This document shows, one piece after another, positions 1 through 64,000 of a DNA stretch of 64,000 nt. The translations under genes and the position numbers were made by a program. The DNA is from a virus: the IMG/VR virus record IMGVR_UViG_3300029585_000085, positions 13,133 to 77,132 of that record; one strand, 5' to 3'. The notes under the pieces were generated by a model. That model had not been told where the DNA came from. It saw nothing but the letters and a program-made list of their open reading frames with translations, and made no database searches. Numbering within the stretch: the first letter of the stretch is position 1; every line of letters starts with the position of its first letter.

Positions 1-12
1 CACCTGTGCAAG

Positions 13-1332
13 GTGATCGTGGACCGCTTCACATCGTTGCTCTTCTCGGAAAAGCGTCACCCCGAGCTTACGGTCGAGGGCGATGAGCTGTCCGAGGACT
101 TCGTTCAGGCAATTGCCGAGGCTGGCCGCCTCTGGCCAACCATGATGATGGCTCGAACTTTCGGTGGGGCATGCGGCTCTGTCGCTGTTGGCTTCCAATT
201 CATCGACGGCCGCCCCTACTTCGAGGTTCACGACCCTCGGTGGGTCTTTCCGAAGTTTTCCGACAGGACCACGCTTGAGCTTGAGGCCCTAGAAAAGCGC
301 TACGTCTTCTATCAAGAGATGTGGGACCCAGAGGAAGAGCGCTATGTCCAGATGCCCTTCTGGTACCGCAGAGTTATCGACACCGAGAAGGATGTCATCT
401 ACAAGCCTTGCCCAGTTGGCGACGGAAGCGAGCCCGACTGGTCCAGTCTGAAGGACAAAGAGGTGATCCACAACTTCGGCTTCTGCCCCGCGGTATGGAT
501 TCAGAACATCCCCGTAGTCGGCGACATCGACGGCCTCTCCGACTGCCATGGCACCTACGACATGATGGAGCAGATCGACTCCCTCTACTCGCAGAGCCAG
601 AAGGGCATCATCGCAAACTGTGACCCGACTCTCGTCATCTCCTCGGAGGGTGAGATGGACAGCGTCTCGACGGGCTCCGACAACGCGATTCACGTCCCCG
701 GCGGGACGGTGAGCTACTTGGAACTCCAGGGAGCCGGCTCTCGCGCAGCTCGCGAGCAGGCCAAGGAGTACCGGTCCATGGTCCTTGAGGTGAACCAGTG
801 CTTCCTTGAGGGAGACAGCACGGCGGCTGCCATGACGGCGACAGAGGTCGAGCGCCGGTACAGCTCGATGCTTGCCAAGGCCGACATCCTTCGCGAACAG
901 TACGGGGAGCGTGGGGTCAAGCCTCTGATGAAGAAGGTCGTCCTCGCAGTGAAGAAGCTCACCGCTCCGGCCATCATCGGTGGACAGATTCAGCGCCGCA
1001 TCGTCAACCTGCCCAAGAGGGTAGTGATGGACGAGGAGGGAAAGGTCATCAAGCGCGAGACTCGACGGCTTGGTTCCGACTCTCAGAGCATCGGACTGGA
1101 CTGGCCCAAGTACTTCGAGCCAAGCGCGCAGGACATCCAGCAGGCCGTCGGAGCAGCGTCGGCGGCAAAGAGTGCAGGGCTCATCGACCAGGAGCACGCG
1201 AGCCGCTCGGTTGCCCCGTTCTTCGGAGTGGAGGACCTCCAGGCCATGCTCGCGATTCTCAAAGCAGAAGCAGAGAAGCAAGGGCGCTCTCTACAGGATA
1301 TGATCAGCGGGTATGGCGGCGACCGATACTGA
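13..1332 (+). CDS. Portal protein (probably 5'-truncated by the window edge)
   Basis: 439-aa ORF at the head of the structural operon, upstream of MuF/scaffold/capsid genes; portal-like character; reading frame may continue upstream of base 13. Confidence 0.75.
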   Translation: MIVDRFTSLLFSEKRHPELTVEGDELSEDFVQAIAEAGRLWPTMMMARTFGGACGSVAVGFQFIDGRPYFEVHDPRWVFPKFSDRTTLELEALEKRYVFYQEMWDPEEERYVQMPFWYRRVIDTEKDVIYKPCPVGDGSEPDWSSLKDKEVIHNFGFCPAVWIQNIPVVGDIDGLSDCHGTYDMMEQIDSLYSQSQKGIIANCDPTLVISSEGEMDSVSTGSDNAIHVPGGTVSYLELQGAGSRAAREQAKEYRSMVLEVNQCFLEGDSTAAAMTATEVERRYSSMLAKADILREQYGERGVKPLMKKVVLAVKKLTAPAIIGGQIQRRIVNLPKRVVMDEEGKVIKRETRRLGSDSQSIGLDWPKYFEPSAQDIQQAVGAASAAKSAGLIDQEHASRSVAPFFGVEDLQAMLAILKAEAEKQGRSLQDMISGYGGDRY

Positions 1333-1501
1333 TAAGCCGATGACCATCGACTTCGTCGTCAAGCGACCGAAGGCGGAGTCCCGATGGCGGTGGTTCGTGG
1401 CCTACCATCTCATCAAACTGGCAGCGCGGTTCTACCCCTTCCAGTTTCAGATGTACCGAACCCCGGAGATCCAAGACTATGTCCACCGCCCTCCTCATTA
1501 G
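1313..1501 (+). CDS. Small hypothetical protein (alternative start 1340)
   Basis: 62-aa ORF filling the gap between the portal and the next gene. Confidence 0.45.
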   Translation: MAATDTDKPMTIDFVVKRPKAESRWRWFVAYHLIKLAARFYPFQFQMYRTPEIQDYVHRPPH

Positions 1502-2015
1502 CCTTCTGGCACTCTGTCCGCCCCTATTCATCGTCCTTCATACGCTGATAGGGGCTTTTCTGATTCCGATCTACGGCGTCGAGAAGATTCGATGGAGAGC
1601 CGGGGCCATCGAAATCGTCGCCAAGACGAAAGAGGTCGAGATCCGAGGAAGGAAACAAGAGGTCACCCGTATCTGGTTTCGACCGGGCGCGCAGACCTGG
1701 GGCCTCATCATCTTCTTCGCGGACGAGCGGAACTTGAAACACGAACCCCTCCAGGTGCATGAGCGGGTTCACATCATCCAGACTTACTTGTTCGGAGTGC
1801 TCTACCTGCTCACTTACGGGATAGCGTTCGGCATCCTCTTCGCGATCGTTAAACTGAAGCTCGACTGGTGGGAGCGCAAGAAGTACCCGAACGGCGAGGA
1901 AGACGATGACGTGTGGCACGCCTACCGGAAGATTCCGTGGGAGATTTGGGCCTACGCGAAAGAGGACAAGTTCGAACGCGGCGAATTAGTCGGAGCCTGG
2001 GGCTCGTTCGACTAA
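1479..2015 (+). CDS. Membrane protein with HExxH zinc-metallopeptidase motif
   Basis: Hydrophobic N-terminus; VHERVHIIQ followed by a TM segment and a PWEIWAY third-ligand-like motif; GGAG upstream. Confidence 0.7.
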   Translation: MSTALLISLLALCPPLFIVLHTLIGAFLIPIYGVEKIRWRAGAIEIVAKTKEVEIRGRKQEVTRIWFRPGAQTWGLIIFFADERNLKHEPLQVHERVHIIQTYLFGVLYLLTYGIAFGILFAIVKLKLDWWERKKYPNGEEDDDVWHAYRKIPWEIWAYAKEDKFERGELVGAWGSFD

Positions 2016-2025
2016 ACTCCCCCTC

Positions 2026-2262
2026 GTGGGGTTCATCGTCAACTACTGCGAAGAGCGCCTCCTGTTCATCGGAAGGTGCAACCTCTATCCGCTTTATGAG
2101 GCAACGGGCGAGACCGCCGAAGAGGCGATGGTGGCAATCATGCGTCTTGTCGATGGCCTCGACCACGACAACGAGCCCACCGACGTTGACCACTCGATCG
2201 AGTTGGATGAGACTCTAGAGATAACGAACACCTCATGGCCGCCGTTCTTAGAGCTGCTCTGA
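2026..2262 (+). CDS. Small hypothetical, weakly HicB N-domain-like
   Basis: ATGETAEEAM resembles the HicB GxTxEEA motif; GTG start with no clear RBS. Confidence 0.35.
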   Translation: MGFIVNYCEERLLFIGRCNLYPLYEATGETAEEAMVAIMRLVDGLDHDNEPTDVDHSIELDETLEITNTSWPPFLELL

Positions 2263-2281
2263 GTTTGCAAGGGAGATAGGG

Positions 2282-2716
2282 ATGATCATCGCCATCGATT
2301 TCGACAACACGGTGGTGGAGCAGGAGGGGCGCTACGACGACCTGGAGACTCCGCTGAGGCTGAAGCCGATGGCTCGGCCTGCACTCATGGCCTTGAAGGC
2401 CGCTGGGCACACGCTTTTGCTCTACTCGGCGCGCGCCAACCAGGCTCTTCTCGGTTCTCCGACCTCCGATCCGCTTCACAGGGCCGGAATCGTCAACCGT
2501 GAACAAAAGCCCGAGTCGGAGGCCCTCAACCGCGCTCGCTATGAGCAAATGGTGGATTTCGTGAACAAGAAGCTCCCCAAGATCTTCGACGCAATCGATG
2601 ACGGGCTTCAGGGCAAACCAAACGCCGACTTGTTCATCGACGATAAAGCCATTACCTTCGGACCACTAGGATTGAACTGGGGGCAGATAGCTGCCCGTTA
2701 TGGAGAGATAGGATGA
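2282..2716 (+). CDS. HAD-superfamily hydrolase/phosphatase
   Basis: IAIDFDNTV (motif I), YSAR (motif II), KPNADLFIDDK (motifs III/IV). Confidence 0.85.
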   Translation: MIIAIDFDNTVVEQEGRYDDLETPLRLKPMARPALMALKAAGHTLLLYSARANQALLGSPTSDPLHRAGIVNREQKPESEALNRARYEQMVDFVNKKLPKIFDAIDDGLQGKPNADLFIDDKAITFGPLGLNWGQIAARYGEIG

Positions 2717-3156
2717 GCCGAATCATCAAGCCCGGAGAGGCAAACAAGCCCAAGACCATCATTCACCGCTCGAAGCTCTTCGGCGGCAAGAAATCAGCCC
2801 AGGAGATTCACCGGGAATTCGGCATGAAGGGGCGATGCGACCTCTGTGGCGGCCCTCCGGTCATCATGGTGCGCATGATGGCTCTCGTCTCCGAAATCAA
2901 GAAGCGGTCCCCGGAGTACTGGGCGACGGTTTGCGCTTCTGCGGCCCAGAACGGCTCCGTGGACAAGAACGGCAACGTCCGAGTCCCTACGATCGATACG
3001 ACATATGGCCGAATGATCCGCTTTTCCCAGGCCATCGCCTGCGAGCACCACCGCAAAGAGCTGGAGATTACGGCGGCCAGGGCCCCGAGCTGGGTTCTTG
3101 TGGAAATTGACCGCGGTCCCAATGCGGATGCCCCACTCGTCCAAGTGGGTAAATAG
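2713..3156 (+). CDS. Hypothetical protein, possible Zn-binding
   Basis: CDLC and CEHH motifs; ATGA overlap with the HAD gene. Confidence 0.65.
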   Translation: MSRIIKPGEANKPKTIIHRSKLFGGKKSAQEIHREFGMKGRCDLCGGPPVIMVRMMALVSEIKKRSPEYWATVCASAAQNGSVDKNGNVRVPTIDTTYGRMIRFSQAIACEHHRKELEITAARAPSWVLVEIDRGPNADAPLVQVGK

Positions 3157-3518
3157 TGGGGAAGCTCCTGGTCGACCTTCGGAACCTCCGCAACGATGCG
3201 AGGTACGAAGCCATGAAGCCCTCCGAAAGGCGGGCCATGGAAAACACCCTGCGCGAAGCAGAGGAGCACGGCGCCGACATCAAGAAAAACGGCTTCGGTG
3301 GACTACCTCCAAGCCTAGCCCTTGGCGTTTATCGGCGAGACGGCTGGAGGTGCAAGGCATGCGGCACTTCCCAGAACCTCGGCCTTCACCACAAGGGCGG
3401 CATCAAGACCTCGAAGCACGCATGGCGACGCAAGACCAACAATTTGACGAATCTCGTTGTCATCTGCCAGGGTTGCCATAGTCGAGTCCATACCGAGGAC
3501 AACGAACAGTCCGAGTAG
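3156..3518 (+). CDS. HNH endonuclease
   Basis: RRDGWRCKACG...LHHK...NNLTNLVVICQGCHSRVH. Confidence 0.88.
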   Translation: MGKLLVDLRNLRNDARYEAMKPSERRAMENTLREAEEHGADIKKNGFGGLPPSLALGVYRRDGWRCKACGTSQNLGLHHKGGIKTSKHAWRRKTNNLTNLVVICQGCHSRVHTEDNEQSE

Positions 3519-3532
3519 GCTCGGCGCGAGCC

Positions 3533-4471
3533 ATGCCTTCTATCTTCGACCAGATCAGCCGCGAGCACGCGAAGAGACTCAACCGGCTGATCGAGCGCGG
3601 AGGGGTGCTTCGCCTGAAGCGTCTTTACGACCAGGCGCAGAAGGACCTCACCAACAAGCTCAAGATGCGGATGGCCGCCGGCGACGGTGAGTTCACCATT
3701 GGGCAAATGCAGATGTTCCAGGCCATCTTGAAGGAGGGCCAGGTCAAGATCGCAGCCAGTATGGGAGACGCGCTGGCCGCTGCGACCGAGGAGACCAAGG
3801 CCGATGCTCTGCGGGCTGCCATCCGGGACTTCAAGCGCCTGGAGAGAAGGTTCGGGGGCACCAATATCACTCTTCCTGTCGAGGAGGCCGCGCGCTTCGC
3901 TGGGGTGCTTGGCAAGAACACCTCCCTGATTCGAAAGAACTCCTCGAAGCTCATGGGCAACGTGGGAGCGACCACCATCGCCAAGCTGGAGCAGGAACTT
4001 GCGGTCTCTCTCGCAACCGGAGAGACTGTTGGAGACGCAATCAGCCGCGTCCAGCAAGTTACAGGCAACCAGTGGTGGCAATCCGAGCGAATAGTCCGAA
4101 CCGAGCAAGCGTGGGCCTTCAATGCGACCCACGCCGATGCGATAGAGGACGCGCAGGACGAAATCCCGGACCTCATGATGCGCTGGACGGAGCTTGTGAG
4201 CGACTCAACGGGGGCGAAGCTTGATGATCGAGTTGAGGCCGACTCCCTCGCCATGCATGGGCAAGTTGCTCCGCCTGGCGGAAAGTTCACGATGCCTTCG
4301 GGTAAAGCCGGGGTACCAGTTTCGATGTGGGGGAAGAGTTGGTCGCATCCCCCGAATAGACCCAACGACCGAGCAACCCTTCAACCCTGGCGTCCGCATT
4401 GGGGAATACCCGGTTGGGTACTCCGAGGCGGCCGCCGCAGATCTCTTGCCCAGAGAAAACGTAAGCGATAG
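3533..4471 (+). CDS. Head morphogenesis/minor capsid protein (MuF, SPP1 gp7-like)
   Basis: SERIVRTEQAWAFN motif, C-terminal HPPNRPNDR, position between portal and scaffold. Confidence 0.8.
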   Translation: MPSIFDQISREHAKRLNRLIERGGVLRLKRLYDQAQKDLTNKLKMRMAAGDGEFTIGQMQMFQAILKEGQVKIAASMGDALAAATEETKADALRAAIRDFKRLERRFGGTNITLPVEEAARFAGVLGKNTSLIRKNSSKLMGNVGATTIAKLEQELAVSLATGETVGDAISRVQQVTGNQWWQSERIVRTEQAWAFNATHADAIEDAQDEIPDLMMRWTELVSDSTGAKLDDRVEADSLAMHGQVAPPGGKFTMPSGKAGVPVSMWGKSWSHPPNRPNDRATLQPWRPHWGIPGWVLRGGRRRSLAQRKRKR

Positions 4472-4510
4472 GCTTTCTTCGCTTCAGCCACCCGATAGGA
4501 GAAAATTCCA

Positions 4511-5044
4511 ATGATGGATCCCAAGAAACTAGGCGCCCTTGTAGAAGAGCATTCCAAGTCCCCCATGCTTGACCTTCCGGTCGACGAAACCGAAGGCGAA
4601 AGCCCAGAAGAGGTCGATCTCATCGGTCGTGGCGAAGAGCTTCTCACCTCTATGGGTGAGTTCGGCGGCGAGCTGCGGGAATCCGCCGACATCATCGTCG
4701 ACAACGCCATGGACATCGGAGCCGACCTGGCCGCCGAGGAGATGGCCGAGGAAACCATGGAAGCTGCCGAGGAATTCGCGGACGCGATGCCTCCTTTTAT
4801 GGTCGAGGGCTTCGCCGAGGAGCTGAACAGCAAAGAGCGCGGCGATCTTGAAGCAATCGGCGCCGTTCTTGACGCTGCTGTCGAGAGCGACACCCCAGAA
4901 GGTGAGCACTCTCCGGAGATGGCTGCCAAGGTAGGTGGCTTGCTCAAGGCTGCCGCTGCTTGCTGTGCTGAGGACGACATGGACATGGACGACGAGGACA
5001 TGGACGACGACCTCGACGCAGAGCCTACGGAGGACATGGAGTAG
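4511..5044 (+). CDS. Highly acidic hypothetical protein
   Basis: 177 aa, D/E-rich, AGGAG RBS. Confidence 0.8.
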   Translation: MMDPKKLGALVEEHSKSPMLDLPVDETEGESPEEVDLIGRGEELLTSMGEFGGELRESADIIVDNAMDIGADLAAEEMAEETMEAAEEFADAMPPFMVEGFAEELNSKERGDLEAIGAVLDAAVESDTPEGEHSPEMAAKVGGLLKAAAACCAEDDMDMDDEDMDDDLDAEPTEDME

Positions 5045-5088
5045 TCCGTTTCTTGACGGCTACATCCAAGAGGCCCTAACCTACGTAC

Positions 5089-5292
5089 ATGGCGAAATCC
5101 AAGCACAACGCGGTCCTGCCCCTTCCTGGGAACTCCAACGCAACCCAGAACTTCAACAAGGAGCAGGAATGGAAATCGCCAGACGATTCGAACAACGGGA
5201 ACATCGGGTTCGATGACGCCTACGGCGGAAAGCCCGCCAAGGCGCTCACCAGCCCCGGTTCCTTCATCAAGAACCTGAGAGGCGGTCGATAA
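5089..5292 (+). CDS. Small protein A (C-terminus SFIKNLRGGR)
   Basis: 67-aa ORF, TAATG coupling to the next ORF. Confidence 0.65.
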   Translation: MAKSKHNAVLPLPGNSNATQNFNKEQEWKSPDDSNNGNIGFDDAYGGKPAKALTSPGSFIKNLRGGR

Positions 5293-5507
5293 TGCCACAA
5301 CCATCACCCGGAAACCTGCGAAGCCCACGCAAGCGCGCTCTTGAAATTGGAACCGATCGGAGCAAGTTCCCCGACGGCGTCGCATACGACCCTTCCGCGG
5401 GAACCCCGGCCGGAGACTCCGGCGGCTCGTACCAAGAGCCTGTCGAGCGCGGCCCGGCACCAGGACCAGGCGGCCCCAACCCGTCTCCCTTCAGCAACCT
5501 TCGATAG
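5292..5507 (+). CDS. Small protein B (C-terminus PNPSPFSNLR)
   Basis: 71-aa ORF translationally coupled to A. Confidence 0.65.
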   Translation: MPQPSPGNLRSPRKRALEIGTDRSKFPDGVAYDPSAGTPAGDSGGSYQEPVERGPAPGPGGPNPSPFSNLR

Positions 5508-5549
5508 CGTCCCGCGTTACTCGCACCAACCCAAAGCAGGAGAGAGACA

Positions 5550-5681
5550 ATGGAACAACCATGGCCAGCAGGCGTAGACAAGAGCAAGTACAAGTGCCCA
5601 GTGAACGGGTACAGCAAGGACAAGCTCTTGCCCAACACGAAGCCCGCCGCTCCAGACCCTCAGCCATTCCGGTCACGATAG
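5550..5681 (+). CDS. Small protein C, 43 aa (MEQPWPAGVDKSKY...PDPQPFRSR); not in ORF track
   Basis: Manual translation; AGGAG RBS; similarity to protein B. Confidence 0.65.
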   Translation: MEQPWPAGVDKSKYKCPVNGYSKDKLLPNTKPAAPDPQPFRSR

Positions 5682-5711
5682 TTTGAATCTTCTCTGATAC
5701 TTAACCAACCC

Positions 5712-5745
5712 GCCGCCCCTTCTTGATTGAACGGGCGGCTTACTT
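5712..5745 (+). terminator. Possible weak terminator hairpin
   Basis: GCCGCCC/GGGCGGC 7-bp stem followed by TTACTT. Confidence 0.3.
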
Positions 5746-5752
5746 GTGCAGC

Positions 5753-6145
5753 ATGTCCGACACCTTCTCACTCTCAGCACACGCAAGGTCTGCCCCGAAC
5801 AACACGCTGCCGCTCGGCTCGGGTTGTCCGACCATTGACTTTCCTTTTTCCGAAGAAGTCGCCCTCGCAGTTAAGAACTACGACGAGGTGAACCTCACGG
5901 TGGACACGCCTGTCCCCGTCGTCTTCGGAGGCGTTACAAACGCATCGGTCGTCATCATTTCGCCAACGAACGGCGCGAAGGTGACAGCCCGCATCACTTC
6001 TGCCGACGGAGTCGAGCAATCGATTCCAGTGGACGATGTCCTGATCCTCATCAGTCGATCCGTCCCCATCACGGCCATAGATTTGACCCGAGTTCCCGCA
6101 ACGGATACTAAGGTCAAGGTCTTCTTGGGAGAGAAGACGCAATAA
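5753..6145 (+). CDS. Virion/head-associated hypothetical protein
   Basis: Beta-rich 130-aa ORF in the head module (start 5723 or 5753). Confidence 0.7.
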   Translation: MSDTFSLSAHARSAPNNTLPLGSGCPTIDFPFSEEVALAVKNYDEVNLTVDTPVPVVFGGVTNASVVIISPTNGAKVTARITSADGVEQSIPVDDVLILISRSVPITAIDLTRVPATDTKVKVFLGEKTQ

Positions 6146-6163
6146 CCCAGATAGGAGAACCCC

Positions 6164-6553
6164 ATGACCACGACTGTAGATTTGAACCTGGCCGGTGTCG
6201 TTGACGAGGCCGACCCCAACAAGATCTCCGACGCTCTTCGCCTTGTGAAGCTCGGAACCCTTCTCACCCCTCAGGGGCGCACGATCACTCAGCCCGCTGC
6301 GGCTACCGTGACTCTCGACCCACCCGCAATGGGACCTGCTTCGGTTTCCGCTCGCGTGACCGCTGGCGCTGCCGCTGCTGGCCGCCGAGACATCTCGGAT
6401 TCCGGGGACACCCCATCCGCCACACTCGCCACTCTGAGCGACGACGGCGCAACTCTCACCTTTGAGGCCGATGTGACCGACGTTGTTGTCGATTACCTCC
6501 CTCGCCCTGCGGCCGATATGGCCGGAGATTTCCCACAGACCGGTAACGGCTAG
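6164..6553 (+). CDS. Putative head decoration protein
   Basis: 129 aa, A/T/P-rich, AGGAG RBS, lies just upstream of scaffold/capsid. Confidence 0.55.
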   Translation: MTTTVDLNLAGVVDEADPNKISDALRLVKLGTLLTPQGRTITQPAAATVTLDPPAMGPASVSARVTAGAAAAGRRDISDSGDTPSATLATLSDDGATLTFEADVTDVVVDYLPRPAADMAGDFPQTGNG

Positions 6554-6697
6554 GAATTCGCCTAGCCCGAGCCACTCACCTACTGGAGGAGTCGCCTACT
6601 CGGAACATAGCTTGACGGCTTGCCCCGTCACCCACGCGACGACGGCGGTTAACAGTCGGTCAAGACCGAGAGGGCACCCAGAGCAAAAGAGGAAGCG

Positions 6698-7636
6698 ATG
6701 CCGCCAGAAGAACTCGAAACGCCACAGCCAACAGGAAACCCAGAACCACCGAAGACGCCCGACCCACTTGTTACAGCAACTCCAGAACCAGTCGTTACGG
6801 CTCCACCTACAGGGGCGACCGAACCCCCGGCAGCCGATACCACTGAGAAAGAGACGGTAACTCATCAAGTGCCCCAGGCAGAGTTCAAGAAGCTGAAGGA
6901 GAAGGAACGAGAGAAAGGACGAAAAGCAGCACTCGCGGAGATCACCGAGAAGGTGAAAGCCGCCGGGTTCGAGTCGCTGGATGAGGCCCTAGGTCAAATC
7001 CCTAAGCTCGCAGCTCAAGTCGAAGAACTTCTCTCAAAACCCCAACCGACAGACAACGAGGACGAAACCATGGCACAACAGAAGAAGAAACCGGCCAACA
7101 AGAACGGGCAGAGCAAGCGAAACAACACTCGCGGGAAGAAAGATAGGATGGAAAGCAAGGACGCTAAGGAGATCGCACGCCTCGAAAGAGAGCGAGCAAA
7201 GGAGCGCGAACGCTGGCGCAAAGAAGAAAAGCGCCGCAAAGCGACGGAGAAGAAACTCGCTGCAACGGAAGCAATGATGGAACTCCGAGAGGTAGCCATC
7301 AACGCAGGGGTGAAGGATGTCGATTACGCCGTCCGCCTGATGACGCGAGAGTGCGAAGGAAAGACCAAAGAAGAGCTAGCAGCCTTCGATGAGACCGCCT
7401 TCTTCACTGGCCTTCGAGACACCAAACCGTATCTCTTCGGAGAGACGACTGTCCCGGCTAATACCGGAACCGGAGGGGACGACGAAACGACCCCAGCTGT
7501 TCCCAAGCCTGGAGAGGTTATGACCCAAACTGGCGAGGACAAGATGTTCGACGCCCGGACCGCTTCCAAAGAGGAGATCGACGCTCGCAAACGCGAACTC
7601 GGAATCTCTACGAACGGTTCGAGCCCAACACTCTAA
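6698..7636 (+). CDS. Capsid scaffolding protein
   Basis: P/T/E-rich N-terminus, long charged coiled coil, immediately upstream of the major capsid gene. Confidence 0.75.
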   Translation: MPPEELETPQPTGNPEPPKTPDPLVTATPEPVVTAPPTGATEPPAADTTEKETVTHQVPQAEFKKLKEKEREKGRKAALAEITEKVKAAGFESLDEALGQIPKLAAQVEELLSKPQPTDNEDETMAQQKKKPANKNGQSKRNNTRGKKDRMESKDAKEIARLERERAKERERWRKEEKRRKATEKKLAATEAMMELREVAINAGVKDVDYAVRLMTRECEGKTKEELAAFDETAFFTGLRDTKPYLFGETTVPANTGTGGDDETTPAVPKPGEVMTQTGEDKMFDARTASKEEIDARKRELGISTNGSSPTL

Positions 7637-7675
7637 CCACCTCGCTTCTTCATCTAGTAGGAGCTAAAACAAACC

Positions 7676-9064
7676 ATGTCCGTACCTGATTTCTCAACCA
7701 TCGTCCAAGCGCCCCAGATTCGTGCGCTTGTCCAGGAAAACCTCCTGGAGCGAGCCTTCCATGACTCGCTTTTCCCTCGTCTCCTGTTCCGCGCCGAAGT
7801 CTCTCCTGAAGAGTGGGCCGCGAACGTCGGTGACTCGATGTTCTTCACCGCTCCTGGCCTCATCAAGCCAAAGCAGAAGCCCATCGTTCCTGGCCAGGAT
7901 CCCCATCCTGAGCAGTACGAGTCTGAGCAGTGGCCCGCCACTCTTCAGCAGTACGCCTCTTCGATCGACACGCATATGCCCACCAGCATCGCGGCGATCG
8001 CCAACCTGTTCCTCCGCAACGGACAGCAGATTGGTCTCCAGGCTGGCCAAACCCTGAACCGCATCGTCCGTAACCGGATGTACAACGCGGCAATGGCTGG
8101 CCACACCGTCGCCGACGGTCCCCAGGGCCCAACGACCTCTCTCCGCGTTCAGCGCTTGAATGGATTCACCTCCGCTCGATCCGCTGCCGGTTCGCAGGTC
8201 CGCTTCGACACTGTGTCGGGCAGCAACCCTCTCGCTGTGACGGTTTTCGAGTCTGGTGTTCCAGCTGCTCGCAACGTCATCGGCTTCACCCCCGACACTG
8301 CTGGCGACTGCTTCGGCCCTGGCGTGCTCCTTCTGGACGCCGCTGTGACCGTCATCGATCGCGACCCTGTTCAGGCAGGCGACCGAACGAACCTCGTCCG
8401 CGTTGGCGGCGGCGACTCCATCGACGCCATCTCTGGTGCCGACCTCCTGAACCTGGCTGCCATCCGCGCCGCCGTTTCCCGGTTCTGGCAGGCCAACGTT
8501 CCCGAGATGCCCGATGGTCGCTTCCACTGTCACCTCGACCCCACCAGCCAGGCCCAGGTCTTCGCTGATCCCGAGTGGCAGCGTCTGCTCACCTCGTTGC
8601 CGGACTACTACATGTACAAGCAGTTCACCATTGGTGAGCTTCTCAACTGCGTGTTCTTCCGCAACAACGAGTGCCCGCAAATCGACACCGTCGAGGGCGC
8701 AGACACCAACAGCTACACCGACGACGATCCGTTCGGTGGCGAACTGACGAACGACTCGGGTGTGCGTATCCACCGCGCCCTGTTCGTTGGCGAAGGCGCG
8801 ATCTACGAGTACTACCAGGCTCTCGATCAGCTCATCACCGACGCCGGTATCACTGGCAAGGTGGGAGACGCCTCCATCACCAACAACGGCATCCAAGTGA
8901 TGACCGACCGCATCCAGCTCATCATCCGGGCTCCTTTGAACCGACTCCAAGACCAGGTCTCGACCTCTTGGAAGTTCATCGGCGACTGGCCAGTGCGCAC
9001 GGACGCAACCACCGGCGACGCAGCTCGCTACAAGCGACTGCTCACAGTGGAGCACGGGCAGTAA
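7676..9064 (+). CDS. Major capsid protein (N4-gp56-like family by recall)
   Basis: 462 aa after the scaffold, strong AGGAG RBS, strongly biased codon usage. Confidence 0.85.
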   Translation: MSVPDFSTIVQAPQIRALVQENLLERAFHDSLFPRLLFRAEVSPEEWAANVGDSMFFTAPGLIKPKQKPIVPGQDPHPEQYESEQWPATLQQYASSIDTHMPTSIAAIANLFLRNGQQIGLQAGQTLNRIVRNRMYNAAMAGHTVADGPQGPTTSLRVQRLNGFTSARSAAGSQVRFDTVSGSNPLAVTVFESGVPAARNVIGFTPDTAGDCFGPGVLLLDAAVTVIDRDPVQAGDRTNLVRVGGGDSIDAISGADLLNLAAIRAAVSRFWQANVPEMPDGRFHCHLDPTSQAQVFADPEWQRLLTSLPDYYMYKQFTIGELLNCVFFRNNECPQIDTVEGADTNSYTDDDPFGGELTNDSGVRIHRALFVGEGAIYEYYQALDQLITDAGITGKVGDASITNNGIQVMTDRIQLIIRAPLNRLQDQVSTSWKFIGDWPVRTDATTGDAARYKRLLTVEHGQ

Positions 9065-18542: not shown

Positions 18543-20399
18543 ATGCCTGAACCGACTCCACTCTTTTACCCTTCGATCGTCGTCAACCTGCGCTTGCGCT
18601 TTGACGAGTCCTACCAGGTTGTCGACCTGCCCGAGCCTATCGAGCAGCGCGGCGTGGTCGATGCTGTTTCGGGGACGGCCGGGCCGTACCGTCGCCCGCT
18701 CATCACCCAGCAGGGCAAGGACAACCTCTCTCACATCCTCAACCGCGTCCCGAAGACTGCGAGCATCCAGCTCCCAGGCTACCGAACGGCGGGGACCTTC
18801 AATCTGAACTTTGACTACCGCGAGTTGCCCATCGACCCGCGCCTTCTTCGTGCGATCGGCGTTGAAATCTACCAGGGATCGGTCAACCCAGAAGATTTCG
18901 CAACGGGAATGACACAGGTGCAGCCCGACGGAACCCGCGTGTCGATCCTCAACGTCTACGACGAAGCAGGGAACCCAAAGGACGACCTGATGACGCTCGC
19001 CGGCGTTGTCGACAGCTGGCGGATGACTCACGACGGAAGCGGGTCATGGATTCAAATGGAAGGCCGCGACCTCCGCGGAATCTTCCTGGACAGCCCGATC
19101 GACCTCCGCATCTTCAAGCAAATCGACCTTCGTGGGACGATCGTCGACGTCGTTGGCGCCATCATCGACACGCATCCGGCTGGCGAGGACATGGAGATTG
19201 TGGCCTTCCCCGACGAGTGGCCGAATCAGGAACTTCCAAGCCCAGCGGACAAGGATGGGCTCACAAGAGTCCGGCGAAAAGCCAACGGAGCAGGCGCTTC
19301 GCTCGGTTCTCAGAGCAACAACGCCAACTACTGGGACATCATCACCAAGTACTGCCTCCTCGTCGGAGGCATTCCCTATTTCAGGGGTCGGCAGCTTCAC
19401 ATCCGAAAAGCTCGGTCCGTCTTCTCTCAGCAGACGACCAAAAACTTTCGCCTGTCGCCGTTCCGCGCTCCCAACAGCCAGCTCCCCGTGCCCCGCGTCG
19501 ACGACCTTGGCGAGGACTACTACGTCCGGCGCATGGTCTACGGTCGCAACATCGACTCCCTCACCTTCGAGCGGAAGTTCACAGGCACCAAGGTTCCGGT
19601 AATCGAGGTCGTATCCCACGACCAGAGCGGACCATCTCGCGGGCCCGGGAAGCTACTCATCCAGCAGTGGCCACCGAAGGACAAGAAGACGGCTCGAATC
19701 AGTGGCGTGGCTCCCTCTGGAGAAGTTGCGCAGACGGACATCAAGCGCATCCGCGTTCCCGGCATCCGTAGCAAAGAGCAGCTCCTGGAGATTGCCAAAG
19801 ACCTCTATGAGGAGATTGGGCGCCAGGAGATCGGCGGCGCTGTGATGACCAAGTCTCTTGCCTCTCTCAATGGCGAGAACTCGGACCCCGACCTCCTCCG
19901 CTTGCAGCCTGGCGACGGCGTCGAGTTTCTCGTGGACGTCCAGGCGCTCAATTCTCGAAGCCCCATCTCTTCTCAGTTTACGGACGCCAATCGTCGGAGT
20001 TTCGATGAGCAGGTGGAGGCGATCCGCCAAGACTGGCTCCGCAAATCGGGAACGGTGGACGAGAACCTCATCCGCGTGCTCGTCGCAACTGGCCGAAGCT
20101 CGATCATCGACCTGCTTCGCTTCTTCCGCGTCGCCAACATTCGGTACAACTGGCAGAACGGTGTGGTCGCGGTGAACTTCGACTTCCAGAACTACATCGT
20201 GGTTCGGTCCGACGAAGTCCCCGCCGAGAACAAGACGCCGCGCCGTCGTCGTCGCGTTGGTCGCCGCCGAAACCGTCCGAAGGTGCCAAGGCCCACGCCT
20301 CCATTGGATGGCATCAAGGCCCCGTCTCCTATTCGTCCCACCACGAGCTTCGCCGGTACCGGCCGCTCGGGGCAGATCAACATCGACCCCCTAAGGTAG
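18543..20399 (+). CDS. Baseplate hub protein (gpD/gp27-like)
   Basis: 618 aa, IQMEGRDLRGIFLD motif, synteny. Confidence 0.75.
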   Translation: MPEPTPLFYPSIVVNLRLRFDESYQVVDLPEPIEQRGVVDAVSGTAGPYRRPLITQQGKDNLSHILNRVPKTASIQLPGYRTAGTFNLNFDYRELPIDPRLLRAIGVEIYQGSVNPEDFATGMTQVQPDGTRVSILNVYDEAGNPKDDLMTLAGVVDSWRMTHDGSGSWIQMEGRDLRGIFLDSPIDLRIFKQIDLRGTIVDVVGAIIDTHPAGEDMEIVAFPDEWPNQELPSPADKDGLTRVRRKANGAGASLGSQSNNANYWDIITKYCLLVGGIPYFRGRQLHIRKARSVFSQQTTKNFRLSPFRAPNSQLPVPRVDDLGEDYYVRRMVYGRNIDSLTFERKFTGTKVPVIEVVSHDQSGPSRGPGKLLIQQWPPKDKKTARISGVAPSGEVAQTDIKRIRVPGIRSKEQLLEIAKDLYEEIGRQEIGGAVMTKSLASLNGENSDPDLLRLQPGDGVEFLVDVQALNSRSPISSQFTDANRRSFDEQVEAIRQDWLRKSGTVDENLIRVLVATGRSSIIDLLRFFRVANIRYNWQNGVVAVNFDFQNYIVVRSDEVPAENKTPRRRRRVGRRRNRPKVPRPTPPLDGIKAPSPIRPTTSFAGTGRSGQINIDPLR

Positions 20400-20402
20400 C
20401 CC

Positions 20403-21014
20403 ATGTCGTCGCAATCCAGAGTAGCCAGAACCCCAGACGTCCGCCGCATCGCGGAGGCGGTGTCCGCGCCTGGAATCGACCCACGGTGCTGGGAGTGCTT
20501 GGCCTACGTGACGGAGTTCAACATCGACGAGGAGGGTCCCTACGTCGATGTGATCCTCATGCCCGAGAACTACCCCGAGACGGCTCGCGTTGGCGCCGAG
20601 TACGCCGGCCCGAACTTCGGTCTCTACGTCCCAATCGAGAAGGACACCGAGGTCGTGGTGGGCTTCCCTGGCGGTGATCCGGACGAGGGGCTCGTGGTCC
20701 TTCGCCGCCTGTGGAGCAAGTCGGACCCACCACCGCAGCTCGCACGCGACAACCCCGAAGACATCATCCTCGTTGCCAAGGAGGGCGCGAACATCCGCAT
20801 CGTCACGCAGGGCGGCGGCCAGGTGCTCGTCCAGGACATCGACGGAGAGGCGAAGGAGCTGGCTCTCAAGAGCGACGTCCAGGAGGTCGTGGACGCTCTC
20901 ACCAACTCGGCAACGGGTGGCGCGGATGGCGGAGCCACCTACAAAGCGAACATCACCCTGTCGCTAACACAGGCGCAAACACCAACAGGAACCGAGGTCC
21001 TGAAAGGCGAATAG
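20403..21014 (+). CDS. Baseplate central spike (gpV-like)
   Basis: OB-fold-like GLYVPIEKDTEVVVGFPGGDPD motif. Confidence 0.8.
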   Translation: MSSQSRVARTPDVRRIAEAVSAPGIDPRCWECLAYVTEFNIDEEGPYVDVILMPENYPETARVGAEYAGPNFGLYVPIEKDTEVVVGFPGGDPDEGLVVLRRLWSKSDPPPQLARDNPEDIILVAKEGANIRIVTQGGGQVLVQDIDGEAKELALKSDVQEVVDALTNSATGGADGGATYKANITLSLTQAQTPTGTEVLKGE

Positions 21015-21848
21015 ATGAGTTACGGATTTGAGTCATACGGGCTAGATGCCTACGGAAGTAACGCGGCCGCATCTGTCGGCCCTTTGACGTTTCTGGGGGC
21101 TGTCGCCATCTCCACCAACATTGTGCAGGTGACGCTCTCAAAACCGCCACAGGCGTTGAGTTCCCAGCTCGCCGGCGACGCCCTCAACCCGGCAACGTGG
21201 AGCGTCATCCGCAACGATACCGGCGTTGGCTTCACGGTCGTTGAGATCACGCCAACCACGAGCGACCAGGTGTGGAACGTCCGCGTACTTGAGCCTCTCG
21301 CTAGCTCGAACGTGGCCCACACCATCGCCGCGAGCGGTCTTCTCGCTGCCGACGGCGGCCTCTCTGGCAGCCCAACGAGCGCAGAGTTCCAGGGCATGCT
21401 GTCGACCAAGACGGCGACACCGGACGCCCTGGCAGCCGATCGGGACTTCTCCATCGTCGACCTCGCGAACCCGCAGGCATCGCTCTCCAGTGGTGCAACG
21501 GGCGGCGTCTACACCATCGGCCAGGACGGAGACTACGACCTGGACGGCGGGACGGACTTTGTTCGGAAGCTCATTCTTCGTCGCCTCATGACAGTTCGAG
21601 GCGGCTACCGGTTCCTTCCGAACTTCGGCCTTGGCATCCAGGTCAAGCAGCCCCTCCCCGCCGCGGACGTCATCTCGTTTCAGAAGGAAATCGAGACCCA
21701 GGTAAAACTGGAACCCGAGGTGGACAAGGTGCGAGTCTTGGTTACGCAAGATCGAAACGCTTTGACCGTACTCGTCCAGGCCAATTTGAGAGCAACCGGA
21801 CAGAACATCACGGTGCCGCTAGAAGTGCCGTTCACTGTAGAGCTTTAA
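21015..21848 (+). CDS. Baseplate wedge gp25/GpW-like with N-terminal Ig-like extension
   Basis: C-terminal ILRRLMT.RG.Y..LPNFGLG...EPEVDKV motif. Confidence 0.75.
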   Translation: MSYGFESYGLDAYGSNAAASVGPLTFLGAVAISTNIVQVTLSKPPQALSSQLAGDALNPATWSVIRNDTGVGFTVVEITPTTSDQVWNVRVLEPLASSNVAHTIAASGLLAADGGLSGSPTSAEFQGMLSTKTATPDALAADRDFSIVDLANPQASLSSGATGGVYTIGQDGDYDLDGGTDFVRKLILRRLMTVRGGYRFLPNFGLGIQVKQPLPAADVISFQKEIETQVKLEPEVDKVRVLVTQDRNALTVLVQANLRATGQNITVPLEVPFTVEL

Positions 21849-21855
21849 GGAAACC

Positions 21856-23082
21856 ATGGCAGACCTACCTTCAAGAAAAGACCTCTTCCGAGTAGCCCGA
21901 GACGAAGCGATCCGCCGCAACGGAGCCCTGAAGCGTGCAGTCATCGAGCGCGACGGCTCGGACGCCAACATCGTAGCCAACATGAACGTGGCTGCCGGCA
22001 ACGAAGTGATCGGCCAGGTCCTTCGCATCCAGTCTGGTGCGTTCCTCGACTCTGCCCGCGGCGAGTTCCTCGATCGGCTCGTCTTCGACCGCTACGGCCT
22101 GGTAAGGAAGCCGGCGGCGTCCGCCCTGGGCACGGTGACCTTCTTCACGACCGCGCCGAACCCTGCGGGCTTCACGATTCCTGTCGGGACCACTCTTTCC
22201 ACTGCCGACGGAATCGAGTTCCTCACGACGGTTGCCACGAGCTTCCCGCCGGCCGTCACTGGCCCGATCTTCGTCCCTGTTCGCTCGGTCCTCGCTGGCT
22301 CCGACCAGCAGGCAGCGGTGGGCACTATCACCTCCATCGTTTCGACCATCACAGGGCAGCCCACGGACCTCCAGGTGACCAACACCGTTGCGACGGCCGG
22401 GGCGGACGATGCGGAGCTTGATGAGAGCCTCCGGGACAGAGCCCGCCGCTATTTCACGACGGTCCAGCGCGGCACCACGGGGGCTCTGGAGGCGCGCGCC
22501 CTGGCGTTCCCCGGCGTCAATAAGGCCAGCGCCATCGAGGTCCTAGACAGCCTGGGGCGCCCTGCTCGCTTCGTCCAGCTCATCATCGCGGACCGCTTCA
22601 CGGACGCTTTGGCGGACCTCTCTGAGACGGACCCCACCTACGACACCCAGAGCCAGCAGCTTGCCCAGCAGGTCTTCCTGAGCCTCGATGAGTACCGGGC
22701 GGCCGGCTCCTTCGTCCAGGTCATTGTGGGCCAGGCGATCCTCGTCTCGGCACAGCTCCAGCTCACCTTCTCGGCCGGCGTCGATGCCGACTCGGTGGCC
22801 CTTCAGGCGCGCGCCGCGATCGTCAACTACATCAACTTCCTCCAGCCTGGGGCGGCCTTCGTTCCTTCCGACGCCATCGAGACTGCGCTCCGACCCATCA
22901 CGGGCCTGATCATCACGGGGAACGAGATCCTCACGCCGGCGGGAACGGTCCAGCCGAACTCCACGCAGCTCCTGCGAACCTCTCTGGCGCTGGTCACGGC
23001 CGTTGCGGTCCAGACCTCCCAGCCTGTCGCACTCACCACGAACCCCGACGCCTTCGTCTCAGGGACGCCCGTCACCTTCTAA
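21856..23082 (+). CDS. Baseplate J-like protein
   Basis: ARGEFLDRL, GADDAELDESLRDRARRY, RGTTGALE motifs. Confidence 0.9.
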   Translation: MADLPSRKDLFRVARDEAIRRNGALKRAVIERDGSDANIVANMNVAAGNEVIGQVLRIQSGAFLDSARGEFLDRLVFDRYGLVRKPAASALGTVTFFTTAPNPAGFTIPVGTTLSTADGIEFLTTVATSFPPAVTGPIFVPVRSVLAGSDQQAAVGTITSIVSTITGQPTDLQVTNTVATAGADDAELDESLRDRARRYFTTVQRGTTGALEARALAFPGVNKASAIEVLDSLGRPARFVQLIIADRFTDALADLSETDPTYDTQSQQLAQQVFLSLDEYRAAGSFVQVIVGQAILVSAQLQLTFSAGVDADSVALQARAAIVNYINFLQPGAAFVPSDAIETALRPITGLIITGNEILTPAGTVQPNSTQLLRTSLALVTAVAVQTSQPVALTTNPDAFVSGTPVTF

Positions 23083-23085
23083 GCC

Positions 23086-23391
23086 ATGCAAACGCTATCC
23101 AACCTTCAGCCGCCGGACATGTCCAACTTGGGCATCATCCAGCCCATTACCTTCACGATCCAGGGGCCGGATGCCTCTTCCTTCGTGGGCATCTGGGTTC
23201 AGTACGAGGGAGACGATGAGGAGGTCCTGGCCTACGACGGGACAAGCTTCATCACTCCCTTTGTGCAGAACTCCACGGTGGAGAAGACCCTCGGAGACGA
23301 CACGCTTCAAAACTTCTCGGTGGTACCAGAGGGCGGATGGCCGGCAAATCTCGCTAGCATCCGGGTGCAGGGGTTCCCGGTGATTTCTTAG
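23086..23391 (+). CDS. Small baseplate/tail protein, paralogous to the C-terminus of the next gene
   Basis: Manual alignment with the 23402 ORF C-domain. Confidence 0.7.
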   Translation: MQTLSNLQPPDMSNLGIIQPITFTIQGPDASSFVGIWVQYEGDDEEVLAYDGTSFITPFVQNSTVEKTLGDDTLQNFSVVPEGGWPANLASIRVQGFPVIS

Positions 23392-23401
23392 GGGGTAGAC
23401 G

Positions 23402-24394
23402 ATGACGGCATTCAGAGAAGCAGAGCAGGTATTTACGGGGGTCAACGCTACGAGCATTACGATCCCCGTTCCGGCGACTGCTGTCGCTGGCGACTTGATG
23501 ATCGCGCTCATCAACGGCGGCCCCGAGACCATCACGACGTTCCCGGCCGGATGGACGCACATCCCCGGCTCTCCGTTTGTCCAGGCTGGCCCGCCGGACA
23601 ACAACTTCACTGTGATGACGAAGGTCCACAGCGACGGAGGCCCCGAGCCCGCGGACTACACCTGGGTGCGCAACGCCAACTTTACGCCGATCGGGGGAGC
23701 AATCGTTGCGTTCGAGGATGCCGTCCTGGACTTCATCAACATCGCAGGCGCAAACGTCGGGTACCCGCTCGGCCAGACCCCGCTCTACAACGGGAATGAC
23801 ATTTCGTCCCTGTTCTACTTCACGGCTATCGGCATCACCGGGGAGTACTACCTGGCCGGCGCCTCCGTGATCGACCCATCTCCGACCTTCACCGAGGTTG
23901 TTGACGTCAACAACAACGGGAATGGCGGCCACATCCAGGCGCAGTTCGGACCCGCTGTTGGTCCTGGTCTTCAGACCGTAGACATCAACCTCAGCGCGGC
24001 AGCTCCGGCCACGGCTCACTCCTGGACGATGCTGGGACTTCGCTCCGCTATGCCTGCCACTCGTGGGATTGTGGACGTGGTTCCGGCTAACACACCACAG
24101 GGGCCGGCTCTGGACACGCCCATCTCCTTCGGTGTTGTCGGCCCTGTGAACATCGAGAGCCTCGGCGTCGCGATTCGGTACCTTCGGGACCCGAACTACT
24201 ACGTGATCTACGAGCTGGACGAGTTCACCGCTCGGTATGCCTTCGGTTCCTCCGTCTCTGGGATGGGTACCACCCGCGTCGACTTCACTGTTTTCGAGAC
24301 CGGGGGATGGCGCGGCGACCTCCTGGACCTCCGGGTCTTTGGAATCGATGCGGACGGCGTGAAATTCCTCTACAACGTACTGGAGGCCCCGTAA
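23402..24394 (+). CDS. Tail/baseplate-associated beta-rich protein
   Basis: 330 aa; N-terminal beta-rich fibre/lectin-like domain. Confidence 0.75.
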   Translation: MTAFREAEQVFTGVNATSITIPVPATAVAGDLMIALINGGPETITTFPAGWTHIPGSPFVQAGPPDNNFTVMTKVHSDGGPEPADYTWVRNANFTPIGGAIVAFEDAVLDFINIAGANVGYPLGQTPLYNGNDISSLFYFTAIGITGEYYLAGASVIDPSPTFTEVVDVNNNGNGGHIQAQFGPAVGPGLQTVDINLSAAAPATAHSWTMLGLRSAMPATRGIVDVVPANTPQGPALDTPISFGVVGPVNIESLGVAIRYLRDPNYYVIYELDEFTARYAFGSSVSGMGTTRVDFTVFETGGWRGDLLDLRVFGIDADGVKFLYNVLEAP

Positions 24395-25585
24395 ATGCCT
24401 AGTTTTAGTTACACCGTTATCAACAACCTGCCGCCGGTTCCATTTTCGAGTAGCAACCCGATCTTGGCTCCGGCGCCAGGCGTTTCGGCGTGCTTTCCAA
24501 AATTCAAGACCCAGCAGGACTTCCTCGACCTCTTCGATCGCATCGTTCCACCCGACTACATCGAGCCTTTGAAGTCACCCGGGCCCGGCTACGAGATCTA
24601 CCAGATGTTCGGGGCCACCTACGAGCGTTGCAGCCTTGCCGCTGGGCGCGCTGAGTGCCAGGTCTACATCACGCTGGCCCACGGACCGAACAAGGCGCGC
24701 GGCGAGGTCGAGTTCTTTCGGGAGACGGATGCGAACGGCGCCTTCACCCTACTGGCGGGGACGATTGTCCGAGACAGCGAGCAGCAGCGCGAGTTTCGCC
24801 TTCTTGAGAATCTGGAGTTCGGCGCCACGGACCTGAAGAAGGTCGCGGTTGTCGAAGCTGTCCAGCCAGGGTTTCAGTACAACCTCAACGGCATCAAGGT
24901 CGACGCCAACGGGGATGAGATCGAGGGGCAGATCGACGAAGTGAACCTACCCCTCCAGGATCCTCCCTACGCAGAGCCGAACATCGAGGTGCGCCAGGCA
25001 ACGGACACGGTAGGCGGACAGCCAGGGTCGCTTGACCAGCTTGGGGCGGACCGGTCGATCAACCGCTCTCCGAACGAGACGGATGAGGAGTATCGGGTTC
25101 GCGTCCGAACACTTCCCGACACGATCAGCCCTGCCGCCATCCGTAGGCAGTTAGATGCCTTCTTTTTGCCCACTGGAATCCCCTACGAGTTCATCGAGGT
25201 GTTCGAAAACCAGTGGCAGTCCTGCTGGAACGCGCCGGCGGGGGCAATCATCAACCCGATCGTGGGCAACTACGATCCGAACCTGTTCGTCTACAACGAC
25301 CCGCGAGACATAGCAGGCAACCGATGGCTTGATGCCAGCTCTGCCGCCGGTGGGTTCGTCATTCGTATCCCCAACTTCACCATCGACGATGTCGGCTTCC
25401 CCTACGACGCGGCCGACGTCTCAGAGGTTTTCGGAATTCCCGCTTACGACGTGACGCTTGCAGACGCCGGCGCCTACGACGGAGAGGATTTGGGCGTGTC
25501 GTCGCTGTTATTGCAACTCGTCGACCTACTGAGGAAGATCAAGGCCGCAGGGATTGCGGCCATCATCGAGCTAGAGGGCCAGTAA
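24395..25585 (+). CDS. Baseplate wedge subunit (J/I-like hybrid)
   Basis: SLDQLGADR...NETDEEYRVRV motif, synteny. Confidence 0.65.
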   Translation: MPSFSYTVINNLPPVPFSSSNPILAPAPGVSACFPKFKTQQDFLDLFDRIVPPDYIEPLKSPGPGYEIYQMFGATYERCSLAAGRAECQVYITLAHGPNKARGEVEFFRETDANGAFTLLAGTIVRDSEQQREFRLLENLEFGATDLKKVAVVEAVQPGFQYNLNGIKVDANGDEIEGQIDEVNLPLQDPPYAEPNIEVRQATDTVGGQPGSLDQLGADRSINRSPNETDEEYRVRVRTLPDTISPAAIRRQLDAFFLPTGIPYEFIEVFENQWQSCWNAPAGAIINPIVGNYDPNLFVYNDPRDIAGNRWLDASSAAGGFVIRIPNFTIDDVGFPYDAADVSEVFGIPAYDVTLADAGAYDGEDLGVSSLLLQLVDLLRKIKAAGIAAIIELEGQ

Positions 25586-26764
25586 ATGAAGCAACCATTC
25601 GACAGAACAATCATCAACCCGCTGGAGAAGCCTCTGGCGGACGATATCAACCAAGCGGCGACCAACATCGACTACTCGCTCCGCTTCTTCGCGGCTGCCC
25701 TCTTCCAGAACCTGGAGAGCGGGACGCCCGACGACGGATTCATGTCGAACAGCTTCAAGGTTGTCCCCAACTCGCCCGAAGGCCTGAGCGTCATTCTTCA
25801 GAGCGGTCTCGGCTTTCAGCTCATCAACTCGACCGAGATTGCGATCGACGGGGTTGTTGGGCTCGACGACTTGGAGACATACAAGCCACTGCCGCTGGTC
25901 GGAAACCAGACATTCGTGGTCCCTGCCCCTCCTCTTGCTCCGAACTCTCGGATCGACATAATCGAGGTTCGCGCCGAGCGAGTGACCACGGACCCGAGCA
26001 ACCGGCAGGTGTTCGACCCCGGACTCGGCCAGTTCGTCCCCGGAATCCTCCAGAAGACTCTAGCCTGGGCCCTCGACGGCAAGGTTGGAACGGTCAACGC
26101 GCCGGCATCTTCGACACAGCCCATCAGTTACGTTGTGGGGCAGGAGGGGAACCCGGGGGTCGCGCCGCCAACTACGCCCGGCTACATCAAGGTCGCGGAG
26201 ATCTTCGTAGACAACGGGGCGCTCACCATCTCGGACGCAGAGATCACGGACTCGCGAGTTGTCATCACGGACCGCGAGTTTTTGATGCACTACCCGGCGG
26301 CAGGTGGCTACCCAAACCCGGGCAGTACAAGCGCTGAGCAGTTCTTGACCGCAAGCGTAGCCCTCAACGGTGGCCAAACCCCTTGGTACATCAACATCGG
26401 GCTTGGAATGCAGGAGGGCGACATCGTCGAGGATGTCGTCGTTGTTGTGGAAAGGCAGAACGGGCCGACGAACGACATCCAGACGAACTTTTGGCTCACC
26501 GAGTTCGACTTCAGCGTGGTCCCTGGCTCGTCGTCGCTCGCCATAAAGTCCAGAGGAAACACTGGGCCGACTGGCCCTCTCGGAGTTTACGAGATCGGCC
26601 ACAGGGACAACGTTCTACCCTTCCCGGACCCACCTGGGACTTTCCCGTTTGTGTGGACGAAGGGCGCGCAGGGAGTCATCGAGGCAGTATCGCTTACCGA
26701 GGATGACCTCCTGCACTCTGCCTACCTCATCGTCCGCCGACCAGTCATCAAGAGGCCCGCATAA
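25586..26764 (+). CDS. Tail fibre/baseplate protein, paralog 1
   Basis: N-terminal ~230 aa clearly homologous to the next ORF. Confidence 0.75.
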   Translation: MKQPFDRTIINPLEKPLADDINQAATNIDYSLRFFAAALFQNLESGTPDDGFMSNSFKVVPNSPEGLSVILQSGLGFQLINSTEIAIDGVVGLDDLETYKPLPLVGNQTFVVPAPPLAPNSRIDIIEVRAERVTTDPSNRQVFDPGLGQFVPGILQKTLAWALDGKVGTVNAPASSTQPISYVVGQEGNPGVAPPTTPGYIKVAEIFVDNGALTISDAEITDSRVVITDREFLMHYPAAGGYPNPGSTSAEQFLTASVALNGGQTPWYINIGLGMQEGDIVEDVVVVVERQNGPTNDIQTNFWLTEFDFSVVPGSSSLAIKSRGNTGPTGPLGVYEIGHRDNVLPFPDPPGTFPFVWTKGAQGVIEAVSLTEDDLLHSAYLIVRRPVIKRPA

Positions 26765-27924
26765 TGTCCAACAGTCCATTCGATAGAACCATTATCAACT
26801 CCCTGGAGAAGCCACTCTCTGGGGACATCAACCGCTTCCTTGCGGAGCTGGACCGGTCCCTTCGCTTTTTCGCAAAGTCTCTCTACTCAAGGGAGGATGG
26901 GGCCATCGTTTCCGGATTCGTCAAAGGCGGATTCCGCGTTGTCGAGCAAAGCCCTGTGGCGATGGAAGTCATCCTGAAGGCCGGGCTTGGGTTCCAGGAC
27001 AACCCCGGAGATGTCCCCGTGGACATCAACGGAGTGACAAACCTCAACGACCTGGAGAGCTACAAGCCCATGGCTCTCCTATCGGACATCACGATTCCGA
27101 TTGCCGCCGCACCGGCTGCACCGAACTCGCGTATCGACATCCTTGAGGTGAGAGCCGATCGCGTTCTCGCCGACCTTGAGAGCCGGCAGATCTTCGACAA
27201 CTCAACGCAGGCCTTTTCGCCTGTGCTTGTGGAGAAGACACTCCAGTTCCTTCTCACTGCCGCAAACTTCGGAACGGTCAACGACCCGAATCCATCGGTC
27301 GACCCGATCAGTTTGAAGCAAGGAGCGGTTGGCAACCCTGGCGTTGCTCCGGCCACCACCCCCGGATATCTGAAGGTCTGCGAGATCTTCGTAGACGGCA
27401 ACGCGGTGTCCATCGACAACGGGGACATCACGGACTTCCGTGAGCCTCTTGGTCGGGACGCCACTCCGCAGACCATTTTCGTTCCCGCGGCACTCGGCCA
27501 GCCAGGGGTTATCTTCCCAGGCCCTCAGAACCGGATGTTCTACGGACCAACGGTCAATGGCTGGAGTTCAAACGCCGGCATCGAGATGGAGCTTCAGATT
27601 CCCGTAAACGTCTCGCCAATCGGACCAGGCGACCAAATCTTGGCGGTCGAGGCTTTGGTTCATGACGCCGCCGGCGCCGTCATCGAGTTCAGCCTGCGAG
27701 ATTCGATCGTTCCCGGGACAGGCGCGCCGGTTGTCTCCGACGTCGGCGTGTCCGGTGGAGTCGGTGCAGAGGAGACCGTTCCGCTCACCAACATCAACTT
27801 TAACGGCGGGTCCAATATCGTCGAAGCCGGCCACCTTTACTCGGTCATCTTCGGAGAGCAGACCGCAATCAACCCGCGAACCCTCAGGGTGTACGGCCTG
27901 AACGTCACCTACATCCCAGCCTAG
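26764..27924 (+). CDS. Tail fibre/baseplate protein, paralog 2
   Basis: FDRTIIN.LEKPL..DIN motif shared with the previous ORF. Confidence 0.75.
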   Translation: MSNSPFDRTIINSLEKPLSGDINRFLAELDRSLRFFAKSLYSREDGAIVSGFVKGGFRVVEQSPVAMEVILKAGLGFQDNPGDVPVDINGVTNLNDLESYKPMALLSDITIPIAAAPAAPNSRIDILEVRADRVLADLESRQIFDNSTQAFSPVLVEKTLQFLLTAANFGTVNDPNPSVDPISLKQGAVGNPGVAPATTPGYLKVCEIFVDGNAVSIDNGDITDFREPLGRDATPQTIFVPAALGQPGVIFPGPQNRMFYGPTVNGWSSNAGIEMELQIPVNVSPIGPGDQILAVEALVHDAAGAVIEFSLRDSIVPGTGAPVVSDVGVSGGVGAEETVPLTNINFNGGSNIVEAGHLYSVIFGEQTAINPRTLRVYGLNVTYIPA

Positions 27925-27933
27925 GAATAGCCA

Positions 27934-29286
27934 ATGCCTCAAGCCGACATCGAAATCAACGGAGTAGCCTCCTCGAACGAGGACCTGCCCATCAACACTC
28001 TCGTCCAGCTGTCTAACAACGATGCCGGCGACGAGACGACATACACCTGGGAGATCGTTAACCAGCCGGAGGGCCCAGCCGATGCGCTCTCGAACACTGG
28101 TATCGAGAACCCAACCATCACCCCTCAGAAGGAAGACACCTACCTGATTCGCCTAACGGTCGACCAAGGTCTTCCGACTGAGGTTGTCGACACCAAGCTC
28201 TTCCGAGTTCGTCGTTTCAAGACCGACGCGGTTCTCGTTGCTGTCGGCGAAGCGCAAGCCGGCACAAAGGGCGCATGGTCGTTCGACCAGAACGAGACGC
28301 TCAACAAGCTGCTCCAGCGCCTGTACACGGGACAGATCATCGTTGCGCAGGCTGCCGGCCCCATCACCGTTGGTGCGGTGGTTCAGCTCGACGACACGAA
28401 CACGATCAAGGCAGGACTCCCCGGAGAGGAGAGGGTGCCGCGGGCGTCCAACGTCAACGCGACGGACCCGGCGATCGCATCCAAGGTGGTCGGCGTTGCA
28501 CTGGGGCAGCCCAATGGGAGTGGTGTTGTAATCGCAGGCGACATGCTTCTTGTGCGAGTGAATGGCCTCCTCGACCTCCCCAACGTCGGGGCGCCTGCGT
28601 TGGGCGACCCCGTCTTCGTGTCGGATGCTGGGACCCTTGCTCTTGCTCAGGGCACCAACCGACGAAAGATCGGAACGGTCACCGATGCGACGCCGGGAGC
28701 CTGGAGGGCTTTCCTTTCCACGTTGACAGAAGAGGCCGGAGTTCTCCCAGTCCACGCGCTGGGCGGCCCCTTCCATGGAGCCGACACGCTGGCCAACCTC
28801 AACAGTAAGGTGATCGGTGGAAACCTGGACTTCGACACCGCATCGCGCCCGCCAAGCGGACCTGCCGGTGGCGGTCTCTCTGGCAACTACCCCAACCCAA
28901 CTCTGAACCTAATCTTTGGAACGGACTACAGCTACGTCGAGGACATCCCGCTTTCCACGACAACGAGTGCCGTTTTTCAAAACAAGCTCCAGAGCCTAAC
29001 TGGGGCGTTGACCGGAACTTACCGGGTTGCATGGTGGGCCGTTGTTCGCCAAACCAACACGGGCGACGCAGTGCAAGCGCGACTGTTCGAAGGATTCACT
29101 GCGTCCCAGATCGGGGCCATCCAGGAGATAGAGCCGAAGGATGTCAACGACAGGAAGTTCGTCGGCGGCTTCCACCATGTGGTTCTCTCAGCACAGCCGA
29201 CCAACTACATCATCCAGTGGCGCGAACAGCGTGGAAGCACCGCAGGAATTGAAGATGCTCACATCGAAATTTGGAGAGTAGCGTAA
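27934..29286 (+). CDS. Virion protein with N-terminal PKD/Ig-like domain
   Basis: TYTWEIVNQP...NPTITP...YLIRLTV motif. Confidence 0.7.
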   Translation: MPQADIEINGVASSNEDLPINTLVQLSNNDAGDETTYTWEIVNQPEGPADALSNTGIENPTITPQKEDTYLIRLTVDQGLPTEVVDTKLFRVRRFKTDAVLVAVGEAQAGTKGAWSFDQNETLNKLLQRLYTGQIIVAQAAGPITVGAVVQLDDTNTIKAGLPGEERVPRASNVNATDPAIASKVVGVALGQPNGSGVVIAGDMLLVRVNGLLDLPNVGAPALGDPVFVSDAGTLALAQGTNRRKIGTVTDATPGAWRAFLSTLTEEAGVLPVHALGGPFHGADTLANLNSKVIGGNLDFDTASRPPSGPAGGGLSGNYPNPTLNLIFGTDYSYVEDIPLSTTTSAVFQNKLQSLTGALTGTYRVAWWAVVRQTNTGDAVQARLFEGFTASQIGAIQEIEPKDVNDRKFVGGFHHVVLSAQPTNYIIQWREQRGSTAGIEDAHIEIWRVA

Positions 29287-29981
29287 TGCCATCAATCAAG
29301 TACCAGTACGTAATCGCAGACGACACGGCGAACGGCGCCGTCAACAACAACGACCTCTTTGCAGAGATTCTCGCATCCCCTGCCGTCGAGATTGCCCCAG
29401 AGAGAGTGGACTCCGCCGGAGCAAACATCGAGGTGTGGATGAAGGCGATGATGCCAGACCATGTTGGCACCTCGGAAAATGGAACCTCCGCCCTCATTGC
29501 CGCTGTTGTTGGCGCTCACCAGGGCAATCCGCCGGCCAGCGAGGTGCAGGTGTTCGCCCCAACCTTCGAGAACACTGGCGGCCTGCATCCTGAGTGGAAG
29601 GGCCATCTCTACACCGCCGTGGCCGGAGCTACAAACATCTTCGATGAGCTAGTGACCACAGAGAAGCAGCTCCGCGCCGGATGGTATGAGCTAATGGACA
29701 ACAATGCTCAGGTCGGCGACTATATCGAGGAGGCCATCGTCGACAAGGATGACGTGTTGGGATTGTTCTCACTCTACGGCCTCACCCCCGGCTTGCATGT
29801 TCTGGAGCTGAAGAAGTACGTCGCTCAGAAACACATCAACCCATTGACCGCAGGCCAGCGCATCGCTTTCGACGTCGGGTCCACCTTTGTGATGACCGCC
29901 GGCCTCTACATGAGAACCATCTATCAATCAACCGGACCCACGGACGTTCAACTGGAGGTAGTGACCCTTGCCTACGAGTAG
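29286..29981 (+). CDS. Hypothetical virion protein
   Basis: 231 aa from ATG 29286, TAATG coupling. Confidence 0.75.
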   Translation: MPSIKYQYVIADDTANGAVNNNDLFAEILASPAVEIAPERVDSAGANIEVWMKAMMPDHVGTSENGTSALIAAVVGAHQGNPPASEVQVFAPTFENTGGLHPEWKGHLYTAVAGATNIFDELVTTEKQLRAGWYELMDNNAQVGDYIEEAIVDKDDVLGLFSLYGLTPGLHVLELKKYVAQKHINPLTAGQRIAFDVGSTFVMTAGLYMRTIYQSTGPTDVQLEVVTLAYE

Positions 29982-30147
29982 AAAGAAAAAACGGAAACAA
30001 GTCATCGAAGCCTACAAGGCCATCGCGCCAGCCCACGAGCGAGTGATCGTAAACGGCCACGAGGAGGGCGGCGAGGTAATCAAGAAGAAGCTCCCCGAGG
30101 GCGTCGACTGGCAGGCCCGCGCAGCGATGCGGAACGCAAACCGATGA
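29968..30147 (+). CDS. 59-aa basic small protein (MPTSRKKKRKQV...); not in ORF track
   Basis: TTG start with GGAGGT RBS; ATGA coupling to the next gene. Confidence 0.55.
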   Translation: MPTSRKKKRKQVIEAYKAIAPAHERVIVNGHEEGGEVIKKKLPEGVDWQARAAMRNANR

Positions 30148-30461
30148 AACAGAAACCAGAGCAGAAGAAAGGAAACCTTGGCATCACCTTGACCAAGGTT
30201 TTCCTCGTTGCGGGGATTCTCATCGTGGCGGTCTACGACGTAATCGCCCTCTGGGTCTGGGGCGTGGATGCCACCATTTCCAGGGTTGCCGGCGTTGAGG
30301 CCAGCTTTGATGCGCCCACCATACCGTTTGGTGTAGGCTTCGTTTGCGGGCACCTCTTCTGGCCTCAAAAGAGGAGCTACCGGTCAAGTCCAGAAGCGAG
30401 AGCCAAGGAAAAGGCCAAGCCACAACCCTTACCAGAGGCCAAAACAGCACCAGAAGACTGA
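30144..30461 (+). CDS. Two-TM membrane protein (holin candidate)
   Basis: Two hydrophobic segments and a charged C-terminus. Confidence 0.6.
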   Translation: MKQKPEQKKGNLGITLTKVFLVAGILIVAVYDVIALWVWGVDATISRVAGVEASFDAPTIPFGVGFVCGHLFWPQKRSYRSSPEARAKEKAKPQPLPEAKTAPED

Positions 30462-30472
30462 GGAACTAAAGC

Positions 30473-32464
30473 ATGGCACCACCTCTCATCCTAATCGACC
30501 AAGCGGGCCTCCCCGCAGGAACCCCGGGACAGTCAAGGAGAGATGTGGTTGTCGGCGTCCCGGTCCAGCTGGCAGACCCAGCAAACCCCGTCACCAGCGT
30601 CTACTTGTGGGAGCTGGTGACGCCTCCACTTTCGGCCTCGGTCCTAGACGACCCGGCTTCAGCAACACCGACATTCACCCCCGACGTACCCGGCGCCTAC
30701 CTGATCTTCGTGACGGTGAACGGGGTCGAGTTCAGCTTCACGCTAGACTCCGACGGGAATCGCATTTCCAGCCAGGGAGGCTGTGGCATCGAGCTGCCCA
30801 ATACGACCCTGGGTAACGGAATCGGAGAGTCTCTCCAGTTCAGCCCCATCGGGTGGGGTGAGCGCTTCGACGAACTCTGGCCGTTCCTCGACGCTATTCG
30901 CGCGGGCGGCGGGGGCGGCGGATGGATCCGGATCGTCGACGTCCAGGTCCCCGGCGGCTCGACCGCGAACCCGGTCTACCAGGACCCGCCCAACAACACG
31001 ATCCTCCAGTCCATCACGGTCTCGGCTGGGACCTTCAACGTCACGGTGGAGTGTTCCTATCCGCTAGTCCAGGCCAACGGCGGCCCGTCCATCGTCCTGG
31101 CCCCTGCCGGCGATATCTACCGCGGGGATGTGCCCGTGACGATCTTGGCGGACGGCGATGTGGTCATCCAGGCCATCGATTCGGACAACAACCCCGGGGC
31201 GTCGGACACAATCGCCATCGATATCGACGATCCCCCCGTCCTTCTCACTCTGTCGTTCACTGGCGGCTACCCTGGAGCCCAGACGGAACTCAAGGCCGGC
31301 GACGTCTTCCAGCTCACGGGAACGACCGACGTCCCCGCCGACGCCATCGAGGTGGCCGACGCTGGGGCCTCCTCGGCGGTTCAGCTGCTCCCCTTCGCCG
31401 CTGGGACGGCCTTCACAGTCACGATGGTTGTCGGAGACCGTGGGACGACCGTCCAGGCCCTGGCGGCCAGCGTACAGGCCCGTTCTGCGACCACAGGAGC
31501 CCTCGGCCCTGCTCGCTCGACAAACGAACTGGGCGGAGGCGTTGACGGGGTCGATCTCATCAACCTCAACAACCTGTTCCCCTCGGTGGCGATCGGAGCG
31601 ATCACCTACCCCGCCACGCAGGGCGCTCTCAAGGGCGCCGAGGCGGCGACGGTGGCCAACGTCCTCTCCGACTTCGACACGGTCCTCTACGACAGCCCGA
31701 CGGCCGAACTCACGGTCACCAACCCAGCGACGAGCGAGGACCCCAAGACGGTCAATCGTCTGGCTGGTGCCTACAACGTGGCCACGCCGAACTTCCGGAT
31801 CACCGCGAACCGTGCGGCCAACGACGCGACGACCGTCGAGCAGGCTGTGGTGGCCATCGCCAACGTGGCGGCAGCTCTCACGGTCACGGAGCCGGCGGCC
31901 CGTCTTCGCTCTGGCGGCAACAATGGGACACTCCCACAGGACCACACCATCACGATCACATCAGACCAGGACCTTCCCGCAGCTCCGACGCTGGCGCCGG
32001 ATGGCGGCGGGCCTCGCGGCGTCTTTCAGGGCGCCTTTGTCGGTGGCCCAACGGTGTGGACTGCCGATCTCCGAGTCGTCGACGACGACGACAAAGGGAC
32101 GTTCAACTGGGGAGCGATCGCAGCCGTCAACCTTGCCGGCATTCCGACCAACGTCATCACGGGCGATGCTCAGTACGTCCTTGGCGGATTCGTCGCTCGC
32201 TCACTCACCTTCGCAGCCTTTGCCACTCAGACAGCCCTGGGCACCGAGGTTGTGGATTTCACCAGGCTGCAAGCTGCGACCTTCTCGTCGACGGCCCAGC
32301 CTGCACTCAGACAGCCGATTGGAACGGCCCCTCCGGTTACGGACGGCTACACCATCGACGCCCTTGGCGTGAACCCAACGCAAGTCATCTGGCTTGATAG
32401 CGCCGCGGCTGGAGCGAACTCCGGTGGCACCGCGCAAATTGTCGACATCGAGGAAACCGTATGA
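30473..32464 (+). CDS. Large Ig-like/PKD virion protein
   Basis: 663 aa; N-terminal YLWELVTPP...TPTFTPDVPGAYLIFVTV; A/T/G-rich beta repeats. Confidence 0.75.
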   Translation: MAPPLILIDQAGLPAGTPGQSRRDVVVGVPVQLADPANPVTSVYLWELVTPPLSASVLDDPASATPTFTPDVPGAYLIFVTVNGVEFSFTLDSDGNRISSQGGCGIELPNTTLGNGIGESLQFSPIGWGERFDELWPFLDAIRAGGGGGGWIRIVDVQVPGGSTANPVYQDPPNNTILQSITVSAGTFNVTVECSYPLVQANGGPSIVLAPAGDIYRGDVPVTILADGDVVIQAIDSDNNPGASDTIAIDIDDPPVLLTLSFTGGYPGAQTELKAGDVFQLTGTTDVPADAIEVADAGASSAVQLLPFAAGTAFTVTMVVGDRGTTVQALAASVQARSATTGALGPARSTNELGGGVDGVDLINLNNLFPSVAIGAITYPATQGALKGAEAATVANVLSDFDTVLYDSPTAELTVTNPATSEDPKTVNRLAGAYNVATPNFRITANRAANDATTVEQAVVAIANVAAALTVTEPAARLRSGGNNGTLPQDHTITITSDQDLPAAPTLAPDGGGPRGVFQGAFVGGPTVWTADLRVVDDDDKGTFNWGAIAAVNLAGIPTNVITGDAQYVLGGFVARSLTFAAFATQTALGTEVVDFTRLQAATFSSTAQPALRQPIGTAPPVTDGYTIDALGVNPTQVIWLDSAAAGANSGGTAQIVDIEETV

Positions 32465-35043
32465 CCGCCTTTGAGGATTTCGTAAACCTGGAGCTTCCGC
32501 GCCGTCGGACGCTGCTCACTCTTGGCAACACCGGCGGGTACGACGGAGACCCGAATGATGTCGCAGCGCCTGCAATCATCCAGGGTGCCCCCCTAGGTAC
32601 CTGGTTTCGCGAAAACACCGCGGGTATCTGGTGGACCAAGACGGAGACCGTCTGGGAGGAGACCGGAGCAGGCGGAGCCAGTGTCCCGTCCCTGATGTAC
32701 CAGCCCGGCAACGGCGCCAACGGCGCTGGAGTCTTCGAGAACTGGGCGGATCTCTACACGGCATTGCTGGCAATCCGCGCGGCTGCTGGCGGCGATGTCT
32801 ACATCGAAATCGCGATCGACGACAACTTCGTAACCCCGGCCATCATCCCAGCGGGCACCTGGGATATGACGAACGTAAACATCGTCGCGGCCGTTAAGCC
32901 CCCTCTCTCGGGCCTCACCTTCCTGCACCTAGCCGAAGGTTGCTTCCTACCCAACTGCCGGCGCATGGGCGGAACGACGGCATCTCTCATCGTCCGCAAC
33001 GCTTCGACGACGACGATCCCCATCAACATCACCGAGGGCTTCGCGCTGTTCCAGAACGAGGGCGCCTTCCTTGAGTCGCTGAGCGGTTCGCCGCCGATGA
33101 TTCAGTACAACGGACCGGCCGCTGGTTTCTTCCTGGTCAACACAACCGACTTCGGCAACTGGGGGCAAAACGGGAGCACGCCGGTGATCGATATGCCGGT
33201 TGCCGGATCGACTCTGTTCACAAACTCCACGAATGGTGGGTTTTGGCCGCGCTCGCTTTCCGGTGTCCTCGGCACCGTCCTTATTGAGCAGGGCGGAACT
33301 GAACTTTGGATAGTCTCTCCGCAGGTTCTCTTCCTGGGAACGCAGTCACGGGCGAACCTTGCTGGCGGCACAGGGCCGTCGAAGGCGCTATTCGGATCCG
33401 CCGCTGCGCCTCTCACGGCGACGCCGTCTGGTGCCAACAGGAGAAACCGACAGGGCCTGTACTACTTCGACGTCTCCGGCGGACCGGTAAACTTCCTGGC
33501 CGAGAGTTTGGTGGCCACTGCGCGCGCGTCTGGCGAAGGCAACTCGATGACCCTCGTCGAGACCTCTGGAACAGCCGGGCTAACACTTTCGGTCCTGGCC
33601 GGCCAAACCCTGAATGGTGTCGACGGAGGCTCCTTCCCGGTACCTCCTGGTGGATCTATCACGTTCACCAACGATGACGTCGACGGGTACAACGTAATCG
33701 CGGTCTACGACCCGAACCTCACGCGACAGCAGCTCACCTGGGAGCCGCTAAGCGGAGGGATTGGACCGGGCGTATTCGCAACATGGACCGATGTCTACGC
33801 GGCAATCGAGGGCATCCGACTAGGCGCCGGTGGAAACGTGTCGGTTACCGTGACGGTTAATGCGATTTCGCAGAACCCAGATGCGGACCAGGCGGTCATC
33901 ACCGCAAGGGTCGCCCCTTACGACATGACTGGAGTAAAGATCGATGGCTACGGAGACTTCGCAACGAACCGAGTCGACATTGCCGATGGTGCGACGTTTA
34001 CAAACCTTAGGGAGTTCGGAAAGAACCTCGGCGTAGTCAACCTCAACACCACCGACCCTGCCGACGACTCTCTGGCAAACAACTCTAGCATCCAGATTGG
34101 TTTCAACACCTGGGTCAACTCGGCTCCGGGCGCAGAACCTATTTGGAGCGGGGCGAACATGAACCCCGGGGACTTTGCGCAGATCACGCTTGAGGACTTT
34201 TCTAGCCTCAACTTCAACAACGGGACCTCTCCCAATGGAGGGGTCATCCTAGATATCGCAGTTGCGGGAACGTTTGTCGGACTTGGCGGACAGGGAGCCA
34301 CGTCTCTATCTACTGCCGATGGTGCCGTTACGGGAGATCCTGGCTCCCTCCTTGTTATCATCGCTGGAAACATGCGATCGGTCCCCCCGTTTTCAACGTA
34401 CCCGGGGACCGTCTTCTCTCAGCAGATCAGAGAGCCGGCATCACTTCGGCACCAGCCCTACTTCGCCGCCCCTTCCACCGCGCCTCTTACAGTAACCCCA
34501 GGAGACTGGTGTCGCTTCAACACGACCGCAGGCGACATATCCTGCAACCTTCACAACACAGGTGGCTTCGCGACCCTGAGCGGCGTGTTCGCCATGGTCA
34601 CGAATGCGATCGGTGGGAACAACGTCCTTCTTAACCGACAGGGGACGGACACCATCAACGGCTCAACCGCAGCCTTTAGGGTTAGGCCTGGCGAGACCGT
34701 CCTGTTGATGAACGACGGGATCGGCGAATACAGGGCCATCGTGATCCTTGCTCGTCCGATCGTGGACATTGCGGCAAGCGCGGTCACGCCGGCAACCCTG
34801 GCAACGAACACCGTCCGCCGCTTTGACACGACCGGCGGAAACATCGTAGCCAACCTTCCCGCAGCAAACAGTGTAGCCAACGGAGACTGGGTGGATGTGA
34901 AGAACGAGACAGGGGGCAATTCCGTAGACGTAACCCCGGCAGGAGCAGACGCCATCGACGGCGTGGCAGCATTGAGCGGTGTTGCTGCTGGAGTTGGTTC
35001 CCGTTTCTATTCGGACGGAGTCGCCAACTGGACTAGAATCTAA
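32461..35043 (+). CDS. Large tail fibre/adhesin-like protein with internal duplication
   Basis: 860 aa G/A/T/N-rich; duplicated GVFxxWxDxYxA module. Confidence 0.75.
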   Translation: MTAFEDFVNLELPRRRTLLTLGNTGGYDGDPNDVAAPAIIQGAPLGTWFRENTAGIWWTKTETVWEETGAGGASVPSLMYQPGNGANGAGVFENWADLYTALLAIRAAAGGDVYIEIAIDDNFVTPAIIPAGTWDMTNVNIVAAVKPPLSGLTFLHLAEGCFLPNCRRMGGTTASLIVRNASTTTIPINITEGFALFQNEGAFLESLSGSPPMIQYNGPAAGFFLVNTTDFGNWGQNGSTPVIDMPVAGSTLFTNSTNGGFWPRSLSGVLGTVLIEQGGTELWIVSPQVLFLGTQSRANLAGGTGPSKALFGSAAAPLTATPSGANRRNRQGLYYFDVSGGPVNFLAESLVATARASGEGNSMTLVETSGTAGLTLSVLAGQTLNGVDGGSFPVPPGGSITFTNDDVDGYNVIAVYDPNLTRQQLTWEPLSGGIGPGVFATWTDVYAAIEGIRLGAGGNVSVTVTVNAISQNPDADQAVITARVAPYDMTGVKIDGYGDFATNRVDIADGATFTNLREFGKNLGVVNLNTTDPADDSLANNSSIQIGFNTWVNSAPGAEPIWSGANMNPGDFAQITLEDFSSLNFNNGTSPNGGVILDIAVAGTFVGLGGQGATSLSTADGAVTGDPGSLLVIIAGNMRSVPPFSTYPGTVFSQQIREPASLRHQPYFAAPSTAPLTVTPGDWCRFNTTAGDISCNLHNTGGFATLSGVFAMVTNAIGGNNVLLNRQGTDTINGSTAAFRVRPGETVLLMNDGIGEYRAIVILARPIVDIAASAVTPATLATNTVRRFDTTGGNIVANLPAANSVANGDWVDVKNETGGNSVDVTPAGADAIDGVAALSGVAAGVGSRFYSDGVANWTRI

Positions 35044-35061
35044 GAACAAGGAGGCAGAGAT

Positions 35062-35253
35062 ATGTTGATCCCAAAGATAAGAATTGAGCGCCCGGCCCCC
35101 GGGCAGGCTCGCATTTGCGTCATGGCGCAGGATGGAACCGTTCTCCACGAGAAGATCGAGACAGATCCAGCGAAGGCCGACGCGCTCACCGATGCGCTAG
35201 AAAACGCAGAGGGTGGAAGCAAGCTAGGCGTAGACCTGGGGCCAGGGGCATAG
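35062..35253 (+). CDS. Small hypothetical protein
   Basis: 63 aa, AGGAGG RBS. Confidence 0.7.
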   Translation: MLIPKIRIERPAPGQARICVMAQDGTVLHEKIETDPAKADALTDALENAEGGSKLGVDLGPGA

Positions 35254-35256
35254 CGC

Positions 35257-35397
35257 ATGGCTGTTTGGGGAATCTGCCCGTGGAGCATCACGCCGTGGAG
35301 TGCCTTCGGTGCAGAACTCCCCTTGCCTGTTCTAAACATCCGCGTGGTTCTCGTCGATGACCCACGCATCATCTGCCTCCTCCAGGAGGGAACCTAG
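35257..35397 (+). CDS. 46-aa hypothetical (MAVWGICPWSITPW...); not in ORF track
   Basis: Manual translation; exactly fills the gap between neighbours. Confidence 0.5.
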   Translation: MAVWGICPWSITPWSAFGAELPLPVLNIRVVLVDDPRIICLLQEGT

Positions 35398-35400
35398 CCC

Positions 35401-35775
35401 ATGTCTTGCGCAATCCCCTACACGATCAGACAAGGCGAGGCCCGCAAGCCTCGCTACACCGCTTTCACCGAGGACGGTGAAATCCAAAACCTGTCCGGCG
35501 CGCTGATCGAAATGCAGGTCAAGCCGCAGCCGGGCGACCCGGATTCCGAGCTTCTCATCAACAAGGTGAGTCCGCTCGGCATCATCATTCTCGACCAGAC
35601 GGTCGGCGGCGACACGGAGGGGCAGTTCGAAGTCTGCCTAGACCCGCAAGACACAGCGGGCATCGCACCTGGTTACTACTTCTACGACATCGTCCTCATC
35701 CTTCCCGGGTTTGATCGGAGCTACGGAGTTCTTCCATCCCCCTTCGTCATTGCCTCTGTGGTGAACCAGTTTTGA
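35401..35775 (+). CDS. BppU N-terminal-like Ig-fold virion protein
   Basis: IRQGE...NLSGALIEMQVK...YYFYDIVL pattern. Confidence 0.65.
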   Translation: MSCAIPYTIRQGEARKPRYTAFTEDGEIQNLSGALIEMQVKPQPGDPDSELLINKVSPLGIIILDQTVGGDTEGQFEVCLDPQDTAGIAPGYYFYDIVLILPGFDRSYGVLPSPFVIASVVNQF

Positions 35776-36131
35776 GCGATGTCCTTGGAGTTGTTGGCGT
35801 GCTTGGTTCGGTGGGCCTCGGCATCACCGCTGTGGTACTAGCTATTCGCAACGGCGGCCTGAAGGCTGAGATTCAAGAGGCTGACCAGCTTCGCAAAGCC
35901 GCCGAGGCTGCGCTTGCAGTGCAGACCACGGAGTCCGAAGACCAAAAGTTGAGAGCGAAGGCTCAAATCGCTAGCCTACGGAAGGAGCTAGAGAGATTTG
36001 AGAATGAGAAACTCGACGCGATCGAAGAAGAGCCCAATCGAGAGAAGCGCATCGCTGCTCGTCGCAATTGGGTTGTTGACGCTCTGCGCATGCTGCCCAA
36101 AGAGGCAGACGGCGCGGATCGTGACGGTTAA
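35772..36131 (+). CDS. Inner-membrane spanin (Rz-like)
   Basis: Single N-terminal TM helix followed by a coiled coil. Confidence 0.65.
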   Translation: MSDVLGVVGVLGSVGLGITAVVLAIRNGGLKAEIQEADQLRKAAEAALAVQTTESEDQKLRAKAQIASLRKELERFENEKLDAIEEEPNREKRIAARRNWVVDALRMLPKEADGADRDG

Positions 36132-36348
36132 GACGGCCTGCACGGAAGAGGCTCCGCCCAAGCGTGAGCCCGCCGAAATGTCCGGGGAGCTTCCAGAAAG
36201 ATGCCCCGAAGGTCTCGTTTGTTACACTGAGGAGGAACATTCCATAGTGGAGCGTGCGTTCCTGCACCTGCAAAAGCTGGAGCGGTGGTCTAGTCTCACG
36301 TGGATCGCCTGCAAACCCGCAGACGAAGAAGAAGGAGAAACACCATGA
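36004..36348 (+). CDS. Outer-membrane lipoprotein spanin (Rz1-like)
   Basis: Basic N-terminus, hydrophobic core, lipobox-like LTLCA-C; overlaps the i-spanin 3' end in another frame. Confidence 0.65.
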   Translation: MRNSTRSKKSPIERSASLLVAIGLLTLCACCPKRQTARIVTVKTACTEEAPPKREPAEMSGELPERCPEGLVCYTEEEHSIVERAFLHLQKLERWSSLTWIACKPADEEEGETP

Positions 36349-36914
36349 AAGCGAAATTGATACTTACTCTGACCCTCCTAGGGGTTTTGTCGTTCGGAGA
36401 TGCCCAGGCCCAAGAGCTTGACGCCGCACCAGAAGCACCGGTAGCAGCCGCCGAGGCTCCAGCAGAGGCGGAGGAAGCGCCGAAGCCCGACGAGGCACCA
36501 ACGGAGGAAGCGCCCGCCGAAGAAGCCGAGAAGCCAGCAGAGGAAGGCGATGCGGCCGAAATGGAGGAAGGCAAAGAGAAGCCTCCCGAGAGCGCCATCG
36601 ACCAAGGGAAAGAAGCCGTGAAGGCAGCCAAGAACGGAGAGTGGATCATGCTCTTCGGTCTCATCGGCATGCTGCTTGGCGGAATTCTTCGTAGTGGCAT
36701 GGCCATGAAGTGGGAATTCTGGAAGACCAAGACGGGCGGTTACGCAGTCGCGGCTCTCACAGGCCTGGGCATCCTTGGCTACGAGATTGTCGCAGCCGGC
36801 GGGACCTTCTCGGTCTCCTTCTTGATGCCGGCATTGGCGGCAACGGCGGCGGCGATGGGTCTTCACTCACCTGCCAAGGCTCTCAAGAACAAGCTCAAGG
36901 GAGAGGCCGCCTAG
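36345..36914 (+). CDS. Signal peptide plus acidic linker plus multi-TM protein (holin-like candidate)
   Basis: ATG 36345 with AAGGAG RBS; EEAPA repeats; 3 hydrophobic segments. Confidence 0.7.
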   Translation: MKAKLILTLTLLGVLSFGDAQAQELDAAPEAPVAAAEAPAEAEEAPKPDEAPTEEAPAEEAEKPAEEGDAAEMEEGKEKPPESAIDQGKEAVKAAKNGEWIMLFGLIGMLLGGILRSGMAMKWEFWKTKTGGYAVAALTGLGILGYEIVAAGGTFSVSFLMPALAATAAAMGLHSPAKALKNKLKGEAA

Positions 36915-36916
36915 CA

Positions 36917-37582
36917 GTGTCAGTCGCCGAGGACGACGACACAACGCCAGTCACCGCACCGGGCCGAAGGCTTTCTTCGGTTCCGGGCGGGGCGACCATC
37001 CCGGATGGCCTAATGGCTGCGGACGTGTCCGTCCCGGAGCATGTTGAATTCGAAGAGACCGGCAAAATCGCCGCAGCGTTTGAGGAGAAACTTCAAGAAG
37101 TAGAGGGCAGTCCGATGGAACAAAGCGCACTCATCACCGCCCTTGCCGAGAAGCTTCTCGAAAAAGGCGGGGGCTCCGCAGGAGGTGGAGGGTCCGGTGT
37201 TCCGCCGGAGGAACACGCGAAGTCAATCAAGAGGCACAACTGGGGGACGATCATCCTCGCTGCTCTGCTTGGGCCCGGCGGATTCATCACCGCCTGGTAC
37301 GCCCTCGTGGACCGCTCCAAGGACAACTCCGCCAAGGTCGAACAGCTTGATGCTGCCTCGAAGTCAATGGACGAGCGGGTCGAGCAGACCGAGAAGGATG
37401 TCAAATACATCAAGGTCCGGGTTGGCGAAGTCTCATCGACGATGAGCAACATCCAGGTTCAGCAAACCGAGATCTCCAACGGCATCAAGGCGCTGAAGCA
37501 AGAGAACGTTCAGCGACTTGAGCGAGAACTCCAAGACGCCCGGAGAGAGCTCCGACGGCGCCGCGGTTACGACGACGACTAG
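36917..37582 (+). CDS. Membrane-anchored coiled-coil protein
   Basis: GTG 36917; TM segment WGTIILAALLG...; long coiled coil. Confidence 0.65.
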   Translation: MSVAEDDDTTPVTAPGRRLSSVPGGATIPDGLMAADVSVPEHVEFEETGKIAAAFEEKLQEVEGSPMEQSALITALAEKLLEKGGGSAGGGGSGVPPEEHAKSIKRHNWGTIILAALLGPGGFITAWYALVDRSKDNSAKVEQLDAASKSMDERVEQTEKDVKYIKVRVGEVSSTMSNIQVQQTEISNGIKALKQENVQRLERELQDARRELRRRRGYDDD

Positions 37583-37815
37583 ACGATCGCGTAGGCCGCG
37601 AACGCTACAAGCAGGCCTGCGATCACCATGAAGATGAGCCCCGCCGATTCGGTACGCGGGCTCATGTAGACCGGCTCCAGCTGCGATGCGAGGATTCTTC
37701 TCGCCGTCTCATTGCTGATGTGCCCGGGTCGTTTCTGTGCCGGAACCATTCGAGGGGCGGGCCTCAATGGTTCCGGCAACAATCGGAGATGCGGTTTCGT
37801 GTCGTCTCTGTCCAT
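37579..37815 (-). CDS. Small protein with C-terminal TM (start uncertain)
   Basis: MDRDDTK... with purine-rich RBS; C-terminal hydrophobic helix. Confidence 0.45.
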   Translation of the reverse strand: MDRDDTKPHLRLLPEPLRPAPRMVPAQKRPGHISNETARRILASQLEPVYMSPRTESAGLIFMVIAGLLVAFAAYAIV

Positions 37816-37958
37816 CACTATCTTCCCTTCCTCTGCAAAACCAGCAGAGCCAAAACGCGCCGACGAGGTCGCAGACGATCCGAATGTTGCACCCGTCGCA
37901 ATCACAGTACCGACTTCTCCCCATTGTCGGCGCACAATGATGGAGCTGGTCTGTCCTG

Positions 37959-38852
37959 TCAATATTTCGAGTAGGGTCCTCCCTTGCGGGTCTTCGGTAG
38001 CTTCTCGAAGTCCTCCTCTCCGACACAGAGGCCCATCAACGGCATGAGGTGCTCGATCACGAGTCGCCAGTCGAACCGCGGTGACTCCATGAGGTAGCCG
38101 GGATCCCATGCGCCAGATTTGATGTGGCGGCTGATCGGCGTGAGGTCTTCGTGTCCGAGTAGGCGCGGCGTCCTCCACCACTCAAACGGCCAGCGCTTTC
38201 GCTCTGCGATGTCGAGGGCGAGTAGGGCGATGGTCTGGTGTTGCTCCAGGGTGAAGTAGCTCCCCGGGTATGCCGGCTTGAGTCCCCTCTCGATCCAGTA
38301 CCTGGTGAGCGGCGGGCATTCGACGTGGATGGCGTAAGGGTTGACGGTTTTCGTCCCCGGAGTGAGGTCGAGGGGGTTCGCGTAGCCCGGCCAGCGCTTC
38401 CGCCAGCGCCTTACCAGGGATCGGGGGAGGTCCTTCTCCCAGTTGCCGCCGTACTTCCCGAGGATGCTTTGGCGTTGCCCCTTCTGCCCTTTCTTCTTGT
38501 TCTCGGTGGTTCCGACTCCGTTGGCCTGCTCGCCCTCCCATGCCATCTGGATCAGGTCGCCGCCCTCGTGGCCCCTGTAGCCGTTGACGTAGTGACAGCC
38601 GTGACTCTGGCTGTAGTAGTTCTCCGCTCGGACCGTCGGGTACTGGCCATTCTTGGCGGCCTTGTCGGGAAGACCCGATCCCGTAGTGTGAACCACCAGC
38701 GCGTACTCGCCCCCTATCCAGCCCTCCGGCCGGTCCTTGTCGTCCCAGGCCTTGCCGGAGTGGATCGCGAAGTCGCTCCATCCTGTGTCTTCTACCGGCT
38801 CTCGGGGAGCCTCCATCGCGTCGATTCGGAAGTGTGCCATGCGCTCAGTCAT
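37959..38852 (-). CDS. Endolysin, N-acetylmuramoyl-L-alanine amidase (Amidase_2)
   Basis: LVVHTTG, HY, IHVEC, LLGHEDL...WDPG zinc-amidase motifs. Confidence 0.85.
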   Translation of the reverse strand: MTERMAHFRIDAMEAPREPVEDTGWSDFAIHSGKAWDDKDRPEGWIGGEYALVVHTTGSGLPDKAAKNGQYPTVRAENYYSQSHGCHYVNGYRGHEGGDLIQMAWEGEQANGVGTTENKKKGQKGQRQSILGKYGGNWEKDLPRSLVRRWRKRWPGYANPLDLTPGTKTVNPYAIHVECPPLTRYWIERGLKPAYPGSYFTLEQHQTIALLALDIAERKRWPFEWWRTPRLLGHEDLTPISRHIKSGAWDPGYLMESPRFDWRLVIEHLMPLMGLCVGEEDFEKLPKTRKGGPYSKY

Positions 38853-38896
38853 GAGCAGAGGCTATCACGCGATGGGCGTTACCGAATCCTAGGGGG

Positions 38897-38936
38897 TTGC
38901 AATGGCTGGTCTCACCCCTCAGACTATTGGGGTGAG
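38897..38936 (+). promoter_or_regulatory. Putative sigma70 promoter overlapped by an 8-bp inverted repeat
   Basis: TTGCAA-17-CAGACT; CTCACCCC (38911-18)/GGGGTGAG (38929-36). Confidence 0.4.
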
Positions 38937-38944
38937 GTCAAACG

Positions 38945-39115
38945 ATGAACACGAACCAGCTACAAGAGAAGTGGCGGGAGCATCGGCTCCTAGCTGAACA
39001 GTTCACCCGGCAGGAGGAGGCCAAGAAGGTGTCTCCTCTTCGCAAAGACCAAGGGGGCGTCAAGGGCCCTCGGGCGGATAGGCCGATCCCGTACCGTCTT
39101 AACCGCGCCGCCTAG
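38945..39115 (+). CDS. 56-aa hypothetical (MNTNQLQEKW...); not in ORF track
   Basis: GAGGT RBS and a putative promoter upstream. Confidence 0.55.
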   Translation: MNTNQLQEKWREHRLLAEQFTRQEEAKKVSPLRKDQGGVKGPRADRPIPYRLNRAA

Positions 39116-39636
39116 CTCTGCCCGTCGAGCTTGTGCTTCGACCATTCGCGCTTTTCCATGACCTCGTGAGCGGTCTCGAAGAGAAGCGTCCATGCGTCCA
39201 TGCGGACGCAGGTCGCGGCCTGGATGGCGAACACCATCACGTCGGCGATCGCGTCTCCTAAGGCCACTCGATAGGCCTCGTCGTCGTCCATTCCGCGGAT
39301 GCCCTGGCGACGCTTCAGGACAGCCTGGCACATCCTGGCCGCTCCAGACTGGGCACCAAGGAGGAAGATGATGGCCTCGCCAAGCTCCCCGATCTCCTCG
39401 TTCGTTCCGAGCGTCGAGGCTTCTATGGAGCCCCCGCCAAACTCTCGCGACTGCCACCGGCAAAGCTCCACCTGGAGCCGCTCCATCGCCCCCTCTGGCA
39501 GCTCCGGCGGCCCCATAGCAGCGTACCTTCCGAATGCTTCTCGGGCTGCCTTGACGGGCTCACGTGGTGCCCTAGCCGGGTTGGTAACCGCTGCGGCGCT
39601 GGTTACCACCTCATCTTCTTCTTGGTCGTTGCTCAT
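39112..39636 (-). CDS. MazG-like nucleotide pyrophosphohydrolase
   Basis: LGTNEEIGEL...DAIADVMVF all-alpha NTP-PPase motif. Confidence 0.8.
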   Translation of the reverse strand: MSNDQEEDEVVTSAAAVTNPARAPREPVKAAREAFGRYAAMGPPELPEGAMERLQVELCRWQSREFGGGSIEASTLGTNEEIGELGEAIIFLLGAQSGAARMCQAVLKRRQGIRGMDDDEAYRVALGDAIADVMVFAIQAATCVRMDAWTLLFETAHEVMEKREWSKHKLDGQS

Positions 39637-39688
39637 GGTGCGAAACATCCTTCCAGGAAGGGGGCCCGTCAAGCCCCCCGTTTGCGTC

Positions 39689-40027
39689 TTAGCGGGTGTA
39701 GTCGAGCCAGCGGCGGGCCTGGCCGAAGGAGACGCGGCCGCCGTACTTCCAGCCGCTGAGGCGGTAGGCGCCGTCCTTGCGGCGTGTCGCCGTGAAGGTG
39801 CGACCGTCGGGGTCTTCGTAGGTCATGTAGCTCTGAGACTCGCTGAGGCCGTTGTCGTCGCAGCGCTTCGATCCCCTCTCGCGAAGGGTGACGCGGTGGC
39901 CGCTTTTGGAAATTGCGATCACGTCGCAGGGAATGCGGTCGCCCGAGTCAATGGTGGCCAGGTCGCCAACTCCGGCGGGGCTCTGGGTTCTCTCGGGGCT
40001 GGGCTTAGTTGCGGTGTTTTGTGCCAT
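39689..40027 (-). CDS. Hypothetical protein (MAQNTATK..., 112 aa)
   Basis: AAGGAG RBS; first gene left of the divergent promoter. Confidence 0.7.
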   Translation of the reverse strand: MAQNTATKPSPERTQSPAGVGDLATIDSGDRIPCDVIAISKSGHRVTLRERGSKRCDDNGLSESQSYMTYEDPDGRTFTATRRKDGAYRLSGWKYGGRVSFGQARRWLDYTR

Positions 40028-40045
40028 GTTGGTCTCCTTGGTTTG

Positions 40046-40155
40046 CGTCGTCAACAATAGTAGTAGGCCATAACTCGAAGATTCTATCCATCCTTTTTCC
40101 GGTTTTCCTGGACAAAAGATTGGTTCAATCGTAGATTGATGATGTTGACGACGGG
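40046..40155. promoter_or_regulatory. Divergent promoter region with inverted CGTCGTCAACA motifs
   Basis: TGGACA(40109)-17-TAGATT(40132) rightward; motif at 40046-56 and inverted at 40143-53. Confidence 0.7.
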
Positions 40156-40180
40156 CCCGAGGGCCTAGAAAGGGATCGAG

Positions 40181-40432
40181 ATGACGAAATTTGCCCAGTG
40201 GTTTAAGACCTTCGACGAGGAGAAGCAGACCCCCTACGCGAGCTGGGAGCTTTCCGCAAAGGACGGAACGCCCCATTTCATCAATTCGGATGTGGTCAAG
40301 GAAGCGATCCTCTCCGCGCCCGCAAACGAGCAGGAGCAACTCAGAGACATGCTCGTCCGCCTCGACTTTGCCAACGCCGACATCAACGACTTCTATCGCC
40401 ACCTGGCCCAGGCATTGGTCAACGGCCTATGA
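40181..40432 (+). CDS. Hypothetical protein
   Basis: 83 aa, AAGGGA RBS, downstream of the promoter. Confidence 0.75.
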   Translation: MTKFAQWFKTFDEEKQTPYASWELSAKDGTPHFINSDVVKEAILSAPANEQEQLRDMLVRLDFANADINDFYRHLAQALVNGL

Positions 40433-40884
40433 GTAGCGACGAAGAGCCGTGCGACCCTAGACGAGGAGTTCGAGATATGAGTGAAACGATTCTGTCCATA
40501 GAGCTCTTGGGCGACGGCGAGAGCTTCTCGTACCGCATCGACGTCGGAGAGTGCAACGACGGCAGCCCGTGGATCGGCAAGGCTTGGCGCGACGGCGAGG
40601 AGGTTAACTGGGACTTCTTCATCCGAGAGCTTGCCAGTTTGCAGGAGCGAGGAATCAGCGATGCGACCCGCTGGACCTACGATCTCATTTGCGAGCGTGT
40701 TGGAATCGAGGGCAACTGGACCGACTGTCTGATCTGTCGAGACTCGATGAAGGTGGAGGCGGCCAAGTATTGCCCCTACACCGAGCGCGACCTTTGCGAA
40801 CATTGCTTCCAGCAAATCTCCAAGGCGAGCGAGTTCGATGCCTGGATCTCAATCAACGACGCCCTAGAGCTGGAGGCCATGTAA
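40429..40884 (+). CDS. Hypothetical protein with two CxxC pairs
   Basis: CLIC...CPY...CEHC; start 40429 or 40478. Confidence 0.7.
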   Translation: MSSDEEPCDPRRGVRDMSETILSIELLGDGESFSYRIDVGECNDGSPWIGKAWRDGEEVNWDFFIRELASLQERGISDATRWTYDLICERVGIEGNWTDCLICRDSMKVEAAKYCPYTERDLCEHCFQQISKASEFDAWISINDALELEAM

Positions 40885-40973
40885 TGTTCTGGGCAGCCCT
40901 GAGGCATCTCATCTACCTAACCTTCTGTGACCTCTGGGACTGGATCAGAGGCAAACCAAAAGACGAGGACTAG
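40884..40973 (+). CDS. 29-aa peptide
   Basis: TAATG coupling; MFWAALRHLIYLTFCDLWDWIRGKPKDED. Confidence 0.35.
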   Translation: MFWAALRHLIYLTFCDLWDWIRGKPKDED

Positions 40974-41134
40974 TTGAAGACTTCCTCGCCGCGCTCTTGC
41001 TCTCTGCGCAGGGCGTAAGAGCGGAGGCGAATCAGCTCTGAGTGGTTGAAGACTTCGTCCGGGTGTCGGCCCCGCATGACCGCATGACGGGCGATGGTGT
41101 ATAGCTCTTCGTCTGTGAAGTCCTGGTCGTCCAT
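40970..41134 (-). CDS. 54-aa hypothetical (MDDQDFTDEELY...); not in ORF track
   Basis: Manual translation; convergent with the + genes. Confidence 0.5.
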   Translation of the reverse strand: MDDQDFTDEELYTIARHAVMRGRHPDEVFNHSELIRLRSYALRREQERGEEVFN

Positions 41135-41171
41135 GGCCTAGCCTACCGCACCCCTTCTTTGCTCTTCGGCG

Positions 41172-41546
41172 TCATTGCGCGTGCTCTTTTCTCCACCATA
41201 GCCAACGGCTTGCCACGGTGTAGCGCACGCACGCCGTGCTCCACGCGCTTCGCATCGCGAGGATGTGGCGCATGTTTCGCCGTGCGAGGGGTAGCGCCCA
41301 CCATGCATGGGTGACCGTGATTTCGACGTACCCGATGCCAGCAGCCTGGGTGATTGCTTTGACACCTCGGAGCGGTATCGTCTGAGCGAGTAGTGGCTGT
41401 CCGTTGGCTGCGAGGAGATGGGCCTGTATCTCAACCCGAAGGCGGCGCGCTGTCTTTCGCTTTATTTCGATTCCGAGCGTCTCGGCCCAGCATCGGAGGT
41501 GCTTCTTCGTCATCCTCTTCGAAAAGAGTCGCTTGGTTTCAGTCAT
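41172..41546 (-). CDS. Basic hypothetical protein
   Basis: 124 aa from MTETKR; overlaps the stop of the upstream gene. Confidence 0.55.
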   Translation of the reverse strand: MTETKRLFSKRMTKKHLRCWAETLGIEIKRKTARRLRVEIQAHLLAANGQPLLAQTIPLRGVKAITQAAGIGYVEITVTHAWWALPLARRNMRHILAMRSAWSTACVRYTVASRWLWWRKEHAQ

Positions 41547-41763
41547 CGGACCTAGGCTTTGCCGCGCGTAGTCCAACGAGAACGCCGACAAGGCCGGCGA
41601 TCAGCGCGTAGGACATCGCCGTCTGGTTTCGTATAGGAGAGAAAGGCTCTCCGAGTTGAGCTAGGCCGGTGAACGGAGCGAACTGTCCGACGAAGTAGCC
41701 GGCCGCAGCCAACCCTCCGCCGAACAGCGTCGCTCCGAGTGCCTTGTAGAGTCCTGGGCTCAT
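41539..41763 (-). CDS. Two-TM small membrane protein
   Basis: 74 aa, hydrophobic. Confidence 0.65.
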   Translation of the reverse strand: MSPGLYKALGATLFGGGLAAAGYFVGQFAPFTGLAQLGEPFSPIRNQTAMSYALIAGLVGVLVGLRAAKPRSDD

Positions 41764-42164
41764 AGGTTCTCGAACCTCACGCCCTTGTCGCGACTGTAGA
41801 CCATGCAGGGGGATGCCTCATCGCGGCAGACTTCCAGCCATGTCTCGTAAGTCGCAGTTGTGAATGCTCCGTAGTTCGCTCCGTGGTCGGCAAGCCAGCG
41901 CGCCAGCTCCTCAGGTGTCTCAAACGCCGGCGACATCGGTGTTCCCTCGGAGACCGTCTCATACATCATGAAGTGGGTAGCCTCCTCTTCGGTCCAGTCC
42001 GGCATAAACTCGGATTCCACGATCTCCTCGCCCTCTTCGTAGTACTGGATCATGTCCCTTCCCTGGAGAGCTAGCCAGCTGGGCCCCCTCCTGGCGTCGT
42101 AGCGCTCCCAGTCGATCGGATGTCTCCAGTTCTTCGGTACTTTTCTTACTTCTCTTCCGCCCAT
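41760..42164 (-). CDS. Phage hypothetical protein
   Basis: 134 aa; YETVSEGTPMSPAFETPEELARWL motif; AAGGA RBS. Confidence 0.8.
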   Translation of the reverse strand: MGGREVRKVPKNWRHPIDWERYDARRGPSWLALQGRDMIQYYEEGEEIVESEFMPDWTEEEATHFMMYETVSEGTPMSPAFETPEELARWLADHGANYGAFTTATYETWLEVCRDEASPCMVYSRDKGVRFENL

Positions 42165-42187
42165 TTTCTATCCTTTCTGTTGTTCCT

Positions 42188-42363
42188 AAAAAGTGAGGAA
42201 GTGATCGATGAGGGACTCGAACCCCCAGCACCGGACCCTTCATCCATCTGTCGGGTCGTGGGTTTCACCCCACCACGCTGTCCGGACCGTTCCCAGGCTA
42301 TTAGGCGCCCATTGCGCCAAAGAGGGACTTGAACCCCCACCACCATGGACGATCACTTCCTCA
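42188..42363 (-). ncRNA. Candidate double tRNA-elbow (Y RNA/YrlA-like topology) structured RNA
   Basis: 14-bp terminal stem, two T-arms GGGGG-TTC(A/G)AGT-CCCTC, D-arm TA-GCC-TGGGAAC-GGT, 3' CTTTTT tail. Confidence 0.7.
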
Positions 42364-42655
42364 AACCGCCTTCCTTGAGCATTCGCTCAAACTCGGCCCA
42401 CATCGCTTCGTTCTCGGCAATGCGCGCCCAAATCTCCTCGCATGTCGGCGTTGGCTTCGATCCGCATGCGTCGCAGAGCCAGACCTCCGGGCCCTCTCCG
42501 AATCCGTCTCGGTGGATGGAGTAGTTCCCCTCCGCTGGCGATTCGCAGCAAGCGCACCACCCGACGAAGTGTTGGGTGTATGGGCCCATCGCCTCGCGTA
42601 GCGCGGAGGCTCCATCGTCGTAGTTGATGTACTTGTTGCGAGGCTTGCCGCCCAT
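42353..42655 (-). CDS. Hypothetical Cys-containing protein
   Basis: 100 aa, CACC and CDAC motifs. Confidence 0.7.
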   Translation of the reverse strand: MGGKPRNKYINYDDGASALREAMGPYTQHFVGWCACCESPAEGNYSIHRDGFGEGPEVWLCDACGSKPTPTCEEIWARIAENEAMWAEFERMLKEGGLRK

Positions 42656-43386
42656 TACCGCCTCAGCTCTCCGGCGAGTGCCTTGCTAACCAATTCCTGG
42701 ACGGAGTTGGGAAAGTTCTGCTCTTGCATCCACTTCAGGTATCCGCGCTGGCTATCCACCAGTTCCCCGCGATGTCTACCGAAGCCAAAGGCGGCTTCTC
42801 TGCCTCTCCATACGAAGTGGTGCGTTTCTCCGATCCAGTTCTCCACGTCGGGGTCGCATAGGATGGCAATTTCTCGCCAGTCCTCGTCGGAGTACCCCCA
42901 TCTCTCCATCATTGCGATGAGGACTTCCCCAGTTGCCTCTGCGTCTGCCTTTGCCTCGTGTGCGTCCTCCAGGGAGTCACCCACGAAGATCTGGTAGGCC
43001 CTCGACAGGGTCCGCGGTTCTTTGATGGCCCACATCTTGTGAGGGTCGACCGTGTACTTGCCCGGCGATATCTTCAGGCCGACTTTGTCGAACTCATGGC
43101 GAAGAAACCCGATGTCGAAGTTGACGCGGTAGCCGATGAAGACTTTCGCGGAGTCCACGATTCCATGGATCTCCTGTGCGAGTTCCCCGAACTTTGGGCA
43201 AGAGCAGACATCGTGCATCGAGATTCCGTGGATCGCCGTAGCCTCTGGCGGGATGCTTCGCTCTGGGTTGAATCGCCAAGTCTGAGACTCGCCGGTGTCC
43301 CAGTGGGTGATGCAAAGCTCGATGACCCGATGGCCATCCTCCGGGGCCTTCCCGGTTGTTTCAACGTCGAAGATGATGGCTTTCAT
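42655..43386 (-). CDS. DnaQ/DEDDh 3'-5' exonuclease
   Basis: IIFDVETTG, FDIGFL, AHEAKADA; C-terminal FGFGRHRG...YLKWM domain. Confidence 0.92.
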   Translation of the reverse strand: MKAIIFDVETTGKAPEDGHRVIELCITHWDTGESQTWRFNPERSIPPEATAIHGISMHDVCSCPKFGELAQEIHGIVDSAKVFIGYRVNFDIGFLRHEFDKVGLKISPGKYTVDPHKMWAIKEPRTLSRAYQIFVGDSLEDAHEAKADAEATGEVLIAMMERWGYSDEDWREIAILCDPDVENWIGETHHFVWRGREAAFGFGRHRGELVDSQRGYLKWMQEQNFPNSVQELVSKALAGELRR

Positions 43387-43646
43387 TGTTCTCCTGCCCA
43401 TTTCTCCCAGCATGGGATGCACAGGTCGCCCATGCCGGGAACTGCTTGTCTGTACTTGGCTCCGAGGACGTCGGAGCACCGGTGGCACCTCTTGGCCGTC
43501 GCGCGCAGGTCATGGGCTACAGCAAGGGCACCCAGTCGAATCTCGCGGTACCTGATGTTTGCTTCGTCATCGTCGGCGGCCCGCGGAATCATCGCGGCCT
43601 CTGCCCATCGGATCAGAGCCATGGCTTGTTCGTCGGTGAGCCTCAT
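43383..43646 (-). CDS. Hypothetical Zn-finger-like protein
   Basis: CHRC...CIPC; ATGA couplings. Confidence 0.6.
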   Translation of the reverse strand: MRLTDEQAMALIRWAEAAMIPRAADDDEANIRYREIRLGALAVAHDLRATAKRCHRCSDVLGAKYRQAVPGMGDLCIPCWEKWAGEQ

Positions 43647-43906
43647 CGCTTCACCATCTGAGCGGCAAAGTCCGCAACGTCGAACCCGTCCCATCCTTCC
43701 CTGATTGCCTCCTGTGCCCCCCTGAGGGCGGAGACGGCGCCACCGGCGCACTCGGCGGCGCTGGTCAACTGGGAGAGCTCCCACTCCTTCCACTTGTCGT
43801 CGTCGGCAATTGCGCTGCTCGGTGGGTTGTGGATGTCGTATTCCTTCGCGAACACGGCGGCCCACACCATCTGCTCCGCTGCTGTCATCGGCTTGACCTT
43901 AGGCAT
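43643..43906 (-). CDS. Hypothetical protein
   Basis: 87 aa from MPKVK. Confidence 0.6.
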   Translation of the reverse strand: MPKVKPMTAAEQMVWAAVFAKEYDIHNPPSSAIADDDKWKEWELSQLTSAAECAGGAVSALRGAQEAIREGWDGFDVADFAAQMVKR

Positions 43907-45188
43907 CCTGCGCCTCTCCTTCTCGCATGATGATCGCGCCCTCGTCGCTCTCCCCGACTCTCTCAAGCCACACCCGGAGGTCGTTGAGTTCCGCGAACTC
44001 GCGAACCAGAGCCAGGGAGTCCTCGTCGAGTAGAGCTCCGTCCTCTACCCAGATGTCTTGAAGCTCAGGCTTCAGAGACCAGGCGATTGCAATCGAAGCG
44101 CGAAGCTTCTCTGCTCCGCTGGCCTGGTCGAAGGGAGAGCCGTTGAGCTGGAGTCCGTCTTCATCAAAGGTGAGGCCAGGGATCGGCATCTCCGCTTTGG
44201 CTAGAGCCTCTTTGCGGAGGTCCTTGAGAGCCTCGATCGTCTGCGAAGCGGCGCGCGACTCCTCCTTGAGGTCGGCGAGCTCCTTGCTCACCTCTTCGTG
44301 CTGCTTGATCTGTGCGCGTATCGCTGCGACCTCTTCGCCTTGCGCCATGGCTTCGGACAGTCGCTCACGGACCTGGGCGATCTCTTCGTCGCTTGGGGCC
44401 TGAGAAGCGACCATGTCGAGGTCGGCAAGCTTGAGCGCTTGGTCCTCCTTGAGCTTGTCGGCCTCCGACTTGGCGTCTTGCAGCTTCTGGCGGACCATTT
44501 TGAGTTCAGCCTGTATCTGCCGAACCTTCTCCTCTGCCTCGGAGATGTTCCGGCGAATGCCTTCCGCCCTGTGCTTGGCTTCCGTGGCCTTGGCGGAGTC
44601 TTCGAGGAGCACGTCGAGCGCCTTTTGCTGCCCTGCTGGGTCGATGGCGTCTTTCGGAAGCTTCGGCGGCCGTGTTCCAGCCTTGGCTTCGAGCTTCTTG
44701 ATGTCGCGGTTGAGTGCGCGCCGCTCTTCGTATGCCTCCTTCTCCTTGGCGAAGTTGTCATCAAGGTCGATGTCCAGCTCAACGCAGTCGAGCATGACCT
44801 CGCGCTGCTCCTTGGCCGGCAGTCGCGAGAAGCGCATGGGGTCGATGAAACGCGCGCCAACCAGCTCGTCGAGAATCTTCTGGGGGGACTTTAGAACTTT
44901 GCCGTCGCTGGTGACTTCGATCGTAGTGCTCTTCTTGGTGAACTTGCGCCGGACAACTAGCGCGCCTTCGTCGAACTCGATGCGAATCGACGCCTTGTCG
45001 GCGCCGTGGCGAATGGGCTCCTCTGGAACCTCCTTCTTGCCTCCCAGGGCTGCGCCCATGGCTCCCAGGAGCGAGCTTTTCCCGTGGGTGTTCTTGCCTC
45101 CGACCAGGATGAGGTTCCGCTCTCCTGGTTCTATGATGACGCTCTTCAGTCGCTTGTAGTCGTTGATCTCTAGCAGTGTGATTTTCAT
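43899..45188 (-). CDS. SMC/Rad50-like ABC ATPase with coiled coil
   Basis: GKNTHGKSS Walker A, long coiled coil, ASGAE signature, IWVEDGALLD Walker B/D-loop. Confidence 0.88.
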   Translation of the reverse strand: MKITLLEINDYKRLKSVIIEPGERNLILVGGKNTHGKSSLLGAMGAALGGKKEVPEEPIRHGADKASIRIEFDEGALVVRRKFTKKSTTIEVTSDGKVLKSPQKILDELVGARFIDPMRFSRLPAKEQREVMLDCVELDIDLDDNFAKEKEAYEERRALNRDIKKLEAKAGTRPPKLPKDAIDPAGQQKALDVLLEDSAKATEAKHRAEGIRRNISEAEEKVRQIQAELKMVRQKLQDAKSEADKLKEDQALKLADLDMVASQAPSDEEIAQVRERLSEAMAQGEEVAAIRAQIKQHEEVSKELADLKEESRAASQTIEALKDLRKEALAKAEMPIPGLTFDEDGLQLNGSPFDQASGAEKLRASIAIAWSLKPELQDIWVEDGALLDEDSLALVREFAELNDLRVWLERVGESDEGAIIMREGEAQDA

Positions 45189-45409
45189 TGCCCGTCTCTC
45201 CTTCTAAATTCTTCTTGTAGCTCGGCCAGATGGCCGCTCTGAATTGCGAGTTTGATTTCCATCCGTGCGTCTTCGATGGCCTGGTGACTTGCGAAGGTGT
45301 GCCGGAACATCACGCGGTACCCCGGGCCCAAGAAGTCCCATAGCATCGGGTGGCGTATCTCCAGCTCGACGCCTCCGTCCCTGGGGGTTCTTACGAAGTC
45401 CAGAATCAT
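45185..45409 (-). CDS. Hypothetical protein
   Basis: 74 aa, ATGA couplings on both sides. Confidence 0.6.
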   Translation of the reverse strand: MILDFVRTPRDGGVELEIRHPMLWDFLGPGYRVMFRHTFASHQAIEDARMEIKLAIQSGHLAELQEEFRRRDGQ

Positions 45410-45807
45410 CGCGCGGTCTCCTCTGGGTGCCCTGGGTCTCCGTGAAGCCATGGAAGCCGCATCCGACCGGGGCAAGTCTTGGCCACGATGTGAAGTACAT
45501 CTCGGTAGTACTCGATCCTGTCGTGTGCAAGGTCGGCCCTCTTCTGGGCTTCCGCGGTCGCATCGGACGACTCGGACAAGGCGGCGTTAAAATTCGCGGC
45601 CGCTTCCTTTAGCTCATCGACCTGCGATTGAAGCTCTTCGATGCGCTCTTGCGTCGCGTCGGCGTCCGAGGTCCATCGGACGTATCGGCTCCGGAGGTAG
45701 AAGCCCAGCGCGCCCAGCGCAATGATTGCGGAGACGGCTGCAAGCCCCAGTAAGGCTTTGGCTATTTTCGATTCGTTGTTTGGGTTTTTTCGCTGTGGTA
45801 GTTTCAT
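45406..45807 (-). CDS. TM-anchored coiled-coil protein
   Basis: N-terminal TM helix followed by a coiled coil. Confidence 0.7.
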   Translation of the reverse strand: MKLPQRKNPNNESKIAKALLGLAAVSAIIALGALGFYLRSRYVRWTSDADATQERIEELQSQVDELKEAAANFNAALSESSDATAEAQKRADLAHDRIEYYRDVLHIVAKTCPGRMRLPWLHGDPGHPEETAR

Positions 45808-45836
45808 CTTACTTCAACGCCATGAAGTGAAAGTCT

Positions 45837-45878
45837 GGGAGTCCGCTGGCATTTAGCCTCCAGTGGACTCCCTTTTTT
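45837..45878 (+). terminator. Intrinsic terminator oriented for + (antisense) transcription
   Basis: GGGAGTCCGCTGG/CCAGTGGACTCCC 13-bp stem followed by TTTTTT. Confidence 0.7.
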
Positions 45879-45971
45879 GTTCTCAAAAAGTGGGGTGGGC
45901 CGCCTTCTTGCCGCCCCTCTCGGGGCATAGTTTGTTGACGACTACGGAGACCGAGAGGCGGCCCATCCCTA
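45878..45971 (-). ncRNA. Nested long hairpin with GTCGTCAACA in its apex and a CACTTTTT tail
   Basis: Stems GGGTGGGCC/GGCCCATCC, CCTCTCGG/CCGAGAGG and TAGT/ACTA. Confidence 0.5.
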
Positions 45972-46334
45972 AAATTCTCCGCCCCAGTATGGGGGCTCCG
46001 AGGCCAAGGCATCCAGCTCTTCCTCGGCCGCCTCTTCGGCGTAGATCTCCTCCTCTTCCGAGATCTCCGCTTCCTCCTGGTCGGCCTCGGCCTGGAGATT
46101 GAGTGGTTCGTACTTCACGAGTCGCGCCTCAAGGTGTGCGACCCGATCGCGTAGCTCTTCGGTGTGGCGAGGGTCGATGGCAACGCCGCAGTGGTCACAG
46201 TACCCAGACTCTGGTGGCTCGGGGTCGGGCATGAAAGAGCTGGGGCCTACCTGCTTGAGATAGTGGACCGACTCGTTGCCGTCCTTGTCGATGTGAACTT
46301 TGCGCATATGGCGCGTTGTGAATTTCTTTGCCAC
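45969..46334 (-). CDS. Hypothetical protein, CxxC and acidic tail
   Basis: 121 aa. Confidence 0.7.
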   Translation of the reverse strand: MAKKFTTRHMRKVHIDKDGNESVHYLKQVGPSSFMPDPEPPESGYCDHCGVAIDPRHTEELRDRVAHLEARLVKYEPLNLQAEADQEEAEISEEEEIYAEEAAEEELDALASEPPYWGGEF

Positions 46335-46336
46335 CG

Positions 46337-46747
46337 TTACCTCATCTTCCTTCTGGCTCTCATCATCCGGTCATGCACAGTGCTCCGTGCCATACCATAC
46401 TTGCGAGAGAGAGCATCAAGCTTAGCCCCTCGGATGTATTCGTCCAAAAGCTGATCGTCCTCGACTAGAGGGCATCCCTTGGCGATGGTCCAGGTCCTGA
46501 CGGATTCTCTCCGGCTGGGCAGTAGCGGCGAACCGCTCAGGCACGCGAGGTAGAGACTCTTCCGAGACAGGTCTGTGCCCAGCTTAAAAAGCTCCACCTT
46601 GACATCCTCCCCGTAGGAGACCCTTGACCACCAGATGTCCGCGGCTGCTTCATTGAACAGGCGGACGGCCTTCCTCTTTTCTGAGTAGAAAAACGATTCT
46701 GGCCCGCTCTCAGGGCGCGGCACCTGGACTTCCCAGGCGAAGATCAC
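46337..46747 (-). CDS. Protein with C-terminal HTH (Mor/sigma region 4-like)
   Basis: GTG 46747 coupled to the helicase stop; LDALSRKYGMARSTVHDRM. Confidence 0.65.
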   Translation of the reverse strand: MIFAWEVQVPRPESGPESFFYSEKRKAVRLFNEAAADIWWSRVSYGEDVKVELFKLGTDLSRKSLYLACLSGSPLLPSRRESVRTWTIAKGCPLVEDDQLLDEYIRGAKLDALSRKYGMARSTVHDRMMRARRKMR

Positions 46748-48282
46748 AGCGTTCCCTCGACCCAGGTGAGCAGCTCTTTGGCGCGAGTGATCGCCACGTA
46801 CTCGATGTTCTCCTCTTCGTCGGCAGAGGCCCACTGCGGCGGCTTTTTCCTGCGGCTGAAGAAGGTGTCCTCCAGGAGCCAAACGCGATCAGCCTCTAAC
46901 CCCTTCGATCGGTGGACAGAGCTGAGGATGATCTTCCGCCCATCGTTGTCCTTGGTGTCCTCGAAGAGCATCTCGATGCGAGAGATGATGGCGTCGGCGC
47001 TGTCCAAGCCGTCCATTAGGGAGCAGAGCGTCTCGTACTGGTCGCTCACGCGCTCGATTGTCGGGAGCCCCTTCTCGCCTCGGAGTTCGGCCTTGGCGAT
47101 CTCGCGTTCGTACCAGCGTTCCAGGGCAGCGCAGAAGCCCTCGAAGTCTCCAGGGGCGATGCGGTCGACCTTGCGAACGATGCCCTTCAGGCCAGCGCCA
47201 ACGTCGCGCCCCTCAATGTTGGCGCGCTTCCCGTCCCGCAGGAGCTTGAGACAAGCAGAGACCAGCGGGGCGTTTGTGCGCGAGAGGATGAAGTCACCGG
47301 GCTCTGCTCGGTCGAGCGCCATCCCAATGTTGGCCTTGGCAACCTTGCCCGCGCAGTTGCCTTCGTAGGCCTTGAAGTCTAGGACCAGGCGCTTGGCTTC
47401 GCGAACGATGTTCTTGCCGCATCGGTAGGTTGTGGTGAGGCCCAGCTCCTTGGCCTTGAGAGAATGAAGTAGGCGGTCCAGGCTCGAAGAGTCGGCCCCG
47501 CGGAATCCATAGATGGCCTGCTTGTCGTCGCCGACTACGGCGATCCGTCCGTTCTTCCGGCAGACGCCCATGGCCAGGTCGATTTGGCTTCGGTTCATGT
47601 CCTGGGCCTCGTCGATGACCACCAGGTCATAGCGTGGGCGAATCCAGCCGTTGCGGACGGGAAGCCAGATCATGTCGTCGAAGTCGATAGTCCCGTCCTT
47701 GAGTTCGCAGCCGACGCGAAGAATCTCGATCGCGGTTCCGGCCAGCCAGGTCTCGTCGTACCCCTTCTCCTCCCACTTCTCGTCGGTCTGGATGTCGAAG
47801 TTGGCAGCCGTGTCCATGGCCAGGCCAAGCTCTTCGGGCTCGACCTCGGCGCCGCTTCCAATCATCGGGGCCGTTGCCTTGAGGACTGCCGCGAGCTTCA
47901 CCGCGTCTTTAAGAGGGGCATCCGGCGCGCCTCGGTGTACTCGCTTTGCGATCCCTAGGGCGCGCTTACCCTTGGTGTCGAGCCCGACTTTCCCCCAGGC
48001 GTTGCGAACAAACCCGAAGCCGACGGAGTGCAGCGTCTTGGCCTCTGCTCCTGGGTGGGTGAGCCTTGCGTCCAGCTCCACCGCGATTTTCTTGTTGAAG
48101 GCAGCCAGCAGAATCTTGCGCTCAGGTGCGTAGGTGACGCCCTCGACGATGGTGGTCGTCTTGCCAGTTCCGGCGCGGGCGCGGACCACAAGGTTGCCGT
48201 CTCCGGCTTTGAACCAAGAAAAGATGGCTCGTTGTTGTTGGCTCCAGTCTTTAGGCATCGGGATTCTCTCCAAGTAGTGCAT
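46744..48282 (-). CDS. UvrD/Rep-family SF1 helicase
   Basis: ARAGTGKTT, VIDEAQD, VGDDKQAIYGFRGAD, TYRC, SVHRSKGLE, YVAITRA. Confidence 0.95.
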   Translation of the reverse strand: MHYLERIPMPKDWSQQQRAIFSWFKAGDGNLVVRARAGTGKTTTIVEGVTYAPERKILLAAFNKKIAVELDARLTHPGAEAKTLHSVGFGFVRNAWGKVGLDTKGKRALGIAKRVHRGAPDAPLKDAVKLAAVLKATAPMIGSGAEVEPEELGLAMDTAANFDIQTDEKWEEKGYDETWLAGTAIEILRVGCELKDGTIDFDDMIWLPVRNGWIRPRYDLVVIDEAQDMNRSQIDLAMGVCRKNGRIAVVGDDKQAIYGFRGADSSSLDRLLHSLKAKELGLTTTYRCGKNIVREAKRLVLDFKAYEGNCAGKVAKANIGMALDRAEPGDFILSRTNAPLVSACLKLLRDGKRANIEGRDVGAGLKGIVRKVDRIAPGDFEGFCAALERWYEREIAKAELRGEKGLPTIERVSDQYETLCSLMDGLDSADAIISRIEMLFEDTKDNDGRKIILSSVHRSKGLEADRVWLLEDTFFSRRKKPPQWASADEEENIEYVAITRAKELLTWVEGTL

Positions 48283-48478
48283 CGATTCTTCGGGCCGCGA
48301 GTTCGCGGAAGTCGTCGTGGGGTTTATGGTGCTTTTCTTCGCGTGGGTCCGAGTATGTGAAGTGTCCGCAGAAGGAGCACTCCCACCGGTCTCCGTCGAA
48401 CCACATCACGCCGTAGCATTTGCCGCGAAACAGGTAGCGGAGCCTTTCAAGCTCCTGGACAAGCTTTAGGTTGGTCAT
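48251..48478 (-). CDS. Hypothetical protein
   Basis: 75 aa, CSFC motif. Confidence 0.6.
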   Translation of the reverse strand: MTNLKLVQELERLRYLFRGKCYGVMWFDGDRWECSFCGHFTYSDPREEKHHKPHDDFRELAARRIDALLGENPDA

Positions 48479-48969
48479 CCTCGCATTAGCTCCTGGTAGT
48501 TGAACTTCTTCCCGAGGGCCTCGTAGATCGAAACGTCTTCGTGGCACTGCATGCGGGTGGGCTTGCTGTTGTAGAGGTAGACGTATTTAGCGACCCGGAT
48601 GTCGCCGCGGACAAACGCCGTCCCCGCTGGCGTGATCTTCCAATACCCGGAGCGCTTGGACCCGTCTTCGCGCTTCTCCTTGTCGGACTCGATGAGCCCC
48701 CAGTACTGGAGCTTGGCCCAGTCTCCTCCGCGAACGGTCGCCGTTGAAACGCAGCTGGATAGGTACGAGGGGACATGGATGAACCCGTCGCCAGGGTTGC
48801 GCATGTAGTGCTTGTGGATGAGAAGGAGAGCGACGGCCATCGAACTGTTGAGCGATCGCTTGTACAGCTTGACGAACTGGCCACAGCAGGGGCAGGTCGC
48901 GCCCTTCTTGAAGTGGCTCCGAAGCCAGGCCTTGGCCTCCTCCAGGGTTGTGAGCGCGTTGGTCTTCAT
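48475..48969 (-). CDS. Hypothetical protein (CPCC, possible winged helix)
   Basis: 164 aa from MKTNAL. Confidence 0.75.
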   Translation of the reverse strand: MKTNALTTLEEAKAWLRSHFKKGATCPCCGQFVKLYKRSLNSSMAVALLLIHKHYMRNPGDGFIHVPSYLSSCVSTATVRGGDWAKLQYWGLIESDKEKREDGSKRSGYWKITPAGTAFVRGDIRVAKYVYLYNSKPTRMQCHEDVSIYEALGKKFNYQELMRG

Positions 48970-49127
48970 TCCGCGCAGGCCTTCATTTCGAAGGTACCCA
49001 TCAGGGCCATGGCTTGGTTGCGGGCTCGCTCGTCCGCGCGCGCCTCGGTGATCAGTCCTTCGCGAACAAGGTCCATGAGGACATCGCGCAAAACGTCGAC
49101 GAGCAGGTCCATATCTTCCCGGCTCAT
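48966..49127 (-). CDS. Small hypothetical protein
   Basis: 53 aa, ATGA couplings. Confidence 0.55.
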   Translation of the reverse strand: MSREDMDLLVDVLRDVLMDLVREGLITEARADERARNQAMALMGTFEMKACAE

Positions 49128-49279
49128 GCCTGCACCGCCCGCGCCCAGAAGGTCCGGTGACCGTAGCCTTTGGCGATCGTCTTCGCCTTGGCCTGCGCGT
49201 TCTCTTCGGTTGCGTAGAAGGTTGCGAGCTGAACTCGTCCAACCATGGCAACCCAGCAAAGTCTCTCGGTCTTTTTCAT
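49124..49279 (-). CDS. Small hypothetical protein, first gene of the leftward operon
   Basis: 51 aa, AAGGGA RBS. Confidence 0.6.
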   Translation of the reverse strand: MKKTERLCWVAMVGRVQLATFYATEENAQAKAKTIAKGYGHRTFWARAVQA

Positions 49280-49315
49280 ATCGGTCCCTTTCTGGGCTGC
49301 TCTCTGCGAGCTGCC

Positions 49316-49410
49316 CCCGTCGTCAACATCATCAATATTCCATACCTCTGAGACGGCATCCATCATTTTCCGCGTATTCTGGACAAAAACCGGATCGGTT
49401 CTGATAGCCT
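49316..49410. promoter_or_regulatory. Second divergent promoter region, paralogous to 40046-40155
   Basis: 21-nt exact inverted match to 40135-40155; shared TCCATC..TTTTCCG..CTGGACAAAA core. Confidence 0.7.
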
Positions 49411-49417
49411 TTTCGCC

Positions 49418-51319
49418 ATGGCAGATAGGCGAATCGAGTACATGGAGTTGAATAGCGTCCTCCCCGCAAAGAGGAACCCGAAGGGCCACGACATCGCTGA
49501 GATCAAGGCCTCGTATAAGCGCTTCGCAGCCCAGGACTCTCCAGTGCTCGACGAGAGGACCAAGAGGCTCCTGTCGGGCCACGGCCGAGTGGAGGCGCTC
49601 CAGGCCCTCAGGGACGCCGGAGAGAACGCCCCGGACGGGATTCGCAACGTGGATGGGCGCTGGTTCGTACCGGTTCAGCGCGGAGGCAGGACGAAAAACG
49701 ACCGAGAGGCAGAGGCCTACATCATGGCCGCCAACCGCCTCACCGAGAAAGGCGGATGGGACGGCGACATCCTGGCCCAGATGCTCAGCGACCAGGAGGA
49801 CTTCGAGGGGATCGGCTGGTCCGGCGAAGACGACCCGGACCTCATCGCGCTGCTCGCTGCCGACGATACCGACCTGGGCACCCTGGGAGACGACGCCGGG
49901 ACCGAGGACGACGAGGAGGATGATGACGATGCGATCCCGCCCAAGGTTGACCGGCCAAAGTTCGAATACGAAGAGCAGCGAGAGGTCGGGCCTCACCGGA
50001 TTGTCTGCTCCGATTGCATCGCGTACCTGCGAACACTCCCCGACAACTCGGTGGATGCCATTGTGACGGACCCGCCCTACGGGATCGGCTTCATGGGCAA
50101 GGAGTGGGACAGCTCGGTGCCTGGCATCGAGTGGGCCAAGGAATGCCTCCGTGTCCTCAAGCCAGGCGGCCACATCGTCGCCTTTGCCTCTACTCGCACG
50201 GTTCACCGCTTAGGGGTCACCATCGAGGATGCCGGCTTCGAGATTCGCGACACAATCTCCTGGCTCTACTGGCAGGGCTTCCCGAAGAACCTGGACCTCT
50301 CCAAGGCCATCGACAAAATGAAGCACAACCGGGATGAGGTGCTTGAGGTGACGGCCTGGATTCGAGAAGCGCGCGACGCCGCAGGCCTCAAAAACACCCA
50401 CATCGATGACGCCTTCGGCTTCAAGGGGATGGCAGGACACTGGACCAGCTCAAAGAGCCAGCCATCTGTTCCGACACTGGAGCAGGTGCCGACGCTCTTG
50501 GAGGTGCTCAAGGTCGAAGAGCCGCCCGAGAGAATCAAGACGCTACTCCTCGACCTCAACGCGCAGAAGAACGAGCCCGGGCCCAACTGGTGGAACCGGA
50601 AGGTTGTCGGCGAGAAGGAGGGCGTGAATACGAAGAAGCAGGCGATCGCAGCCTCTACAGCGGCGCAAGGGATTACCAAGTCTTCGAAGCACACGTTCAA
50701 GATTTCGACGGCGGCAACGGAGAACGCGCAGAAGTGGGAAGGTTGGGGGACAGCGCTCAAGCCAGCTCAGGAGCCCGCCGTCCTCGCCAGGAAGCCAACC
50801 GAGGGCACCATCGCGAACAACGTACTCCGCCATGGTACCGGTGGTCTGAATATCGATGCCTGCCGCTTCGAGGACGGAGACGAGGCATGGCCAGGACCTC
50901 AGAGCGGAGAGGTCGACGGAGGCCGCTGGCCTGCCAACGTCTTCGCCTGCCCGAAGCCTTCACAGAGCGAGAAGAGCGCGGGGCTCGAAGAGTTCGGAGT
51001 CACCTCGGCAAACGAGGTCACGGGGCGCAAGGAAGGGTCGGCAGGGTCAAAAAATCCGCGCGCGGGCAAGACCGGCGACAGTGCGAATCCACATCCAACT
51101 GTTAAGCCTGTGCGCCTCATGAGGTGGCTACTACGCCTGGTAACTCCGCCAGGAGGCGTTGTGATCGACACCTTTCTAGGCTCTGGCACCACCATGGTCG
51201 CCGCAGAGAGAGAGGGGATCGCATGTATCGGTGTCGAGATGAATGGAGAATACGCCGCACTGTCGGAGGCTCGAACACGCTACGCTATTGAGAATGGGAA
51301 GCCGAGGTCCAAAAAGTAG
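49418..51319 (+). CDS. ParB-like domain fused to an N6A/N4C DNA methyltransferase with an internal insertion
   Basis: N-terminal NPK.HD...LSGHGRVEAL; DPPY; HPTVKP; DTFLGSGTT. Confidence 0.9.
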   Translation: MADRRIEYMELNSVLPAKRNPKGHDIAEIKASYKRFAAQDSPVLDERTKRLLSGHGRVEALQALRDAGENAPDGIRNVDGRWFVPVQRGGRTKNDREAEAYIMAANRLTEKGGWDGDILAQMLSDQEDFEGIGWSGEDDPDLIALLAADDTDLGTLGDDAGTEDDEEDDDDAIPPKVDRPKFEYEEQREVGPHRIVCSDCIAYLRTLPDNSVDAIVTDPPYGIGFMGKEWDSSVPGIEWAKECLRVLKPGGHIVAFASTRTVHRLGVTIEDAGFEIRDTISWLYWQGFPKNLDLSKAIDKMKHNRDEVLEVTAWIREARDAAGLKNTHIDDAFGFKGMAGHWTSSKSQPSVPTLEQVPTLLEVLKVEEPPERIKTLLLDLNAQKNEPGPNWWNRKVVGEKEGVNTKKQAIAASTAAQGITKSSKHTFKISTAATENAQKWEGWGTALKPAQEPAVLARKPTEGTIANNVLRHGTGGLNIDACRFEDGDEAWPGPQSGEVDGGRWPANVFACPKPSQSEKSAGLEEFGVTSANEVTGRKEGSAGSKNPRAGKTGDSANPHPTVKPVRLMRWLLRLVTPPGGVVIDTFLGSGTTMVAAEREGIACIGVEMNGEYAALSEARTRYAIENGKPRSKK

Positions 51320-51725
51320 CGCCCCGGGAGGGTACGGATCGATTAGCAAGAAGGGGTACCGGCGCATCTGGTGCTCCGAGCAAAAGCGCCTTCGCATGGA
51401 ACATGTCCTAGTCTGGGAGCGAGAGCATGGGCCCATCCCCGAAGGAATGCAGGTCCACCACAAGGACGGCGATAAGCTCAATAACCACATCGGGAATCTT
51501 GAGATTCTCGATGCTCTCACCCATAAGAGGCTTCATGGTGGCTGTGAGTTTCGAGACGGCGAATGGTGGAAGCCTTGCCGAAAGTGCGGGGAGATGAAGC
51601 CGGTAGATTCTGAGTATTACAAGCGCGGCAAAGAGGGAATCTCATCCCGCTGCCGCGCTTGCTCAATCGCTCAGGCCATCGCCGACAAGAGACGCCGAAA
51701 AGTCCGCCACGCTGTCGGCAGCTAG
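51294..51725 (+). CDS. HNH endonuclease (HNH_3-like) with C-terminal Zn ribbon
   Basis: VHHKDGDKLNNHIGNLEIL; CRKC...CRAC. Confidence 0.85.
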   Translation: MGSRGPKSSAPGGYGSISKKGYRRIWCSEQKRLRMEHVLVWEREHGPIPEGMQVHHKDGDKLNNHIGNLEILDALTHKRLHGGCEFRDGEWWKPCRKCGEMKPVDSEYYKRGKEGISSRCRACSIAQAIADKRRRKVRHAVGS

Positions 51726-52339
51726 CTGAACAGCTCGATCTGTCTGTTGTTCAGAGCTGTGACAAAAATACGGAGGTTGTCTTTGCTCCACAGGGGAAGG
51801 CTTGAGTCGATTGAGTCAGCGCCGATCCTCTGTGCCCACTTGACCCGTTTGGCTGTACCTACGCGGCCGATGTGGCACTGGAGACCTACGGAGTGGGCTA
51901 GTTGAGTCCATTTCTCGCCGGTTCTGATCTTCCAGGGGATAGTGCCTCCAACGAACACACCATCGAAACCCTCTAGTGTATCGGGTGTTATTTTCATGCC
52001 GTCCTGGACGGCCAGGAAGCACGGAGTTTCGGGAAGACCGCCTCGGCAAATGTCCGCCCATGAGCGGCTGAATTCCAGGGATTCGCTGTCCGCCACCTTG
52101 TCTGGGCAGACAACAAAGTCTGGGTTGCGGTCATCCTCTCGGGCCCTATCCATGGCAACGACAAACCTCTCGTCATCGAATTCTTCTCCAGCTTTCCACG
52201 CCGAGAAGGCCGCGTTGTCGAGAAACCAAGGGGTCCGCCTTGGAGGGTATTCCTTCGGCTGAGTGCATTCACCGAATCCCAGGGAGGACAACTCGTCAAT
52301 CAGTGCTCGCGATCTAGTCTGCCCAACGTAAACCCTCAC
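51722..52339 (-). CDS. TGT/DpdA-like transglycosylase-fold protein
   Basis: FLDNAAFS, AVQDG, FVGG, HIGRVG and ADSIDSS match the order of TGT catalytic motifs; coupled to queD. Confidence 0.65.
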   Translation of the reverse strand: MRVYVGQTRSRALIDELSSLGFGECTQPKEYPPRRTPWFLDNAAFSAWKAGEEFDDERFVVAMDRAREDDRNPDFVVCPDKVADSESLEFSRSWADICRGGLPETPCFLAVQDGMKITPDTLEGFDGVFVGGTIPWKIRTGEKWTQLAHSVGLQCHIGRVGTAKRVKWAQRIGADSIDSSLPLWSKDNLRIFVTALNNRQIELFS

Positions 52340-52695
52340 GGCCCTCGGTAGATAGATCCGGCTGTTGGGGTTTCCTTAACCTCTACCTCTGTCACAGGGA
52401 TATGAGGCTGGAGTTTCTTCCAGATCCACTCGGCTAGCACTTCGCTCGTGGAAATCCTGAGACCTTGGACATCGTTGATGAACCTATGGTCCAAGACGTC
52501 GTGGACCAATGTCTTGAAGTGCTGGGAGATGATGGCGTAGTCGATGACCATACCCGTTGAAGGGTCGACATCCCCTTCAACGGTGACGCGCACAAGATAG
52601 CTATGACCGTGTACGTTGTGGCACTTATGCTCCTTCGGAAGGTGTGGGAGGCTATGAGCTGCCTCAAATCGGAACTCCTTGTAAACCCGGATCAT
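52336..52695 (-). CDS. queD: 6-carboxy-5,6,7,8-tetrahydropterin synthase
   Basis: KEFRFEAAHSLP...CHNVHGHSY...LDHRFIN...STSEVLAEWI...ETP. Confidence 0.95.
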   Translation of the reverse strand: MIRVYKEFRFEAAHSLPHLPKEHKCHNVHGHSYLVRVTVEGDVDPSTGMVIDYAIISQHFKTLVHDVLDHRFINDVQGLRISTSEVLAEWIWKKLQPHIPVTEVEVKETPTAGSIYRGP

Positions 52696-53771
52696 TCTTT
52701 GCCTGCCTCCTCTGCTTCAGCCTCTGCAATTTCATCGCGACACGTAGAGCAGGGTGCCCCCGACTTGTCGGTTGGCTTGTCACCGCAGAAGGAGCACATC
52801 TCGTCCAGCTGCTCTTCCTCATCCTCTGGTGGGGGTGGCTTCTCCTCTTCCTTCTCCTTGGGCTCCTCGCCTCCTCGCTCTTGCACGAAGCCCTTCTCCT
52901 TCTCTCGCTCCTGTCGCTTCTCTTTGCGCTTGGCGAGCTTGCCGGCGAGCTTGCTCTTGGGCTTGTCCTCTGGCCCTTCTTCCGGTGCCTCGATGACATC
53001 GGCATCGATGATTGCCTGAGTGTCGGAAGCCATGGTCTCAGTGTCTACGTTGTCGACGTCGACGGCTTGCCGAGCCACTGGGCTCAGTGGCAGCTGGTTC
53101 GCGTGTCGCTTGATGACGAACTTTCGCGCCATCTGCTCTGGCCAAGTGTCCCACGCCGGCGACTTCCCTTTCGCGGAGTTCTTGGCCTTCTCGACGTCGC
53201 TCCAAGGGGCAAGTTCGTAGTCCTCGTCCCCGTCGTGGAAGGTGGCGATCGAGTAGACCGCAACCGGGGCGCCTCGATCTCCCTTCCAACAAGGCGCGTG
53301 GTGGACGCGGCGCTCGCTGCCGAGAAGCATTTCGAAGTCGTCGTTCTCGTGGACGACGTAGGAGCGGACCGACTTGATGACGCCCGATTGGGTCATCAGC
53401 TTGATGAGTCCACGGTAACCGGGCTGTAGCTGCGCAAGGTGGCATTTGGCGGCTTTGTCCCAGTACGGGATGATGTACGCCTCTCCCATCGGACCGGAGG
53501 GCTCTAGGCCAAGTTGGCCAGCCGTGATCAGTGACAAGTAGAGCGACGGCCAAACCTTCGGGTTGTGGAACTTCGGCTCCCGACTAACGACCATCGTCCC
53601 GATGCGAACTAGGTCAAGCTCGGTGAGTCCCGATCCCTTCACGCACCACTCGGACAACTTGTCCGCCCTTGCGTTGAGGAAGTCGCGAGCCTGTATCGCC
53701 GCGGGCGGTGGCTTCTTCTTCTGTTCGATTGCCTGTGTCTGCTTTGGTTTCTCTTCGTTCTTCTTCGCCAT
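52692..53771 (-). CDS. recT: RecT/Redbeta single-strand annealing protein
   Basis: AGQLGLEP...GEAYIIPY...GYRGLIKL...MARKFVIKR. Confidence 0.92.
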   Translation of the reverse strand: MAKKNEEKPKQTQAIEQKKKPPPAAIQARDFLNARADKLSEWCVKGSGLTELDLVRIGTMVVSREPKFHNPKVWPSLYLSLITAGQLGLEPSGPMGEAYIIPYWDKAAKCHLAQLQPGYRGLIKLMTQSGVIKSVRSYVVHENDDFEMLLGSERRVHHAPCWKGDRGAPVAVYSIATFHDGDEDYELAPWSDVEKAKNSAKGKSPAWDTWPEQMARKFVIKRHANQLPLSPVARQAVDVDNVDTETMASDTQAIIDADVIEAPEEGPEDKPKSKLAGKLAKRKEKRQEREKEKGFVQERGGEEPKEKEEEKPPPPEDEEEQLDEMCSFCGDKPTDKSGAPCSTCRDEIAEAEAEEAGKE

Positions 53772-53780
53772 GATGTGTTC

Positions 53781-54185
53781 CTAGTCCTCTGTAAGCTTCT
53801 TCAAGTCGTTCGCGATTCCCTTGGTGAGAGACTCCTTCAGCTCCTTGCTCCAAGTCATCCCCGGTTGGATGTGGCTGCGCACGACCTCGTCTACCTTCTC
53901 TTGTACCTCGTGGGTCTGATCGATGGCCGGAGCCTCGTCCTTTAGCCGGTAGAGTTCGAAGTACTCCTCGCGCCACTTCTCCGCGGCTTCGGACCACCCT
54001 GTGGACCCGTTGCCGTCGCTCCAGTTTGAGCTGTTGGCCATGATGATCCATGCCATTTCAAGCTGGCCGAGAAGGGGTTCGATCTCCGCTGCAATGGCTT
54101 CGACGGTACCCTGTCGCATTGCTCGTTCTGCGATGTGTGCGGCTAGCTTGCTGTTGATTGCCGATTTTTTCCTGTCTTCGCTCAT
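53781..54185 (-). CDS. Hypothetical protein
   Basis: 134 aa, GGAGG RBS. Confidence 0.7.
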   Translation of the reverse strand: MSEDRKKSAINSKLAAHIAERAMRQGTVEAIAAEIEPLLGQLEMAWIIMANSSNWSDGNGSTGWSEAAEKWREEYFELYRLKDEAPAIDQTHEVQEKVDEVVRSHIQPGMTWSKELKESLTKGIANDLKKLTED

Positions 54186-54793
54186 GGCCTCCCCCTGTCG
54201 CGCATCATGCGCAGGAACTCCTTGCCCCAGCTACCCTTCTTCTCGGCGCGCCTGGCGAACTTCCGGTGGAGCTTGGTCATCTCCTTCAGGTTGTCGACGC
54301 AGAGCACATCCCAGATGTCGAACCATGCGTAGTCCCAGGTCTGCCCCTTCGGTGGCTTCCAGTCGAAGATGTCCGCTTGGATGATGGTGATCTTGTGGCC
54401 GTAGGGCTTTGCTTCGTAGTGCTCGCGAACCAATGCGATCACGTCCTCGCTCTTCTCGATGACGGTCACGGAGTCGACATCCTCTCGCTGCGCCACACCG
54501 TGAAGCACCATGCCGATGCCAAGGCCGGCGATGAGGACATCCCCTTTTGCTCGTCGCATTGGGTCGAGGTGGTCCCTAATCTCGTCCGGGGTGTCGCTCA
54601 TGATGAGCGCTCTCCCTCGGTGCAGTTGCGTGTACGTCCCCGGCGGAAGTCGTCCCCTTTCTCCGGCCTGAAACATCGCACGCAGTCCCGCCGCCTCGGA
54701 GTCCTTCTGTGAGACCTCCACGCGCTCGATGCTCCACTTTCCCGATCTACCCTCGGGAACGTCGACCTTGTACTTTTCGTGCCAGGTCATCAC
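54182..54793 (-). CDS. Spermidine-synthase-like/class I SAM-dependent transferase
   Basis: DVLIAGLGIG, VTVIEKS, ADIF, YAWFDIW. Confidence 0.75.
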   Translation of the reverse strand: MMTWHEKYKVDVPEGRSGKWSIERVEVSQKDSEAAGLRAMFQAGERGRLPPGTYTQLHRGRALIMSDTPDEIRDHLDPMRRAKGDVLIAGLGIGMVLHGVAQREDVDSVTVIEKSEDVIALVREHYEAKPYGHKITIIQADIFDWKPPKGQTWDYAWFDIWDVLCVDNLKEMTKLHRKFARRAEKKGSWGKEFLRMMRDRGRP

Positions 54794-55833
54794 TTCACCC
54801 GGAAATCGCGAATGGGTTCACCGGTGAACTTGTCCTTGGCCTCGTCGAACTCCAGGTCCGTGAGACCGCCGACGTCCCGGAGGTAGGTGGCCAGCTTGCC
54901 GTAGCTCACCGAGCCCCGCTCCCGGCGCTTCCATGTCGCGACGGGCTTCCCGTTCGGTCCGAGGAGTCCCTGCTTGCCGCCGATCGCGAGTTGAATCTCC
55001 TGGGCCGCGAGCTTCTTCCGGCCCTCGGCCGCCTTCATGTCCGCGCGTGCTGCCTTGTACTCGGCGATGTGCTTAGCGCACTCGGCCGGCATCTCGATCA
55101 TATCGGCAGTGTGTAGCTTGAAGCGCTCGGCGACGTACTCAGAGAACCCCTTGGTACCGTCGGGCTCGGGCTCGATGCCATTCTGGATTTTGTTCCAGAA
55201 GATCTCCCCCTCTTCGAGGAGGTAGTCCTCGACCTCCTGGTCGTGGGGGATGTGGAAGACCCGGTACAGGTGGGTATCGATCAGCGCCGAGAGGTCGGCC
55301 TCCTGGCAGCCGGTGAGCGCCATGTACTGAGCCACCTGGATGCGCTTGTCGTCGGGAACCTGCATGGCTTCTAGGTCGTACTCCTTGGCGCCAAAGAACC
55401 CGTGGCTCTTGCCCTCCCACAGCTTCTGTAGGTTCTTGATGTGAATCTCCTCGCCGGTCTCCGCGTTGAGGACGTAGCAGGTCGTCCCGTCGAGTGCGTC
55501 GTCCCATGCGGGGTTGAAGACCAGCCGGTCCGGCGTGCCCATGAGCCAGGACACATCGGGGTGCCGGAAGGTGGTCGGCTCGATCAGCCTCATCCCCGTC
55601 TCTTGTGCGTAGCGGTCCGCCAGGAAGGGCTCCAGGATGTGCCCCCACTCCGTCCGCTCGTTGCCCATGAAGGGCTCCGGGGGCGCAACGTTGATGGGGA
55701 GGCCTAGCTGGTGTCTTTTTTCCAGGTAGACATCGATCGGGCTCCGGTATTCGGAGAGCCCTAAAATTGCAACCATATCGGTCCCGCCAAGCCCGGTAGC
55801 CCGGACCGCGAGTTGTTCTTGAGTCAACGCCAT
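54790..55833 (-). CDS. YqaJ-like viral recombinase exonuclease
   Basis: LGGTDMVAILG...PIDVYLEK, EWGHILE, GTPDRL, EGKS, QVAQYM. Confidence 0.9.
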   Translation of the reverse strand: MALTQEQLAVRATGLGGTDMVAILGLSEYRSPIDVYLEKRHQLGLPINVAPPEPFMGNERTEWGHILEPFLADRYAQETGMRLIEPTTFRHPDVSWLMGTPDRLVFNPAWDDALDGTTCYVLNAETGEEIHIKNLQKLWEGKSHGFFGAKEYDLEAMQVPDDKRIQVAQYMALTGCQEADLSALIDTHLYRVFHIPHDQEVEDYLLEEGEIFWNKIQNGIEPEPDGTKGFSEYVAERFKLHTADMIEMPAECAKHIAEYKAARADMKAAEGRKKLAAQEIQLAIGGKQGLLGPNGKPVATWKRRERGSVSYGKLATYLRDVGGLTDLEFDEAKDKFTGEPIRDFRVK

Positions 55834-55882
55834 GACTTTCTAGCCTTTCTTTTTCCGTAAAACCGGGACTAACATAGCGTCA

Positions 55883-56158
55883 ATGTCTCGGGGAAAGAAA
55901 GACGAAACGCGCGGAAGAAAACGATCGGAGCCGATCACGGGATTTGGCCGGTGGTTTGCGGCCAGCGGGCTGAAAGTCGAAGACATCCGAGACGTTCTCG
56001 GGTGCTCGCGGACAGGCGCATATGACCGGATTAGCGGCAAAAAGACCCCGACTATCGAGGAGGCCGTGGCCCTCATCCGCTACAGCCGAGCACGGCGCGG
56101 GAAGGTCCTGAGGCTGGAGGACTTCCTCCCGGACGATCCCGAAGAACCGGAAAATTAG
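55883..56158 (+). CDS. Cro/XRE-like HTH regulator
   Basis: VEDIRDVLGCSRTGAYDRISGKKTPTIEEA; divergent from the recombination operon. Confidence 0.75.
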   Translation: MSRGKKDETRGRKRSEPITGFGRWFAASGLKVEDIRDVLGCSRTGAYDRISGKKTPTIEEAVALIRYSRARRGKVLRLEDFLPDDPEEPEN

Positions 56159-56330
56159 CGGGACCCCCTTGCCAAGATCTCCGGGTTTGGCGTAAGTGTG
56201 GTCCCGGAACATGACTGCCGAACGCAGACAGAACTTCTTTTTTCAGGCGCGGCCTACCCTCGATGACGTGCGTTTTGCATCGGTCATGTTCCAACGAGGG
56301 TGGGCCGTTCCTGTTTTTAGGAGTTGAGAG

Positions 56331-56501
56331 ATGCCCAAAAAAGTCGCGCTCGACCGGAAGGAAGTCGAGGGAGTCCTGCTTCAGTGGCTGAGGGAGAAGC
56401 ACGCGATCGAGTTTGTCGATCCGCTTTTTAGTTTTGAGTCCTCGGACTCCCTGGTCGAGGTGGAAACCATCCAGGTAGAGGAGACGCCGCCTCCGTTCTA
56501 A
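56331..56501 (+). CDS. 56-aa acidic small protein (MPKKVALDRK...PPPF); not in ORF track
   Basis: AGGAG RBS; TAATG coupling to the initiator gene. Confidence 0.6.
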   Translation: MPKKVALDRKEVEGVLLQWLREKHAIEFVDPLFSFESSDSLVEVETIQVEETPPPF

Positions 56502-57436
56502 TGGCGAAGGGTGGGTACATAAAACTCCATCGCCTCATGCTGGAGTCTTGGGTCAACGACCTCAAGCCGGCCTACTTCAAGGTGACCGTGAACCTCCTTT
56601 TGATGGCGAACTGGAAGCCCGGTCGCCGGATTTTCGGAGGCAGGCATGTCGAAATCGGGCGGGGGCAGGTGGCCTCAAGTCTCGATTCGATCGCCGAAAA
56701 GTGCCCCGGAGTGACGAAGAACCAGGTTAGAGCTGCGCTGAAACTCCTACAGAAATGCGAATTTTTGCGCATAGAACCCACACGCGGTTTTACGCACCTA
56801 ACAATTCTGAATTACAGCAAATATCAGGCATGGGAAGAGGACGACCCACACTCAAACCACACTACTTCCACACAACTTCCACACGACTCCCACACTGCTT
56901 CCACACCAATAGAAGAAGGTAAAGAAGGGGTAGAAGGTAAGAACGGAAAACCACACCTGTCCGCGGTTGACACCCCGGACCCGCCTCCCCCTGAAAAGAA
57001 AAAGCCCAGCGACTCGGCCCTTCGGGCTGCCGAGTACCTGAAGGACAAGATCCTCAGCCAGGACCCGGGGCAGCCTCTGGCGACCTCGTGGACGGAGCCG
57101 AAGAAGACGGCCTGGGCCAAGAAGCTGGACCTGCTTCACGGCAAGGACAAGCAGGCATGGCCAGACATCAGGGCCGCCATCGACTGGCTCTTCGGCACGG
57201 ACAACACCTTCGTGGTGCTCTCTGCCCGGAGCCTGAGGGACAAGTTCGGGAACATCCGGGTCGCCATGAAGGCCGACAAGACCCCGCAGTACGTCAACGG
57301 CCAGCGCAAGCTCCCACCCCCGACAGCCCCGGCCCCAGAGCCGGAGAGGCCACCAGGTGAAACCCCGGAGCAATGGCGCGAGCGGCGGCGCAAGGAGCGC
57401 GAGGAGCGAGAAAGGCAGGCAAATGAGCAAGGGTAA
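56501..57436 (+). CDS. Phage replication initiator (O/replisome organizer-like)
   Basis: GYIKLHR...NLLLMANW...RGQVASS N-domain; upstream of DnaB. Confidence 0.85.
   Translation: MAKGGYIKLHRLMLESWVNDLKPAYFKVTVNLLLMANWKPGRRIFGGRHVEIGRGQVASSLDSIAEKCPGVTKNQVRAALKLLQKCEFLRIEPTRGFTHLTILNYSKYQAWEEDDPHSNHTTSTQLPHDSHTASTPIEEGKEGVEGKNGKPHLSAVDTPDPPPPEKKKPSDSALRAAEYLKDKILSQDPGQPLATSWTEPKKTAWAKKLDLLHGKDKQAWPDIRAAIDWLFGTDNTFVVLSARSLRDKFGNIRVAMKADKTPQYVNGQRKLPPPTAPAPEPERPPGETPEQWRERRRKEREERERQANEQG
56846..56943 (+). repeat. Iteron-like array (6 x CCACAC at 11-bp period) plus purine tract; putative replication origin
   Basis: CCACAC starts at 56846, 56857, 56868, 56879, 56890, 56901; AGAAGAAGGTAAAGAAGG tract follows. 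Confidence 0.75.
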
Positions 57437-58700
57437 GGCAGACACGGTCACGGGGCGCTTGACGGCCCACAACGCGGAGGCAGCGGTCCTCGGCTCGGTT
57501 CTGCTCGACTCCAGCATCATGGGCTGGCTCAAGCTCTCCGAGGAGCACTTCAGCCACCCGATGCACATCCGAATCTACCGGGCGATGGCCAAGCTCTACG
57601 AGGAGGATGGCCCCATCGACGAGATCGCCCTGGAGGATGCCCTCGGTCCTGGCTCGGGTGTGGACCTCGCGGACATCTCGCGGATCGCCATTTCGACCCC
57701 GACCGCCGACAACGCGGAGTACTGGGTGAAGATTCTCGAAGAGCACCGGCGCCTCCGGTCTCTTTCGCGAAGCGTCTCCGAGGCGCAGAAGTACCTCACC
57801 GAGGCAGGAACGCAGACCTCGGACGAGATCGTGGATGAGCTTCTTCGGGACCTGGCCGAACTCAACACCGTCGAGGAGTCCGACTCCATCACGATGGCCG
57901 AGGCCGCCGATGCGGAACTTGCGCGGATGGAAACCCAGTGGGAGGGCGGCGACGCCCATCCGCGAATCAAGCTCGGGGTCGACAGGCTCGACAAGGAGAT
58001 CGGGGGCTGCCCCATCGGAGTTCTTACGGCGCTTGGCGCCCGTCCCGGCGTCGGTAAGTCGACCATGCTTTGGAACTTCTGCAACTACCGGGCAAGCCTT
58101 GGCGAGAACGTCATCGTCTTCACGAACGAGGACAAGCCGAACGTTGGCGCCCGCCTTGGGCTGGCGAACGCCACGGGCATCGAGAGGATCCGACTACTCA
58201 ACGGCGACGTGAACGCAGAAGAGAAGTTCAAGATTCGGCAAGCCGTCGAGAGGATGAGGCAGGTCAACGAGCGCTACCACGTCGTGAAGATTCACGGAAA
58301 GAAGATGCGCGAGATCTGCCGAGAGGCCAAGGCGCTCATCCGTCGCTACTCGGTGAAATTCGTAGCCCTCGACTACATCCAGAACGTTCCCAACCCTGAT
58401 CGCAACATGACCAGGAACTATGGAATCGAGGAGAACCTCACCCACCTCGAAGCCATGGTCGCCGAGGAAGACATCGCAATGATGATGATCGGCCAGATTA
58501 AGCGAATCGAGGACAATCGGCGCCCGCAGATGGACGACTTCAAGGACTCCGGCTCTATCGAGCAGAAGTGCAAGCTCATGATGATTCTCAGCGATGGCGA
58601 GTACAACACGATGGACATCGACATTGTGAAGAACTCCGAGGGCCGAATGGGTGGAACGGTCAACATCGACATCGACAAGGGACTCGGGAGGGTTGGCTAG
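57423..58700 (+). CDS. dnaB: DnaB-like replicative helicase
   Basis: AEAAVLGSVLL, GARPGVGKS, LDYIQ, DFKDSGSIEQ, VKN motifs. Confidence 0.93.
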   Translation: MSKGKADTVTGRLTAHNAEAAVLGSVLLDSSIMGWLKLSEEHFSHPMHIRIYRAMAKLYEEDGPIDEIALEDALGPGSGVDLADISRIAISTPTADNAEYWVKILEEHRRLRSLSRSVSEAQKYLTEAGTQTSDEIVDELLRDLAELNTVEESDSITMAEAADAELARMETQWEGGDAHPRIKLGVDRLDKEIGGCPIGVLTALGARPGVGKSTMLWNFCNYRASLGENVIVFTNEDKPNVGARLGLANATGIERIRLLNGDVNAEEKFKIRQAVERMRQVNERYHVVKIHGKKMREICREAKALIRRYSVKFVALDYIQNVPNPDRNMTRNYGIEENLTHLEAMVAEEDIAMMMIGQIKRIEDNRRPQMDDFKDSGSIEQKCKLMMILSDGEYNTMDIDIVKNSEGRMGGTVNIDIDKGLGRVG

Positions 58701-59299
58701 TGGCCGGCAAAGGAGAATTCTCATCGCTGTCCCCCGACTATGGGACGCCAGACAACTACGTGGACTCGGCGCGCTACGTCTTCAACGGGGAGATCGACTA
58801 CGACCCATGCAGCTCCGAGCTATTCAACACGGTGATCCGTGCGCTGAAGATTTATACCCGCAGCGACAACGGGCTGGCCGAGCACAACCACTGGGTGGGC
58901 AATGGACTGGTCAACCCTCCGGGTGATAAGTCCGGCAACCTTGTGAAGAGGTTCTGGGAGAAGCTGGTCCGCGAATGGATGTGCGGAAGGACGACGGCCG
59001 CCATCTACGTCGGCTTCAACATCAACCAACTCCAGACACTGCAACGGACCCGCGTCGAGGCGAACCCGATGCACTTCCCCATCTGCGTGCCCGAAGGCCG
59101 GATGGAGTTTTCGACGACGTCGAAGGACCACCAGATCGCCCTCTTCGGAGAGAAGCCGCGCGAGCTAGTTGTTGCCGACGACCCAGGGCACCCGAACTTC
59201 ATCGCCCTTCTTCCCGACAAGCGGAAGCCGTGGATGGTGGACCGGTTCTACCGAGAGTTCTCCAAGTATGGGGCAGTAACTATCCCCCGCATTCACTAA
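58700..59299 (+). CDS. Phage N6-adenine methyltransferase-like (Dam_2-type) with NPPG motif
   Basis: DYGTP, IDYDPCSS, LVNPPG, PICVP..RMEF. Confidence 0.7.
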   Translation: MAGKGEFSSLSPDYGTPDNYVDSARYVFNGEIDYDPCSSELFNTVIRALKIYTRSDNGLAEHNHWVGNGLVNPPGDKSGNLVKRFWEKLVREWMCGRTTAAIYVGFNINQLQTLQRTRVEANPMHFPICVPEGRMEFSTTSKDHQIALFGEKPRELVVADDPGHPNFIALLPDKRKPWMVDRFYREFSKYGAVTIPRIH

Positions 59300-59315
59300 C
59301 GAAAGGACAGAGACA

Positions 59316-59642
59316 ATGGAACGCAAGCAAGGACAAATCCCAGGAACAGAGCGCCAGGAGATCGAAGATCTCACGGACGCCGCCGAGGCCTACCGAAAAG
59401 TTCGGAGCGCACGGCAAGACCTCAACATCAAGGAGGCCGAGCAGAAGGCACACCTTCAGGCAACCATCGACCGGCTCATCGAAGAAGGGGAGATCACTCT
59501 CAAAGAAGATGCCGAAGAGGCTCAGGTCATCTATCGCTACGAGGACGAAAACGGAGACATCCAGGACGTCAAGTACGGGCATGGCAAGACCATCCTCAAG
59601 GTCAACAAGTCGAAGGTTGCACACGACGGCGACGACGAATGA
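59316..59642 (+). CDS. Hypothetical protein
   Basis: 108 aa, helical, AAGGA RBS. Confidence 0.75.
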   Translation: MERKQGQIPGTERQEIEDLTDAAEAYRKVRSARQDLNIKEAEQKAHLQATIDRLIEEGEITLKEDAEEAQVIYRYEDENGDIQDVKYGHGKTILKVNKSKVAHDGDDE

Positions 59643-60280
59643 TCTCCTTCTTCATTCACGGCGATCCGGCCCCGAAAGGTTCAGCGCGAGCCATGATGGG
59701 GCCGCCTCGCGGCAAACCCTGCAAGGTGTGCAAGCAGGTGAAGCGCGGGCATCCCATTGTCATCAACGCGAACGACAGGACGAAGGGATGGGAGAAGGCG
59801 GTGCGCGGTGCAGCTAGGGCAGCAATGCTCAAAGCGGACCCGGTCGTCGGAGCCGTGAAGCTCGACATCGTCTTCTTCATGGCCAGGCCTAAGAACCACT
59901 ACGTGAGTGGGGATAAGTCTCGGCCACTGAAGACAGGCATAGACAAGAAGGGCAAGGAGCGCGCCCCTGTTGTTCATACGCAGACCCCCGACCTCGACAA
60001 GCTTGAGAGAGCTTTGATCGACGGGCTCCGGGATATCTGCTTCGGCGATGACTGCTTCGTCGCTTGTATTAGTTCGCTGAAGTTGTGGGGGCCGAAGGGC
60101 GGCGCCCGCGTAGTGATAGAGGAGTTGGGTCTGGATGAAATTCGAGGACGAGACGAGGGTGACCTTCTGCGGAAGAGCGGCAGGGGCGAGTTGGTACAAG
60201 GAACTGGGGAGGGTGTTCATCAGCCTCAGTTGTTCGAAGAACTCGGCGAAGTCGAGAAAGGAAGCGGAGGCCGTGGCTAG
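59639..60280 (+). CDS. rusA: RusA-family Holliday junction resolvase
   Basis: GDPAPKGS, PDLDKLERALIDGL...DD..V. Confidence 0.9.
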   Translation: MISFFIHGDPAPKGSARAMMGPPRGKPCKVCKQVKRGHPIVINANDRTKGWEKAVRGAARAAMLKADPVVGAVKLDIVFFMARPKNHYVSGDKSRPLKTGIDKKGKERAPVVHTQTPDLDKLERALIDGLRDICFGDDCFVACISSLKLWGPKGGARVVIEELGLDEIRGRDEGDLLRKSGRGELVQGTGEGVHQPQLFEELGEVEKGSGGRG

Positions 60281-60386
60281 GAAGATTTGCGCGAGCCACG
60301 GCCTTCCGACGAACTGGAAGTGCAAGATGGTGAAGCGCTTCAGAAACATGCCGGACCTGTGTCTGGTCGTAGGAGAGATGAAATGA
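60135..60386 (+). CDS. Hypothetical protein overlapping the rusA tail
   Basis: 83 aa; GGAG upstream; ATGA coupling downstream. Confidence 0.5.
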   Translation: MKFEDETRVTFCGRAAGASWYKELGRVFISLSCSKNSAKSRKEAEAVARKICASHGLPTNWKCKMVKRFRNMPDLCLVVGEMK

Positions 60387-60658
60387 TCGTGTGTCCAATC
60401 ACGCAGCTCGAATGCAAGAGCATGGAGTGCTCGAAGACCGAACTCGGAAAACTTCCGATGTACGACTGCAAGCTCACGGCGGGAAAGAAAGACATGCCCC
60501 GGGGGCAGGTTGCCGAGGAACTCCGGGAACTCCATCCCACTCGGCAAATGCAGAAGATCGTGGACTACATCGAAAGCAGCGTCCCGATGGACAAGAGGAT
60601 GGGAACGCACGCGGAGACCGCCATCTATCTTATGCAGGTAGCCCTCTCCAAAAGGTAG
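60383..60658 (+). CDS. Hypothetical Cys-rich protein
   Basis: 91 aa, AGGAG RBS. Confidence 0.6.
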   Translation: MIVCPITQLECKSMECSKTELGKLPMYDCKLTAGKKDMPRGQVAEELRELHPTRQMQKIVDYIESSVPMDKRMGTHAETAIYLMQVALSKR

Positions 60659-60663
60659 CCCTC

Positions 60664-61137
60664 ATGGCGTTGAAGGCTAAAGACATCACGGCGCTACTGC
60701 GCAAGCGTCACAGCTTCGTCGACCACGTCTTCGTGGAAGAGCTGCGCGGCGGCTCAGGCTGGGGCAAGGACAGCGAGCGCCGGATCGATGCATGGACGAT
60801 GCACCACCATCCATCGAAGGGAAACAAGCGGACCGCCTACGAGGTGAAGATCTCGCGGAGTGACTTCCTCAAGGATGTGAAGGACCCGCTGAAGCATCGA
60901 CCCGCTCTTCGGTTCTCGAACGAGTTCTATTTCGTCGCGCCGGAGGGGATGCTGAAGGCCGAGGACCTCCCTTTGTTTGCCGGCCTGCTTGAGGTCAAGG
61001 AAGACAACGAGGGGAATCCATACATCCCAGTGCGCCCGACTGTCGAGGCACCATGGCGCGACACCATTCCGCCGAGCTGGCGCTTCGTTGTGAGCTTGGT
61101 CCGTAATGTTGAGAAAGAAGCGAGGAAGAGAAAATGA
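60664..61137 (+). CDS. MmcB-like PD-(D/E)XK nuclease
   Basis: RRIDAW...YEVKISRSDFLKD...NEFYFVAP...GLLEV. Confidence 0.8.
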   Translation: MALKAKDITALLRKRHSFVDHVFVEELRGGSGWGKDSERRIDAWTMHHHPSKGNKRTAYEVKISRSDFLKDVKDPLKHRPALRFSNEFYFVAPEGMLKAEDLPLFAGLLEVKEDNEGNPYIPVRPTVEAPWRDTIPPSWRFVVSLVRNVEKEARKRK

Positions 61138-61694
61138 TGATTACGACAAGAACAGGCAAGAGGGTGAGCCTAGTCGATCCCAACTACAGAGACATCGACA
61201 TGGAGGACATTGCCCACGCCCTGAGCATGCAGTGCCGATTCAATGGCCACACCAAAGAGTTCTATTCCGTGGCTCAGCATAGCTGCCTGGTCTCGCACTA
61301 CGTCGGCGAGATGGGAGGGACCAGAAGGGAGCAGTTCGCCGCCCTCATGCACGATGCCCACGAAGCGTATATGGGCGACATATTCGGACCGATGAAGGAG
61401 TTCGGCAGCATCGAGCGAGACCTCCACTACATCGAGAGGCAGCTAGACGACGCGATCGCGACCCGCTTCAACATCGTGATGGACGCAGAGCTTCGCAAAC
61501 TCATCAAGCACGCCGATATGACTCTCCTGGTCACCGAGGCGCGCGACCTGCTTGAAGCAGACACCTCCGACTGGTTTCGCGGCTACCGCCGATGGGACTG
61601 GGAGATTCAAGCGCAGAGCCAGCCCGATGCGAAGCTTGCGTTCCTGGAGAGAGCGCGAAGCCTAACGAATCCGCCGGAGGTCGCTTTCGCATGA
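61134..61694 (+). CDS. HD-domain 5'-deoxynucleotidase (YfbR-like)
   Basis: DIAHALS..CRFNGH...YSVAQHS...LMHDAHEAYMGD. Confidence 0.9.
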   Translation: MMITTRTGKRVSLVDPNYRDIDMEDIAHALSMQCRFNGHTKEFYSVAQHSCLVSHYVGEMGGTRREQFAALMHDAHEAYMGDIFGPMKEFGSIERDLHYIERQLDDAIATRFNIVMDAELRKLIKHADMTLLVTEARDLLEADTSDWFRGYRRWDWEIQAQSQPDAKLAFLERARSLTNPPEVAFA

Positions 61695-61900
61695 GCTGGC
61701 GTCTAGGAATGAGCGCAAGTGAAGCTCGCGGCCTGGGCCTTGATGTGCCGGACAAGGTCCCCGACCACGCGATACTGGTCGCGGACAAGGTGAGCGTAGG
61801 CAGCTGCGAGCCAGAACCCAACGGCGTCGTGAAAGTTCCAATCACCATGCAGGGGACTTGGACCTGGTGCGAAATAAACGTGGAGATAGAGGACGAATGA
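61691..61900 (+). CDS. Small hypothetical protein
   Basis: 69 aa, ATGA couplings on both sides. Confidence 0.6.
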   Translation: MSWRLGMSASEARGLGLDVPDKVPDHAILVADKVSVGSCEPEPNGVVKVPITMQGTWTWCEINVEIEDE

Positions 61901-63696
61901 GGAAGATAGATTTTGCCAGCAACCTGGAGTTTTCGACCGATGTGATCACCGAGGTGCTCTCCGTCATTGCGAAGAGAGGGTCGGGAAAGACGTACACGGC
62001 GACGAAGCTCGCGGAGGGGATGCTCTCCGTCGGTGCTCAGACCGTTGTCATCGATCCGGTTGGTAATTGGTACGGCCTCCGCCTCGGCTCGAATGGGAAG
62101 CCCGAAGGGGGAATGGACATCAAGATTCTCGGAGGCAGGCACGGGGACATCCCGCTTGAAGCCTCGGCCGGTGCCCTCGTTGCCAAGACCCTCATCGAAA
62201 CCGGTATGAGCGCGATCCTCGACCTCACCCTGATGACGAAGGCGAAGCAGCGGCGCTTTGTCACCGAGTTCTCGGAGGCCCTGCTTGAAGGGCGCAAGCT
62301 CGCGCCGGCGGCCATGCATATCTTCTGGGAGGAGGCCTATCGCTTCATGCCGCAGAAGATGGCGAAGGGCTCGAAGAACGAGATGCTCGAAGCAACCGAG
62401 GAGCTTGTGACCATGGGGCGCAACTTCGGAATCGGTGGGACCATCATCTGCCAGCGAGCTGCCCAGGTCTCAAAGACCTGCCTCACGCAGGCCAGCATCC
62501 TTGTGGCCATGAACACGATCGGCGCAGACCGGAAGGTCATCCTCGACTGGATCGACCACAAGGGCATGGACAAGAACACGAAGGAGACCACGAAGCTCTC
62601 CGACTTGAAGAAGGGGCAGGCTTTCGTTTGGTGGCCTGAGGAGTTCGGGATTGTTCGCGTGAAGGTATCGAAGAAGAAGACCTACGATGCCAGCTCGACC
62701 CCGAAGTTCGGCGACAAGGCCAGGGCCAAGAACCTGAAGCCCATCGACCTCGGCGCGCTTCAGGAGAGCATGGCGGAGACCATCGAAAGGGCCAAGAGCG
62801 AAGACCCTAGACATCTGCGAAAGAAGATCGCCGAGCTAGAGAAGAAGGTCCGCACTCTTGGCGACCAGCCCCTTAACATCCAGCAGGTCCCGGTTCCAGT
62901 TATTGACGAAGAAGCAGTCCGCCAGGTCGACGAATACCTCGCGCAGCTCTCCGACACAGCAGGAGACATGGCAGAGAGGCTTCACTCCTACCGGAGCGAC
63001 ATTCTCAGGGTGGGGAAAGAATTCGGCAAGGCCATTGACGCGGCGAGGCATGCGATGGCGGCCGCCGCCGACACCTATCGAGAATCGGTGGCCAAGGTGA
63101 ACGAACATCGCAAACGGATGCCCGTGGTAACAGCCAAGCAGAAGGACGACTTCCGAAAGCGCTGGGAGGAGACGGGGGTGGTCTTCCACACCAGCACGAG
63201 GAAGAATTACGGGCAGGCCTTGCAAGAGGCGCCGCTCAAGAAGGGGGCGCGGAGGATGCTGGAGGTCTTGGCCGCACTCTCCCCCGGAGGAATGACGAAG
63301 CGCCAGGTGGCGACGGGGGCCAAGCTGAAATCCACCAGCGGGACCTTCTCGACGTACTGGTCCGCACTCAAGACGGTCGACCTCATCGAGGAGCGCGATG
63401 GGCTCTGGTACATCACCGATCTCGGATTCGAACGACTCGGAGAGGATGCGCCACGCCCCCCAAGGGGCAGGGAGGAGCTTCTCGACTTCTGGTGCGACCG
63501 ACTCAAAGGCAAGGAGCGCGAGATCCTCCGCCTGCTCGCCGGCGACAACCGCGGGATGGACAAGCAGGAGATCGGCGACGCCGTTGGCCTCAGCCACACC
63601 AGCGGGACCTTCTCGACCTACCTGAGCACCCTCACGGCGAACCGCCTGGCCTACAAGTCGAACGGCCTATACTTCTCGGCAGAGGAGCTTCGGTAA
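61897..63696 (+). CDS. HerA/DUF87-like ATPase with tandem C-terminal winged-helix domains
   Basis: AKRGSGKT, WEEAYRFMPQ, MGRNFGIG..ICQR; duplicated TSGTFSTY module. Confidence 0.85.
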   Translation: MRKIDFASNLEFSTDVITEVLSVIAKRGSGKTYTATKLAEGMLSVGAQTVVIDPVGNWYGLRLGSNGKPEGGMDIKILGGRHGDIPLEASAGALVAKTLIETGMSAILDLTLMTKAKQRRFVTEFSEALLEGRKLAPAAMHIFWEEAYRFMPQKMAKGSKNEMLEATEELVTMGRNFGIGGTIICQRAAQVSKTCLTQASILVAMNTIGADRKVILDWIDHKGMDKNTKETTKLSDLKKGQAFVWWPEEFGIVRVKVSKKKTYDASSTPKFGDKARAKNLKPIDLGALQESMAETIERAKSEDPRHLRKKIAELEKKVRTLGDQPLNIQQVPVPVIDEEAVRQVDEYLAQLSDTAGDMAERLHSYRSDILRVGKEFGKAIDAARHAMAAAADTYRESVAKVNEHRKRMPVVTAKQKDDFRKRWEETGVVFHTSTRKNYGQALQEAPLKKGARRMLEVLAALSPGGMTKRQVATGAKLKSTSGTFSTYWSALKTVDLIEERDGLWYITDLGFERLGEDAPRPPRGREELLDFWCDRLKGKEREILRLLAGDNRGMDKQEIGDAVGLSHTSGTFSTYLSTLTANRLAYKSNGLYFSAEELR

Positions 63697-64000
63697 TGGG
63701 CAAGGATTCGCAAATTGAATGGACTCACCACACCTTCAACCCGTGGTGGGGATGCGTGAAGGTCTCGGCAGCGTGCAAGAACTGCTACGCGGAGACCCAC
63801 AGCAACCGATTCGGCGGAGACCACTGGGGCGCGACGTCGACCCGGAAGTTCTTCGGGGAGAAGCACTGGAACAACCCGCTCCGCTGGAATCGCAAGGCCG
63901 GCGAACTCGGGGAGAAGCATCGGGTCTTTTGCGCCTCAATGGCGGACGTCTTCGAGATTCACCAGAACCCGGAGATCAACGCACTGCTCGACGCGGAGCG
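63696..64000 (+). CDS. DUF5131 (phage Gp37/Gp68) radical-SAM-like protein, 3'-truncated; not in ORF track
   Basis: Manual translation MGKDSQIEWTHHTFNPWWGCVKVSAACKNCYAE...RVFCASMADVFE. Confidence 0.9.
   Translation, partial: MGKDSQIEWTHHTFNPWWGCVKVSAACKNCYAETHSNRFGGDHWGATSTRKFFGEKHWNNPLRWNRKAGELGEKHRVFCASMADVFEIHQNPEINALLDAE

Follow-up and report, generated by a model that had tools for sequence, protein, structure and literature searches.

A conserved RNA hairpin at the end of a phage helicase operon, with a loop complementary to the predicted 5' ends of three leaders

Introduction

To our knowledge, what has been described of regulatory RNAs in phages comes from a few model phages (P1, P4, P22 and lambda), and environmental phages are almost unexplored in this respect. 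Among these RNAs is c4, an antisense RNA of phages P1 and P7 (Citron & Schuster 1992, cited in PMC8546580). It originates from the operon of its own target, lies upstream of the genes that it targets and is excised by RNase P, and its short loops are complementary to two leader sites, one of which lies over the ribosome site. The CI RNA of phage P4 is a small RNA for which the leaders of its own operon carry repeated complementary words, and pairing with these causes premature termination there. A second group of described systems draws on the ends of messages: CpxQ and SroC are small RNAs derived from 3' UTRs that share the terminator of the mRNA and expose a conserved seed, with a role for Hfq, release by RNase E and unrelated targets. 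Short repeated words can also be DNA elements, as in mycobacteriophage L5, in which the stoperators consist of an asymmetric word placed at an early promoter and in intergenic gaps, with many copies per genome in one orientation with respect to transcription. Finally, contact between the two ends of one message is known from icaR of Staphylococcus aureus, in which the 3' UTR pairs with the Shine-Dalgarno region of the same mRNA, blocks initiation and makes a substrate for RNase III (PMC3868564).

The locus described here belongs to a phage genome of 82,734 bp (~82.7 kb; called the 83-kb phage) with 99-bp direct repeats at its termini. The window, that is, the whole stretch of 64,000 nucleotides that was analysed, corresponds to bases 13133–77132 of an IMG/VR virus record, and its coordinates are used throughout. 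In an intergenic gap of this window we found a branched RNA hairpin, designated hairpin B, with an apical loop complementary to the start of three predicted leader transcripts, among them the leader of the operon at whose end the hairpin lies.

Results

Genome and gene setting

Structural genes occupy the plus strand up to ~37 kb, whereas the genes of a replication and recombination module are on the minus strand and extend from ~49.3 kb to 41 kb. A DNA match to the window was absent among cultured phages, for which the best protein identity was 34–36%. The window had no match at the gathering score in Rfam, the gap considered below gave chance-level matches only (E at least 0.56), and a scan for tRNAs found none. 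The genes concerned are as follows:

46744–48282, minus-strand module: UvrD-like helicase
46337–46882, helicase operon: HTH-like protein (weak PHROG match; HTH_28 for the homolog in L003)
45969–46334, minus strand: gene upstream of the gap
45406–45807, minus strand: gene downstream of the gap, encoding a membrane-anchored coiled-coil protein with weak spanin-like matches
43899–45188, minus-strand module: SbcC-like AAA ATPase
42655–43488, minus-strand module: RNase T-like exonuclease

The gap itself, at 45808–45968 (161 nt), separates two minus-strand genes and holds two hairpins, B and A. On the minus strand it folds far better than its shuffles (z = -5.4). It is also better conserved than the neighbouring genes, being 95% identical to the corresponding gap of the relative L002, as against only 80–87% for the flanking coding DNA. 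Next to the downstream gene and beyond both of these hairpins lies a further small one:

45811–45828, minus strand: small hairpin ACUUCA-UGGCGU-UGAAGU, immediately upstream of the next gene (start codon at 45807)

The window and L002–L005 share this small hairpin, the only difference being a U-to-C change in L005, and its AUGGCG core is found again in L006, L086 and L089.

Hairpin A faces the other way:

45837–45878, plus strand: hairpin A followed by T6, a putative terminator facing the antisense direction

Positions 45837–45849 pair with 45860–45872 (13 pairs, one of them G.T), and T6 comes next on the plus strand. On the gene strand A6 precedes hairpin A, and therefore the plus strand reads the 13-pair hairpin and then T6, as a preliminary description of this DNA had proposed when it placed a 13-bp antisense terminator here. 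A hairpin stands at this position in seven of the eight relatives, with an unrelated stem sequence and an A-run before it on the gene strand.

Structure of hairpin B

Hairpin B follows the upstream gene without a spacer, as its first G is the final base of that gene's stop codon. Its parts, in the order in which the text needs them, are:

45879–45973, minus strand: hairpin B module of ~95 nt (5' UUUA flank, branched hairpin, ACUUUUU tail), the extent of the match to covariance model R1
45892–45969, minus strand: hairpin B proper, 78 nt, branched, as given by fold and alignment
45957–45969 with 45892–45904, minus strand: GC-rich outer helix of 13 pairs, plus a few bulged pairs
45947–45957, minus strand: junction strand CUCUCGGUCUC, antisense to the ribosome-binding block of the leaders (RAGAYCGA)
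45927–45945, minus strand: apical stem GUAGU/ACUAU, which closes the loop
45932–45940, minus strand: apical 9-nt loop CGUCAACAA, which together with stem bases 45941–45942 is the complement of leader bases 1–10
45913–45926, minus strand: second small hairpin GCCCC-GAGA-GGGGC, inside hairpin B
45885–45889, minus strand: U-run after hairpin B, the predicted point of intrinsic termination of the helicase operon

The consensus is thus a long outer helix leading to a three-way junction, from which the apical stem-loop and the small hairpin branch off. This is the hairpin of ~80 nt that had been noted after the gene at 45969 with a motif at its apex, and both features hold: it measures 78 nt, and the motif occupies 45933–45942. 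In an alternative fold, less stable by 0–11 kcal/mol, the junction strand pairs with CCGAG, the 5' half of the small hairpin, to give one extended single hairpin. The apical loop is exposed in the branched and the alternative fold alike, with an unpaired probability of 0.95 in the window and of 0.63–0.97 over the homologs.

In the window hairpin B is followed by CACUUUUUG, and its 3' side has the sequence make-up of an intrinsic terminator, namely a GC-rich helix of 13 pairs, AC and then U5. A run of at least four consecutive U is found in seven of nine homologs, the exceptions being L002, in which it is interrupted (UUAUU), and L087 (UUU). A simple terminator scan did not list hairpin B because its loop and stem exceed the limits of the scan.

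Two earlier proposals hinge on this tail. The first linked hairpin B to the so-called double-elbow RNA at 42.2 kb, by way of a 13/15 match between 45878–45892 and 42181–42195, and joined the two with the leaders into a single circuit. The match is exactly as described; nevertheless, CACTTTTT occurs twice against 1.07 copies expected, and only its U-run is kept in relatives. What the two RNAs have in common is only the terminator tail CACUUUUU (again two copies against 1.07 expected), and the tail of the double-elbow RNA in L003 reads CAUUUUU. Since the link consists of a terminator U-tract only, the circuit of three elements reduces to two, the leaders and the hairpin. The second proposal, that the tail is a nut-like site with a boxA, fares no better: in relatives no conservation of the tail extends past CAC-U5, the U-run of L002 is interrupted, and the element is a branched structure of 78 nt placed at the end of an operon and not behind its promoter. 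No N-like gene was identified.

Conservation and covariation of hairpin B

A covariance model built from five hairpins (R1) scored 112 bits on the minus strand of the window, compared with 24.5 bits on the plus strand, and detected homologs of hairpin B in eight relatives with E-values from 1e-8 to 1e-27. Together with the window, the element is hence carried by nine genomes (the window, L002, L003, L004, L005, L006, L086, L087 and L089). The helicases of the carriers are 60–71% identical to that of the window, with L002 much closer.

In an alignment of eight sequences, on which all covariation figures were computed, 95% of the alignment cells that should pair hold standard pairs, and 14 pairs have changed on both sides. 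None of 500 shuffles did as well as the hairpin B alignment, and sliding the register lowered the paired fraction to 42–53%. Some 21 cells with G.U pairs would become A.C mismatches on the opposite strand, which favours the minus strand. Compensatory change was found in 10 of 16 pairs of the outer helix. In the GCCCC-GAGA-GGGGC helix (helix 4) all cells are paired (100%), and of its pairs one has changed on both sides and two have changed on a single side. Amid this divergence of the stems, three stretches are fixed: the apical loop, which reads YGUCAACAR in all nine homologs, the junction sequence CGGUCU, likewise invariant in nine of nine, and CCCGAGAGGGG. An open reading frame at 45809–46012 also spans the hairpin, but the apical stem has acquired 2+2 nt in some sequences, and these indels, together with the compensatory changes, exclude a coding explanation. 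On the evidence of this alignment, hairpin B is a real, conserved and strand-specific RNA structure.

The relatives were reached by several routes. The L002 locus is on the contig of the sole close homolog of the upstream protein (45969–46334); L003, L004, L005, L086, L087, L088 and L089 came from helicase homologs at 60–71% identity; and L006 came from a scan of viral contigs. The contig of L088 stops short of the hairpin position, and in L090, which was examined as well, the system is absent. When R1 was run over 80 more distant helicase loci, nothing convincing was found; the one weak match, in L025, proved to be a plain terminator-like hairpin without the motif. Viral contigs scanned singly with the proteins of the two neighbouring genes yielded nothing, and a search with the exact 27-mer of the apex gave no match. 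A gapped pattern of the invariant hairpin words hit only the L006 contig among viral contigs, and its two matches in metagenome contigs look like chance. Repeated GTTGAC words in distant loci turned out to be coding or unrelated. As neither the 80 distant loci nor the pattern scans added members, the element is confined to a small clade. It is so far undescribed, belongs to no described family and is restricted to this clade of nine genomes.

The motif and the three leaders

The word TGTTGACGAC, whose complement is displayed by hairpin B, has four copies in the whole genome of 82,734 bp: at 45933–45942 (plus), 40047 (minus), 40143 (plus) and 49319 (minus). Shuffling predicts 0.11 exact matches per window, and none of 100 shuffles reached four. 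Three copies lie at the predicted +1 of sigma70-like promoters and the fourth, inverted, at the apex of hairpin B; the apex had been described as complementary to leaders at 40.05, 40.14 and 49.32 kb, and the exact copies at 40047, 40143 and 49319 bear this out. The promoters and leaders are:

40025–40100, minus strand: promoter P1 and leader, with motif 40047–40056, ribosome site AAGGAGACC and ATG 40027
40109–40183, plus strand: promoter P2 (TGGACA-N17-TAGATT) and leader, with motif 40143–40152, GC hairpin, ribosome site and ATG 40181
49277–49370, minus strand: promoter P3 (TGGATG-N17-AATATT) and leader, with GATGA, motif 49319–49328, GC hairpin, ribosome site and ATG 49279

The leader copies are situated 5–6 nt 3' of the -10 of TGGAYA-N17-TAnnnT promoters, and behind the motif each leader has a GC-rich hairpin that varies in sequence, then a purine-rich block for ribosome binding (AGAAAGGGAYCGA or AAGGAGACC), then ATG. 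In the predicted folds of the leaders the 5' word and the ribosome site are both free, and both targets would therefore be accessible. We found no terminator after the target word in the leaders.

P1 and P2 form a divergent pair, each before further genes. The predicted P3 operon contains small genes, the helicase and two more genes, and ends at hairpin B, ~3.4 kb downstream; the P3 leader is also conserved in L002, at position 2849 there. According to the gene maps, hairpin B lies 2–4 kb downstream of a motif-bearing leader and on the same strand in all nine phages, and between that leader and the hairpin no other terminator was seen, the extent of the transcript being predicted. A conserved promoter before hairpin B was not found, as a promoter-like TGGATG-N18-CATACT occurs in the window and L002 only. 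The idea that hairpin B gives a small RNA derived from a 3' UTR that silences the leaders is thereby upheld in part: the structure, the co-variation of loop and leaders set out below and the position in the predicted 3' UTR of a motif-led operon agree with it, whereas a conserved promoter of its own does not precede the hairpin.

The similarity of leaders and hairpin is limited to the 10-mer that begins at the predicted +1, with upstream promoter DNA not shared, which is in keeping with an element of the transcript. One more promoter of this kind, the fourth, stands at 49378 on the plus strand before a ParB-methyltransferase gene and lacks the motif, and the word is therefore an added element and not a part of the promoter. 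Two other roles for the word were considered and discarded: as the -35 of a downstream promoter it has no -10 at a fixed distance in any leader, and as a fourth promoter on the plus strand of hairpin B its spacing to any -35 or -10 is wrong.

Loop and leaders change together

Two versions of the word exist among the relatives. In the GAC type (the window, L002, L003 and L004), every leader has TGTTGACGAC and the hairpin has the complement of this word. In the ACC type (L005, L006, L086, L087 and L089), TGTTGACACC is found in almost all leaders and in the hairpin, the exception being one L006 leader that ends in ACA; the leaders of L088 are also of the ACC type. The complete L006 record (65.6 kb) holds just two copies of GTTGACACC, which lie on opposite strands; one belongs to a leader and the other to the hairpin.

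The two positions that changed are the first loop base (C or U) and the adjoining stem base (U or G). The stem pair next to the loop is U-A in four GAC-type and G-C in four ACC-type sequences; the natural ACC version of the loop is UGUCAACAG with a G-C stem pair, as compared with CGUCAACAA with U-A. Because the stem partner changed along with the motif base, a single nucleotide obeys both constraints, by which the stem is kept and the leader is matched. With cognate leaders the loop is predicted to form a duplex of 8–10 bp (-16.5 kcal/mol), and predicted duplexes average -16.8 kcal/mol within a type, compared with -9.8 kcal/mol across types.

Each concerted switch comprises three to four sites per genome. 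In a tree of the helicases ACC is ancestral, and the tree leaves unsettled whether GAC arose once or twice; with two versions of the motif, one concerted switch is the minimum on which the co-variation rests. An exposed loop whose complementarity to leaders has been kept through evolution, as would be required of an antisense RNA, is what the sequence comparison reveals, and it supports the view that the complementarity of loop and leaders is under selection.

The junction strand and the ribosome-binding block

The junction sequence CUCGGUCUYC can form 7–12 contiguous pairs with the ribosome-binding block in all 18 leaders examined. Hairpins with UCUUC go together with leaders of the GAAGA type, and opposite the invariant G's of the junction the leaders vary between C and U only. 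Read on the plus strand, hairpin B has the look of a shortened leader, in which the motif is followed by a few bases and then by GGAGACCGAG.

A manual count over the 8-nt core gave 13 wobble-compatible and 4 incompatible transitions, whereas over the full fixed window the count was 14 compatible versus 9 incompatible (p = 0.2), which is not significant. A genome-wide scan for targets of the junction strand returned 1680 sites at E <= -11 kcal/mol, and such pairing is therefore not specific. Net gains for hairpin and leader in RNAcofold, a tool that cannot model loop kissing, were modest (-1.5 to -11.8 kcal/mol), and in 7 of 18 hairpin-leader pairs it preferred pairing of the U-tail. The complementarity of the junction agrees with a role at the RNA level, as weaker evidence than the loop, and is not decisive.

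Discussion

Proposed mechanism

From the comparison across these genomes we regard it as probable, if narrowly so, that hairpin B is an RNA embedded in the terminator of a 3' UTR that pairs with the 5' end and the ribosome site of the leaders, that of its own operon included, with a repressive outcome. Transcription from P3 would end at the U-run of hairpin B, with the GC-rich outer helix and the U-run serving as an intrinsic terminator, and hairpin A, behind B, would halt transcription from the opposite side. The 9-nt loop would kiss the first 8–10 transcribed bases (UGUUGACGAC) of the P1 (40.05 kb), P2 (40.14 kb) and P3 (49.32 kb) leaders, in a helix that could extend into the apical stem. 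Pairing of the loop would by itself leave ribosomes unblocked, since its target is 25–45 nt upstream of the AUG. The junction strand CUCGGUCUCC could in turn pair with the Shine-Dalgarno sequence and the spacer block before the AUG, with the GC hairpin of the leader looped out. The ribosome site would then be occluded and initiation reduced, possibly with formation and cleavage of an RNase III substrate, and the result would be negative feedback on the three operons or their timed shut-off. Such pairing might take place in cis, through contact of the 5' and 3' ends within the P3 mRNA, or in trans, through a stable 3' fragment that acts on all three leaders.

More tentatively, 'cyclisation' of an operon-length mRNA might serve as a timer, with the motif versions as specificity types. 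The terminator hairpin would be made only once the whole 3.4-kb helicase operon has been transcribed, and it would then clamp its own leader and those of two sister operons at the 5' end and the ribosome site, so that the completion of one operon would switch off, or stabilise, the whole regulon. GAC and ACC would in that case be mutually blind specificity types among related phages, akin to immunity types. We consider this elaboration doubtful.

Alternative explanations

The concerted change of all copies is also what a regulator with altered specificity would produce, if TGTTGACRMC were the asymmetric DNA site of a phage or host regulator that acts at the +1 of three promoters and in the terminator region, much as the L5 stoperators do, and if its position at the apex were incidental. 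A motif over the transcription start is in the classic position of an operator, and the HTH-like protein (46337–46882) is encoded in the same operon; however, this protein, the one HTH-like product encoded nearby, is missing from the L006, L086, L087 and L089 loci, which keep the system. The word is no palindrome, and its copy in the hairpin is inverted with respect to transcription, as pairing requires. This copy is a single non-promoter site per genome, and it coincides exactly with the loop of an RNA stem that covaries and in which the opposite stem base has changed as well, a change that a DNA site does not require. In addition, the similarity begins exactly at the predicted +1, with none reaching into the promoter DNA. 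An operator is unlikely in view of these features.

Pairing of the opposite sign, by which the hairpin loop would clamp the 5' ends of mRNAs, cyclise the P3 mRNA, shield it from RNases that depend on the 5' end or organise its translation, and thereby raise expression, strikes us as equally unlikely. The complementarity of the junction to the Shine-Dalgarno block points to occlusion, and the best-studied case of contact between 5' and 3' UTRs, icaR, is repressive (PMC3868564). Nonetheless, the complementarity and co-variation of loop and leaders are the same for this explanation as for the repressive one, the hairpin is always in the same predicted operon as a leader, and the loop is directed not at the ribosome site but at the very 5' terminus, the part of a transcript that RNase E, RNase J and RppH sense. 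A precedent is hbs of B. subtilis, in which contact between the 5' and 3' UTRs controls the action of RNases (PMC5737220).

That B and A are a plain two-way terminator that only stops transcription in both directions, with the leader-like words as the relic of an inverted leader, is very unlikely: in its favour, both hairpins have a GC-rich stem and a U-run (B on the gene strand, A on the other), their position is kept in most relatives, and on the plus strand hairpin B resembles a shortened leader (the motif, then GGAGACCGAG), but a terminator needs a stem and not a fixed loop, and here the stems have diverged with compensation while YGUCAACAR and CGGUCU stayed constant, a relic would not switch its motif version along with the leaders, and gene conversion of just 10 bp between dissimilar flanks is improbable.

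Significance

On the repressive reading, a single module of ~95 nt would unite a putative operon terminator with a sequence antisense to the 5' ends of the messages in a small regulon, to which the parent operon also belongs. The design is compact and testable, and natural compensatory evidence for it extends across nine genomes. If the reading is true, 3'-UTR-to-5'-UTR regulation as found in bacteria would extend to phage operons and would offer simple temporal control without a protein regulator, and the two natural specificity versions could be used as orthogonal control parts. If the DNA operator were true instead, the locus would still present a regulon of three operons and its recognition word in an uncultivated group of phages.

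Comparison with known systems

Like the L5 stoperators, the word described here is short and asymmetric and occurs at promoters and again in an intergenic gap; in this phage, however, there is a single extra copy, which is inverted and lies in the loop of a covarying RNA hairpin. With CpxQ and SroC, hairpin B has in common that it shares the predicted terminator of its operon and exposes a conserved seed, but its predicted targets include the leader of the parent operon, and a conserved internal promoter was not found. The likeness to CI of phage P4 lies in an exposed sequence complementary to words in the leaders of the parent operon, whereas in this phage the leaders have no terminator behind the target word and hairpin B is located at the end of the operon.

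Two systems come closer. With c4, hairpin B shares the predicted origin from the same operon and a loop complementary to leaders, and in both cases versions of the word would define specificity types, although hairpin B lies at the 3' end, is fused to a putative terminator, differs in fold and sequence, and has no Rfam match, C4 included. As in icaR, it is in the 3' UTR, here a predicted one, of the operon whose own leader it matches (PMC3868564). It differs from icaR in having two complementary segments (one for the 5' terminus, one for the ribosome site), in being a putative terminator as well, in having three candidate target operons and in belonging to a phage, where it is known from its sequence; icaR and hairpin B have no sequence relationship. 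By analogy, hairpin B appears most like a 3'-UTR-to-5'-UTR system or an antisense system of the c4 type.

Leaders and promoters

The regulon comprises three operons headed by leaders (P1, 40.05 kb; P2, 40.14 kb; P3, 49.32 kb) that carry a shared 10-mer, the 5' word, at the predicted +1. In nearly every leader of the window and of all relatives, a GC-rich hairpin separates the 5' word from the ribosome site, the exceptions being P1 and one leader of the related phage locus L005. The position of this hairpin is constant and its sequence is entirely different between leaders; it may serve as a spacer for two-site pairing or as a stabiliser. Two additional motif-bearing leaders were found in L005, at 13685 and 16064 (CGTTGACACC and AGTTGACACC), one lying some 200 nt beyond the hairpin pair and the other directly after the tRNA-like element. 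In L005, transcription seems to be restarted from the same leader type after each structured RNA.

Features of the window related to leaders and promoters
40153-40175 (+), GC-rich leader hairpin
49285-49318 (-), GC-rich leader hairpin
49366-49420 (+), fourth promoter of the same type as those of P1-P3 (TGGACA-N17-GATAGC), preceding the ParB-methyltransferase gene
45986-46015 (-), promoter-like TGGATG-N18-CATACT within the 3' end of the 121-aa gene, approximately 15 nt upstream of hairpin B (the branched hairpin with a U-run)

The fourth promoter has almost no leader and is without the TGTTGACGAC word, and therefore falls outside the regulon. The promoter-like sequence upstream of hairpin B, which could be the source of a separate RNA about 100 nt long, was found in the window and L002 only, and is absent in more distant relatives.

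Other structured elements

Two further elements are predicted on the minus strand.

Structured elements of the window
42197-42350 (-), double-elbow RNA, with two T-loop-like words (GGTTCAAGTCCC, GGTTCGAGTCCC) and a closing stem
45811-45828 (-), hairpin ACUUCA-UGGCGU-UGAAGU, immediately 5' of the 133-aa gene's start codon

A homolog of the double-elbow RNA is present in L003 (about 16040-16200), with compensatory changes in the closing stem; neither ARAGORN nor Rfam returned a match to this RNA. The sequence of the small hairpin is the same in the window and L002-L005 save for a single U-to-C change in L005, and its AUGGCG core was seen again in L006, L086, and L089. The window's copy can also be read as a four-codon mini-ORF (M-A-L-K-stop) that overlaps the real start of the 133-aa gene. 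Possible roles of this hairpin are translational control, coding for a leader peptide, or binding of a protein at a palindromic site.

Associated genes

The L005 helicase ortholog (10001-12460; 819 aa) contains an intein with a homing-endonuclease-like insert, based on Pfam hits. Downstream within the operon headed by P1, a weak Amidase_2 match at 37959-38852 (-) points to a product that is likely an endolysin. Given this match in a P1-headed operon, the motif-bearing operons may not all be "early."
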